Assembly (NCBI GenBank): GCA_038496445.1
Contig: JALMLS010000356.1
Span: forward strand, 1 to 64,000
Source of the DNA: Trichosphaerium sp. ATCC 40318
Lineage: Eukaryota > Protista > Tubulinea
Direction of reading: 5' to 3'
DNA: 64,000 nucleotides
This document shows, piece after piece, positions 1-64,000 of the stretch (position 1 is its first letter; each line of letters starts with the position of its first letter). The position numbers were made by a program, and so were the translations under genes. The notes below the pieces were generated by a model, which worked only from the letters and a program-made list of their open reading frames with translations, did no database searches and was not told the DNA's origin.

Positions 1-730
1 TACATTAAAAATGAACTTCAGAGATTGTACAGGTTCGTATTTTTAATTACCTGTATTCGTCTTTAACGTACTAACGACCCTACAGACGCAATATAGACAT
101 TATAGACCCAGAAGTGATAGACGCGAAGTTATTTGAGGCAGAAACGGTAATTTCATAACTCAATAGTTTAAAATCACTGCAAATACGAGCCCAGGGAAAT
201 CTTTTGATCATCACTGATTTCATAACGCCGTTTTTTGTCATGCTTTAAACCGTCAACAACGCATGAAGTCCATGACAGATTGCCTCAAGAAGCTTACTTT
301 TACTTTTTTTTCAAACAAACATCGTAACATCTCTACAAAACCCAGGATGCTCCACAAATCGCTTTAACCATCAAAATACAGCGTTTGCTATATTTCTCCA
401 CGTGCCTTGTAACTCACTCCATTCACAGAGGATGGAACTAGCCATGCACTACAAAATACCATATCCAAGGTCTTGTTATGTTACAGGCGTCACAGCGGAC
501 ACATTGGCTAATAAGCACCTGACATCTTTCTGTGATGCTGCTTACATGCACAGCTACTACCACGACGAGAACGAAGGCAAATCAATGCCAAAGGGATTTG
601 TCAAAAAGACTGTAAGATCTCAAGAAAAAACGAGGGGCAGGCACGTAGACATACACGCTCTACGTACTAATTTTTTTTGTGCTTATTTTGTTTAATTTTT
701 AGAGAAGCTGCAGACGAAGGCATGTTCTAA
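1..730 (+). CDS. LYRM1: LYR-motif protein 1-like, 3' part (5' end outside window)
   Basis: Spliced translation YIKNELQRLYRRNIDIIDPEVIDAKLFEAETRMELAMHYKIPYPR matches the LYRM1 signature (HYKIPYPR). Three introns, the last with a GC donor (641-702). Stop TAA 728-730. Confidence 0.8.
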
Positions 731-944
731 TAGTCAACTTAAACGTGTCAATGGAGCTGTATTGTAAATAATAACGGTTTTTTTTATAATAACACCGAAA
801 CGACTGAACAAGGTGTTAAACAATATGTACTGTATAGATAGAAACCTAAAACCAATTACTAATTACCTTGGCTTTTTTTTAATTTATTTACAATCACAGC
901 GGCTGGCATCCGCGTTAACAACACCTACAACATGCTTATAGTAT

Positions 945-1870
945 CTAGTTGGCCTTGTTTTCCAGTTTAAAAATTTTATCTGCAAACTCGTTCTTCAGCT
1001 TGGACCAAAACAATAGTTCTGCTACAGCCGTTAAACAGTCATCTTGGATATCTCTTTTGAAAGCTCCAGAAACAACTTCTAAACAAGCCTTTTCTTTCTC
1101 TACCACTTGATCCCTTGACTCTGTAAGCTCTGTTACATCTGTAGATGATTCTAGTGTCTCTCGTAAATCAAAAACTTGCATAAGTAAATCAGGTGTCAAA
1201 TTATGCTTCCCTTCTGTTTCTACATCTACGCCACGTAATTTAAGCTGCAGTTCCAGTTAGAATATCATCAACAAATTGCAAACAAAATTCGAACAAAAGT
1301 GGAGTAACAAGTGATAAAAAGAACGTTGATTGGCGTGACGCGCTTACGAGATACGTACCAAGTAAATGGCTCTTTCAGCTGGATCCTTTAGTGTATCATA
1401 ACTTAGGTTAATATTGGACGATATTTTTGCTGCCTCTGTACGCTCTGCCTAACCACTATTAAGTGTTTGCGATTATGATCGCTATTTAGAAAATACGCAA
1501 CGGAATTTTTGACGTGGTGTTGCTCAAATGCCCCGTCTACGCTACAATAATTGTTTTACGTACATTTGGAGCTTGACTGAATTTGTCTGGGTGATAAGTA
1601 CGTTGGAGATCTTTAAATGATGTGTGAAGCGCTGAAGTATTAATGTCAAACTCTACAGGCCTATTTGAATGTAAATTGTAAAAACCTGATCAAATAAGCG
1701 ATAACTTACAATGAAAAGTACTCAAAATAATTCTTCTGCGCAGACGTCGCGTGTTTGTTACGAACTACAGAATGTCTTGTCTGTTGAGCTCCAATCGCCC
1801 AAATACTCTTTGAAATTGTCGACGGACGCGCAATAAAGCCATTCCGGCATAGGCTGACTCTTCCCAACAT
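945..1870 (-). CDS. HSCB: Mitochondrial Fe-S cluster co-chaperone HscB/Jac1
   Basis: Arg/Ser-rich presequence [11 protein letters not shown]..., then NYFEYFSL, J-domain [11 protein letters not shown], and C-terminal domain [16 protein letters not shown]. Multi-exon. Confidence 0.88.
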
Positions 1871-1970
1871 TTTCTGTTACCGACAAGCGTATTTGACACT
1901 AAAATCCGGAAATTTCTCTCGAGTTGCTTTTTTACCTTTTTTCAGACCAAGAAAACAACAACTCTTAAAA

Positions 1971-3768
<1,798 letters not shown>

Positions 3769-4099
3769 GTTTCCTTCTCTTCTGCGTTATAAACGCACGT
3801 GAGAGTTTCTGAGTGACGAAGACGGCTTGTAATGACTACTTACAGATCAAGCAAATTGTTGCTCAATTTTTATCAAAAAAAAAAAGCATTAAAAAAAACT
3901 TAAAATAAACCTAAATCTCTACGGTATTATCGTCTTTTTTGCTCATAAGCGTATGCTTCATTGATTGTTTTTGTTGTACAAGATCGTCTCCATTGGGTAA
4001 CGTAAGCAGAAATGGTGTAGTTGTCCTAAAAAAGACTTCTGAAGACCGTAGCTGGTAAATTACCCGACCGGTACAAGAGCCCTTGCGTTTTTTGTACCT

Positions 4100-6559
4100 A
4101 TGAAAGTACTATTGTTGCTTTCGGTGCTGTATACGCTTTATTGCGCAAATGCTCAAATAGTAACTTGCGCAACACTTCCTACATCTCACCCTTGCTCTTA
4201 CTACAATCTTACAACACCCGTGACTACACAAGTAGCCTTGACGGCTTCATTTCCATCAATTGACGTTCTCATTGGCAACTACGCTAACTCGTCAAACCTT
4301 GTATCGTTGGCTTCTTTTACATCAACAGAGTAAGCGAATTTCACTTGACACGATCAAAACGTTGGATATTCTTCTCATTCTATTGATAGATGCGGTCTAG
4401 CCATCAAAGAGTACACTTGCAAGTTTATATTTCGTACTATGACGCAGTGTCCTTCAATTCCTCAAACTCCATGCGTATCGCTTTGCGAACGCGTACTGAG
4501 CGCTTGTGCTTCTGTTTTCGAGACGACTCCGTCATTGAAGTTAAATTGTTCCGCTGTTGAAGGACCCTTTGCAGGTACCATAAGTTACGCTAATATAATG
4601 TTTACAGCCTTAGGTGGATTGTTTTTACCTGCATTTGAAGAGCCACCAAGATGTAATTCATTAACTACAAAGTTTACGCCTGAGGATTGCGTAGCACCAC
4701 TAGCCTATGATCCTATTGACGATAAATGTGGGTTACAGTGCCCATTAGTAAACTGTCGCGCAGAAAAACTTGTGCGTAAATGGACGCATCTCAACGAATA
4801 GCTAAATCCTATGCGCTTAGATTGCCAATATAGGCATACCAATATCATTTATAGTGTCAGTTATAGCATTGACACTACATACATCCAGCCAAGACTATAA
4901 GAATAAGTCTGTTGCTTCTTTATACTTTCTACTCGAATACTGGTACAAAGACTTTTTTTTTGACTACTTGAACTTTTTTGCTACGCGCGTAGAGATTGAT
5001 TTTTTTTTCCTTCTAGGTTTTCAGTACTTACAAGTGCTGCCTTTCTTATTGTTCCTCTATGGGGATGGGACAACGTTCAATGCACTAATTCAGCTAGAGC
5101 TGTTAAAACTTTTGCTGAAAATCCAATTTGCATCATACACGGTACGCAATATTATCATTACAACATGTTTGGGTGTTTGTAATTCTTCAAGTTACTCAGT
5201 TCTGTGTAGGTGCTTTAAGCCTTTATTTCTCAACGCTGACGCTGTATTACTGGTTGTGTGGTGGTCTAGCTACCGCTTGGACATTATATAATCTGAGGGT
5301 GGCAAAAATAAAAGATCATAGCATACTGGAACGGTAAGTTAATATAAGCTCTCATTTTTTTCTTTGTTTTTTTTTCTCATTTTTTTCTTTGTTTTTTTAT
5401 AGGTTGGGTTGGCTTCTCATACCAGCAATTATACCTACAATATTTATTATTACAGTTCTATCACGTGGAGAAATTGGAGGACCATCTATTATTTGTTTAC
5501 CAGGATGTACAAGTACGTAAACCTTTTTTTTTTGGAAATTTCTTGATTATCTGAAAGAAACTTGCTGATTTATGTTCTTTTAGTGGTAGTACCAAATGCT
5601 GCTTTTAAGTACACATATACTGTTATTATTCTACTACCACTTCCTATTGGAACAATTGGGAGCTGTTATGTCATCTACAAGATATCTCAAGTACGTAGTG
5701 GTTCCCTTTTTTTCAACTACACGTGTTTACCTACGTGCCAATTTAGTTGAAATTTCTAAAAATATTTTTGTCTTTTTCCTCGTAGCTAGCAACATGTGCA
5801 TGCTTATGCGGTTAATCAAAGGGTATAAAACAAGTTAGAAAGCTTAATGCTAGCAGAAATACAGACGAAAAGAATTACCTTGCCGCTAAGATGCTTATGT
5901 ATCATCATGTTATATCAGTCTGGGTTTTACTGCTTGGCGTTGCTTTTCTAGTGCTATCTAACGAAGCACTACATCCGCAACTGATAGCAAGGTTTCAAAC
6001 TAACCTACTATGCCCTGCTCTTAACGATCCATCAACTTGTGGTACCAACGACGCAGTACAATATTTATACTGATACGAAGCTAGAAAGCATTGACATGTG
6101 GCCTGATTACATCAACTTCATTGGTACTATTACTTGGTCTTTATTTCCTCTTCCTATTGTCCTTCTACTACTCAGTACGTTTGCGTAGTTCACAAAGTTT
6201 TACGTGCTCGAGAATAACTTCTCTGACTTTTTTGTAGTAATAAACACGAGATACTGGAATAGGCTTAAAGCTAGGGTAGTTTCTTTTGTTTTTTGTAGGA
6301 GACAGCCGAAAGAAATTATACCCGGTTCAAGTAGTTGTTCACCTACTACTCTAGATGCTTCATCGTCAAGGGGCGCTGGTATGTACTGCAACCTTCTAGG
6401 TTCAATCAATGAACGATTTTAGACCTTTTTTGTAACATTTTATTGGTAGGAAGTGTCGCCTTTTCACTTGAGAACGAGCAGCTCACGTTAGGCTCACACC
6501 AAGAAATACAATTAGATACAATGAAAACATCAAATTTAAATCATAGATCACACACGTGA
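4100..6559 (+). CDS. Frizzled/Smoothened-like GPCR (signal peptide, Fz cysteine-rich domain, multiple TM helices)
   Basis: Signal peptide; CRD-like Cys pattern (C...YTC..IF...C...PCVSLCERVLSAC; CVAPL...CGLQCP); several hydrophobic exons. Stop inferred at 6557-6559. Confidence 0.7.
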
Positions 6560-7029
6560 TCGCGTACATGCGTGAGAAAGAGCAGCTCAACAAAAACTAA
6601 AAAAAACTGTTGAACAAAAAAGGAGTTCTCTACAATAAACAATTCTGTATTTTTAGTTTTGGTTGTAACATTCTTCCTTACCAGACCAGGTGGTATCACC
6701 TGGAGTTTTTGTGCAACGCAAAAAGTTAGTGCCTTTTTTTCAGCTTTTACTGCAAACTTTTTCCTACGCGTTGTAAATACGCTCAGCATCGGTTACCCTG
6801 TTTCTATAGCGTAACTAAACGTTACAAGCTATTTATAATCTCCATGAAAAGAGACTCAAAGTTTTTAGCATATTTTCTAACGTTAGAGTCATTGTAAGGT
6901 GTAATCTAGCGGGGTTTAAATGTAGTGATCTTAATGACGTTTTCCGTTTAAGCCTCTTTTTCAAAAATTGATTCGCCTAAAGCGCAGTTAGGTGTAACAA
7001 ATTTCAATAACAACAATAGTAACGCAGCA

Positions 7030-8409
7030 ATGCAATCAATTAAACTCGTAGTAGTCGGTGACGGAGCAGTCGGTATTGCACTTTGTAAATAAAGCGTTTG
7101 TTGTTAACTTATTTTAGGTAAAACTTGCTTGCTCATTTCCTACACCTCCAATAGGTACAAAAACGCGATTATTCATTTTTATAACGCGATCCGCCTCTGG
7201 AGCCTTTATATGCACCAGTGGTGATTTAAAATGCAAAAACAATCAGTTTTGATTATTTTGCGCCGCTGGAGCGCAATCTCCTTTTGATTGTCTTGAATAC
7301 TGACTAAGCGCCTTAGTTTCCCAAAAGAATACGTCCCAACTGTATTCGACAACTATTCAGGTACTTAGACAAGATTTTTGACGCTTCTCTTTCACAAGAT
7401 GACACTTTTTGACCTTATACTCACTCGTTTGTTTAGCAAACGTACGCGTTGCTGATAAAACAGTATCCTTGGGTCTTTGGGATACGGTACGCACTTTTTA
7501 ACTCGAGTTTTTATAAAAATCCTTTTACTGACGCATTACTTTAGGCCGGTACGTTATTATACAATACAATGAATCAATTTAAGACGTTCCTCCTCAAAAT
7601 AAAACCGAAAATGCGAAACGAGAGTTTACCACGCCAAAAAACATCTTTGCAATACTATTACACACGCTTATACACAACGCTTTGTGGTCTTGACTCAATC
7701 TAATAATTTTTTTTTGAACCTTTTTGTTCTGGCGTTGTTTGTAGACTCACAGTTCAATAGGCCAAGAAGATTACGATCGTCTCCGTCCTCTTTCCTACCC
7801 AGTAAGTTTTTTTTTTTGACTTTTTTCTTTTCCGTCCTTCGTCTTCGCTTCGTTGCAACTTACATGGTACTTGTAGCAAACTGATGTGTTCTTGATATGT
7901 TTCAGTGTTATCTCCCCTACTTCTTTCTCTAATGTCAGAACAAAGGTAACGTTATTGGAGCTTTATTTTTTGGTCGAACATTTTTTTTTTATTTGATTAT
8001 CGGCTTTTTTGGGGCTCACGCTTTTTTGTGTAGTGGTGGCCTGAAGTAACACATCATTGTCCTACTGCCAAGATCATTCTCGTTGGTACCAAACTCGATC
8101 TTCGTGAGGACCAAGAAAAACTTGACAGCCTAAAGGAGAAAGGTCTCTCCCCTGTCACACCAGATCAAGTACGTTTTTTGTTTATAAATACTGTGAAATG
8201 TGGCCGTATTTGTTCTTTTTTTCTTATTTGGATTTTTAAAGGGTGAACAAATGGCTCGCGAAATTAAGGCCGTAAAATACATGGAGTGCTCAGCTTTGAC
8301 ACAAAAGGGCCTCAAACAAGTGTTTGACGAAGCCATCAAAGCAGTCATTCTCCCTGACCGTGCCAACAAACCAGCACGCTCTAGCCGTAGAGGTTGCACT
8401 GTCTTGTAG
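7030..8409 (+). CDS. Rac/Rho-family small GTPase
   Basis: [65 protein letters not shown] end CTVL. Includes a 4-nt exon at 7545-7548. Confidence 0.96.
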
Positions 8410-10368
8410 ACTATGCGTTTAGCCTTCTCACTGCTCGAATATCGGCGGTTATCTCCTTTGCCCACTTATTTTGTTTGTTTATGGGGCCTGTAAAATAAAC
8501 AATCCTTAGAAAGGATATTGTTAAAATATAGTACTCATATTGCGACTCCCTTGTTATCAACCAAAGTCACTGAGAAAAACATTGTAGTTCGTGTTGTCTT
8601 ATTTTCGTAATATTTTTGCATTGATGCCATTTGCAGTTTTTGAAATTGAACTAGTGTCACAAGAGTATCCAGGTATTTTTAAAGTTTTGTCCTTACAATT
8701 GGTGTTGCACATAAGAAAAAGTTAGCCATTGGTTTTGTTTATGTATTGCTTTTATTTCTTATTGACACTATGAGACAACTGTTTTATTCGTAATTGGGTT
8801 CAAAGCTACGGAAATGTCTGGCTTCATTAAAAACTGATACAAACCACGTTACTGTATCAATACACAATTTTTCAGGGCAAGATAGAGGTCGAGTTTATCG
8901 TATCCTGGTCACCTAGAGTAATAAATGAAGATCAATTGGAACACTCCATAGGATACACTAATGGTAAAGCTTGCAAGGGTTACCTAAGCTCACAAACTGT
9001 CCCGAACAACGAGGAAGCTATCACAAAACAAAGGTCGAATCTGTTAGAATAGAATGTGCATGTATTACACTTACAGTACATATCTAACAACAACAAGCGC
9101 TTTTTTAGCCTTCAGAGTGTAATTCGTGACCGATTTCTTTTTGTAAAGCGTGTAAACTATGTCTATCAACTAATTTGTACGTATTAAGACGTTTATTGGG
9201 TCTCTCGAAGTACAAGAGTATAAACTATCATTTCTGAAGTATTTGCAACGCATAGTAGCTCATAACCTATCGTAAAAGCTTTTTGTAGACAATCAGCGAC
9301 GTTAATACCCTTCACATAGCCTGTTCTAGTTCGTTTCTTTGAACAAATCTCTGCTGCATCTTCCCGTTATGCGCCCTTGGGATTCTTCTAAACGGATTAG
9401 TAGCGTCTTTTTAATTGATGTCCCTGTCTTTCCAGTTATATATGCCATTGTTTGTGTGTAGTGTTTACGTGTGTGTTGGGTAAAGTCTTGGCCTGACTTT
9501 TTTGGGATTTTGTCGGGGTAATTCCTAAAATGGTCAGAATTATACCCAGATTTACAAAAGATTTTAAGCTTAAAATCTCTATTTTCTGTAGCATGTTGTG
9601 GCTTCACTACAACTTGTAAATTTAAATAACATTTGTGTGTACTGTGTTGAACTGATTGTATTGATAGCAACAAGGAAAGCTCATTGAAGATGATCTGCCA
9701 CCTCCATCATTTGCAAGCAGCTTCAATAAATCATTGTTCTAGAGTTAAGAAGGTAGGCAGTGTTTTATACACCGTCATAAATTATCACATTTATTGGCTG
9801 CGCCACAGTGCTAAGTGTGGCATATGTTACCATTTGTTTCGAGAGGATGGGCACTAACAGTTTTCACATTAGCCTTTTGGCTAACTGTGCTCACCAGCTT
9901 TCGGGACAACCTTGTGCTCAACTCCTGGTTCCCAAGTACGTTTCTGGTTTCCATGGAAAAAAATAGTTTCACCACCCTTATAAGATTAGAATTCAGTTTA
10001 ATTTACCATGATGTCTAACGTACTGTACTGTAAATCCATCATTCGTGTACAAAATAAATATCAAGATTGTTTTTCGTCTTTGCTATACTATATCTCATTT
10101 GTTAGCAACTGCGCAAAAGTGATTTGGAAGCAATACTAGAATAACATACAGTCCGAAACCAATTCAATCAGTTTTCTGTTTCTAGTAGATCATAGTAAAC
10201 TTCGTGTTAAAAGAATAAAGTTGTTCGCAGAAAAACGCAGAAAGTACTTTGAACACCTTTTTGGTGGCTATGCTAGACTTTCTTGTACAACGAATATTTG
10301 GGCATTGTTCAAGAACGGTTTTATTCATTTTTTACAAGGGTGAATAAGTTCATTACAGCACGTGTTTC

Positions 10369-10802
10369 TCAGCAAGTTTGACCACAAACAGCTTCATTCC
10401 AGCAACACCATTTGCTACTTCTGATGCGGAAACATAATGGAGATCCAGGGTAACAGTATGCAGTTGAACCTATAAAAACGACAAGTAAGTACCGCAATAA
10501 GTACACCAAAATAAGCACTCAAATACTCTTTTCTTTTTTCACGTACATTGACCACGTTTTTCACGACCACGTCTTCTCCATCCAGGAGGACACCATCCAT
10601 TTTCATCACATGATTCACCACAAAGTAATGGTCCTTGCTAAATGATAGAGTAAGTCGTATGTATAAGGTTATGAATCTGAAGTTAGCGTTTTTGACTTAC
10701 CTCAGTTGCTCTTTTGGCTCTTTCGCTGATATCGTTAGATTGGACCGCCAAGGCAACAGTCAATGCCATGAGGACAAATGCGAAAAGTATAGTTATTTTC
10801 AT
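10369..10802 (-). CDS. Small secreted cysteine-rich prepropeptide (3 exons)
   Basis: Spliced product MKITILFAFVLMALTVALAVQSNDISERAKRATEQGPLLCGESCDENGWCPPGWRRRGREKRGQCSTAYCYPGSPLCFRIRSSKWCCWNEAVCGQTC*. Canonical GT-AG introns keep the frame. Confidence 0.8.
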
Positions 10803-11546
10803 TGTTATTTTAATTAGAGTTGTTGTTGTAGTTGGGATAGATTCGATTTTATGATTTGTTTGGGAAACAAACTTAACAAGAACAGTTTACATGGTAAACC
10901 TTTTTTTTCTGTTAATTTTCCATTCATGGATTAACACTTTATCCTAAAGCTGGTTGTACCATTATTCGTAGAATATTTATAACCCTTGAATTTAAGATGC
11001 TATTGTTAAACAATGTACTATATTCGCTGTAACAAAAAACTTAAAGTGTTGAAGTTCTTATTGAATAATTGCTTTCATTAATCATTACTTTATGAAAAAA
11101 GTTTGTAAGGATGCTGTTTATAGCTTTCACCAAAGTAGTACCAAAACCATCCTTGCACAAGGGGCCATGGTAATCTTCTATGTTTCATTCCAATGTTAAC
11201 TTATGCCTTCCCTGAAGGTTCGGCTAAAGTAGTACCTAAAACAATTGTATGAGATATTCTCACTGCTCTTTCTGGCTACCTCAGCGTAACCCTGAAACAA
11301 CATGACAATAAGCACTTTAAAAAAGAAAACCGTGCAGACAATAACAGGTTACCTAGAAAATTACAATGTGTTTCAAGTGCATGTTGTACCAATAGTATCG
11401 GGATCAGGATTCTCAATTTACAATGCCTATTTTTACAGTAAACTGTTTCAAAGCAGATCATTTGTTGAATACTAGTTTGATGAATCAAAATTCAACTCAC
11501 CACTCATGTATTGCTTATACTTACCTTTCAATCTAGTTGTTTTTAT

Positions 11547-13900
11547 TTTGATAGGGAAAAGGAAAGTGTGTAAAGCTGCAAGGAGCGTGGAATACTTACA
11601 ATACTAAAAATTGGTTGGCGGACAGAAAATGGTCACACAGAGAAATGGCAATTTAGCTATATCCGCCGATGTTGTTGGAAGTTTGTCTATAAAGTGATGG
11701 AAAGTACATACAGTTGCATAACAAGAGTATACAAAGTTCAACCTGTATTACGTAATCAAAGGTTTGCACTAATTTTTCGCGTTAGACCAATACCTCAATC
11801 CCAACAAAAGCGGTGCAAGACGATCTGGGAGGAAAGGAACACACGGTCCCTGGCCGATAGCTCTGGCGCAGAGCGAGCATGTGTGAGGTTTATTTACAAA
11901 ACATGATCGCGAATGCAATAAAATACAAAAAGAGAAAAAGAAAATTTTTTTTTTTTTTTTTTAAAGGGTGGTAGTGGGAGGGTGATTTCTGCTTGCTATC
12001 GTATAAACCTGCTTGAGTCGGTTGTCTGTCTTTGTTGTGTCTGTCCAGTTTGTTCAAACGCCTGAAATGTCTCACATGTTCAGACAAAATTTGGCACCTT
12101 GTTTTTCAAAGATGAAGGTTTTTAGCGCTGTTTTTGTACAACATTTTTTCATCAGAAAACAGCTCACTTTTTAATCAATCTAGGCTCTTATCAATTATGC
12201 GAAAAGTAGTGCAAACCCAAGGATAATTAAAGAACAATAACTGGAAAAAAAAGTCACGTGTTACATTTTTTGGCTAACAATGGCGGAGGTCCTTCTAGTA
12301 AGTACTATTGTAAAGATGGGAAGAACCAAGGCGTTCAGACGGAGTTACAGCAAGTTCAAATCTCGTGTTCTCGCCCACTTACCAAAAATAGTATATGTCG
12401 CGTGAACTGCCAATTCTATATCACGTGATATGCCTGTTTTTGCATGTATGTATTTTATTTCGCATGTGGTAGCTATTAGCGTTGTCTCTTACACATTACA
12501 AGCGCTTTCAGGGTGTTTTTAAGGAGTCCGTAAGATATTTTGTACCAGTTAGTTTTTTAGCACCTCTGGTGGTGTTGCTACGCGTTTTTATATTCAGGGT
12601 AGACGCTTGTGGCTTGTTTTAGAACTCAAGTATTTCTGAATGTTTTTTAGCAGCGATGCTGTTGTATTTATAATGGAACCTACACAATATTTTAGTAACC
12701 TTATGGGAGTTCAACTTTGATCGTAGAATCCTTGACTCATAAAAATTGTTAGCTAACCAATTGAATTGTGCTTAAACACAATATTTTTTTCTTCAACTTT
12801 TTTTAGAAATTATGACCGTGTTGCCTGCTTCTAACGCTCAAAACACCTGTCTTTAAGCGTGGATTACAGTACTAGTGCAGAAATCCGAACCTATAAAAAA
12901 AGGTCAAATCTACAAGTTCAAAAAAACCGGTTTGTGAAACATCTGTTTTTGTGCCTTTCTATTTCTTCTACGCTGAGCAATATCACATTACATTGGTTAC
13001 TGTGAGCAAAAGAATATTCATATAGGTCCACAAGACCTTCGGTCCTGTTTGTGATTCAAGTTCAAAACAATACATGAACAGAAACATAACTACATATCCC
13101 TCTAAGCAATGAACCTTCTATTATCTTTTTTACTTGTCACTATGTTTGTATCGTCTATTCAACAGATTGTATACATAGATGTAGATGTATCTTGGGATAA
13201 TGCCGCTGCAGTTTGTGAAGACGAGTACGCTAACTAGCAGGTTGATTATCAGCCGTATCTTTTTTTTGTGATATTTAATACCATAAGGGGCATGGTGTTG
13301 GCGGAAATCCTCACTGACGCCGACTATAACGCTGCTAAAAGCTTCAATCGCCTTGGATGGGTAAACGGTAGAAGAGATGTACCAGTTGACGCAGATTTGA
13401 AGTACGACAGACTTCTTCTCACAGTTCATTAACCTGTTAATCTGTATAGTTGTCGTGACTGTACCCGATCAACAAGTAACACAATGGCTTGCTCTATATG
13501 TACTAGCCATCTTAATACTTATGTCTGGCAACGCTCTGGGTTAACCCTTACACAGACACCGCTTTACAATGACATTGTCGGCTCTGTAAGTTAAAAGTAC
13601 TTAACCAGATGGCTACTAACGAATTATAGCCAGCCAGCAATGCGGATGTTGGCAGATACATTAGAGCATACCATAATTCGGAAGAACCAAGTATGGGTAA
13701 TCAGTATTGTCTTTACATTTCCGTTAACCTTGATCTCAATGATTTTCCTTGCACTGTTACTTGGGGTGTTTTTTGTCGTACGTATCCTTAGATGCACTCT
13801 CTTTGTAGCTATCATTTGAAATTAACTCTTCAAACTATAGAACCAAGGCCACCACCAACGGAACCACCAACAACTGAGCCGCCTACCACAATGCTTCCAA
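11547..13900 (+). repeat. Left arm of inverted segmental duplication (partner about 39020-41046)
   Basis: Long near-identical reverse-complement match covering upstream region and lectin exons, e.g. tttgatagggaaaagg at 11547 vs ccttttccctatcaaa ending at 41046. Confidence 0.92.
11760..12218. mobile_element. MITE copy A, interrupted by an ~307 bp insertion (11780-12086)
   Basis: Terminal inverted repeats (A/G)GGTTTGCACTA ... TAGTGCAAACCC; internal sequence homologous to copies at 35400 and 40667. Confidence 0.7.
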
Positions 13901-14500
13901 CTACAGAACCACCTACAACAATGCCGCCAACTACAATGCCACCTACTACAATGCCACCCACTACAGAACCACCTACGACTGAACCACCTACTACATTACC
14001 GCCAACAACTGAACCACCAACTACTGAACCACCTACTACGGAACCACCTACCACAGAACCACCTACTACTGAACCACCTACTACAGAACCACCAACTACT
14101 GAACCACCAACTACTGAACCACCTACTACAGAACCACCTACCACAGAACCACCAACTACTGAACCACCAACTACTGAACCACCTACTACTGAACCACCTA
14201 CCACAGAACCACCTACTACTGAACCACCGACGACTGAACCACCTACCACATTACCGCCAACAACAGAACCACCAACTACTGAACCACCGACAACGGATCC
14301 ACCTACCACAGAACCACCTACTACTGCACCACCGACGACTGAACCACCTACCACAGAACCACCTACTACTGCACCTCCGACCACAAACCACCAACAACAC
14401 AACCACCTACAACTGAAGTTCCGACAACACTGGCACCAGTCTATTCAAGTTTTAACAGAAAAAGTAGATGTATAAGACGCCTGTCACAGCAGCAATAAAA
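13109..14500 (+). CDS. Secreted C-type lectin domain + PPTTE mucin stalk (copy 1; frameshifted at end of stalk, lacks C-terminal domains)
   Basis: Signal peptide MNLLLSFLLVTMFVSS; CTLD motifs VSWDNAAAVCEDEGMVLAEI, GWVNG, YCLYI...LNDFPC...GVFC; four introns; 1-nt loss near 14386 shifts the repeat frame. Confidence 0.75.
13850..14430 (+). repeat. 15-bp tandem coding repeat, (E/M/L/A)PPTT
   Basis: Units such as gaaccacctactact repeated more than 30 times. Confidence 0.97.
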
Positions 14501-14827
14501 GATTAGCACCAACTGAATGTCGATAAAGCAAAGTCTACCACATTGTCCGAAAAACCGGTTTTAGGTGAAAGTCCGAAAACTTTCGGTGTAGCTGTAAGAT
14601 TTTTTTAAAAAACCTGGCTCAAAAACTTTTAGCTATCCACGTGATTTTTTTTGCAAATCGGTTTCTTTTCACACAGCACTTCTATCACCTAGTTTACGAG
14701 ATCCTGACCATTCCGTCTTAACACAAGGAAATAATCGCTACCTTTGTTTCAACAAATTTTTTGGTTTTCACTATCATATATTTGGTTTCTTTCTTACAGA
14801 AAATAACAATAATGTTTGTTACTCACA

Positions 14828-15144
14828 TAAAACCAAATCTATCCCAACTACAACAACAACTCTAATTAAAATAGCAATACAAATAACTATACTTTCGCAT
14901 TTGTCCTCATGGCATTGACTGTTGCCTTGGCGGTCCAATCTAACGATATCAGCGAAAGGAGCCAAAAGAGCAACTGAGGTAAGTCAAAAACGCTACTCCA
15001 TAGTGTTATCTACAAATGACTAACTCTATCATTTAGCAAGGTCCATTACTTTGTGGTGAATCATGTGATGAAAATGGATGGTGTCCTCCTGGATGGAGAA
15101 GACGTGGTCGTGAAAAACGTGGTCAATGTACGTGAAAAAAGAAA
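14828..15144 (+). pseudogene. Inverted, truncated copy of the 10369-10802 peptide gene
   Basis: Near-identical to exons 1-2 and upstream region. ATG is lost (aatacaaata vs aatgaaaata), there are 1-nt indels, and homology stops inside intron 2. Confidence 0.85.
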
Positions 15145-15353
15145 CCACTACTGAATTTGTTCGCTTGAATACAGACTTTGATCGCCCTTGTAAACAACAT
15201 AATAAACATTTATTCTGTTTTCTATTGAGCGTATGTGAACAATCAATTTAATCAACATAAGTGTCTATGATATCCTATACCAAAGGCTCATTTACATTGC
15301 ATTTAAACACACAATTGTATAGTACAACAAGTGAAAAGTGCTGACAGAAAGTG

Positions 15354-16130
15354 TTATTTTGCAATGCTCTTTTTGCTTTTTTTCCAGGTGTACCATTTGT
15401 GACTCTTTTGCTTAACTTTGTTATGAACATAATGCGTTTCCTCTGTTAACAAACCTTCACAATCCCATGTCTTGTAATCTCCATGTAATCTACCATCAAC
15501 ATAATAACATTGTTGCTTTAAGTTACCATTATCATACCACTCTTTGTATTCACCTTGTTTCAATCCTTTTATGTAATGACAATGTATCTTTAATTGTCCA
15601 TCAACATACCTACTCTTGTATTCTCCTTCTGCTTTATCAATATCATCTAAACAATACTTGTGAAATGTCACAGTACCACTAGAATGCCAATACTTGTATT
15701 CCCTCATTTTTGATTGATTCTTTTCTTTAAATTCCTCAATCTCTCCTACTTCTTGGTTGTCACTAAAGTGACTTAGGTGTGGATTGACATATACAAGTTG
15801 TTCTCTTGGACGGCCATGTGCAGTAGTCTTTTTGTATTCTTCTTTTTCACCTTCAAAATAAAAACAATGCTCAACCATTACGCTATTCTCAAGCCATTTC
15901 TTATACTCTCCATGACGTCTTCCATGCTTCCAGTTTTCTTCAAACAAAATCTGTGGCTCACTGGTAAATTTACTTTGTTTTAGAAGTTTAATCCATTTCC
16001 CATGTTTTTTTAATTCAAAATCAAACCTTGTCGCAAATGCCAAGTGTTTTGATAAAAGAGGTAGTTTAAAATAAGCTTCAAAGTCCAAATCAGCTATATC
16101 TAAGAGTAATTCAACCGGCAAGTCCAACAA
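15354..16130 (-). CDS. F-box-like + MORN-variant repeat protein (no in-frame ATG found)
   Basis: LLDLPVELLLDIADLDFEAY N-terminus; GEYKEWYDNGNL-type repeats; paralogous to 21072 and 41533. Confidence 0.75.
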   Translation of the reverse strand: MLDLPVELLLDIADLDFEAYFKLPLLSKHLAFATRFDFELKKHGKWIKLLKQSKFTSEPQILFEENWKHGRRHGEYKKWLENSVMVEHCFYFEGEKEEYKKTTAHGRPREQLVYVNPHLSHFSDNQEVGEIEEFKEKNQSKMREYKYWHSSGTVTFHKYCLDDIDKAEGEYKSRYVDGQLKIHCHYIKGLKQGEYKEWYDNGNLKQQCYYVDGRLHGDYKTWDCEGLLTEETHYVHNKVKQKSHKWYTWKKSKKSIAK

Positions 16131-16150
16131 CTGACTGTACTATTACACAC

Positions 16151-18284
16151 ATGTGGCTTCTACTTACTATAGTGATTGTTTCGTTGTTTGTTTTCGCGAC
16201 TGTATACAAGAACTTGCGTAACAAAGCTATGAATCTTCCTCCAAGCCCTATAAGCCTACCAATTATCGGCCACGCTCATTTATGGACTAATATTAAGGAT
16301 ATGATCAAGTACAGAAACGAAAAACTTTATCCCAAAAAAAAGATCACGTGATACCGGAAGAATCGCTCATTCTTTTATCCCTAGGACTGCTATGGCGTTT
16401 TCAAATACTCTTGGTGGTATTTACAGCATGCAGTTTGGGAGTCAAACGGTAGGTTTTTTAAAACTAGCGCTTCATACTTTTTCACGTGCTTAGCGATAAT
16501 GCTCGAAGCTAGAACGGTACAAGGTAAAACTTATTTTGTCTTTTTAGATGATTTTTATTTGTGATCCAAAGCTGATAAAAGAGGCTTGTATTACGCACCG
16601 CGCAGTTATGTCTGACAGGTAAATCACATGTAGTAGTCTATGTTAACATAATATAGGCCACAGGACCTCAAAGGTCTGCGTCTTAATTATGTAAAAGATC
16701 CCCAATGTGGTAAGAAAATTTTCTTACTTTTCATGTGTTGATCCTGTTCGTTTCTCAAGGTATGGTCATTTCTGATCACAACGAATACCATCGAACTTAT
16801 AAGACTTTTTTTCAAAACCATTTGACCTCAGGCAAAGGCATGAAAGTACGATGAAGAGCCGAAATACAAAATTAAAACGTCTTTTATTTAGAAGGTTAAA
16901 TCAATTATTTCTTTTGAAATAAAAGATACCTTGGAAAGGTTGGCAAAATGTGCATCGAAAAATGAAGTGATCACTGGGAAGGATGTATCATACGCTCTAA
17001 CGTTTAATGTTATAACGACACTATTCCTAAATAAGAGAGGATGGAATCATCCGAACAAAGATATTGCTGATGTTTTCCATGTTACAGCCGAAGTTGTTGA
17101 TTCTGTTTTGATGCCATTTCTGGAAGACTTATACGCTCCGTTCGCTCTATTCGATAAACAAAGGGTATCTGAGAGAATCTATCACTACTTAATAATGTCA
17201 GCGTAGGTCAAAGATTTTACAGAGCTGATTAAGAGAAGAGATGCTCTTTTTCTTCGAATTTTAGAACCAGAACGTAAAACATTCAAACAAGGTGTCACAC
17301 GTCACTGGTTGGATATTATATTTTCAGAGCTTCCTGAGAAGACAAATGAAGTACTTGTACCTTTTATGTCAGAAATAATTGCAGGAGGATTTGATACAAC
17401 TGCACATGCTCTTCAAACGTATGTGACATAAACCTTTTTTTCGAAAATTTGCTTTGATGCTTTTCTTCACCCTAACGTAAACTATTTTCATTGTAATAAG
17501 TAGTGTTATACATGCACTTTTCCTCAACAAGTACTTCCAGAAAGAGAAACGCAAATCTAAGCTTTTTATGAAGAAAAAAATTGTCAGATCTGATTTTTGT
17601 TTTTCTTACTATTTTCTAGTTCTGTTACTATTCTAGCTAAATACCCAGACATCCAAGAAAAACTTAGAGAAGCTGTCAAGGATATCAATGTAGATGAAAC
17701 TCCCTTGAAGGTACTCTATCTAGGACATGAGTCTCAATTATCTCACACTTGTAGGATCTTCAAAATATTCCGTATCTCAGAAATTTCGTATTTGAGGTTT
17801 TCAGGATCAAACCGATTTTACCTCTTCTTGTTGTTCATAAAGCAAGAGAACAAGTTGAATTAGGAGGATACACTATACCTAAAAACGTATGTCATTATAT
17901 AAATTCTCTAAGAGTTAACCGTTTGGAGGTAAACAGGCGATAATACAACTCGTACATCAATACGAATGCAAAAGTGAAAAACTCTGGAAGAATCCAGAAG
18001 AATTTGATCCTTCTCGATGGGATGATCCTCCACTGAATATCTACCCATTTGGGTACGTACTAATCACTATAGAGTATCATAATCTAAACGATTTATTTTA
18101 AAGGCAAGGAGTAAGACGTTGTCCTGGAGAAAGAATTGGAAAGATTATTTTGTTCAAAGCTGTTTCTTCTTTTGTTCAAAAATTCTCTTGGAAAGAAACA
18201 GAAGTACCAAACTCAATGGATGTGGAATATGCAAGTATTAATAAATTTGTAAATGAACCACGGTTCTATGCACAAGTACTATAA
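16151..18284 (+). CDS. Cytochrome P450
   Basis: N-terminal anchor and PPSP hinge; I-helix AGGFDTT; K-helix EVFR; FDPSRW; heme motif PFGQGVRRCPG split by an intron. Confidence 0.93.
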
Positions 18285-18689
18285 AAGGTCACGTGCATTG
18301 AATCAATCAATAACCAAAATAAATACTGCTAAAAGAAAAAGCAATCTCCATTCAGTCAATGAATTTGATTGGTATTCCACTGGTCATTTCCAAACAAAGT
18401 TTGCATTCTCATTGTTTATGCCATGCATACGCCATTAGTAGCATAATTGCATTTGCTACTAACTTAATGTGAGGTGCGTTGAGTGCATTGACATCCGGCA
18501 TCACAAACAACAGTTGTCATGATATGTCCCAGCTTGCCTGGTATTATTCTTAACAAGCTACTGCATTGCGGATTATAATCAAGTAAATACTGTTCCATCT
18601 TGGTATCAATGGAAATCAGACTTTTGTGGTTAAGGGTAGCCTTTTTTCATCGAAATGAAATGTTTTTTTTGTGTTCATTAAATGCAAGC

Positions 18690-19163
18690 ATGCAATTGCT
18701 CGTTAAATACACAATTGGTTCACGTACGATCACAGTAGAAGTAGAACCTACAGACACAATAGCGCATTTAAGGCTAAAAATACATGAAAAGACTGGAAGA
18801 GCTCCGAGTAGCTTTCACCTGAAGCTTTCAAAGCTTTCAGGCTATGTAAACGATGAAATTACGTTAGAAGAGTGTAAATTGGTTGCAGGCTCCACAATTC
18901 TGCTGTATCCCAATCTATACGGTGCTGGCGGCTATGATATTAATTTACAGCTACCTACAGGACTTATAAAGGAAGTTCACTTGTTTTACTTTGCAACGAC
19001 TGGGGACCTGATTGATGCTGCTGATTGTGCGCCAAAAAGTACTACTGGACGTCTAGAAGTGTTTTTAGGCGATGTCAAACTGAACTCCATACATGCTTTA
19101 GTAAAGCAAGGTGTAGTACATAAAAAGTCAACTGTACGGATAGTTGAAGTGGATAATGTATAA
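18690..19163 (+). CDS. Intronless ubiquitin-like protein, probably two tandem Ubl domains
   Basis: MQLLVK...TITVEVEPTDTIAHLRLKIHEKTG...TLEECKLVAGSTILL is ubiquitin-like; then LYGAGG and a second, more diverged beta-grasp-like unit. Confidence 0.75.
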   Translation: MQLLVKYTIGSRTITVEVEPTDTIAHLRLKIHEKTGRAPSSFHLKLSKLSGYVNDEITLEECKLVAGSTILLYPNLYGAGGYDINLQLPTGLIKEVHLFYFATTGDLIDAADCAPKSTTGRLEVFLGDVKLNSIHALVKQGVVHKKSTVRIVEVDNV

Positions 19164-19794
19164 ATAAATGATAAAAAGACGAAATGAAGTATTTTTTTGA
19201 CGTCTTAAATAAGAACAAAGTCCACGTGATTTTACAGTTATGTGACGTTTTTAACAATGAATTATGAACAATGTTTACACTATCATATTCACTAGACTTT
19301 AGAGAAAGGCTAATTCTAAGTTCTTCAGCCAATAATGGCAAAACAAAGGTATGGTTTGATTAAACTGTGAACGCCCATCTTGTTGTCCATTATGAATACT
19401 TATGAATATTCGAATAAAGTGACAACAACATAGCTGCTTCAAACCAAAAGCTCCTCAAAAGCCTGAGTCACCAAATGCCGTGAATATTCATGAATCTTTA
19501 CGAATAAGCAATGTGGGACAATGGATATGAATATTGCTTGTTTTCATAACGCAAGAACACCATCTTCGTAGCGACAGAAAACTCGCAAATTTTAGTTACC
19601 TGAAAGTGGACAGTACAGCGTAGACATTTTGTCACGCCTCCTCGCTCGTAAAACAACATTTGGAGAAGTTTATCTTGTTGCTTGGTCGCGGAAGTAGGAG
19701 ACACTCACTTGTTTACAAAAACCGAAAACCAAAAAAAAGTCTGCGAATCGTAGTCATTGCGCTTCCTTTTTTACTTGCGATAAAGCACCTGAAG

Positions 19795-20889
19795 ATGAGC
19801 AATCTCACCCCAATCACATCCATACTACCTCTAGAGCTTGTAGTCGCTGTTCTAAGCTTTATAGACGATAAACACATGGACATCGTAGCGCGTGCATGTA
19901 GTTTATTTAACAGTGTCGCAATTACGCACTTGGGGTATCCGAGACTACGACAGAGAGTTCAAATTGACAAGTTGAGCGACTTAGAAAGACTGCACAAAGA
20001 AGCGCCTAGATTGATTAAAATAGCAAGGATTACCGTTAGTACACCACTTAAATTCTCATACGCAAAGTACCTGGAAGGAGTACATACAGTCGATATCAGC
20101 CATGTTACCAGCGATAATGAGGCCATAGCAGCACTCGCTGGTGTTCATACTATTGCTATTAGCGGTTCTGGCACGAATGATGAAGCTGTCAAAGCGCTAG
20201 CTGGTGTTCATTCGATTGATCTTAGTTTTTGCAAAAAGGTGACAGATGAAGGCATCAAAGCTCTTAAAGGTGTTCATACAATAGACCTTAGCTATACCGC
20301 TGTGACAGATGAAGGTATTAAAGCACTCAAGGGCGTATATAACATAAACCTTGCGGTCACTAAAGTGAAGAATGTAAACGTGCTAGCAGGTGTTCACACA
20401 ATCGATTTGACTGATAGTAAAGTTACAGATGAAGATATAATACCACTCGCAGGTGTTCATGAAATAGACCTGAAAAGAACCCTAGTTACTGATTTATGCA
20501 TCAAGGCCTTGAAGGGTGTTCATACTATAGGCCTTGAACAAACAAGAGTGACTGATGATGGTATTAAAGAACTCAAAGGAGTTCATAGTATCAATCTCAA
20601 CAAAACTGGTGTTACAGATGAAGGCATCACAGCTTTAGCAGGCGTTCATGCCATATGCCTTGCCAGCACTGAAGTGACGGGTGAAGGTGTTAAAGTTCTC
20701 AAAGGTGTACACACAATAGACCTTTCATCTACAAAAGTAACAGATGAAGGAGTACTTGGACTTTGCCCTGAATTACGCAGTCTTAGAATTCTTGATACAA
20801 ATGTGACTGATGATTGTGTTTACTACAAGCTAGAGGATGTATTCAATGTTGACGTCACAACCTGCCTTGGTCTTTTTGATGACGATTGA
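19795..20889 (+). CDS. Intronless F-box + LRR protein (GVHxIxL repeats)
   Basis: ILPLELVVAVLSFID...VARACSLF F-box; about 11 repeats of GVHTIDLSxTxVTDEGIKAL. Confidence 0.9.
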   Translation: MSNLTPITSILPLELVVAVLSFIDDKHMDIVARACSLFNSVAITHLGYPRLRQRVQIDKLSDLERLHKEAPRLIKIARITVSTPLKFSYAKYLEGVHTVDISHVTSDNEAIAALAGVHTIAISGSGTNDEAVKALAGVHSIDLSFCKKVTDEGIKALKGVHTIDLSYTAVTDEGIKALKGVYNINLAVTKVKNVNVLAGVHTIDLTDSKVTDEDIIPLAGVHEIDLKRTLVTDLCIKALKGVHTIGLEQTRVTDDGIKELKGVHSINLNKTGVTDEGITALAGVHAICLASTEVTGEGVKVLKGVHTIDLSSTKVTDEGVLGLCPELRSLRILDTNVTDDCVYYKLEDVFNVDVTTCLGLFDDD

Positions 20890-21071
20890 GAAGTGGTTTC
20901 ATGTCCAAATATCAAAAAAACCAACATCCCATTGCAACCACAATGCAGTTGTTCGAATATCAGAATTCACAGCGACACCATCCAAATATATTGAGCGTTT
21001 CACGCTGGCGATTAACCAGCTTTGAATAGTTATTCTTTGTACCACCAAACTCTTTTAAATGCGGTTGGTTT

Positions 21072-21731
21072 CTATGTACTACCATTTATATAATGCCGTT
21101 GTAAATAAAGCTCTCCATCATTCCACCAACACTTGTATTCACCTTCTTTTACTCCGTTTACATAATTGTATTGTGTTGACAGTTGTCCGTTTTCATACCA
21201 TTCCTTGACCTCTCCATCAAGTTGACCTTTAGAGAAATAACATTGTTTCTGTAAAGTACCATTCCTATACCACGTTTTGAACTCTCGTTTTCCATTGATA
21301 TCATTGTATTTCCTCATTAGTTGGCCATTATCATACCAGTATTTTGAATCGCCTTGAATACAATTCTTAACAAAAGTATACTGTCTTGACAGTTGCCCAT
21401 TTTTGTACCAACTCTTGAACTCCCCTTCTAGTATGTCATTGGAATAATGACTTACTTCTTTCAATTGGCTGTCATTGTACCATACCATACGTTTGTTTGT
21501 ACCAAGATTACCGTGGTTCCAATATTGAATTTTTTGGGTTTGGTAGCCAGTTTTAGTTTTTTTTTTCTTCACCCATTTTCCATGTTTTTTGAGGTCACCA
21601 TCATACCTTGTATTTATTGCAGCCTGTTTAGATAATAGAGGCCATTTACAGTATATTTCAAAGTCCAAGTCAATGATATCAAGTTGTAGCTCAACTGGAA
21701 GATACAACAGACTGTCCGTATTCAAATTCAT
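21072..21731 (-). CDS. Intronless F-box-like + MORN-variant repeat protein
   Basis: LLYLPVELQLDIIDLDFEIYCKWPLLSK; GEFKSWYKNGQL-type repeats. Confidence 0.88.
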   Translation of the reverse strand: MNLNTDSLLYLPVELQLDIIDLDFEIYCKWPLLSKQAAINTRYDGDLKKHGKWVKKKKTKTGYQTQKIQYWNHGNLGTNKRMVWYNDSQLKEVSHYSNDILEGEFKSWYKNGQLSRQYTFVKNCIQGDSKYWYDNGQLMRKYNDINGKREFKTWYRNGTLQKQCYFSKGQLDGEVKEWYENGQLSTQYNYVNGVKEGEYKCWWNDGELYLQRHYINGST

Positions 21732-22669
21732 TGCTGTGTTCTACAGTATTTATTAGCTATCATTAATGGCGTCTGGTTATTTCAACAAAGAGTAAGAAAA
21801 ACGTTTATTTTCAAAGGCGTACACTGCGTTTTGATGCCATTTGTGGTTATGTTGACTGGATGTTTGGTTTTATGAATTAATGTTAAGCTGTACTGAAGTT
21901 AAGTTTATTGTTGTTTGTTAAGGCAGGTCATAGAACAAAGCGCCCAAAAGTCGCATTCTCTTCCCCTGAAGATTGTTTCTGCCGTACTATGTCGATGAAT
22001 TCCTGTAAGTTAACTTAATTGTAATGTGGTTTTTTTTCGAACAAGAATACATCGGTATACTGTTGAGAAGGAACTTATTGCACAATAAATTTATTTTATT
22101 TTTATACAATGTAAATACAAACAAACCTGTAACAAAACCATATGTAATAAAGTAGGCGCTAGCGCGCTGCCTCTTATTCTAAAAAAAAAAATTGTTTTTT
22201 TCGAACTAGCTAGTTACCATAAACACGAATTCGTTGGTAAGTTTTTTTCGCGAATAAGATGAACAATAGGACTACCCAACAATTTAAACTAGCCTAGTAT
22301 TTATGGAGTAGAAGGGTGATATAGTTTGGCTCGAAGCGTCTAATACTGTCTTACAATTTCTGAGAAAAACTTAAGTTTTAGTTTTTTGCTGAAAAACCTT
22401 TTGTACTTTTACCAGTGATTGTCTACTAACGGCTTTCAATATCGGCTTAGCCATGTGGAACTAAACAAAATTCCAAGTGGCTCGGCGCAAGCTTGGTTTG
22501 AAGTTTACCAATCGAAATTGTCAACGTCTGAAACGAAAGACTGTAAACAGTCCGAACAAGACCAAGCGAAAGAACCTTTAAAAAAACCAGGAAAAACCCA
22601 ATAGGAGGATTAATCGGGTCAAATCCAAGCACCATCCAGTCTTCATAAGTCGTACTTTTTAAATAGGTA

Positions 22670-24406
22670 ATGGAACCGGGAGATAGCAAAAAAACACCAA
22701 ACGAGCATCATTTTGTGGAATTGAACCATGATGTTTTATTAAACATCTTTTTCTACTCTTCAGAAGATGATATACGCCTGTCAGTAGCCCTAGTGTGTCA
22801 AGTACAACGAAACAATTGATTTTTATTAAAAACGACCACAAACGCACGGTATAGCGTAAACGTACTTATATTGATAGTTTTGGAGAGATGTGGCGACATC
22901 TGATGCTGTGTGGAAAAAAATCGCTTTAGAACACTTCGAGTCATCAACAAAGGTGCGCGATGAATGTCATACGAGTATATGAAGCCGTTTATATCACTTT
23001 TACTCTAAAACCAACTCGGTTTTTCCTGGTTCAGCAAATTTTTTTTGGGCGGTTCTCGGCCAAGATGTGGTTCTCAGTTAGTTTAGCTTTTGCCTTTGAA
23101 ACCCGGTAAATCTTGGTATGATAGGTGCTGTGATATAGAAAGCAGTAGTATGGAACACTTTGATTGTACAGAACAGGATTTTGAAGAAGGTTAGTTACTC
23201 TGAGAGCCAAAAAAAAAAAAGGTCTTTTGGTATTTTAGTTTGTAGGCTTTTTTGAGTGTTGTGATCACAAGGCTGTTTTCTTTGTTTTGTGACAACCATA
23301 TTAATCCAGTTAATTTAGCTGAATCTTTACACTACGAAACAATAACTTCAACATCTATAGATGTTGGTGAACCAGAAGAAGTTATTAACTATTCTGTACC
23401 ACAACATATCGTATCTTCTGTAGGTATTGATAGGATCCACTTGGCAGCTTTGACTTTGACTATGGTTTCAACTCATTGTGATATTATATTAACTGCAGAT
23501 ACTGATGCAAAGCCAATAAGCATCACAAGCAAAGAGTACGACACTTCAGAAAGAAAACAGCCCTGAATTACAACTTTAATGAACCTTGTTCTTTTTAGTA
23601 CATGATTGCCGTTTTATAACTGTTTATAGGGCTATTTATGCTGCTTTCAATGACAGGTTCACTGAGTTTTTTAAAAAAGAAGATAATGTTGAACCATCTG
23701 ATATTGGTGTATCACCACTTCTTTCCAATGACGATCCTGATGAAAAAAAATCAGATTCTGAAGATGACAACCCATATGCTTATGATTCAGGATTTAATAA
23801 ACTTGAATCAGGGCCTTTTATTTACCCTGAAAGGGCACATGCGACAGGTAGTAATTAAGTGCTTATACTTGAATGGTCAAATGAAGAAATTGATTTTTTT
23901 TGTTGTAGGTGTTAAAGGATCATGTGATGAAAAACGTTTGAAATCTTTTTTTGGTGATGAGGTAACACTTGATGATTTTGATATAAGATGTTACTCTTCT
24001 CAGTTATCAATACGTGAGATTTGCGGTAATTATTGGATTGAAGAAAATGACAGTGTACGTACCAAGGTTAAATATTCTGTTTTTTTCGAATTTGGAACAA
24101 AAAAAATCACGTGATTTTCTTTTCTCTTGTAGTCTACGTGTGGTTTTTTTGACGAGTAGGCTACTTGTGTTTGTATTTTTCACACGTAGCTATTTTACAT
24201 TTACGTGCTGTACAAGTAGCGATGAGAACCGTTTTATTTCTTCATCTAGACTGTTTGCTTTACTAATTTTTTTGGGTGATTAGTGGTGTCCTGCTTTCTT
24301 TGATGCTGGATCCAGAATTCATTGTACAAACTATGTTAGCTCTTTCTTTGACAAGAGAAGTAATACCATATCTGTCATAGTATCTGATACAAAAGATTAC
24401 TGTTAA
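22670..24406 (+). CDS. Multi-exon F-box protein with unrecognised C-terminal region
   Basis: Spliced N-terminus FVELNHDVLLNIFFY...SVALVCQFWRDVATSDAVWK is a canonical F-box; downstream exons join in frame to TAA 24404-24406. Start may lie further upstream. Confidence 0.7.
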
Positions 24407-24695
24407 TGATCCTCTCCATTTGTTTTCGTGTAAGAATAAATAACTAAAGTAATAGTGTTTTAGACAATTTTTGCTAGAACCATATCGAGAACTTTGTAGT
24501 TTTTTTTTAGGCTTGCTGGCCGGAGAAATAATGAAACTTAGCATGGAAACCACGTGATGGGTTCTTCACGTACCTTACTACGTTTTACTGGGCAATCGAC
24601 TGTACTTGACTGAACATGCGTGCGAGGTTTTATGTCGATGAATGACCACCTAATCTCAAAGTTTAGGTTGGCTGTCTGCCATAATACCAAGTTAA

Positions 24696-26602
24696 ATGGG
24701 TAATTCTACGCACAGAGAAATTGGACAAACAACTTTTGGTGATGGCACTAGATACGCTGGTGAATTTATAAATTACAAAATAGATGGATTCGGCGAGTAT
24801 ACGTGGCCAGATGGGTCCAAATATGTTGGCGAATTTAAAGCTAACAAATTAGATGGCAACGGAGAGAAGACATGGCCAGATGGGACCAAGTATGTTGGCG
24901 AATTTAAAGATAACAAATTAAACGGCAAAGGAGTGTATACATGGCCAGATGGGTCTAAATATGTTGGTGAATTTAAAGATGACAACCGTAAAAACGGAGA
25001 GTTCACGTGGCCAAATGGGTCAAAATATGTTGGCGAATTTTCAGATGACAACCGCGGCGGAAAAGGAGAATATACATGGCCAAACGGGACCAAGTATGTT
25101 GGCGAATTTAAGGATAACAAACTAGACGGTAAAGGAGAGAAGACATGGCCAGATGGGTCAAAGTATGTTGGAGAATTTAAAGATGACAATTTCGTAAACT
25201 CTGGCTGTGTTTATTTCCCTAATGGTACGATATGGAAATTCGAATGGGTATTGAATGAGCAGATGGAGGATTGTGAAATAACATTCCCGGGTGAGAGAAC
25301 AATTGAAGCAAAATGGAGAAAAGCTGAAAGCAAGTTGATAACTTTTCTTGATGAATACAAAGCAACACTCAACCTTACATGTGAGGCTCCAACGCTCTCG
25401 TATATTGGAAGAAATAAGTCAATATCACCGTCAAACTGGACATGCAATCAGGTACTGTATGTACTCAACAAGATTGAATCAAAGCTTGTTGATATATTGG
25501 AAGGGCAATATTTGAGGTACTAGTATGAATTAGCAGGTCATTGACATTCTTTACATAGTGGCAAGGACTTCTTGGCATTGGACAAAACAACACTTGTGTC
25601 ATTGCTTAAGGTACCCTTAGGGTACGCAAACAAACTTCTAGACTACATTGTGGACCTGAAACAAGGTACTAAAACCGTTTGAACTTTTGTTGACCTTTAC
25701 AAATAGGGTCCTGTCATCAATATCAATCAACACTTTTTGAACAAGGTAGGCACCCGTTCGTGGTATACTTGTATATTCACATTCTTATAGTACCTAAAAA
25801 CTCAAAAGAGTTTAAAGACTTGGAAAAAGAAGTTAAAGCAGCAACAAACAATCATATTGAAGTTTACATTCCACCACTCCAACCCAAACCACTTATTTTC
25901 ATCCTTACTGGTGCTCGCCGTATTCATAACCCCAAACTCAGGTATAATACACAACGTTGTTTTATCTGAAGATTATATCTTAGAGACGCATATGAAAACA
26001 TGAAGCAACAATTAAACGGAGATAATAGTGAGTTCATTGGATTTCATGGCACTTCACCCTCAAACTTGGAGAGTATTTGCAAGTACGATTCCACGTGATA
26101 GATCTTATCAATATGTGAACTAACTAGTGTATAGAAGCGGGTTACTTCCTATTGGTCACAACAAAAACAACAGCAACGCAACTGATAGCGGTGCGTGTAA
26201 GTTTTCGGTTGTCTTCTGCTAAAATACAGTCAAAAAAGGATGGTTCGGCGACTGTACAAAGGGCATCTATGTTTCGCGATACATGGATTACTGTCTTAAG
26301 TACTGTCGCCCAAATGGAAAACTCACGGCTGTGAAGCCAGGTGATACTGTTAGAGTGCTTATGTTTCGTGTGCTTCCAGGAAAAACCAACTACGTAAAAA
26401 AAGTATGTAAAAACAACAAAGTCAGTATTTGATTGTTTTTGTTTAGAAAACACCTGGACTGCAACCCACGCCTGGATATGATAGTAATAGCTCACCTCAA
26501 TACATGGAATGGTTTCTATACTCATCCAATCAGGCATTGCCTGTTTATGAACTCGAGATACGTGCTATGTACAACAGCCGTACAAAACAAGATGATCAAT
26601 AA
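24696..26602 (+). CDS. MORN repeats + SAM domain + PARP-type ADP-ribosyltransferase domain
   Basis: About seven 23-aa MORN repeats; SAM-like WTCNQVLYVL...LSGKDFLALDKTTL..LKVPLGYANKLL; ART motifs RIHNPKL, GFHGTS, WFG...GIYVS, LMFRVLPGK, GYDS, YMEWFLY, QALPVY. Confidence 0.85.
24735..25190 (+). repeat. 69-bp tandem MORN-coding repeats
   Basis: Recurrent tggcca(g/a)atggg...aa(a/g)tatgttggcgaattta at 69-bp spacing. Confidence 0.9.
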
Positions 26603-26834
26603 TATCTGAATAAAATTGTTCTAAAACAGCCTCAGTTTCATAGATCACCATGGACATGTCAAAAAATGTAATTTGTTCATACGTCAAAAGAAAATGGAGT
26701 AAACCATGTACGCCAAAAATTTGTACACTGAGTAACATAGCGCCCTTTTTTAACATTTATTTGTATCATATTCTTTTCTTGTCAACAACTTCATCAACAA
26801 ACTAGCATACACGTTTAATTCCATACAGCTTTGG

Positions 26835-26884
26835 ACGGAGATGCATAGGTTTCCGGAAACTTCTGGAAACCTATGCATCTCCGT
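26835..26884. repeat. 50-bp near-perfect palindrome
   Basis: acggagatgcataggtttcc-ggaa-ac-ttct-ggaaacctatgcatctccgt; perfect 20-bp outer arms. Confidence 0.95.
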
Positions 26885-27388
26885 TGAAACATCTTGTTAT
26901 TTCAGGAAGAATAGATACATATTGCTAGCAAGCTCAGGAGGTCAATTTGAGATGTTGTGAATGAACAGCTGGGATGGGGTTATGGAGTAAGAACCGTGAT
27001 ACTTTGCATAGGAGTTTAAGTACAGAAGATTGTCCGTACTCCGTGGGGCTTGAGCGCTTAGATATTCAAAGCAGTATAATACTCAGCATTATCATAACAG
27101 GCTCAGTTGTTTATAAACATCTCACCGGAGTTCTGTTCAGTTGGCGCAATGTTATGTAACTTCTTACTTTTTTAGTATCAACTCCGCGTTACCTTTTGTG
27201 AATTATTGCTTCAATCATTTACAAGGCTAACACTAACATAAAGGTATTTGTTGTTGTGTTTGTAAATCCACGTGGTTGCAGATAGTTGTAATCTTGGTCA
27301 AACACAAAATCCAGCGAATCTGTGAACACTTTTTTGCTAAAACGGTCTGCTTTTTTGTAGTAGTTGAATAACTCAAAGCACAACAATC

Positions 27389-28345
27389 ATGTTCAGCAAC
27401 ACAGCAACAAAAGAGACTATACTAGTGCGCTTCTTAAAGATGGTATTACCTTACAGGCATCTTTCAATAGAGTGTTGCACACGTGTTTCTTTTTTTTTTC
27501 AAAACCGTTTTTTTCGTAACAATGTTCTATAGGTTCATTTTACAGCTTTCGATAGCAAGGGATATATAGTCTACATTAGCGATGAAAGCTATAAAACACT
27601 CGAGCAGATGTACAAAACCAAAAATACCATGATAAGAAACCTATACAAGTTCTGTATTCGGTCTACAATATCGGTGAGTCTCCGTCGCTTTACTCCAATA
27701 GCTGCCTGTTCCTTTTTTACCTTTATTTTATTTTTAGGGTAAGCGCATGAAGTTCAAAAAAGTGCTACATGATGGCCAATGCTTGTATCAGTTCGTTATA
27801 TTCCATCCTGAAGGACCTGATATGACACTACGTTTTGACCCTTGCGCATACAGCTTAGTTAGGCAACATATAGTAAACGGTACTAAAAAAGTTGTAATAT
27901 TCAGCATTTCATAAAATATTGACTTCTTATCACTCTAGGCTTTCAAAGAGTTATGGTATATACAACAGATATGTTAGTAGAAGCAAATAAACAATTGAGT
28001 GATGTTCACACCACGCAGACTGCTTATAGTGATCAAATGACTTTCAATCTCAACGACATTGAAACGGACTACAGTGCCTTTACAATACCAATGAATCTTT
28101 TGGAACCAACAACCTTAGACACTACAAGCCCACATATTACAGAAAATATTAACTGTACCAATGAACCAGTTCTTGGTAATGACGAACATTGCCAACATTG
28201 CGAATTCCGCCAAAAGTACTTTGACCTATTAGTGCACTGCTCCGCTCTTTCAGAAGAAAACAAACGGTTATCAATACAACAACAAAACATAAGAGAATTT
28301 GATTGGTTATATGACAACCTAACAATGACTGAAGAACACCTGTAA
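27389..28345 (+). CDS. Hypothetical 4-exon protein with C-terminal coiled-coil
   Basis: Exons join in frame via GT-AG introns (MFSNTATKETILVRFLKM|VHFTAFDSKG...); end region FRQKYFDLLVHCSALSEENKRL. Confidence 0.55.
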
Positions 28346-28879
28346 CAATTACCAACATTGTAAATATTATTTCTTGTTCCTTAACACCTTTGGTTTCACT
28401 TTACCAAAAACCCCATAAGACTACAAACCTTCATATCTTGCTTATGTGGGTTCCATTATGAGTAAAATACAAAAGATTCTCCGTAATATGTCACATGATC
28501 AATATATGGGAACTTCCCATCTAGTGGAATCTTGACCATCCTTAGATTCAACAAACAAACAATACAAGTAATGAGGTTATTTTCCTTGCTTCGTTTGAGT
28601 GCTCTAACTGAGGTTCAAATACTTACCTGACACAAATACCTGTGCATGCATTGATGTAAAATGTGGAAGAGCATCAGAAGCTTCTAGCTTGGAAAACAAC
28701 TCGAGCTTCGGCTATTGTATCTGCATGATTTGAAACAACTACAACTACAAAAAACCTTAACACACTTATAACTGTACGATAAGAAAGCCAAAATATATAA
28801 CCTAAGAATTACTTTCCAAGTTTTAACATCAGCAACAAATGAAATTGTGAGTTGTGTATGTGGGTGTTAACTTTAATAA

Positions 28880-30252
<1,373 letters not shown>

Positions 30253-31585
30253 TTTGTAAAAAAAATCGATATTCGTTTAAGTTTATTTTCGACTTTGGTC
30301 AAAACAGCTTTATATCATGTTTGCTCTATTCCAAATAGACACAATCTGGTGATGGTATACTGTCAAATGGAACCCACAAAAGCCTATTTAGTTCTTGTTT
30401 ATGAATTTTATTTTAGGAGCGTGTCACATGCGTGTTGTCCTAGTACAAACAAGCGATAAACATACAAGATTTTACGGCACTATGATGGTCAGTTGTCTAT
30501 GTTGTGTTTTTATGTCAGTGATAAACTCGAAGGAGAATTCAAGAGTTGGCATTACTCTGACCAATAGTACGAGCAGTACATGTGTAGTACAAGACGTGGT
30601 ATGAAACTCTGCTTAGTTTTTGTTGCCAGAACATCATCCATACGATTTGACTTGAAATAATGCTATTTAGTTAACGCTATACCTGAACATAGGTAGACCT
30701 TGGGCAACTCTGCAAGCTATCCAATAGTGCTTATGTGAACATAAGAGCAGTAAGTCGCAAGCCACAATTCGGAGTCTCCTTGTAAACATAGGCTTCCCAA
30801 TGTAATTATACTACAACATTGTTGCAATGGACCTGCTGTCACTTTACAGTAGATTATCCGTATACACTTTGCTTTTCTGTCAGCATATAGTTAGCGTAAC
30901 TAGACCATAGTTGACTACAAGTTCAAGTTGCGACTGTGGACATGGACAACAAGCCAAGACAAAGATTACAAATCAACAAACCAAGAGTAGCCATGCACTC
31001 AAGTTGGACAAGGTATTTAATGTGCCAGAGCTGGTTCTAGCTGTGATGGAGCAATCAAACGGTTTTAAGCGATTATACCCTTCAAGCACCAATAAACTCG
31101 CTGGTGACATATCATTCAAGTTTGAAACCGGTTTGGCAAGCATCAAAGTGTAAGATCTTGCAAGAACTATCAGACCCATCAGATCTTGTCACTTTTGGTA
31201 GTTTTTGCTGTCAACTAAATCTGAAACAACTTGGCCAGACAAGCACAATGTTTCTAAAAATCACGTGGTACCAAATTATGTCTTTCTGCCCAGCAACCCT
31301 CCAATAGCGTGAATCATATTGCAAACTTTGGGTCTGCTAGTTCTAGCAAAATTGTCACTTCTGTAAGAACTAACAATATCTACATTTACACGTGTCATAC
31401 GCTTGCTTAATAGTTTTATCATAGTAACACGTGATGCTTCATAACTTGTGGCTCAATGGGTTGAAAGGCTTCTAAAATAAAAAAGAAAATGCCAACAAGC
31501 AATCAATTTATTTATAGTTTGCTTAACACTAGCACTGAGATACCAAGTCACATACAATGTGGATGGTTACAAAATAGATATTCGT

Positions 31586-31986
31586 TTACTCACATTTATA
31601 GCGGGCTACTTGCGCATAATTACCACTCGCCATGATACCACTATAATTATTACATCTTCCAGCGCTAGGTGTTCGCTTATTGCATCGTTTACCACAGTTT
31701 TTCTTGCCTGATATGTGGTCATACTATACATTTAAGTGAGTTGAAAGTTGAACAACATAGACAATGGAGAAGTGCGTACACCATTATAACTCGTTCTAGG
31801 GCAAGATCCGCAAACGTCGGCGCAAAAAGTTCCGGAACCTCCATCAATTTTTTCATACAGCCTTGAGCACCATTTGCCTATGCATGCTTCTACCTCTTCG
31901 TCATTTCCTGATACAGGACATGCGAACATAAACACTACAAAAAGAATAGCCAAGGATAGCGTAGGTATTAAAGATATGTTGTTCAT
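31586..31986 (-). CDS. Small secreted cysteine-rich protein
   Basis: Signal peptide, then ACIGKWC...FCADVCGSCP|...NCGKRCNKR...GRCNNY. One clear intron; 3' end ambiguous (possible extra intron). Confidence 0.65.
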
Positions 31987-32599
31987 TGTAAGGTGATAAT
32001 AATTTTTTGAGTGAAAAGGTGTAGAGAGTTTTTCAAGAGTTTGTCCGATGTAATCCCGATTTCACATAACCAAAAAACACGAAACTACATGACCCTACAC
32101 GACACGATGTTTCACTATTATAATTATCCTTGTCGACTCAACGATTAGGTAAGTTACAAACCCTACGGCAAAGTTTGCGTGTTACCAAAAGCCGAAACTG
32201 CCACAACGAACAACTTCAGCTGCCTGTTGTATTAAGGAATGTAACAATATCCACAAAAAAGGTTGTTGTCTTTTTGTAGCACATAGAGTATGTAGTAACT
32301 TTGGACATACAAAACAGACCAACGCCTATTTGAGCGCTATAACCCAATCTTAATTGTCAACTTACGATGGCTGCTTTTATTTACATACCTCTGCGGATAG
32401 TATACACCACATCCGTTTGTTGATGAATACGTCAATAATTGTCCATCAATTATTCCGCCAGCTATCAATTAAGGAAATCTATAATTGTTGCAAAGAAATA
32501 CACATGTAGCTGAATGAGAATCTCTTTTGTACTGCAAGTAGATTACATGTTACTCGGTTCGGTAAAGGTTCAGTTTTTTACCAACTTTCATTAAGGTTG

Positions 32600-33850
32600 G
32601 TTTCAAGTTTAGTCTATGCTGACTTGTAAGCTTGTTAGTTTTTACAAGATCTATCAATTTTGTTGGACTAGCAGATAAGGTAATGTGCCTTTTACATGTT
32701 CGCTGCAGATAAATTATGGAATGGCTAGAGGGCTAGCATTGATCTTAGTGAATATAACACCGAATCTTAAAAAAACATAGATAGTCAAAATATTTGAGTG
32801 CACTAGATGTACCTTGGTGGTGATTTTGGCCATTGACGTAGTTGCAACAGCTGTTCAGCAGATTTTACCTTGGTGGCAAAATGACAATCGAAAGTCACAT
32901 TAAAGTCAAACATCTTGTGTTCACGTAATGACCTGTTACGTTCGTTACGGTACTTGATCTGGTCATCTAAAAGTAATTCCAGATACAGCACTTTCTAGTA
33001 GTAGAGAGAAGAGCGTGAGACGCCTAGTTAGTACGGACTCTCGTAACAAAGGAGTGCACTTGCACCGTGCTAATGACTTTTTTTTGAAACTTGTAGTAAA
33101 TGTAATTCTTGTGCCAGTTAGCAATATTGTAGTAAACGGCTGTTTACTGATAGAACTAGACTCTTTGCGGTTAGCGCTCATAACATTTCGAACCTTTTGA
33201 GGCTTGATTTGGCACTTTAGGCACGTTCTTAACTGTGATTAGCGAAAACTAGTGTTACAAAAAAAAACTACTGGAATACAATTTAACGGTGTCAAATAGT
33301 TTTATTACCATGGCGTTCAAGCCTTTTACTTTATTACGAAGTCCTTTGCCTTTATGTTTGTTGTTTTTGTTTCTCTTTGGAGAGCTAAAGTTCTTGCTCT
33401 TTTTCCAGTTCCCTTCCTTTTCTCAAAACAACCTTTTTCAAGTATTCATTTGTAACATCGCTATGTGGCATCCTCCAACGTCTGCTTTCCAATGGTTTTG
33501 TGGTTATCCATCAGCTAGAAGGTGCTTACTACAAATTCAAAGGAGGAAAACAGCAGTTCGAGTCGGAACAGAAACCTGTATACAACCCACGTGATTACAA
33601 ATAATATTTATGCAATATGCTTATGTGAGATACCTTCGGTGTTTGGATTCTTCGTTGGGTTTTACAGTGTTACTCCTCTTGATGCTATGATTGTGCCAGC
33701 ATTCGCTTGTTGGCGGTAGTATGTTATTTGTACCCCTTTTGGTCTTTTGTGGACTGTAGTATCTGCAAGAGCGTGTAGGCACAATACAATGATTGTCTTA
33801 GCATGCCTTTTAACAGTAATTTACCTTCACTTAAGATTTGAACTGAGCAT
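32600..33850 (-). pseudogene. Degenerate multi-exon gene relic
   Basis: Splice-site-bounded segments with interrupted frames; 32807-32915 is homologous to 41455-41560. Confidence 0.35.
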
Positions 33851-34167
33851 GAGGTACTTCAATATTAATCACAAATCCGAAAAGAGAACATACATAGCGT
33901 GGTTGTGGTAGAACACGCTTCCATAAAACAGTGCTTCTCTAGCAAAGGACAATAGTTTACCAACAGTGGTGAATTCTTTGACGTATTCACTTAGTACACA
34001 ACTTACGTATTCACTTCGTTACATATCGCCAAATCCACAACTCTGTAAAATAAAGTAATGTATATAGGAGATGTAACAACAAGGTTTTGTTATGACAAAA
34101 TTTTGCTGGCAAAACATGCGAATTCGTCATCTTTATATTTGGTGAATTTAGGTCAAAACAATAAACA

Positions 34168-35181
34168 ATGGAACAAGGTAGCAACACATAGCGTATAGTT
34201 ACTCTTTCAGAACTAACCTTGTTTGATAGCTGGTAAGGTAGAATTGGGTTATTGGGCGATAAGGGGTCTAAGACAACCATGTGTTTACATGTTGGAGTAC
34301 TTAGGCTGGACATACACTGTACGTATTAACTTCATGCTTATTGTACAATGTGCTTATACCACGTGTTTCAGGATAAACGATACCAACAAGGCCCTAAGCC
34401 TGAAATGTCACGAAAAGAATGGACAGATGTCAAGACAAGATTAGGTTTAGCTTTACCAAACCTTCCGTACCTCATTTGTGGTACTTGGAATCTAATGCTG
34501 AAATGTTTACGACAAAGTAGAGAACGGTCCAAAGATTACTCAATCCAATGCTATACTGAGGTACTTGGGTAAATGTGCTGGTCTAGCAGGTACCAACGCC
34601 ACTGAATCAGCAACTATCGACATGTGGGGTGATTTTGTATGTCATGTGATTTGTCTTATTGAAAGCAATATCTGACTTGTTTTGCGATTGTAGGTCATGG
34701 ATGTCAGAAATATGGCCGTAAGGCACTATTATAGTGGTAATGAAACTACTGAATCTATTGCTGAGTTCAAGGCAAAGAGGTTAGAACGTACGTTATCTTG
34801 TTGTTTGTACCACAGCGTTTTATTAAAATATAGTAATAGCAAAGCTCAATCAGATAGCAAGCCTTCTAAAAGATCAGAAATTTTTGAATGGAGACAATGT
34901 GTCATGGCCTGATTTTCACATGGCTGAAATATTAGATCAATATCGTTTATTTGCTCCTGAGCTATTTGAGAAACAAGGTAAAGTGTGCAACATTTACAAT
35001 TTGGCTAGATTGTTTATTCTATTTAGATGTGTTGATCACATACATCAAGAGATTTCAAGCTTTACCAAAGGTTGCAGCTTATCTCAAATCTGGTCGCTTC
35101 CATGCTTGGCCTGTAAATAATGTTTCTGCTTACTGGGGTGGAGATATTGCTAATCCTCCTAACAACCTCATTCTTGAATAA
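34168..35181 (+). CDS. Glutathione S-transferase, mu-class-like
   Basis: LGYWAIRGL, mu-loop-like YQQGPKPEMSRKEW, LPNLPYLI, ITQSNAILRYLG, FLNGDNVSWPDF. Confidence 0.92.
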
Positions 35182-35399
35182 CTTGTATGTCATATTTGAA
35201 ACACATTAAGAAAGAAAGAATACAAAGATGTTGGGGTTTAATAAATTACATTTTAGTTTTTTGTTTGTTTCTCTTTTTTTTTCTGTTACTTGTTGTAACT
35301 CAATGTCTGCGTATGACAGCATCTCCGAAATAGTAACATTCGTTGTGTCTAATTAAAGGATGTCTTAATAGCTCATTTAATGCGGGTGTTCTTTATGAA

Positions 35400-35552
35400 G
35401 GGTTTGCACTACTTTCGTGAAATTGATTAGAGCCACGATTGACTAAAAAATGTGCTGTTTTTTGCAAAAATGTTGTACAATAAGCCTCCAAAAGAACAGA
35501 TTTCAAAGAAATACAACATGCCACCAAATTTCGCAAAATGTAGTGCAAACCC
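35400..35552. mobile_element. MITE copy B (153 bp)
   Basis: Perfect 13-bp TIRs GGGTTTGCACTAC / GTAGTGCAAACCC; interior homologous to copies A and C. Confidence 0.75.
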
Positions 35553-35990
35553 TATCAATGCACTTTTCTACAAAGTCCAAAAGATCGGAATCAGTTTCAG
35601 GTTCATTTCTAGCACATTTCCCTATATCTAAAAAGGATGGTGCCAAAGTTTCAAAACAGGCCTTGCTGGTCTACCCAACTTTACACGAAACAAAATAAAA
35701 ACGTTTTTGGTAAGACACCAAACTTTAGGATAAGTGATTCTATGAGTAGACAAGAACAAGTGGCAGTGGTGAAAAGTATGTTTTTTAACGCAAATGTGTC
35801 AAAAAAGTTCTTGAATTAATTTCACAGCTAGGTGCAATTATTGTACACTCTAAGTTTGCGCAATGTGTTCTAAACGTATTATACATGCAGGCTATGCTTA
35901 TCAACTACATTGCAAAAAAGTTCTCTCTAGTTGCAGAATGTTTCAAGCTAATTAATTTTGCAGCTACCAGTGCACTTATTCCTATAGCTG

Positions 35991-36943
35991 TCAATGCCAG
36001 ATAGTGTGTGCACCTGCCAATGCCTTCAAACCTTCATCTGTTACATTTGTATATGATAAATCAATCTTATGTACACCTGCCAATGACTTCAAACCTTCAT
36101 CTGTTACATTTGTAGAAAATAAATTAATCTTATGTACACCTGCCAATGCTGCAATACCTGAATCTGTTATTGATTTACAATAGCGCAAGTTGATAGTGTG
36201 TACACCTGCCAATGCGTTCAAACCTTCATCTGTTACATTTGTAGATGATAAATTAATATCATGTACACCTGCCAATGCCTTCAAACCTTCATCTGTTACA
36301 CTTGTATATGATAAACCAATCTTATGTACACCTGCCAATGCCGCAATGCCATTGTCTGTTATTGAATAACAACGATGTAGGTTGATAGTGTGCACACCTG
36401 CCAATACCGCAATAACGTTGTTTGGTAGCATTTGTCTATGATAAATCAATATCATGTACACTGCCAGAAAGCCGCAACTGCCATTTGTGTTATTGATTTA
36501 CAATGATGTAGGTTGATAGTGTGTGCACCCCAATGCGTTCAAACTTCATATGTTACATCTGTATATGATAAATCAATCTTATGTACACCTGCCAATGCCG
36601 CAATGCCATTGTCTGTTATTGAATAACAACGATGTAGGTTGATAGTGTGCACACCTGCCAATACCGCAATAACGTCGTTTGGTAGCTCACTCAGTCTGAG
36701 ATCAATAGTTGTATTCTGGAGTAGTGGACTACCAGAAAGCAACTGAACTTCATTTGTGTTTTTAATACGGATACAACCATACCCAACATGGTTGGGAACA
36801 ATATCTCGTAAAAGATGGCACGTTTGGGCTGTACGAAGTGTATACGTCCCTTGTTTGAGAATATGGACTATTAACTCAATTGGTAGCGCAACAAGGTCGA
36901 ATACTTGGTTGAACTGTGTTTGTTGTTGTTTTGTCTTTTCCAT
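35991..36943 (-). pseudogene. F-box + LRR (GVH repeat) gene with frameshifted middle (pseudogene or assembly error)
   Basis: LVALPIELIVHIL...AQTCHLL F-box; intact repeats either side of an indel-rich stretch at 36461-36550. Confidence 0.8.
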
Positions 36944-37251
36944 TGTATGATCACCGTTAGTTTTCGTTAAACAAATATTATACAGTAAAAGGAGAACTTG
37001 AGGGATTAAATGCGTTTAGCTGGGTGATATTAAACACTTAAGGCTCGATCAGAAAATTCACTGAAATTCAACACTTTTCTGGTTTACATGCGGATTTGAC
37101 CTAACACCCACGTGCACGCAAACCAAGAAATGCATTGTGTATGCTTCAAAAATATAAGAAAAATTATTCCGGCACTCTGAGGTGTAATCTTTCACCACTT
37201 GACAAATAGTAAGAAAGGGCGTAAGGTATTTTATTTGAAGTATATGTATGT

Positions 37252-39796
37252 CTAACATGTGATTTTTATGATATCTTCCTCTTCTACGTTAAGTTGATCA
37301 ACTGATGTTTTAGATAGTATAACACAGTCTGCGCCTTCTTGAGGATTAAGTTCACGTATATCCGCTGCAGAAATATCGAGGATGTCAACTGAATCGCTTC
37401 CGAAAAGATTAAAGTTTCCTTTAACATTGTCCAAGTCAAAGCATGTACCTCCTTCTCCTCCTGTAGCGAACAATTACAAATTTTGGATTGAGTTTAGTAT
37501 ACATACCTATTATCTCGTTTGATACAGTTGAATTTGATAAACCAACACAGTTACTACCATTGCCAGTGTAAACAAATTGCATTGATGATTGGTCAGCAAT
37601 CATACAATTGTCTCCAATTGACATGTCTACTGTTTTAGCAATAGCATTATTACTTAGTTTGATACAATCATCGTCTTCTCCAAGATCAATAAACTCAATT
37701 GATCCAACATCTGATGCTTCAACAGAATCGAATCCAGACTCTTAAAACAAGGTGTTAGCGGTTATGGTATGAGCATAACAAACAAATGCGATTTACCTCC
37801 ATAAATGGGTGGAATGTATGTACTTCCACTTGCAATGATACAATCATCACCTGATCCCAACAATACATCATTAATAATCGAAGCACCAGAAAGTACTTTG
37901 ATACAATCATTTCCATTTGATCCTTTTACACCATGTGATAAAGTAACACCTTCTGAAATGATCAAACAAGGCAATGCTAATGTGCTTAAATCAATTTCCA
38001 CTCCTTAAACAACACGATTAGTTGTTGTTTTTACAATTAACAATGTATGTTTGTACCTGGAATATTACTTGATGTTATTGTAACACACAACGGATCTGTA
38101 AAGTCGCATGTATTGCAAGATGTGATGTGACAAGATGTACATTCACCAGATGAAGTTGTACAAGAACATCCAGTACATGTGTCTAAAGCACGTGTTGGAG
38201 GAAGTGTTGTTGGCGCTATTGTTGTTGGCGCTTGTGTTGTTGGTGAAAGTGTTGTTGGTGGCGTTGTACTAGGAGGGTGAGTTGTAGGAGGTAGAGGTGT
38301 AGGTGGGAGCATTGTTGGCGGTTCGGTGGAAGGTGGCTCTATAGTTGGTGGTAATGTGGTAGGCGGTAATGTAGTGGGTGGGAGCGTAGTAGGAGGCAAC
38401 GTGGTAGGTGGCTCAGTAGTTGGAGGTTCTGTAGTTGGAGGTAACGTTGTAGGTGGTTCTGTAGTTGGAGGTAACGTTGTAGGTGCCTCTGTGGTAGGTG
38501 GCTCTGTAGTTGGTGCCTCAGTTGTAGGTGGGAGATTTGTTGGCGGTTCTGTAGTTGGTGGCTCTGTAGTTGGCGGTAATGTAGTGGGTGGGAGCGTAGT
38601 AGGAGGCAACGTGGTAGGTGGCTCAGTAGTTGGAGGAATCGTTGTTGGAGGTTCCGTAGTTGGCGGCTCAGTCGTTGGAGGCTCTGTGGTTGGTGGTTCC
38701 GTAGTTGGAGGCTCAGTCGTTGGAGGCTCTGTGGTTGGTGGTTCCGTAGTTGGAGGTTCCGTGGTTGGAGGTTCCGTAGTTGGTGGTTCAGTTGTTGGTG
38801 GAGCTGTAGTTGGAGGTTCCGTAGTTGGCAGCAATGTAGTGGGTGGGAGCGTAGTAGGAGGCTATGAAAATATTAGCATTTACTTACAAACATATTGTGT
38901 ACCTCAGTTGGAGGTTCAGTTGTAGGAGGCTCAGTAGGTGGTAAAGTAGTTGGGGCTTCAGTTGTAGGTGGTTCTGTGGTAGGAGATTCAGTCGTAGGTG
39001 GTTCTGTGGTAGGAGGCTCAGTTGTTGGCGGTTCTGTCGTTGGTGGTGGCCTTGTTGTACGTGGTTCTATAGTTAACAGAGTTAATTCAAATGATAGCTA
39101 CAAAGAGAGTGCATCTAAGGATACGTACGACAAAAAACACCCCAATTAACAGTGCAAGGAAAATCATTGAGATCAAGGCTAACGGAAATGTAAAGACAAT
39201 TCTGATTACCCATACTTGGCTCTTGCGAATTATGGTATGCCGTAATGTATCTGCCAACATCGCATTGCTGGCTGGCTATAATTCGTTAGTAGCCATCTGG
39301 TTAAGTACTTTTAACTTACAGAGCCGACAATGTCATTGTAAAGCGGTGTCTGTGTAAGGGTTAACCCAGAGCGTTGCCAGACATAAGTATTAAGATGGCT
39401 AATACATATAGAGCAAGCCATTGTGTTACTTGTTGATCGGGTACAGTCACGACAACTATACAGATTAACAGGTTAATGAACTGTGAGAAGAAGTCTGTCG
39501 TACTTCAAATCTGCGTCAACTGGTACATCTCTTCTACCGTTTACCCATCCAAGGCGATTGAAGCTTTTAGCAGTGTTATAGTCAGCGTCAGTGAGGATTT
39601 CCGCCAACACCATGCCCCTTATGGTATTAAACATCACAAAAAAAAGATACAGCTGATAATCAACCTGCTAGTTAGCGTACTCGTCTTCACAAACTGCAGC
39701 GGCATTATCCCAGGTTACATGTGCATCTATGTATACAATCTGTTGAATAGACGATACAAACATAGTGACAAGTAAAAAAGATAATAGAAGGTTCAT
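37252..39796 (-). CDS. C-type lectin + mucin stalk + Cys-rich linker + GxGxD(C) repeat domain (copy 2; 1-nt deletion in lectin exon 4)
   Basis: Lectin exons near-identical to 13109-13777; aatgcgatgtt vs aatgcggatgtt frameshift near 39262; PPTT repeats; downstream exons GSNGNDCI, LGSGDDCI, LGEDDDCI. Confidence 0.75.
38190..39050 (-). repeat. 15-bp tandem PPTT(E/L) coding repeat, interrupted by a 41-nt intron
   Basis: Direct inspection; intron 38862-38902. Confidence 0.95.
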
Positions 39797-41046
39797 TGCT
39801 TAGAGTTTGTTTCTGTTCGTGTATTGTTTTGAACTTGAATCACAAACAGGACCGAAGGTATTGTGAACCTATATGAATATTCTTTTTCTAGCAGTAGCCA
39901 ATGTAATGACATTGCTCAGTGCAGAAGAAATAGAAAGGCACAAAAAAACAGATGTTTCACAAACCGTTTTTTTTGAACTTGTAGATTTGACTTTTTTTTA
40001 TAGGTTCGGATTTCTGCACTAGTACTGTAATCCACGCATAAAGGCAGGTGTTTTGAGCTTGGAAACAGGCAACACGGTCATATTTTCTTTTGATTATTTC
40101 CAATTTTCAGTCAAAAAAAGTTGAAGAAAAATATTGTGTTTAAGCACAATTCAATTGGTTAGCTAACAATTTTTATGAGTCAAGGATTCTACGATCAAAG
40201 TTGAACTCCCATAAGGTTACTAAAATACTGTATAGGTTCCATTACAAATACAATAGCATCGCTAAAACAACATTCAGAATACTTGAGTTCTAAAACAAGC
40301 CACGAAGCGTCTACGATGAATATAACAGGGGTAGTAATCGCCAAGCATCTCTAGCAGCAGTGAAATGGTAAGATGCACCTCTAGGACTCCATAGTCCCAG
40401 TGCGTGGTAATTCGTTCCACTGCTGTGATAGGGTTGTGACCATATTTGAACAAAATACACATTCAAAACAGCATTGCTATACAATTGGCAGTTCACGCGA
40501 CATAATATTTTTGGTAAGTGACGAGAATTGAACTTGCTGTAACTTCGTCTGAACACCTTGGTTCTTCCCAACTTTACAATAGTACTTACTAGAAGGACCT
40601 CCGTCATTGTTAGCCAAAAAATGTAACACGTGACTTTTTTGCAGTTATTGTTCTTTAATTGTCCTTGGGTTTGCACTACTTTTCGCATAATTGATAAGAG
40701 CCTAGATTGATTAAAAAGTGAGCTGTTTTCTGATGAAAAAATGTTGTACAAAAAACGGCACTAAAAACCTTTATCTTTTGAATATAACATGGCGCCAAAT
40801 TTCGAAAAATTAGTGTAAACCTTTGATTACGTAATACTTGCTGTCGAGGTGTTGAACTTTGTATACACTTGTTATGCAAACGAATGTACTTTCCAGCACT
40901 TTATAGACAAACTTCCAACAACATCGGTGGATATAGCTAAATTGCCATTGCTCTCTGTGACCGTTCTCTGTTAGCCAATAAATTTTTAGTGTTGTAAGTA
41001 TTCCTCGCCCTTGCAGCTTTATACACTTATCCTTTTCCCTATCAAA
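39020..41046 (-). repeat. Right arm of inverted segmental duplication
   Basis: Reverse-complement match to 11547-13900. Confidence 0.92.
40667..40822. mobile_element. MITE copy C (uninterrupted counterpart of copy A)
   Basis: GGGTTTGCACTAC ... TAGTGTAAACCT. Confidence 0.7.
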
Positions 41047-41532
41047 TCAACAGGCACAAATTTAAAATGTATAGCGGTTGCTATCAAGGTTTTATAAAAC
41101 AACTGCTGTTAGAGTTATTTATGTCTCAACAAGTAGTACAAATATTGTAAACAAGAGCAACTTTATTTACTTGTTGGGTGCTACTTAATCATTGATGACA
41201 TATTTAACCATATGCAAGGTATGTAAGCTAATAACATCTTAGAGCTAGGATATTGGACTTTCCTGGAGAGATTTTTTTTTAGCTCATTATATTCAAATGA
41301 GGGAGTTAAAGCACTTCCCTGTGTACATTCAGTTGATGTTGGGTTTTGTCAGCGTATTACATATGAGGCTTAAATCCTTGGCTGGTATTTATACCATCAT
41401 ATTATACAAACATTAGGTCATGTCAATGCTGCCACACTCACCAAGGTCATTGGCATGAAGATGCTTGACTTACGAATGTCATTTTGTCACCGTAGTAAAA
41501 TCTGCTGCTCAACAGCTGTCGTATCTACGTTA

Positions 41533-42366
41533 ATGGCCAAAATCACCAACAAGGTACATACGTTATGAAAACAGGTTAAAATGTTGCTTATGACTTGGAT
41601 TTAGACAAACGACATTCCTTTGGAGACTCAGGTTGATATTTCGTGTCTATCAAACCTCCCGCATGAAATACAGCTAGATATAATCGATTTAGACTTTGAA
41701 GTGTATGTAAAGTGGCCGTTATTGTCGAAATACACAGCAACACTGAGGTTTGATGATGAAATGAATAAACATGGCAAATGGCTTACCCGCAAAATACAAA
41801 CACGTGGACGGGCTGAATATCGCGAAACAGCTATCATTGACAAACAATATACTTTTTTACATGGCAAAGTTGAAGGGGATTATAAAGAGTGGGACAATGG
41901 TATACTGGTAAAGAATTATTGTGTCATTAATGGTAAGATCGAGGGAGTGGTTAAAAAGTTTGATGCTTTAACTGGAAAATTGTTCTTCGAGTGTAATTAC
42001 ATCAACAGCAACAGAGAAGGATATTGCAAATACTGGTATAGCAACGGTCAATTGAGAGACGAATCTTATTACAAAGAAGATAAGGTAGAAGGAGAGTACA
42101 AAGCATGGAGTGGGAATGGTCTATTGGTATTACATTGTTACTATGTTAATGGTAAGAGAGACGGAGAGTATAAACAATGGACTGAAAAAGGACAATTGAT
42201 GGTACATTGTAATTATCTAAAAGGTAAGGAAAATGGAGAGTACAAAGAATGGTACCACAATGGACAACTACAACGACATTGTAATTATGCCAATGGCAGA
42301 TTGAAAGGTAAGTATAAGCAATGGCACATCAGCGGTGAGTTGAATATTGAGTCTACTTATAAATAA
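41533..42366 (+). CDS. F-box-like + MORN-variant repeat protein
   Basis: LSNLPHEIQLDIIDLDFEVYVKWPLLSK and GEYKEWYHNGQL repeats. Start inferred from exon MAKITNK (41533-41553) plus a 51-nt intron (41554-41604). Confidence 0.82.
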
Positions 42367-42709
42367 CACCAACCTATGACTTTACAAATGGTAAAAACAG
42401 GTGTCTTCAACTCGAACTCAAAAATCCCTAGTGAGGTTAAGGATATAACTTCCATCACATAACAGCAACATCTATTATGAACAGTTCATGACATGCACCA
42501 ATGTTAAAATTTACAATATGACTTTATATTATTTTTCATAGCTTGGTTTGTTCAATGACTTGGCACAGAAAACAGCAGTACATATATAGTTTCTTTTATT
42601 TTTTTTCTTTCAGGAGTTGTTCTCGTAAAAAATATACAAAAGTTGTTGAGACAAGTCTTGAAGTTAGGTCCACGTTAGTTTCCAAATGGTACAATGATGA
42701 GTACTGCAA

Positions 42710-43635
42710 TTAGCTTTCGTAGTTTACTGGTACACATATTTCGTTTGTTCTTGTAAATGGTAAAGTCCTATATTGCATTGAGAACGAGAACAAGGAAGAA
42801 GAAAAAACGATTTGATTAAAAAAAAAAGATGCAAAAAAACGTGATCACGACGGTTCGTTGAGAAAAAAAAGTTTGTGTTTAGAAAGAAGTAAGTTTCTTA
42901 TAGTACTATTTGATATGTGTAATACTTACCAAGGTGGGTTGTATTGATTGTAGTACCAATCCTCATTTGTGTTTAATTCTACGCCATCTTTTTGTAAATC
43001 TGCTTGGAGGTCATCAAGTTGTTTCTTTACTTTAGCATCTCCAGCATATCCAGAGAACTTTCTAACAGCAACAACAAGTTCTTCAGTTTCTTTAATTATA
43101 ACACACGAATCCTTAGGCTTTGGTAGAGTATCGATAGTGTACTTAGAAAGGAAGTTAGTTAAGTGAAAGTGGAACTAGTTCAAATTCGCTACTGTTGAAA
43201 ATCTTGTTTCTCTTTATAAATGCGTTATTTACCTTTGATGGCATTGTAAAACGCATGACCTTCTTATTATCAACGTTTTTAATTTCAACAGGGACCGTCA
43301 TGGCGACGTTGGCGCTTTTACTAAAGAAATCATTAAATAACCCTATCGGAGCAACCACCATGCGTAAAAACGTACTCAGTATCACCTACAGTGTTTTTTC
43401 CAAAGATAAAACCCGCTAGTGATCTAAAACCTGCAGAATCGCTTCCCTCTGCGAATAGTAAGCTACACAACTCATACTACAACCTTTTTGATGAATACAA
43501 AGTAGTTAACGTACCGCCATACGTTGTTTCGGCTATAAGTAACGAAGGATACTTCCTAATCTCATAGGAGCCTTTGTCAGCTAGTACTTCATGTTTTGGA
43601 GCTTCTTCGCTTATTATACCAATTGTTGATCCCAT
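42710..43635 (-). CDS. SOUL/heme-binding family protein
   Basis: YEIRKYP, GFRSLAGFIFGKN, AMTVPV, MRFTMPSK, LPKPKD, VAVRKFSG, QYNPPWTLPFTRTNEI. Confidence 0.92.
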
Positions 43636-44170
43636 AATGTATTCAGTTGCTTTGTTTTGTGGTGAAATGGTATTGATTGTTGTATAAATGGAGTTTCTAT
43701 TTGCCGAAGCAAAAAACGGAGAAAAGAAAAACGGAAATTTCACAATATTTCGGAAAGTGAGCTAAAACCATAACCGCGAATATGTACTTTGTTTTAAGAA
43801 GCCAAAGTGTTTTATACATCTGCAAGTAAACGCCACACAAAATTAGAGGCATGGAGATGGTTTAGAGTACGAGTAAAGACCAACTCAAAACATTTCAACC
43901 ACGTTTTAGCTTGGTCAGAAAAAGCTGATGCCAAAAACCAAAACTGAGGTATTCTAGCCACATGTTACCAAACAAAATTGTTCACATTTCGCCTCGATTA
44001 TTGTGCATATAGATTGAAACTGTTTGTTGGAGCATCGCCCTTAACTTCATGTGTTGAAACAAAGTAAAACCTAGACTTGAGGAAGGACAATAGAGTAAAT
44101 CAAACTTTTTTTAAACGTGAATTTATGATACAAGGGGTGTGTTTAGGCGGTTGGGTAACACCGTGATTAA

Positions 44171-46461
44171 TCAGTGATTCTCCCAGAAGACAAAAAGATG
44201 CTCCATGAATAGATCCAAGTCATTCTTTGCTAACTCAATAGCAGTCTCATTAAATGAAACATAAGACAATGGAACATCATTCGTTTGTGCAGCTGCTTTG
44301 AAAGCTTGACCGAGGCGGTTCATGATAGGTGCAGCACCAGAATGTACGCCTGGTATACCAACAACAAGGTACTTATCTTTATCAGTAAGTGTAGCAATAA
44401 CAAGTGGCTTCAAGGTCGTGTCTGCCCGCATTTCCTAAAATCGAGTTTAGTAAACGAAGAAAAAAATGAGGAAAAGAAAAACTGTTCTGAGCGGAAATGA
44501 TGGTTAACCGTTACGCTATATATTTAGTATACGTACTATAAGTGTATCTACTATAAAATGACCAAGGTTACTCAAAGATGTAGGGTTAAGAAAGAAGGCA
44601 CTATCGGGACCTTCATAAAGTCGGACAAAATTAATAGATGATCCGATTTTATCTTTTGACTCGTAATCCTTTCTTTGTATAATACCTATAGCCTGCCTCA
44701 CCAATGCCTCTTGATGTAATATAGCCGTATTTATACCTTTAGCCAACGTATCGCTTTGTAGAAAGTGAGAAAAACGGAAAACAATACAGTACTTCAACAA
44801 TTTAAAAAAAGCGCGTACCTGCCGAGATTATCGATGGCACGGACTGCTTCCCAGAACTTATGTTGAAGCTGCTGTGCGTTATTATCTTGCATACCAACCA
44901 CTCTCGGTTCTGGATTCTTCAAAATTGCAGATACACCATAAACTACATCAGCAGCTGAGACTTCAAGACCAGACTCGAGTTTCTACCAAAAAAAAGTTAA
45001 CAAAAAAAATCATAATCAACTCCAGCCCAAAACGTCACAACAAAAGACCAGAAATTCGTTGAGTAACTTATATAAAACACCATGCATCATTGAAAGGAAT
45101 GACACTCATTACGTCACTTGCAAGTCGAAGAAGAAAAAGTACGAGAATGAAATTACACGTGAAAAAAAAAAAAGACGTACTTTGTAAAACGAAACGTAAG
45201 AATGATCGTTCAAGTTACAGCTTAATTTAGAAGCTGCCTGTGCTAGGTTTTCCTTAAGCCTATTTTTACAACCACTATCGAGGTATCTCCATTTTTGGTT
45301 GGCCTTATTAAGAGGAACAGGGATAAGCGCAAGAAGTGTTTTTAGATTTTTTTCTCCAGCATATTTCCAGAACTCCATCTTGATACCAGTGTAACGAGAA
45401 TGCTTCATAGACTCATAGAGTGTCCAATGACGAAGTAGCATGAATTTAAACCTAATAAAAGTAGGTTAAGAACAAGATCAGAGAAGAAAAGCAAAGAATC
45501 GAATAAAAACAGTAACAAACAAAAATAAAAAAAAAGCATCGTACTCTTCGCTCATGACGATTCTATTGAGCTGCAACTTCATTGATGTACTTCCACTGGA
45601 TGCATCTCCAAAGTTCTCTTGCGTTTTATTAAGGACCTCTGTAGCGAATTGCTTAACGTCCATCTCGTATCTCGTGATGTCAATGTGTGAGTGTAAAAGT
45701 TGATCTGTGAGTGAAAGAATAGACCACCAAAGCATATTCATGTTATTTTGAGGAGGTGTCAATGATGAAGCAAGACTATACATTAACCCACCAACACAAA
45801 AACCGGAAGCCACACCACGTGAAGGGTCCTAAAGAGACGTAAAAAAATGAACAATAAAAATGTCACATTATGACATTTGAAGAAATAAAAAGTCGTCTAA
45901 GAAAAACAATTTTAATATGATTGTCACGTGCATAAACATCTTCTGCTCCGGCAGTCGAGTCCATGTTATCATCCATGAGAAATATTTGTCGCTTATTGGC
46001 GCAGTTATTACGCTGGTAAGGTCGCTGTGTGTCAAAGACGTAAACCATGATATTTGGGTTTTGATCCATATCGTAAAAGTCGTAAAGATCTTTTCTAGCG
46101 CCACAATTCAACATGATAACGCCTTGTACCTTTATTCAAACGCGTTAGTTTCTTCTTAAGCGTATTTAAGAGACGTACAGAATCAGCTGTAATGTTTTCT
46201 TTCCAATGTGTTATTCCTTGGTAATCAGATACGCATACCACTTGCCACCCAACGCCGTACAGATCAAGCAAGTCCTGAGTTGTTTTAATTTTGTGTAAAC
46301 AGAGTATTTGAATTTATAATCAGTACGCATAGTATTTTGGCGCCTACTACAGTATCCACAGAGTTGGCAGCGGCTATTATGTAAACTGGTTTCCCGCTTT
46401 TAAACGCATCTGCTGTAAGCTTTCCAAACGCTTGAGAAAATAAGTTTATAGGTATGAGCAT
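44171..46461 (-). CDS. CDC45: DNA replication factor Cdc45
   Basis: LNCGA, VYVFDTQRP, LWWSILSLTDQ, FMLLRHWTLYESMKHSRY, NRLGQAF, F.ETAIELAKNDLDLFME. Confidence 0.9.
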
Positions 46462-46675
46462 AGTTGTTTTGTAAGTAACGGTTACTGTAGACTTTCAAAA
46501 AATGAAAAAAGTCAATAGCCTTCTCGCTACGTATGACACTTGCCGTGTACTACACTGGGAGGCTTGTAACGCTCGTACAAGAGCTTTTTTTCGAAAATAC
46601 AAAACAACTTTAAGCCACTATTTTTTGTTTGTCCGTTTTTTTTACATCTAAGTGCACCTCTGAACGCTCTGTGCG

Positions 46676-48602
46676 ATGCTCCAAGCTCAAACTACTAGAT
46701 TGGCGCAAAGATATGGTGCTCTGTCTAAAGCGAGGTCTTATTGTACAAGAGCACACCCAAAAGGTATTTTACCGTCCAATATAGCAAGCGTCGCTAATAA
46801 AACATAAAGGAACAGTAGTTGTCGTCACTTCTGGCAAAGGTAACATGCTATTAGCCATAGCAGGTCGTATCTAACCATTAATACCAGGTGGAGTTGGTAA
46901 AACAACAACAAGTGCATCTTTCGGATATGGTCTAGCTAAAAAGGGCTTTAAAACATGTATTATTGATTTTGGTGCGTTTAGGTAGCCATCCGGACATTAA
47001 AACTGACTTCAGTCACGTTCGACACGCACGAACGCCGGTTTCATTGTCTATAACCCTCAATGGGCATTTTAATGGCGCATTCTTACCTGGCTTTAGATAT
47101 TGGTTTACGAAACGTTGATGTACACTTTGGTATTGAACGACGCGTTATATACGACTTTGTACACGTCATAACAGGAGAAGCAAAGTTATCTCAAGGTAAT
47201 TGTTTTACTTTTTTTTTCAAAAACGACTGTACTCTGGCCGTGGCGTATAACTGCACGATTCCAAGCGAATCGTAGCAATAGTAGAAACTGGAGCGCTTTT
47301 GAAACAAATTTTTTTTCGTTTTTTTGAATTTTCGGTTAAACACGCTCGAATGGTTCATAACGCTGTGTATTATCGCTTATACGTTATATAGCCTTGGTTG
47401 TAGATAAGGAAAATCCAAACTTACAAATCTTGGCTGCAAGTCAAACAAAAGACAAGACTGTACTCGATAGCGATAAATTAGAAGGTGTTATGGAAGAGTT
47501 GAAGTCTCAATTTGATTTTGTTATATGTGATTCACCAGCTGGCATCGAAGCAGGTATGTTTATTGACTACAAGGCATAGTACATCAACACATTTTTCTGT
47601 TTTGACAAAAAATATGTGATTGTTATTTCGCCTGTCATGACCCCTTATTCGTTCTTAGGTGCATTCCATGCGATGTATTACAGTGACGTAGCCCTAATGT
47701 ACGTTTACTTGATTTAAATTGTTCAATGTGATCACCGCACAAGCAGTTTTTTCGTTGAAATTCAAACTCAATTTTATTATTTTGATATTTCTAAACTCTT
47801 GAGTTAGTTGTACAAACCCTGAGACTTCGTCTATACAAGATGCTGATAAGATGCTTGGATTTATTGCTAGGTAAGTTATAATTGATTCTATTCTAATTTG
47901 ATCTCTTACTTCGTACGTGCTAACTAATGATGCAAACAGTAAATCAAAACGCTCAGAAAATGGTCAGATTGTAAAGACACATCTTTTGGTTAACAGGTAA
48001 AACCTACTTGCCACTATGACGCGCTTTTGTACTGCGAAAGTGTCATATTGTAATTTTTTGTTCCTCTGGAATTTTATTGTAGTCACAATTTGCTTACATC
48101 GTTTTAGATACAACCCTGCACGTGTTGCTAGAAAAGAGATGATCTCAACAGATGATATTAAGACAATTCTTCGTATTCCTTTGCTTGGTGTAGTACCAGA
48201 GAGTACAGATGTGCTTTCTGGCACAAACGTTGGTACGTGCTCAAACGACTTTATTTGTTACGACATAAGCGACTGTTGCGTTTTTTATGGAACGGTTTTT
48301 TTGTGCTTTTTGAGTTCACCCAAACGTTAGCGACATTTTATGTACATAGTTATTTACCCTTTTCTTAGGTCGCCCTGTAATCACTATTGAAGGCAGTGAA
48401 GCTTCTATTGCATTTACAGACGCTGTAGATAGGTACGAATATTGGGTTGGATATCAATTCCCTTTTTGAAGAAAATTAAATTGCTTTTTTTGACATTTTC
48501 CTTTTTTATTGTAGGTTCCTTGGCAAAGATATCCCTATGAAATTCTTGACGCCCAAAAATGGATTTATGGACTTTATTAGTGGGTTCATGCCTAGCAACT
48601 AA
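46676..48602 (+). CDS. minD: Nucleus-encoded, probably mitochondrion-targeted septum site-determining ATPase MinD
   Basis: Arg-rich acid-free presequence; VVTSGKGGVGKTT, DFDIGLRN, RRVIYDF, DSPAGIE, TNPETSSIQDAD, LLGVVPES, C-terminal amphipathic GFMDFISGF; about 10 spliceosomal introns. Confidence 0.95.
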
Positions 48603-48995
48603 TAATAAAAAATGTATTGAGTTTCCATAAAAAAATCGAGAGGTAACCAATTTTAGCGTTATTGATACGTTTTTAAATGGTATGAGGGGTTGTTTGGTAG
48701 TAATTGTTTAGTGATTTATTTTATTTTTTTTATTCGTGACTGTTTGGGTCCGTGTACATTTTAACGTTTGGGTAATAAAGTGTAAAGCAAAAAAATCTTT
48801 CTGTATGTATTATACTCGGTACATGGCATGATTATCATCATATTTGCTTGAGATGATCAGATTTAGACTTATTATTGACTTCTGTTCCCTGTTTTTTAGG
48901 TCAGAAAACAACGGAAATTGGATAGAAAAAAAAAAAACGGCTATAATTATTCGAGTTGGTTTGAGCTTACAAAAAATGGAAAGCGTCTAAAAACC

Positions 48996-51900
48996 ATGGC
49001 TAGCACTCGCCCACCTCAACAATATGAGGAAGAAAGGATGTATGATCATCATGGTTTTATCTTCGCTAAGAAAACACTAGGCTAAACGCACACATTCTCC
49101 AGTACCTCAAGAAGAAGCGCTTTCACCAGGCAGCAACCGCATTTGCTAATGAAGCGCCCTTACCCGACGAATCACAGATCAACTCCCCTACAGGGTTTTT
49201 ATGGGAATGGTGGTCCGTGTTCTGGGATATTTACAGAGCCCGGCAAAAGACACCGTGTAGTCCAGAAGCAAAGAAGTACGTTGAGGTACGTTAGCGGTGT
49301 AAATTTCGAAAAGGCGAAACGACGCACGGGCAATATGCTCTTACAATGTACAATACGACTATTTACACTGAAACAGTTAAAACGACAACAAGTGATGAGT
49401 ATGATGTTTCCCAATGCAATGGTAAGAGCGAATGGGGCTCTGTATGGTCCTACGTACTATCAGGCCGGTGACAAGGTTAGAATCGTCAGCTTTTTTTTTC
49501 CGTCTTTTTGTTTTTTTTGACAAAAAATCCAGTACGAATTTAATAAGTACTGGTTGAACTATATCCAAAATCGCCAGAATGGAAGCGAAAAGACAAAAAG
49601 TATTTGACGGAAAGGTTTTTTTTTTGTTCGAAATTCTACCTACAAATCTTACGAAACGCCTTAAAAACAGTCTTATATTAATTAAAATAAGTATATGTAC
49701 ACTAATTAACCCTCCGATATACATTTCAACCAACACTTGGCATTTTCGGGCACCTTTTGAACAAAAACAAAAAACATTCTAAATATGCCCTTTTAGACCT
49801 AATTCTATTACCAAAAAACAATTTTAATTTATTACGAGATATCTGTATGATGACGTTTTGATTTTTTTTTTTTTTTTCAGTATTTTTTGTGACCTGATAA
49901 GGTTAAAGACAGAATTCTGTTTTTCTTTCATGTGGTCTTTTGGTGGATTCCTTCTTTTTTTTTTTTTGATTTATTTATTTTCTTTTTAGAACATGCCTGA
50001 AGGACATCCTGGTGCACCAGGTCGTACAGGATATGCATATGCAAACGCACAATATAGACGTGTACCTGGTCAACCTAACTGGTTAGTAGTAATGTCTGTT
50101 CTTTTCTTTTTTATTAAATGTTTTCTCTCGTTCTTTGCAGATTTTTTTACGTGAACAAAAAAAAAATTGTTCTTTTGTGAAATACCGTATTTAGACGTTC
50201 AATCTGCATTTTTTTTTATCCATAATTATGGATTATATTTTGATTACATTATATAATACAGTTTCATGCAACTGAAGCGTATGAAACGCTGTCAAACCTT
50301 CGAGAAAACCAAAAAAAACCGAGCGCAATTTTTTTTATTTTACAATTAATTTATTGACCTGTGATGATTTAGGCCACGTTCAGGAAGTCATGATAATGTT
50401 GGTATGTTCACTCAACAGTTTACTTTTTATTTTTTTTTTGCTTCATTTTGTTTTGACTTATTGTACTTGTAGCTGGGTATTCACCACCTTATTTCCATAG
50501 ACAAGTTGGTAGACCTATGCACCCACATCCAGGCGCGCCAGGTATGCCTAAACGTGGGGAGGACCCAAGCAAGATGAGTGGTGCTAAGAAAGAGACTAAA
50601 TCGGAAACCACTACTAAGGGTAAAAAGGGTAAAAAAGCTAGTGCCAAGGACAAAGGTGTATCTGCAAAGGTATCACGAAATGCTGCTGTATCTGGTAGAG
50701 TTAACCCTCCAGCTCAAGGTACGAGATATCTTGTGACATTTTTTGAGTGTGTACCACAATACCTTGTTCTCTTTCTTAACGTGATGCTCATTCTGTCAAG
50801 ATTACGGTGTCAACGCTTTCAAAGGCCCTACATTCAACAGAACACCTCCTGAACATTACAATGCACAAATGGGGACGAATTGGCAGACAACACCATCGTT
50901 TGTTGGTGGTTATGGAGCAATGGTAAGCCAACAACTAAGAGAAAAGCTTCAAGTGATTTTGAGTTCACATTTTTTTTTCAGTCATTGTGAAAACACAAAA
51001 ACCTCTTTATTAAATTATTTACGCGCATGCCGTTGTTATGAACACATTGGTTCGAAGTTGTGTTTGTGAAACGTGAAAAGATCACATTTTATGTGACACT
51101 AACCGCGGATAAACTGGTTTAAACGCGTTTTTTTACTAAACGTGCTGTACCTACACGCTGCACTACGCGTTTACACGCCCGCGTAGCTGTAGAAATTGCT
51201 GCCATTTTTTTTTTGTTAATTATTTGCGTATTTGACTCTTACATCCTTCGCAAGGCAACCCGGCCGGGGACACAAAAAGGACAAGGTGGTAATAGCAAGG
51301 TAGATGGTAATCAAGCAAAGTATGACTACGCGCATAGCGACCTTTGACCACTTTTAGAATTTTTTTAGCTTTTTAACGTTTTCTCTCTTAGGGATTCTAA
51401 ATCAAATGCAAAAGCCAAAACTACGCGTGGCAGGCAAGGTTCTTATGGTGCTGGAGCAGCTAAAAAGCAAGATAACGGCCAGAAAGGCCCAGAAATGACT
51501 AAAATGCAGCATAAAACACGTAGTAATACAACTTATTCAAATCATGAACAACAACCAGCTGCGCCACCAAAGACAACAACTAGTCGTAATACTGGAGCAA
51601 AAGAACTTGTATTTCACATGGCTAACAACACAGTACGCTTTCAAAAATTACAATAGTCAACTCTAAAAGCTTGAATTCGTTGCGAACGTAACGCATAAAA
51701 AAAATTTGAAACTTGAAACCACGAGAATTTCTTTGCGTTTACGCGTTACATTAGCGCGTAGCGAGCAACCTTTTTTCTTATACTTGTCGTTTTTTTTTGC
51801 TTATCATTTATTTGTCTATACAGAGCGGCCGTGGTGGTAGAGGTGGTAGTACAAGAAAGGGTAGTAAAAGAGGGCGAGTACCAAACCGTGTAGCTCAGAA

Positions 51901-54124
51901 TATGAATCGTGGTGGATATGCAGAGTTTGAAGTAAACAAACGCCAAAAGCACGTTCATCCAACACCTCAGACAAATGGTCAAACAAGAGGTGCTCAGCCT
52001 CAGGCTATACCTAGAGGAGGTGGGTATATGCCAAACCCTTCAACAGGTGTATTCTATCAAGGTCGTCCACAGCATCAGCAATGGTTGTTTCATCAACAAA
52101 CAAATAGTCATACTGGACAACACGCTGCTTCTGTTACACATCACAGTATGCCTCATCAAGGACATCCACAGCATCCTTCTCCTATGGGTCAACATCCTCA
52201 AGGACATCCACAACACCCTTCTCCTCACGGACATCCACAACATCCTTCTCCAATTGGTCAAGGCCATCCGCAACATGCTTCACCTATGGGTCATCCACAG
52301 CATGCTTCTCCAATGGGACATCCTTCAGCTATGGCACATCATCCTCAGCACGCTTCGCCAATGGGTACAGGTGTTATGGGGCATCCACAGCACGCTTCTC
52401 CTATGGGTCATCCGCAACATGCTTCTCCAATGGGTCATCCTCAACATGCGTCTCCTATGGGTCATCCTCAACATGCTTCGCCTATGGGTCATCCACAGCA
52501 TGCGTCTCCTATGGGTCACCCACAACACGGATCTCAAATGGGGCACCCTTCACATCCTTCTCCAGCAGGCGTTAGAGGACCTGGAACTCCTGGTAATGTT
52601 ATGACGCCTACAGGAACACCTGGAGGTTCAGAGTCTTTCCTTCGTTCTTCTGCAGACCAGCCTTTCAATAATTTCACAAACGCTCAAGCACCTAGCGAAG
52701 AGACTAGTGATCCAAGTGGTATGTTGAGTGATTTTTCAGAGATTCTGGCAGGCGCTGAACAACAAGAAGGTTTGTTTGATTAATTTTTTTTATGTGAACT
52801 TTTTTTTTTGTGCTTAGTTAAAATTATAGGTGCTCAGTTACCTTACGATATTAAATTGCTTTGTGATGTTGGATCACATAAAGATAAGGTATTGACATCC
52901 TGTTTTGATAAGACAGCAACCAAACTTCTTACAGCTGGAAGAGAGCGTGTGGTAAGTCAGAGAGTGAAAGAAAAAAAAGCGCTAAGGATTAATTTTTTTT
53001 TTCTTAGATTTATGTTTGGAATGTACCTAGTAGCTTATCAAATGCGACTATGCAAGGCGCACCAATGCAAACACTTAAAGGACACAACCAGGACTTTATT
53101 AGCGAGTTAAAATCAGCTATTTCTCAAAGTGGTAGATCAATTGTTGCTTCTGCGTCAATGGACTTTTCTATACGTATATGGGATATAGGTGGAGATTCTA
53201 GAGCTCGTGTATTGCATTTACGTAGAGAAGCAGAAGTAAACTATCCTACATCTATTGATTTCCATCCAACAATGACTCAGACGCTTGTTTCAGCGCATGC
53301 TAGTGGACATTTGCGATTTTGGAACCTTGCGAACTCCGCTCAAGTTTGTGAGCTTGAGGTACGATTATAACCGAGTATTAAGCAACAAGGATGTGCTCCG
53401 ATCTTGTCGGTTGATTCTTTCAAGTTTTTTTACCTAACATGTTTACGCGTAAAAACCTAGTCGCTACGCGAATTCCAGTATATTTCTTTGTTTTCTTCAA
53501 ATGCGTTGTACTCACTTGTCGCTTTTTTATTAGGATGTCGCAAAGAACATTGTATCGTTTCAACCAAAGACAGGCACTTTTATAGCTTGTGGATTTAATA
53601 ATCAAGTTAATGTTGTCAATAATGACTCTAAAGAGATTGTTTTTACGCTCTCTGGCCATGAAAAGATTATTGTAGCGATAACTTGGAATCGTGCAGGTGA
53701 TAGACTTTGTTCAGTGTCTGCAGACTCTGTTAGGATATGGGACATTAAAGCACAACGTAGTGGGCGTAAATTGAAGCCTATAGCTACATTTAACGGAAAC
53801 GGTCTTTCTGCTGCTGTTTTTCATCCAAAGTACGCCAATTACCTTTATACAGCTTTACAGCTGTCGTATTATAGTCTTTAGCTTGCTTATACGCTTTTTT
53901 TTTAAAGGTATGAGCAGACTGTTATTATTGGCTCTTTTAAGGAACTTACCATTTGGAACTACAGTTCAAACAAGAAAAAGAGAAAAGAAGGGATGCATAC
54001 ATCTACTATTAGTTCACTTTCTACAGTAATCAAATCAGAGACTAATGATGGTCGTGGAGAGGCTACTTATTTATTAGCTTCTACGTGCACTGATAAGACT
54101 GTAAAGTTATGGACTTTAACATAG
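48996..54124 (+). CDS. LEUNIG-like transcriptional corepressor (LisH/LUFS + low-complexity middle + WD40)
   Basis: MLNAHILQYLKKKRFHQAATAFANE...GFLWEWWSVFWDIY is the LUFS motif; WD40 region TSIDFHP, SFQPKTG, LSGHEKII..TWN..GD.LCSVS.D, FHPKY, DKTVKLW follows the LUG pattern. Confidence 0.88.
52150..52565 (+). repeat. 27-bp coding repeats, GHPQHASPM
   Basis: About a dozen units such as ggtcatccacagcatgcttctccaatg. Confidence 0.92.
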
Positions 54125-54488
54125 TTGGGATTCAGTGAAAAAAACCCCCATCCCAAACCAAAAAACATCAAACACCTTTTTTTTACAAAAAACTCACTCA
54201 AAAAAAAAAAAAGGCTTAGAGCGAACATTTTAAAAAAAAGAAAAGGTTTTTATTAATGATTGCCCTTTTTTGTACATATTGTCATTACTGTAACCATGAT
54301 TTTAAAAAAATAATAAACACGATTGTAATCCAAGACTAATTGATCATGTGATTTCTTTTTTGTTTTGACTTCTTTCAGTTTTAGCAACAAAATAACCAAG
54401 AGCATGGAATGGAGGGGATTTGTTTTTTTACATTTCAATAGTATTTACAAGATTAATAAACTGTTTTTTTTTTTTTGGTTTTGTTTTG

Positions 54489-57588
<3,100 letters not shown>

Positions 57589-57869
57589 GTTTTTGTGTAC
57601 GTTACTATCCTTTCAGCATTTACAATTCTAGTAAACTTTTGAATCTACAAAAAAATGGCGCCTTAAAATGGCTGACTTAATCTTAGTTTTCTCGCAGCCT
57701 CATTGGCTAGGCAGTTCAGGTTTCGTATAAGTTTGCGTTATTACGCATCAGAAAGTTATAAAAGGAAAAACAGAAGCGAGATAGTGTAAAAACAGCAAGT
57801 GATGTCAGAAAACCACGCAGTTACCACAGGCCATTGGTAAATAGCGCAATAAATGATTCTTTAGCTTAA

Positions 57870-58425
57870 TATAACTCCTCACAGTGCTACAGCGACCCTT
57901 TTGGATCTACCAACGGAGATTTTGGCTCATATACTACGCTAAACGACAACAGCACGATTTGCTGCTTGTCAAACATGTCATTGCCTTGCTTCTATCATTC
58001 ACAATTGTTGGATACGCACGTGTTACAATTACAAGTGTAGACCATGCAAAGGCAGTTTTAAAACATAGAAGTACTCTACAACATACAAAGATTACGATTT
58101 CTGATTGTGTAAATGTTTGTGACATTGTCAAGGAGTTTGTTGGTGTTCATACTATTGATCTTTCTATTACTGAGGTAACAGATGAATGTATAAAAGTACT
58201 CTCTGGTGTACATACCCATTAATCTTTTTGGTTGTGACAATATTACAGATGAAGGTATTTAAATCACTTTCTGGCGTACATATATTGACCTAACTTGGAC
58301 TTCAGTAACAGATGAAGGTGTCAAATATCTTGCTGGTGCTCACTATTATTATCTCTAGTTCCAAAATTACAGATGAATGTATCAAAACACTCAAAGGTAC
58401 TCACGTGATTAATAAAGCAGTATTA
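57870..58425 (+). pseudogene. F-box + LRR (GVH repeat) pseudogene
   Basis: LLDLPTEILAHILR* followed by GVHTIDLS repeats broken by stops and frameshifts. Confidence 0.8.
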
Positions 58426-58601
58426 TAATACCCAACCTGTTTGTTGTTTAACCAACGTGTTCTTGACTAACTGTTCAATTTCTTGAAACAGCAAATACAG
58501 ATAACTTCAAATAATTGTCAAGAAGGTTGCATGTTAGAGAGTAAAAAACTGAGTAAAACAATTTATTTAACAACATTGAAGTTGAATTAGCCACAAGTGT
58601 T

Positions 58602-59666
58602 TCAATATGTATAAATTGTCTTTACTCTAGACAATGTTTTAATAACCCCATCTGTTACTTTTATACAATAGTAAAGGTACAGGGTGTGTGCTCCCGTCAA
58701 TGCCTTCAGACCATCATCTGTTACAGTTGTATGTGATAAATCAATTTCATGTACACCTGCCAATGCCTTTATACCCTGATCTGTAATCAATTCACAATAA
58801 TCAAGTTGTATAGTATGTACTCCTGCCAAAGCGTTCAAACCTTCATCTGTTACATTTGTAGATGATAAATCAATTTCATGTACACCTGCCAATGCCTTTA
58901 TACCCTGATCTGTAATCAATTCACAACAATCAAGTTGTATAGTATGTACTCCTGCCAAAGCCTTCAAACCTTCATCTGTTACAGTTGTATGTGATAAATC
59001 AATTTCATGTACTCCAGCTAGTGCTTTGATACCCTCATCTGTTATAAATGAACATCCATACAAGTTGATTGTGTGAACACCTGCCAAAGCGTTCAAACCT
59101 TCATCTGTTACATTTGTATATGATAAACTTATTTCATGTACACCTGCCAATGCCTTTATACCCTGATCTGTAATCAATTCACAATATTCAAGTTGTATAG
59201 TATGTACTCCTGCCAAAGCCTTCAAACCTTCATCCGTTACACTTGTACGTATTAAATCAATTTCATGTACTCCAGCTAGTGCTTTGATACCCTCATCTGT
59301 TATCAATGAACATCCATACAAGTTGATCGTGTGAACACCTGCTAACAAGACTAGATGACTGTCATCAAAATTGTTAAAACGTTGACTACAAGATATTTTG
59401 GTATTTTTAAGTAAAGGGCTACGAAACAGCAGTGAAAATTCACTTTCAGTATTAACAGAAATGAGGTCATATCCAATGTGTTCGTGTACAATATCTCTCA
59501 TAAGCCGACAAGTTTGTGCTGAGTTTAGTACAGAACGTGGGCCACACCGTAGAATGTGGACAATTATTTCAACTGGGAATGCCATGAGGTCAGATTTGAT
59601 GTTATTTTCAGTTACTGTAGCTATAATATCGCCAGTTTTTTTCGTTTTGTTGCTGTTGCCTTCCAT
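58602..59666 (-). CDS. Intronless F-box + LRR protein with alternating 22/21-aa repeats
   Basis: LMAFPVEIIVHIL...AQTCRLM; 11 GVH/GAH repeats with 129-bp DNA periodicity. Confidence 0.92.
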   Translation of the reverse strand: MEGNSNKTKKTGDIIATVTENNIKSDLMAFPVEIIVHILRCGPRSVLNSAQTCRLMRDIVHEHIGYDLISVNTESEFSLLFRSPLLKNTKISCSQRFNNFDDSHLVLLAGVHTINLYGCSLITDEGIKALAGVHEIDLIRTSVTDEGLKALAGVHTIQLEYCELITDQGIKALAGVHEISLSYTNVTDEGLNALAGVHTINLYGCSFITDEGIKALAGVHEIDLSHTTVTDEGLKALAGVHTIQLDCCELITDQGIKALAGVHEIDLSSTNVTDEGLNALAGVHTIQLDYCELITDQGIKALAGVHEIDLSHTTVTDDGLKALTGAHTLYLYYCIKVTDGVIKTLSRVKTIYTY

Positions 59667-59775
59667 TTGTAGATTGAACGTATTTTTATAAGTCACAAAT
59701 GTTATTTTTTGCGTGCCGCAGTGGGTTAAACACCTGTTTGACTGTAGGTGACTTTCTTTGTTAAGATCGTTAAGA

Positions 59776-61822
59776 ATGGAGCTTCAAGTGGTTGTTCTGT
59801 TACTCTTTTGTGCTTATACTTGTATGGGCGCAATGACATAATTTAATGTAGACGGAAGACGAATAAACATAACAATTGACAACGCATCACCTCAGGTACC
59901 GTCGAAAAAGCGATTTTGCTCTAACCGAAACAATTCCAAGTTGTTTTCTTGTTTTTTTGTGCCGAATCGTTTTTTACCACGTGATAATAGAGACACCCAC
60001 GTGATAACTGTATTTTTAGGTGTTTAAATTCAGAGGGTGGTCGTACTCTAACTCTCGTATAGGAGAAGGACCTCCTACTGATCATCAAGCGTCTTCTTTC
60101 GATTCTTTAATGCGTCCAGCTATTTGTAAAGAAGATTTCGATAGAATGAGAGATTTGAACGGAAATGGTATCAAAGTTTATGCGTTTAATACTTTGAATG
60201 CTAGTGCTCCTTCATTACATAAAGAGTGTCTTGATATAGCGTGGAACAATGGCGTCAAGCCTATATTCGTTGTACTAAGGTGAGATGGTATAACAAAATA
60301 CAACTGTTCGTACTAAGTTTTTACACAGTATTTGGATTACTGCTCTTCCGTTTCCAAATGAAGATGTGAGATCTACTATGGCTGATAGATATAAGCGTAT
60401 GGTCACAGAAACTAAAGAACATCCTTCCGTATTTGGATACAGTATTGGCTCAGAAATGTCTGGTGATCCGAATAACAACGTACTGCTTTCCTTTTACCAT
60501 GTTTCTTACTAAATCTGTTGAATAGTTACCGTACTGGAAAGATTTCAACGTAATCGCTGAAGCTATACATGACTCACTAGGAAGTACGAATAAACTGGTT
60601 ACGACAGGAACATACCAAACAAATAATGCTGATCCGCCTATACCTGTTATTGGCCACATAATAAATGGCGAAAAATATGGTGCAAAAGGTAAGAGTTTTT
60701 TTCCTTTTCGTTCATCTTTATCGGTTCTTTCTTCAAACTATGAGCAACATAGTATATTCTTTGCATTGTCTTTCTATACAGACTTTGCCAAAATATTAAT
60801 ATTGTGGTGAAGGGGAGCAAGAAACAATAAACCTGGAAAATAATTAGAGCTTTACTTACTTTTTTTTTAAAGTTGACGTGTGGGGTGTTGATATATACTC
60901 TCCTAATCCGGATGATATCACCCTACGCCGTAATGTATTTCAGTATACTAAAAAGCCATTATTCCTTCCTGAGTATGGTCAATCTTATCAACCTGCATTT
61001 GGCAACGAAAAAGTACGAACCAATTTTTTTTACTTCAGAATAATTTTCACACCTGTGCGCTTACTGAACTGCCACGTTCCAGTTTGAAAAGTTTTTGTGT
61101 CTCGGTGTTAAAGTAAAATAATTGAAAACTATTTTTTATCTTTTTAGCAATGTACTATGTACACAGACTTGTCAGTTTTACGAGGAAGAGAGCACTAACA
61201 GTTTATTGAAAAAAACAGATAGAAAAAATAAAAAACCTTACAGTACTGTTGTTTAGGAGTTATCTCAGCGTCTTCTTGCGATGATAGCAGCAATGGAAAA
61301 ATAATCTTATTCTAAAACCTCAAACGGAAATCAAGGGAGTACTTTCGATCCAGATGCGCCAATATACTCTGGAGGTCTTATTTTCGAATGGAACGATGAA
61401 TATTGGAAGGGTAAGCAACTTTTACTGTCCGTGTGAGGTTCAACTTGGTACCTGTTCTGCATTATTCGTTATGCTATGTTTTAGATACTACTAGCAGTAC
61501 CTTAGCTATACAAAATGCTCCTGGAACTATCATCAAACTTTTTCTTTTCGTAACAATTTAGCTATCTTCTTCAAGCCCTTTGTTCTGCTTGAGTTCTTTC
61601 ATCTTATTGCTTCATTTAGGTCCGCTTACAGGTGATGATTGTGAACCGAACCCTGCTAGCGCGCAACCTTACTATGGATCTAATAAGGTATCTTTAAAGC
61701 CAGGATGTACCTGCGTACCTCCTGAAGAGAGAAAGCAAGCGTGTATGCTTGACGATAGAAATCCAAGGCTTATTCTTGAAAACGACTACCTTCCAACGCT
61801 GTGGACTGAGTACGAACCATAA
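59776..61822 (+). CDS. Secreted clan GH-A glycoside hydrolase (GH2/GH72-like barrel) with in-frame TAA at codon 22
   Basis: Signal peptide; FRGWSYS, CKEDFDRMRDLNGNGIKVY, HPSVFGYSIGSE, DVWGVDIY, KPLFLPEYG, SGGLIFEWNDEYWK. Confidence 0.72.
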
Positions 61823-62423
61823 ATTTGGATTCTGTGGTCGAGTTACAAGTGAATTTTTGGTATGAAGACAAAAGTATCATTTTAAAGAACAAGCAACGGT
61901 GTAGTACTGTTCACGTGAAAAACTTTTGCGAGAGGTTTTTTTCAAACGAATTTTTTTTTTCAAATGTTCCTTACTGGTTGTCGGTGTTATAATTTGACTA
62001 CAATGTCGTGTTTTAGTTCAAGCTAGCGTTTTTACTTAACCAGATCAGTACAATGGTGAAAGTGTTTTTTTGATATCGTTTTTTTTTTTGCCTTCGGCTA
62101 ATAGGTTGATGCGTGGTTTTGTATAAAAATACATGATTCAGTGCCATACTTTACGCAAAGTTTATGGTAATGCAACTTTGACGAATTTTGTTTTTTTTTT
62201 TTATCATAAACAGTCTGTTCACTGAAAAAATTGAAGGAAAGACTTTCTGTGATTTTCTAAAACTCCGAAGTATAGATAGTACAATATCTGTTACCAAAAT
62301 CCATCTAACGTTGTCAGCATCCTGAGAAAAAGTCCAAAAATTTTTACACCAGAAAATGTGTACCGTTAGTCAGTTAAAGTCAGTTTTTAATAGAAGATTT
62401 TTGATCATTAAAAACAAACTAAG

Positions 62424-64000
62424 ATGAGTGAAAACACATCTCCTCAAGGAGTAACCAATAACAATGCGTGTATTGTACGTATAGTAAAAGCAAAAGGCTT
62501 AGATGCCAAGAAAAAGTATGCCGTAAAAGTAGAATGTGGGTCATCTTCTACTTCATCAAAGTTCAGTACAGGCGTACGTCCAACAGTCCTTCAACCTTTC
62601 AGTCTTTTTTTCAAACCTGATTGTCCTTGTGAGTATCTGATTAACTTCGTTTTTAGCCAGACCCATTATGGGGTGAGACATATTGTTTTCAAGGCACACC
62701 TAAAATTGTAAAAGTTACCGTAAAAGTACGTGGAAAAAAAAAATAAGCGAAAAAAAGAATCACAATTTGCTTTCTGCTAAACTTCTTGTAGTCCAAGAAG
62801 ACTATCAGCTCATCTAAGTATTCCGAGACAAAGATAGATTTATCAAAGATAACACCCAATGTTGTTGAGCGTAAATGGTACGTGACACAACATTTTTTTG
62901 ACTTGCTCAAAACCCGCTTTCTTTTTTTTTCACGTGCTTGACCACGTGGTTTTTAACGTAATTTCTTGGTTACTTTGAGAAATAACGAACTGTGTTAGGT
63001 ACGATATTGGGAAAGGAGCACAAATGCTTGTATCAGTGCGCCATGTTGATCCTAGCTCAAATAAAGCGAGCGTACGTTTCATACACGTGTATCTTTATTA
63101 ATCTTGTTTTTAGGCTGATTCGTTGCCTTCTTTATTGTACATGCTCGTCAATAACGCGTCTTTTACATCGCCTACAGATAAAAGTACGTAGAAAGTTGTA
63201 TTTGATTTTTCCAAAAAACTGCACGTGCGCAAAACAGAAAAGCCACAAAATTTTTTGTTTGTAGCCATCTTTTCTTTATACTTACACGTTTCCCTAGAAT
63301 ACTATGCAAAATGGCATTTATCCACAGATCACAAAAACACTATCATGAAAACAACTAATGAATCAGGAGCCCAGTACGTTTGATTACAACAAAAAAACCA
63401 ACTAAAAGAACATCAACGGGTCTTGGCGGTAATAAGTTTTTCCGATACTTATTTTTTCTTCCTACAGAGCCAAAGGAAGCACAAGCTATGTATGGAACGA
63501 TCAATCTTCAGCATTAGTAAAAAATACAGCATGTTCTGCTGTTGTGGAGGTATATACAAAGAGGACACTACAAGGAGATCAAAAAGTAGGCGAAATCGAA
63601 ATACCCGTAGATCAAATAAAAGGTAAGTCTTTTTTCTTTTTAGTTCTTTCGACTTTTCAACTTACACTCTACTTTAGTTGATGTAGCTACGCCATATGTA
63701 ATTGATATGGATTCCAGACCTAAGATTTCGGGTAAAGTAGACTGCTTGGTTCAATTAGTACCATCTCCACCGCCACCAGTTGCCAGTGATCTCAAGGCAT
63801 GTTTTAGTTTTCTTATGATTCTTGATTTTTAACTCGATACATAGAAGACAGCAGTAGCTGTTTCAGAAACGTTCACTAAGGTATTAAACCAATTCATAAA
63901 AACTAAGAGAGTACCTTGGCATGCTCTTAATAATCATTCTGATATTCCTGGACCAGGTACGCATAAACAAAAATCACTTTGAATGTCAAAGTTAACTTAC
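62424..64000 (+). CDS. C2-domain protein (runs off the window)
   Basis: VRIVKAKGL...PDPLWGETYCF...IDLSKI...KWYDI; second C2-like set of exons near 63470-63760. Confidence 0.7.

Follow-up and report, generated by a model that had tools for sequence, protein, structure and literature searches.

Gene organization and transcript evidence

A single eight-exon gene at positions 24696-26602 of the forward strand encodes a 530-residue protein in which an array of MORN repeats, a SAM domain and a PARP-type catalytic domain follow one another, and every part named in the original prediction was found in its place. The window, meaning the entire 64-kb stretch of DNA that was analysed, is eukaryotic DNA rich in AT, with a G+C content of about 37%. 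The spliced coding sequence (1593 nt, 530 aa) is one open frame interrupted by seven introns, each 41-52 nt long and bounded by GT and AG. Before splicing, the sole long open reading frame near the locus spans 24696-25523 (+); downstream of it are short open stretches of changing frame, set apart by segments of 41-52 nt that start with GT and end with AG. As had been anticipated, an open-reading-frame track thus displays only the MORN part, and the SAM and PARP domains become visible only after splicing. When single SAM and PARP exons were compared with Pfam and the PDB, nothing useful was returned beyond a weak hint of DUF3715 (E 0.25), because the domains have diverged too far and are cut into pieces that are too short. 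There are no further PARP or canonical MORN copies within the 64-kb window, and the full-length protein is absent from the protein collections searched.

Two public RNA runs (X1 and X2) contain the locus as spliced contigs. The mRNA 5' end lies at 24658, where an X2 contig starts and is preceded by the letters of a template-switch oligo; the resulting 38-nt 5' UTR (24658-24695, +) holds no ATG up to the start codon at 24696. Exon 1 (24696-25516, +) comprises the ATG, the MORN array, a linker and the first half of the SAM domain, and is delimited by the open reading frame, the Pfam MORN matches and an X2 joint. A 401-nt X2 contig runs from 25290 in this exon to 25818 in exon 4 with introns 1, 2 and 3 spliced out and 0 mismatches; its joint 25514>25557 marks the removal of the 42-nt GT..AG intron 1 (25517-25558). 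Exon 2 (25559-25665, +) supplies the second half of the SAM domain, both of its flanking introns being spliced out in X1 and X2 contigs, and the 39-nt exon 3 (25707-25745, +), which encodes the SAM-PARP linker, is framed by joints 25663>25705 and 25743>25789 in both runs.

The remaining exons build the catalytic domain. Exon 4 (25791-25941, +) encodes its N-terminal part and is covered to 25818 by the X2 contig and to 25905 by X1 contigs, with the donor at 25942 taken from homologue alignment. Exon 5 (25984-26082, +) carries the FHGT motif, with the His394 codon at 26045-26047, and is joined to exon 6 in an X1 contig (26082>26135). Exon 6 (26135-26190, +) encodes the loop past the His strand. 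Exon 7 (26239-26402, +) encodes GIYVSRYMDY, with the Tyr435 codon at 26268-26270; X1 contig 5 matches it over 26238-26402 and then joins to 26447. This joint (26402>26447) opens exon 8 (26447-26602, +), which contains YMEWFLY, with the Glu500 codon at 26507-26509, and the stop codon at 26600-26602.

Intron 6 is the one place where the adopted model departs from the simplest by-eye model: exon 6 now runs to 26190, and exon 7 begins at 26239. With the adopted intron (26191-26238, 48 nt; donor GTGCGT at 26191, acceptor at 26238) the product aligns to the family free of gaps, and the start of the genome match of X1 contig 5 at 26238, behind 4 unmatched letters, is accounted for. Two other models, with exon 6 ending at 26196 or 26190 and the acceptor at 26229, were discarded: they add 5 or 3 residues found in no homologue, and they are contradicted by the RNA contig, whose match breaks at 26238 rather than at 26230.

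Altogether, introns 1, 2, 3, 5 and 7 are supported by RNA contigs (2, 3, 5 and 7 by those of X1), and introns 4 and 6 rest on gap-free homologue alignment. Spliced contigs link the MORN exon to the SAM exons and the first PARP exons, and no single contig spans exons 1 to 8. The exon joins are further validated by the end-to-end alignment of spliced residues 320-530 to homologues described below. Some X1 contigs carry several differences from the locus and then diverge (over 26020-26158, and at 25854), so a paralogue is also transcribed. The locus is a real, transcribed single gene that joins MORN repeats, SAM and PARP.

The MORN array

Exon 1 encodes seven canonical MORN repeats of 22-23 residues each (aa 10-169; 24723-25202, +), in tandem units of the YxGxW/F..G..G type, recognized by Pfam PF02493 with an E-value of 3.6e-42. 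At the DNA level they form a tandem array with a 69-nt period and 6.3 copies (TRF). The expectation of about seven near-identical repeats was right in number and somewhat generous in wording, as the copies share 77% matches. The units are regular and not hypervariable. Past the seventh, one or two degenerate, MORN-like hairpin units lead into a helical linker.

An N-terminal lipid anchor was also considered. In the PROSITE myristoylation pattern, the position taken by His6 in the window protein, which begins MGNSTHR, calls for a small residue, and the anchor is unsupported for this copy. The N-terminus of the orthologue introduced below, MGNKNG followed by KSRKKKK, fits the pattern.

The SAM domain

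The segment between the MORN array and the catalytic domain (aa 244-309; 25425-25664, +) is split by intron 1, and neither half on its own finds a match in Pfam or the PDB. The orthologue provides a continuous version that is 38% identical to the window segment with no gaps. Pfam places that version below threshold with SAM_PNT (E 0.04) and SAM_2 (E 0.13), its matches in the PDB include the SAM domains of Scm, PHC3 and SAMD1, and its language-model neighbours are mostly SAM clusters. A small profile built from the orthologue and the aligned window pieces retrieves the SAM domains of PHC3 (2e-4) and Scm (3.8e-4) from the PDB, and 14 of its 16 matches are SAM domains.

Structure prediction agrees. 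The AlphaFold model of the orthologue segment (P0001, not the window protein) is a five-helix bundle with a pLDDT of 81 and a pTM of 0.70. Every one of its best 50 Foldseek matches is a SAM domain or a SAM-containing chain, with Scm, PHC3, L3MBTL3, SAMD1 and Ph in the lead; the SAM domains of SARM1 and TIR-1 are among the fold matches, and the tankyrase SAM is absent from these best 50. Superposition on the PHC3 SAM gives a TM-score of 0.88-0.90 by target length and an rmsd of 1.0-1.1 A. The middle segment, described as SAM-like at the outset, is hence assigned as a SAM domain on profile and predicted fold. The two positions at which PHC3 has been mutated (L967R and L971E; entries 4pzo and 4pzn) are occupied by L and N in the window protein and by R and K in the orthologue, residues that point neither towards polymerization nor away from it.

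The PARP-type catalytic domain

The SAM domain ends at residue 309 and the PARP domain starts at about residues 314-320 after a linker of 10-13 residues, extending to the C-terminal end of the protein in the spliced model (aa 314-530; exons 3-8, 25718-26599, +). A search with exon 7 alone against 1.84 billion representative proteins found 59 proteins, of which about 25 align over the full length of spliced residues 320-530, with E-values of 1e-37 to 1e-54. A family HMM from which the window was left out recovers the window protein with an E-value of 1.8e-73 over profile positions 5-224.

The family belongs to the PARP fold by several routes. Pfam PARP (PF00644) matches 35 of 60 members at E<1e-3, several of them above the gathering score; two transcripts from the orthologue, P0166 and P0001, reach 41.2 and 38.1 bits, respectively, against a gathering score of 26.7. 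DUF3715, the model of the TASOR pseudo-PARP, matches 22 of the 60 and is borderline in P0166 (28.8 bits vs 28.5). Against the PDB, the family profile ranks TASOR first (3.3e-15, 59 bits), followed by PARP12 (1.3e-10, 44 bits), by ZAP, PARP15 and PARP14 (about 2e-8 to 7e-8) and by the tankyrases (~1e-6, 31 bits). The predicted structure of a family member about 45% identical to the window domain (P0014:518-743, pLDDT 94.9) retrieves PARP domains only in Foldseek, with E-values of 8e-16 to 1e-11 (TASOR 8e-16, tankyrase-1 9e-13).

The catalytic triad of the window protein consists of H394 (FHGT), Y435 (GIYVS) and E500 (YMEWFLY), and the other NAD-pocket residues G395, S437 and Y442 are kept. Among 119 family domains the triad columns read His in 108 of 110, Tyr in 114 of 116 and Glu in 111 of 111, with comparable conservation of the Gly that follows the His, of the Ser and of the second Tyr. 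When the family profile is aligned with PARP12, FHG, GVYVS.Y and LEW of the family fall on FHGT, GSYFA..Y and S-I-FVIF, which puts the family Glu at the third triad position, an Ile in PARP12. The three residues had been picked out by eye in the original prediction, and both the profile alignment and the conservation across 119 domains bear this out. Residues 314-530 can thus be assigned with confidence, from profile comparison, as a PARP-type catalytic domain with an intact H-Y-E triad.

The triad is necessary for poly-ADP-ribosylation and not sufficient: PARP3 and PARP4 have H-Y-E and add single units. By analogy, we lean towards mono- or short oligo-ADP-ribosylation as the probable chemistry, because the nearest active relatives (PARP12, PARP14 and PARP15) are mono-transferases.

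Distribution of the family

The same MORN-SAM-PARP layout, with the Glu kept, occurs in P0166, a 445-residue product of a marine-protist MMETSP transcript that is 43.6% identical to the window protein over 440 aa and in which Pfam detects both MORN (1e-17) and PARP (1.7e-10). Two isoforms, P0001 and P0167, continue into retained introns at precisely the places of window introns 7 and 5, so these intron positions are common to both genes. A tree of the family's catalytic domains makes the window protein and P0166 sisters with a support of 1.00 on a long branch. In the same tree the window domain lies near amoebozoan sequences, which hints at a protist source, possibly an amoebozoan.

The wider family is found in kinetoplastids (Bodo, Neobodo), diplonemids, euglenids, amoebozoans (Mastigamoeba, Thecamoeba) and many metagenomes. 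Its other members carry a variety of N-termini, including Ank, SAP, WWE, FHA, TPR, SPRY and kinase domains. MORN repeats occur in 0 of 73 further family members found, SAM in none of the other members apart from the MORN-SAM subclade, and the large Atlas clusters include none with both MORN and PARP. A word-indexed search with full-length P0001 was swamped by MORN proteins; with the SAM-PARP part only, it returned one further protein. Sequence comparison thus places the MORN-SAM form as a distinct subclade within a protist PARP subfamily, present in at least one other species.

Proposed mechanism and alternatives

The gene is expressed, and its product is probably an active ADP-ribosyltransferase that is assembled through SAM and targeted through MORN. 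The conserved triad and pocket suggest that the protein would use NAD to modify its targets. The SAM domain may bring copies together as a dimer or a head-to-tail oligomer, since its nearest relatives are the polymerizing SAMs of the Polycomb type. Such assembly would raise the local concentration of catalytic domains and favour modification in trans, as in tankyrase. The MORN array, a series of beta-hairpins, may tether the enzyme to a membrane or to a partner protein and thereby select its substrates, as proposed from the behaviour of other MORN proteins. Two observations weigh against this reading: the residues on the SAM polymer surface differ between the window protein and P0166, and among solved structures the family profile finds its best match in TASOR, a pseudo-PARP without activity.

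Comparable arrangements are known with other effectors. Plasmodium TKL3 likewise has MORN repeats and then a SAM domain ahead of a C-terminal enzyme domain, and SAM is reportedly needed for the activity of that domain (PMC2933843); its effector, however, is a protein kinase, and the likeness noted is one of architecture. SARM1 and TIR-1 (ARM-SAM-SAM-TIR) also place repeats, SAM oligomerization and an NAD-consuming effector in order, as an analogy only; the effector fold and the repeat type are different, and the window protein has one SAM instead of two.

The SARM1 analogy invites an alternative in which the protein is a conflict or immune effector, with a MORN sensor, a SAM oligomerization switch and an NAD-consuming effector, belonging to a large, diversifying set of repeat-PARPs of this genome that would be switched on when a ligand induces oligomerization. 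The exchange of sensor-type N-termini within the family (Ank, TPR, SPRY, WWE, FHA and kinase), the presence of SARM1 and TIR-1 among the SAM fold matches and the paralogous transcript in X1 are in keeping with such a role. A diversifying sensor, however, would sit poorly with MORN repeats as regular as these, and the occurrence in another species of a counterpart that is 44% identical and has intron positions in common looks like ordinary vertical descent. We regard an immune role as unlikely.

A second alternative holds that the domain is a pseudo-enzyme unable to bind NAD+, acting instead as a module for interaction or for nucleic-acid binding and leaving the protein a MORN/SAM scaffold. The pseudo-PARP of TASOR and TEX15 (DUF3715, or RDTS; PDB 6tl1) is the best match of the family by both profile and fold, and the Pfam model made for it reaches more than a third of the family. 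The window domain nevertheless departs from that class, as the family keeps H-Y-E and the NAD-pocket residues while the TASOR class is defined by loss of the triad; it is also C-terminal with no SPOC-DomI after it, and is found in protists rather than in metazoa. TASOR reportedly lacks these catalytic residues. In the protist family, 119 domains from distant protists show almost no variation at the three triad residues, the Gly after the His, the Ser and the second Tyr, a pattern expected under selection for catalysis, which makes the pseudo-enzyme quite improbable. The nearest active enzymes by profile are PARP12, PARP13 (ZAP), PARP14 and PARP15 (E 1e-10 to 6e-8, full-length alignment), which differ in having Ile or Leu at the position of Glu500 and zinc fingers, WWE domains or macrodomains in their N-termini.

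In layout, the protein comes close to tankyrase 1 and 2 (PARP5a/b). Both have a repeat array, a SAM domain, a short linker and a C-terminal PARP domain without a helical regulatory domain and with H-Y-E; SAM stands immediately N-terminal to the catalytic domain, one of the defining features of tankyrases, and tankyrase catalytic domains are good fold matches to the P0014 model (TM about 0.69-0.77). A true tankyrase orthologue, in which MORN repeats replaced the ankyrins and SAM-PARP was inherited from an ancestor common to animal tankyrases, would account for the order of domains and the short linker, and is nevertheless very improbable. The family profile ranks tankyrase below TASOR, PARP12, ZAP, PARP15 and PARP14, at roughly half the bit score of TASOR; SAM is missing from all the other family members; and the SAM domain is closest to the Polycomb-type SAMs of Ph, Scm and PHC3 and to L3MBTL3, with the tankyrase SAM outside the top 50 fold matches. 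The repeats are MORN beta-hairpins and Pfam finds no ankyrin repeats, and at 530 aa the protein is far shorter than tankyrase. Furthermore, the true tankyrases, which are the clade 4 PARPs defined by ankyrin-SAM-PARP, occur in animals only (Citarelli et al. 2010, PMC2964712).

Because the relatives in the family have no SAM, the SAM-PARP junction must have been assembled independently here. Convergence on a tankyrase-like form, as first proposed, is borne out by the separate protist catalytic family, by these SAM-less relatives and by the Ph/Scm/PHC3-like SAM. The tankyrase-like layout is best described, from these comparisons, as having arisen separately, with a catalytic domain that is not a tankyrase orthologue.

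Finally, a gene-model artefact, with a MORN-only gene ending at the TAG at 25521-25523 of the unspliced frame and a separate SAM/PARP gene or pseudogene behind it, is hardly credible even though no single contig covers all the exons, given that splicing in the X2 contig leads across 25514>25557 and on into exons 2-4 (so that the transcript does not stop at 25523 short of the PARP exons, a possibility that the original prediction had allowed for), that intron 1 splits the SAM domain so that neither half would function alone, and that P0166 has all three domains on one transcript.

Implications

In published surveys (PMC2964712, PMC4245714) the Ank-SAM-PARP layout is confined to animals, and outside animals repeat-carrying PARPs come with WGR and regulatory domains and never with SAM; protozoan ankyrin-PARPs, for instance, have WGR and regulatory domains and not SAM (Citarelli et al. 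2010, PMC2964712). Naegleria PARPs with H-Y-E are left unplaced in that survey. MORN is unmentioned in either survey (Citarelli et al. 2010, PMC2964712; Perina et al. 2014, PMC4245714), and a limited literature search that included both yielded no description of a MORN-PARP or MORN-SAM-PARP protein. The MORN-SAM-PARP layout has apparently not been described before. The gene is a new domain-architecture variant in the PARP superfamily and not a tankyrase. Its practical value is modest, adding one more domain combination to a superfamily that has over a hundred.

A bolder possibility, to which we give only a small chance, is that MORN-SAM-PARP proteins are oligomerization-switched ADP-ribosyltransferases, in which SAM assembly on a membrane or ligand bound by MORN would activate catalysis. 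This would amount to a second invention of the principle behind the tankyrase filament or SARM1, and the family would be the still-active sister of the TASOR/TEX15 pseudo-PARPs. If so, it would show from which enzyme the TASOR/TEX15 silencing domain descends.

A protist SAM-PARP with other repeats and another catalytic subfamily is an independent case, and lets one test SAM-mediated assembly as a general means of controlling ADP-ribosyltransferases. The family itself is large and modular and extends across euglenozoans and amoebozoans; it keeps H-Y-E, and yet nothing known is more closely related to the inactive TASOR domain, which makes the family useful as an outgroup for studying the origin of that pseudo-enzyme.

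Intron positions of the gene and isoforms of its orthologue

The MMETSP orthologue of the MORN-SAM-PARP gene is represented not only by the transcript P0166 but also by two isoforms, P0001 and P0167, whose ends consist of read-through sequence that sets in exactly at the positions of window intron 7 (26403-26446, + strand) and window intron 5 (26083-26134, + strand), respectively. This read-through indicates that both intron positions are common to the two species, and from the same sequences we conclude that intron retention has cut short both of the ORFs given publicly as 'complete', P0001 and P0167. Spliced contigs from both public RNA runs, X1 and X2, contain a small exon of 39 nt (25707-25745, + strand) that encodes only the linker between the SAM and PARP domains. 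The 3' end of the gene's transcript is reached by none of the RNA contigs. An AATAAA hexamer is present at 26609-26614, 7 nt 3' of the stop codon, and could possibly serve as a polyadenylation signal. Other X1 contigs align to the window at 25825-25854 and 26020-26158, show several differences there and run on into other sequence; a paralogous MORN-SAM-PARP-like transcript is their likely source.

Other ORFs in the window

Three ORFs with variant repeats of the MORN_2 type were recognized by Pfam (15357-16130 and 21075-21731 on the - strand, 41620-42363 on the + strand; E = 3e-8 to 2e-18). None of these was found by tblastn with the canonical MORN array of the MORN-SAM-PARP gene, as they are too divergent from it. 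The F-box/LRR family is represented by two intronless LRR_6 ORFs, at 19660-20886 (+) and at 58605-59696 (-), the latter with an F-box-like match, and a ubiquitin-family domain is encoded at 18600-19160 (+; Pfam E = 2e-9). Two extensin-like proline-rich ORFs (13792-14472, +; 38040-38834, -) fall at the two blocks where the GC skew of the window is extreme, -0.32 at 14-16 kb and +0.32 at 38-40 kb.

Termini of the protein

In the family alignment, an R-T-x-A-D-D tail, for which we know of no counterpart among PARPs, is conserved at the C-terminal end directly after the last strand; its version in the window is SRTKQDDQ (26578-26599). At the opposite end, the window protein (24696-24716) and P0166 (residues 1-17) share an MGN start. 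In P0166, the MGNKNG sequence is followed by KSRKKKK, giving a myristoylation-type start with a polybasic patch, whereas the window copy carries a His at the position where such a start expects a small residue. Because of this His, a lipid anchor is plausible for P0166 but not for the window copy.
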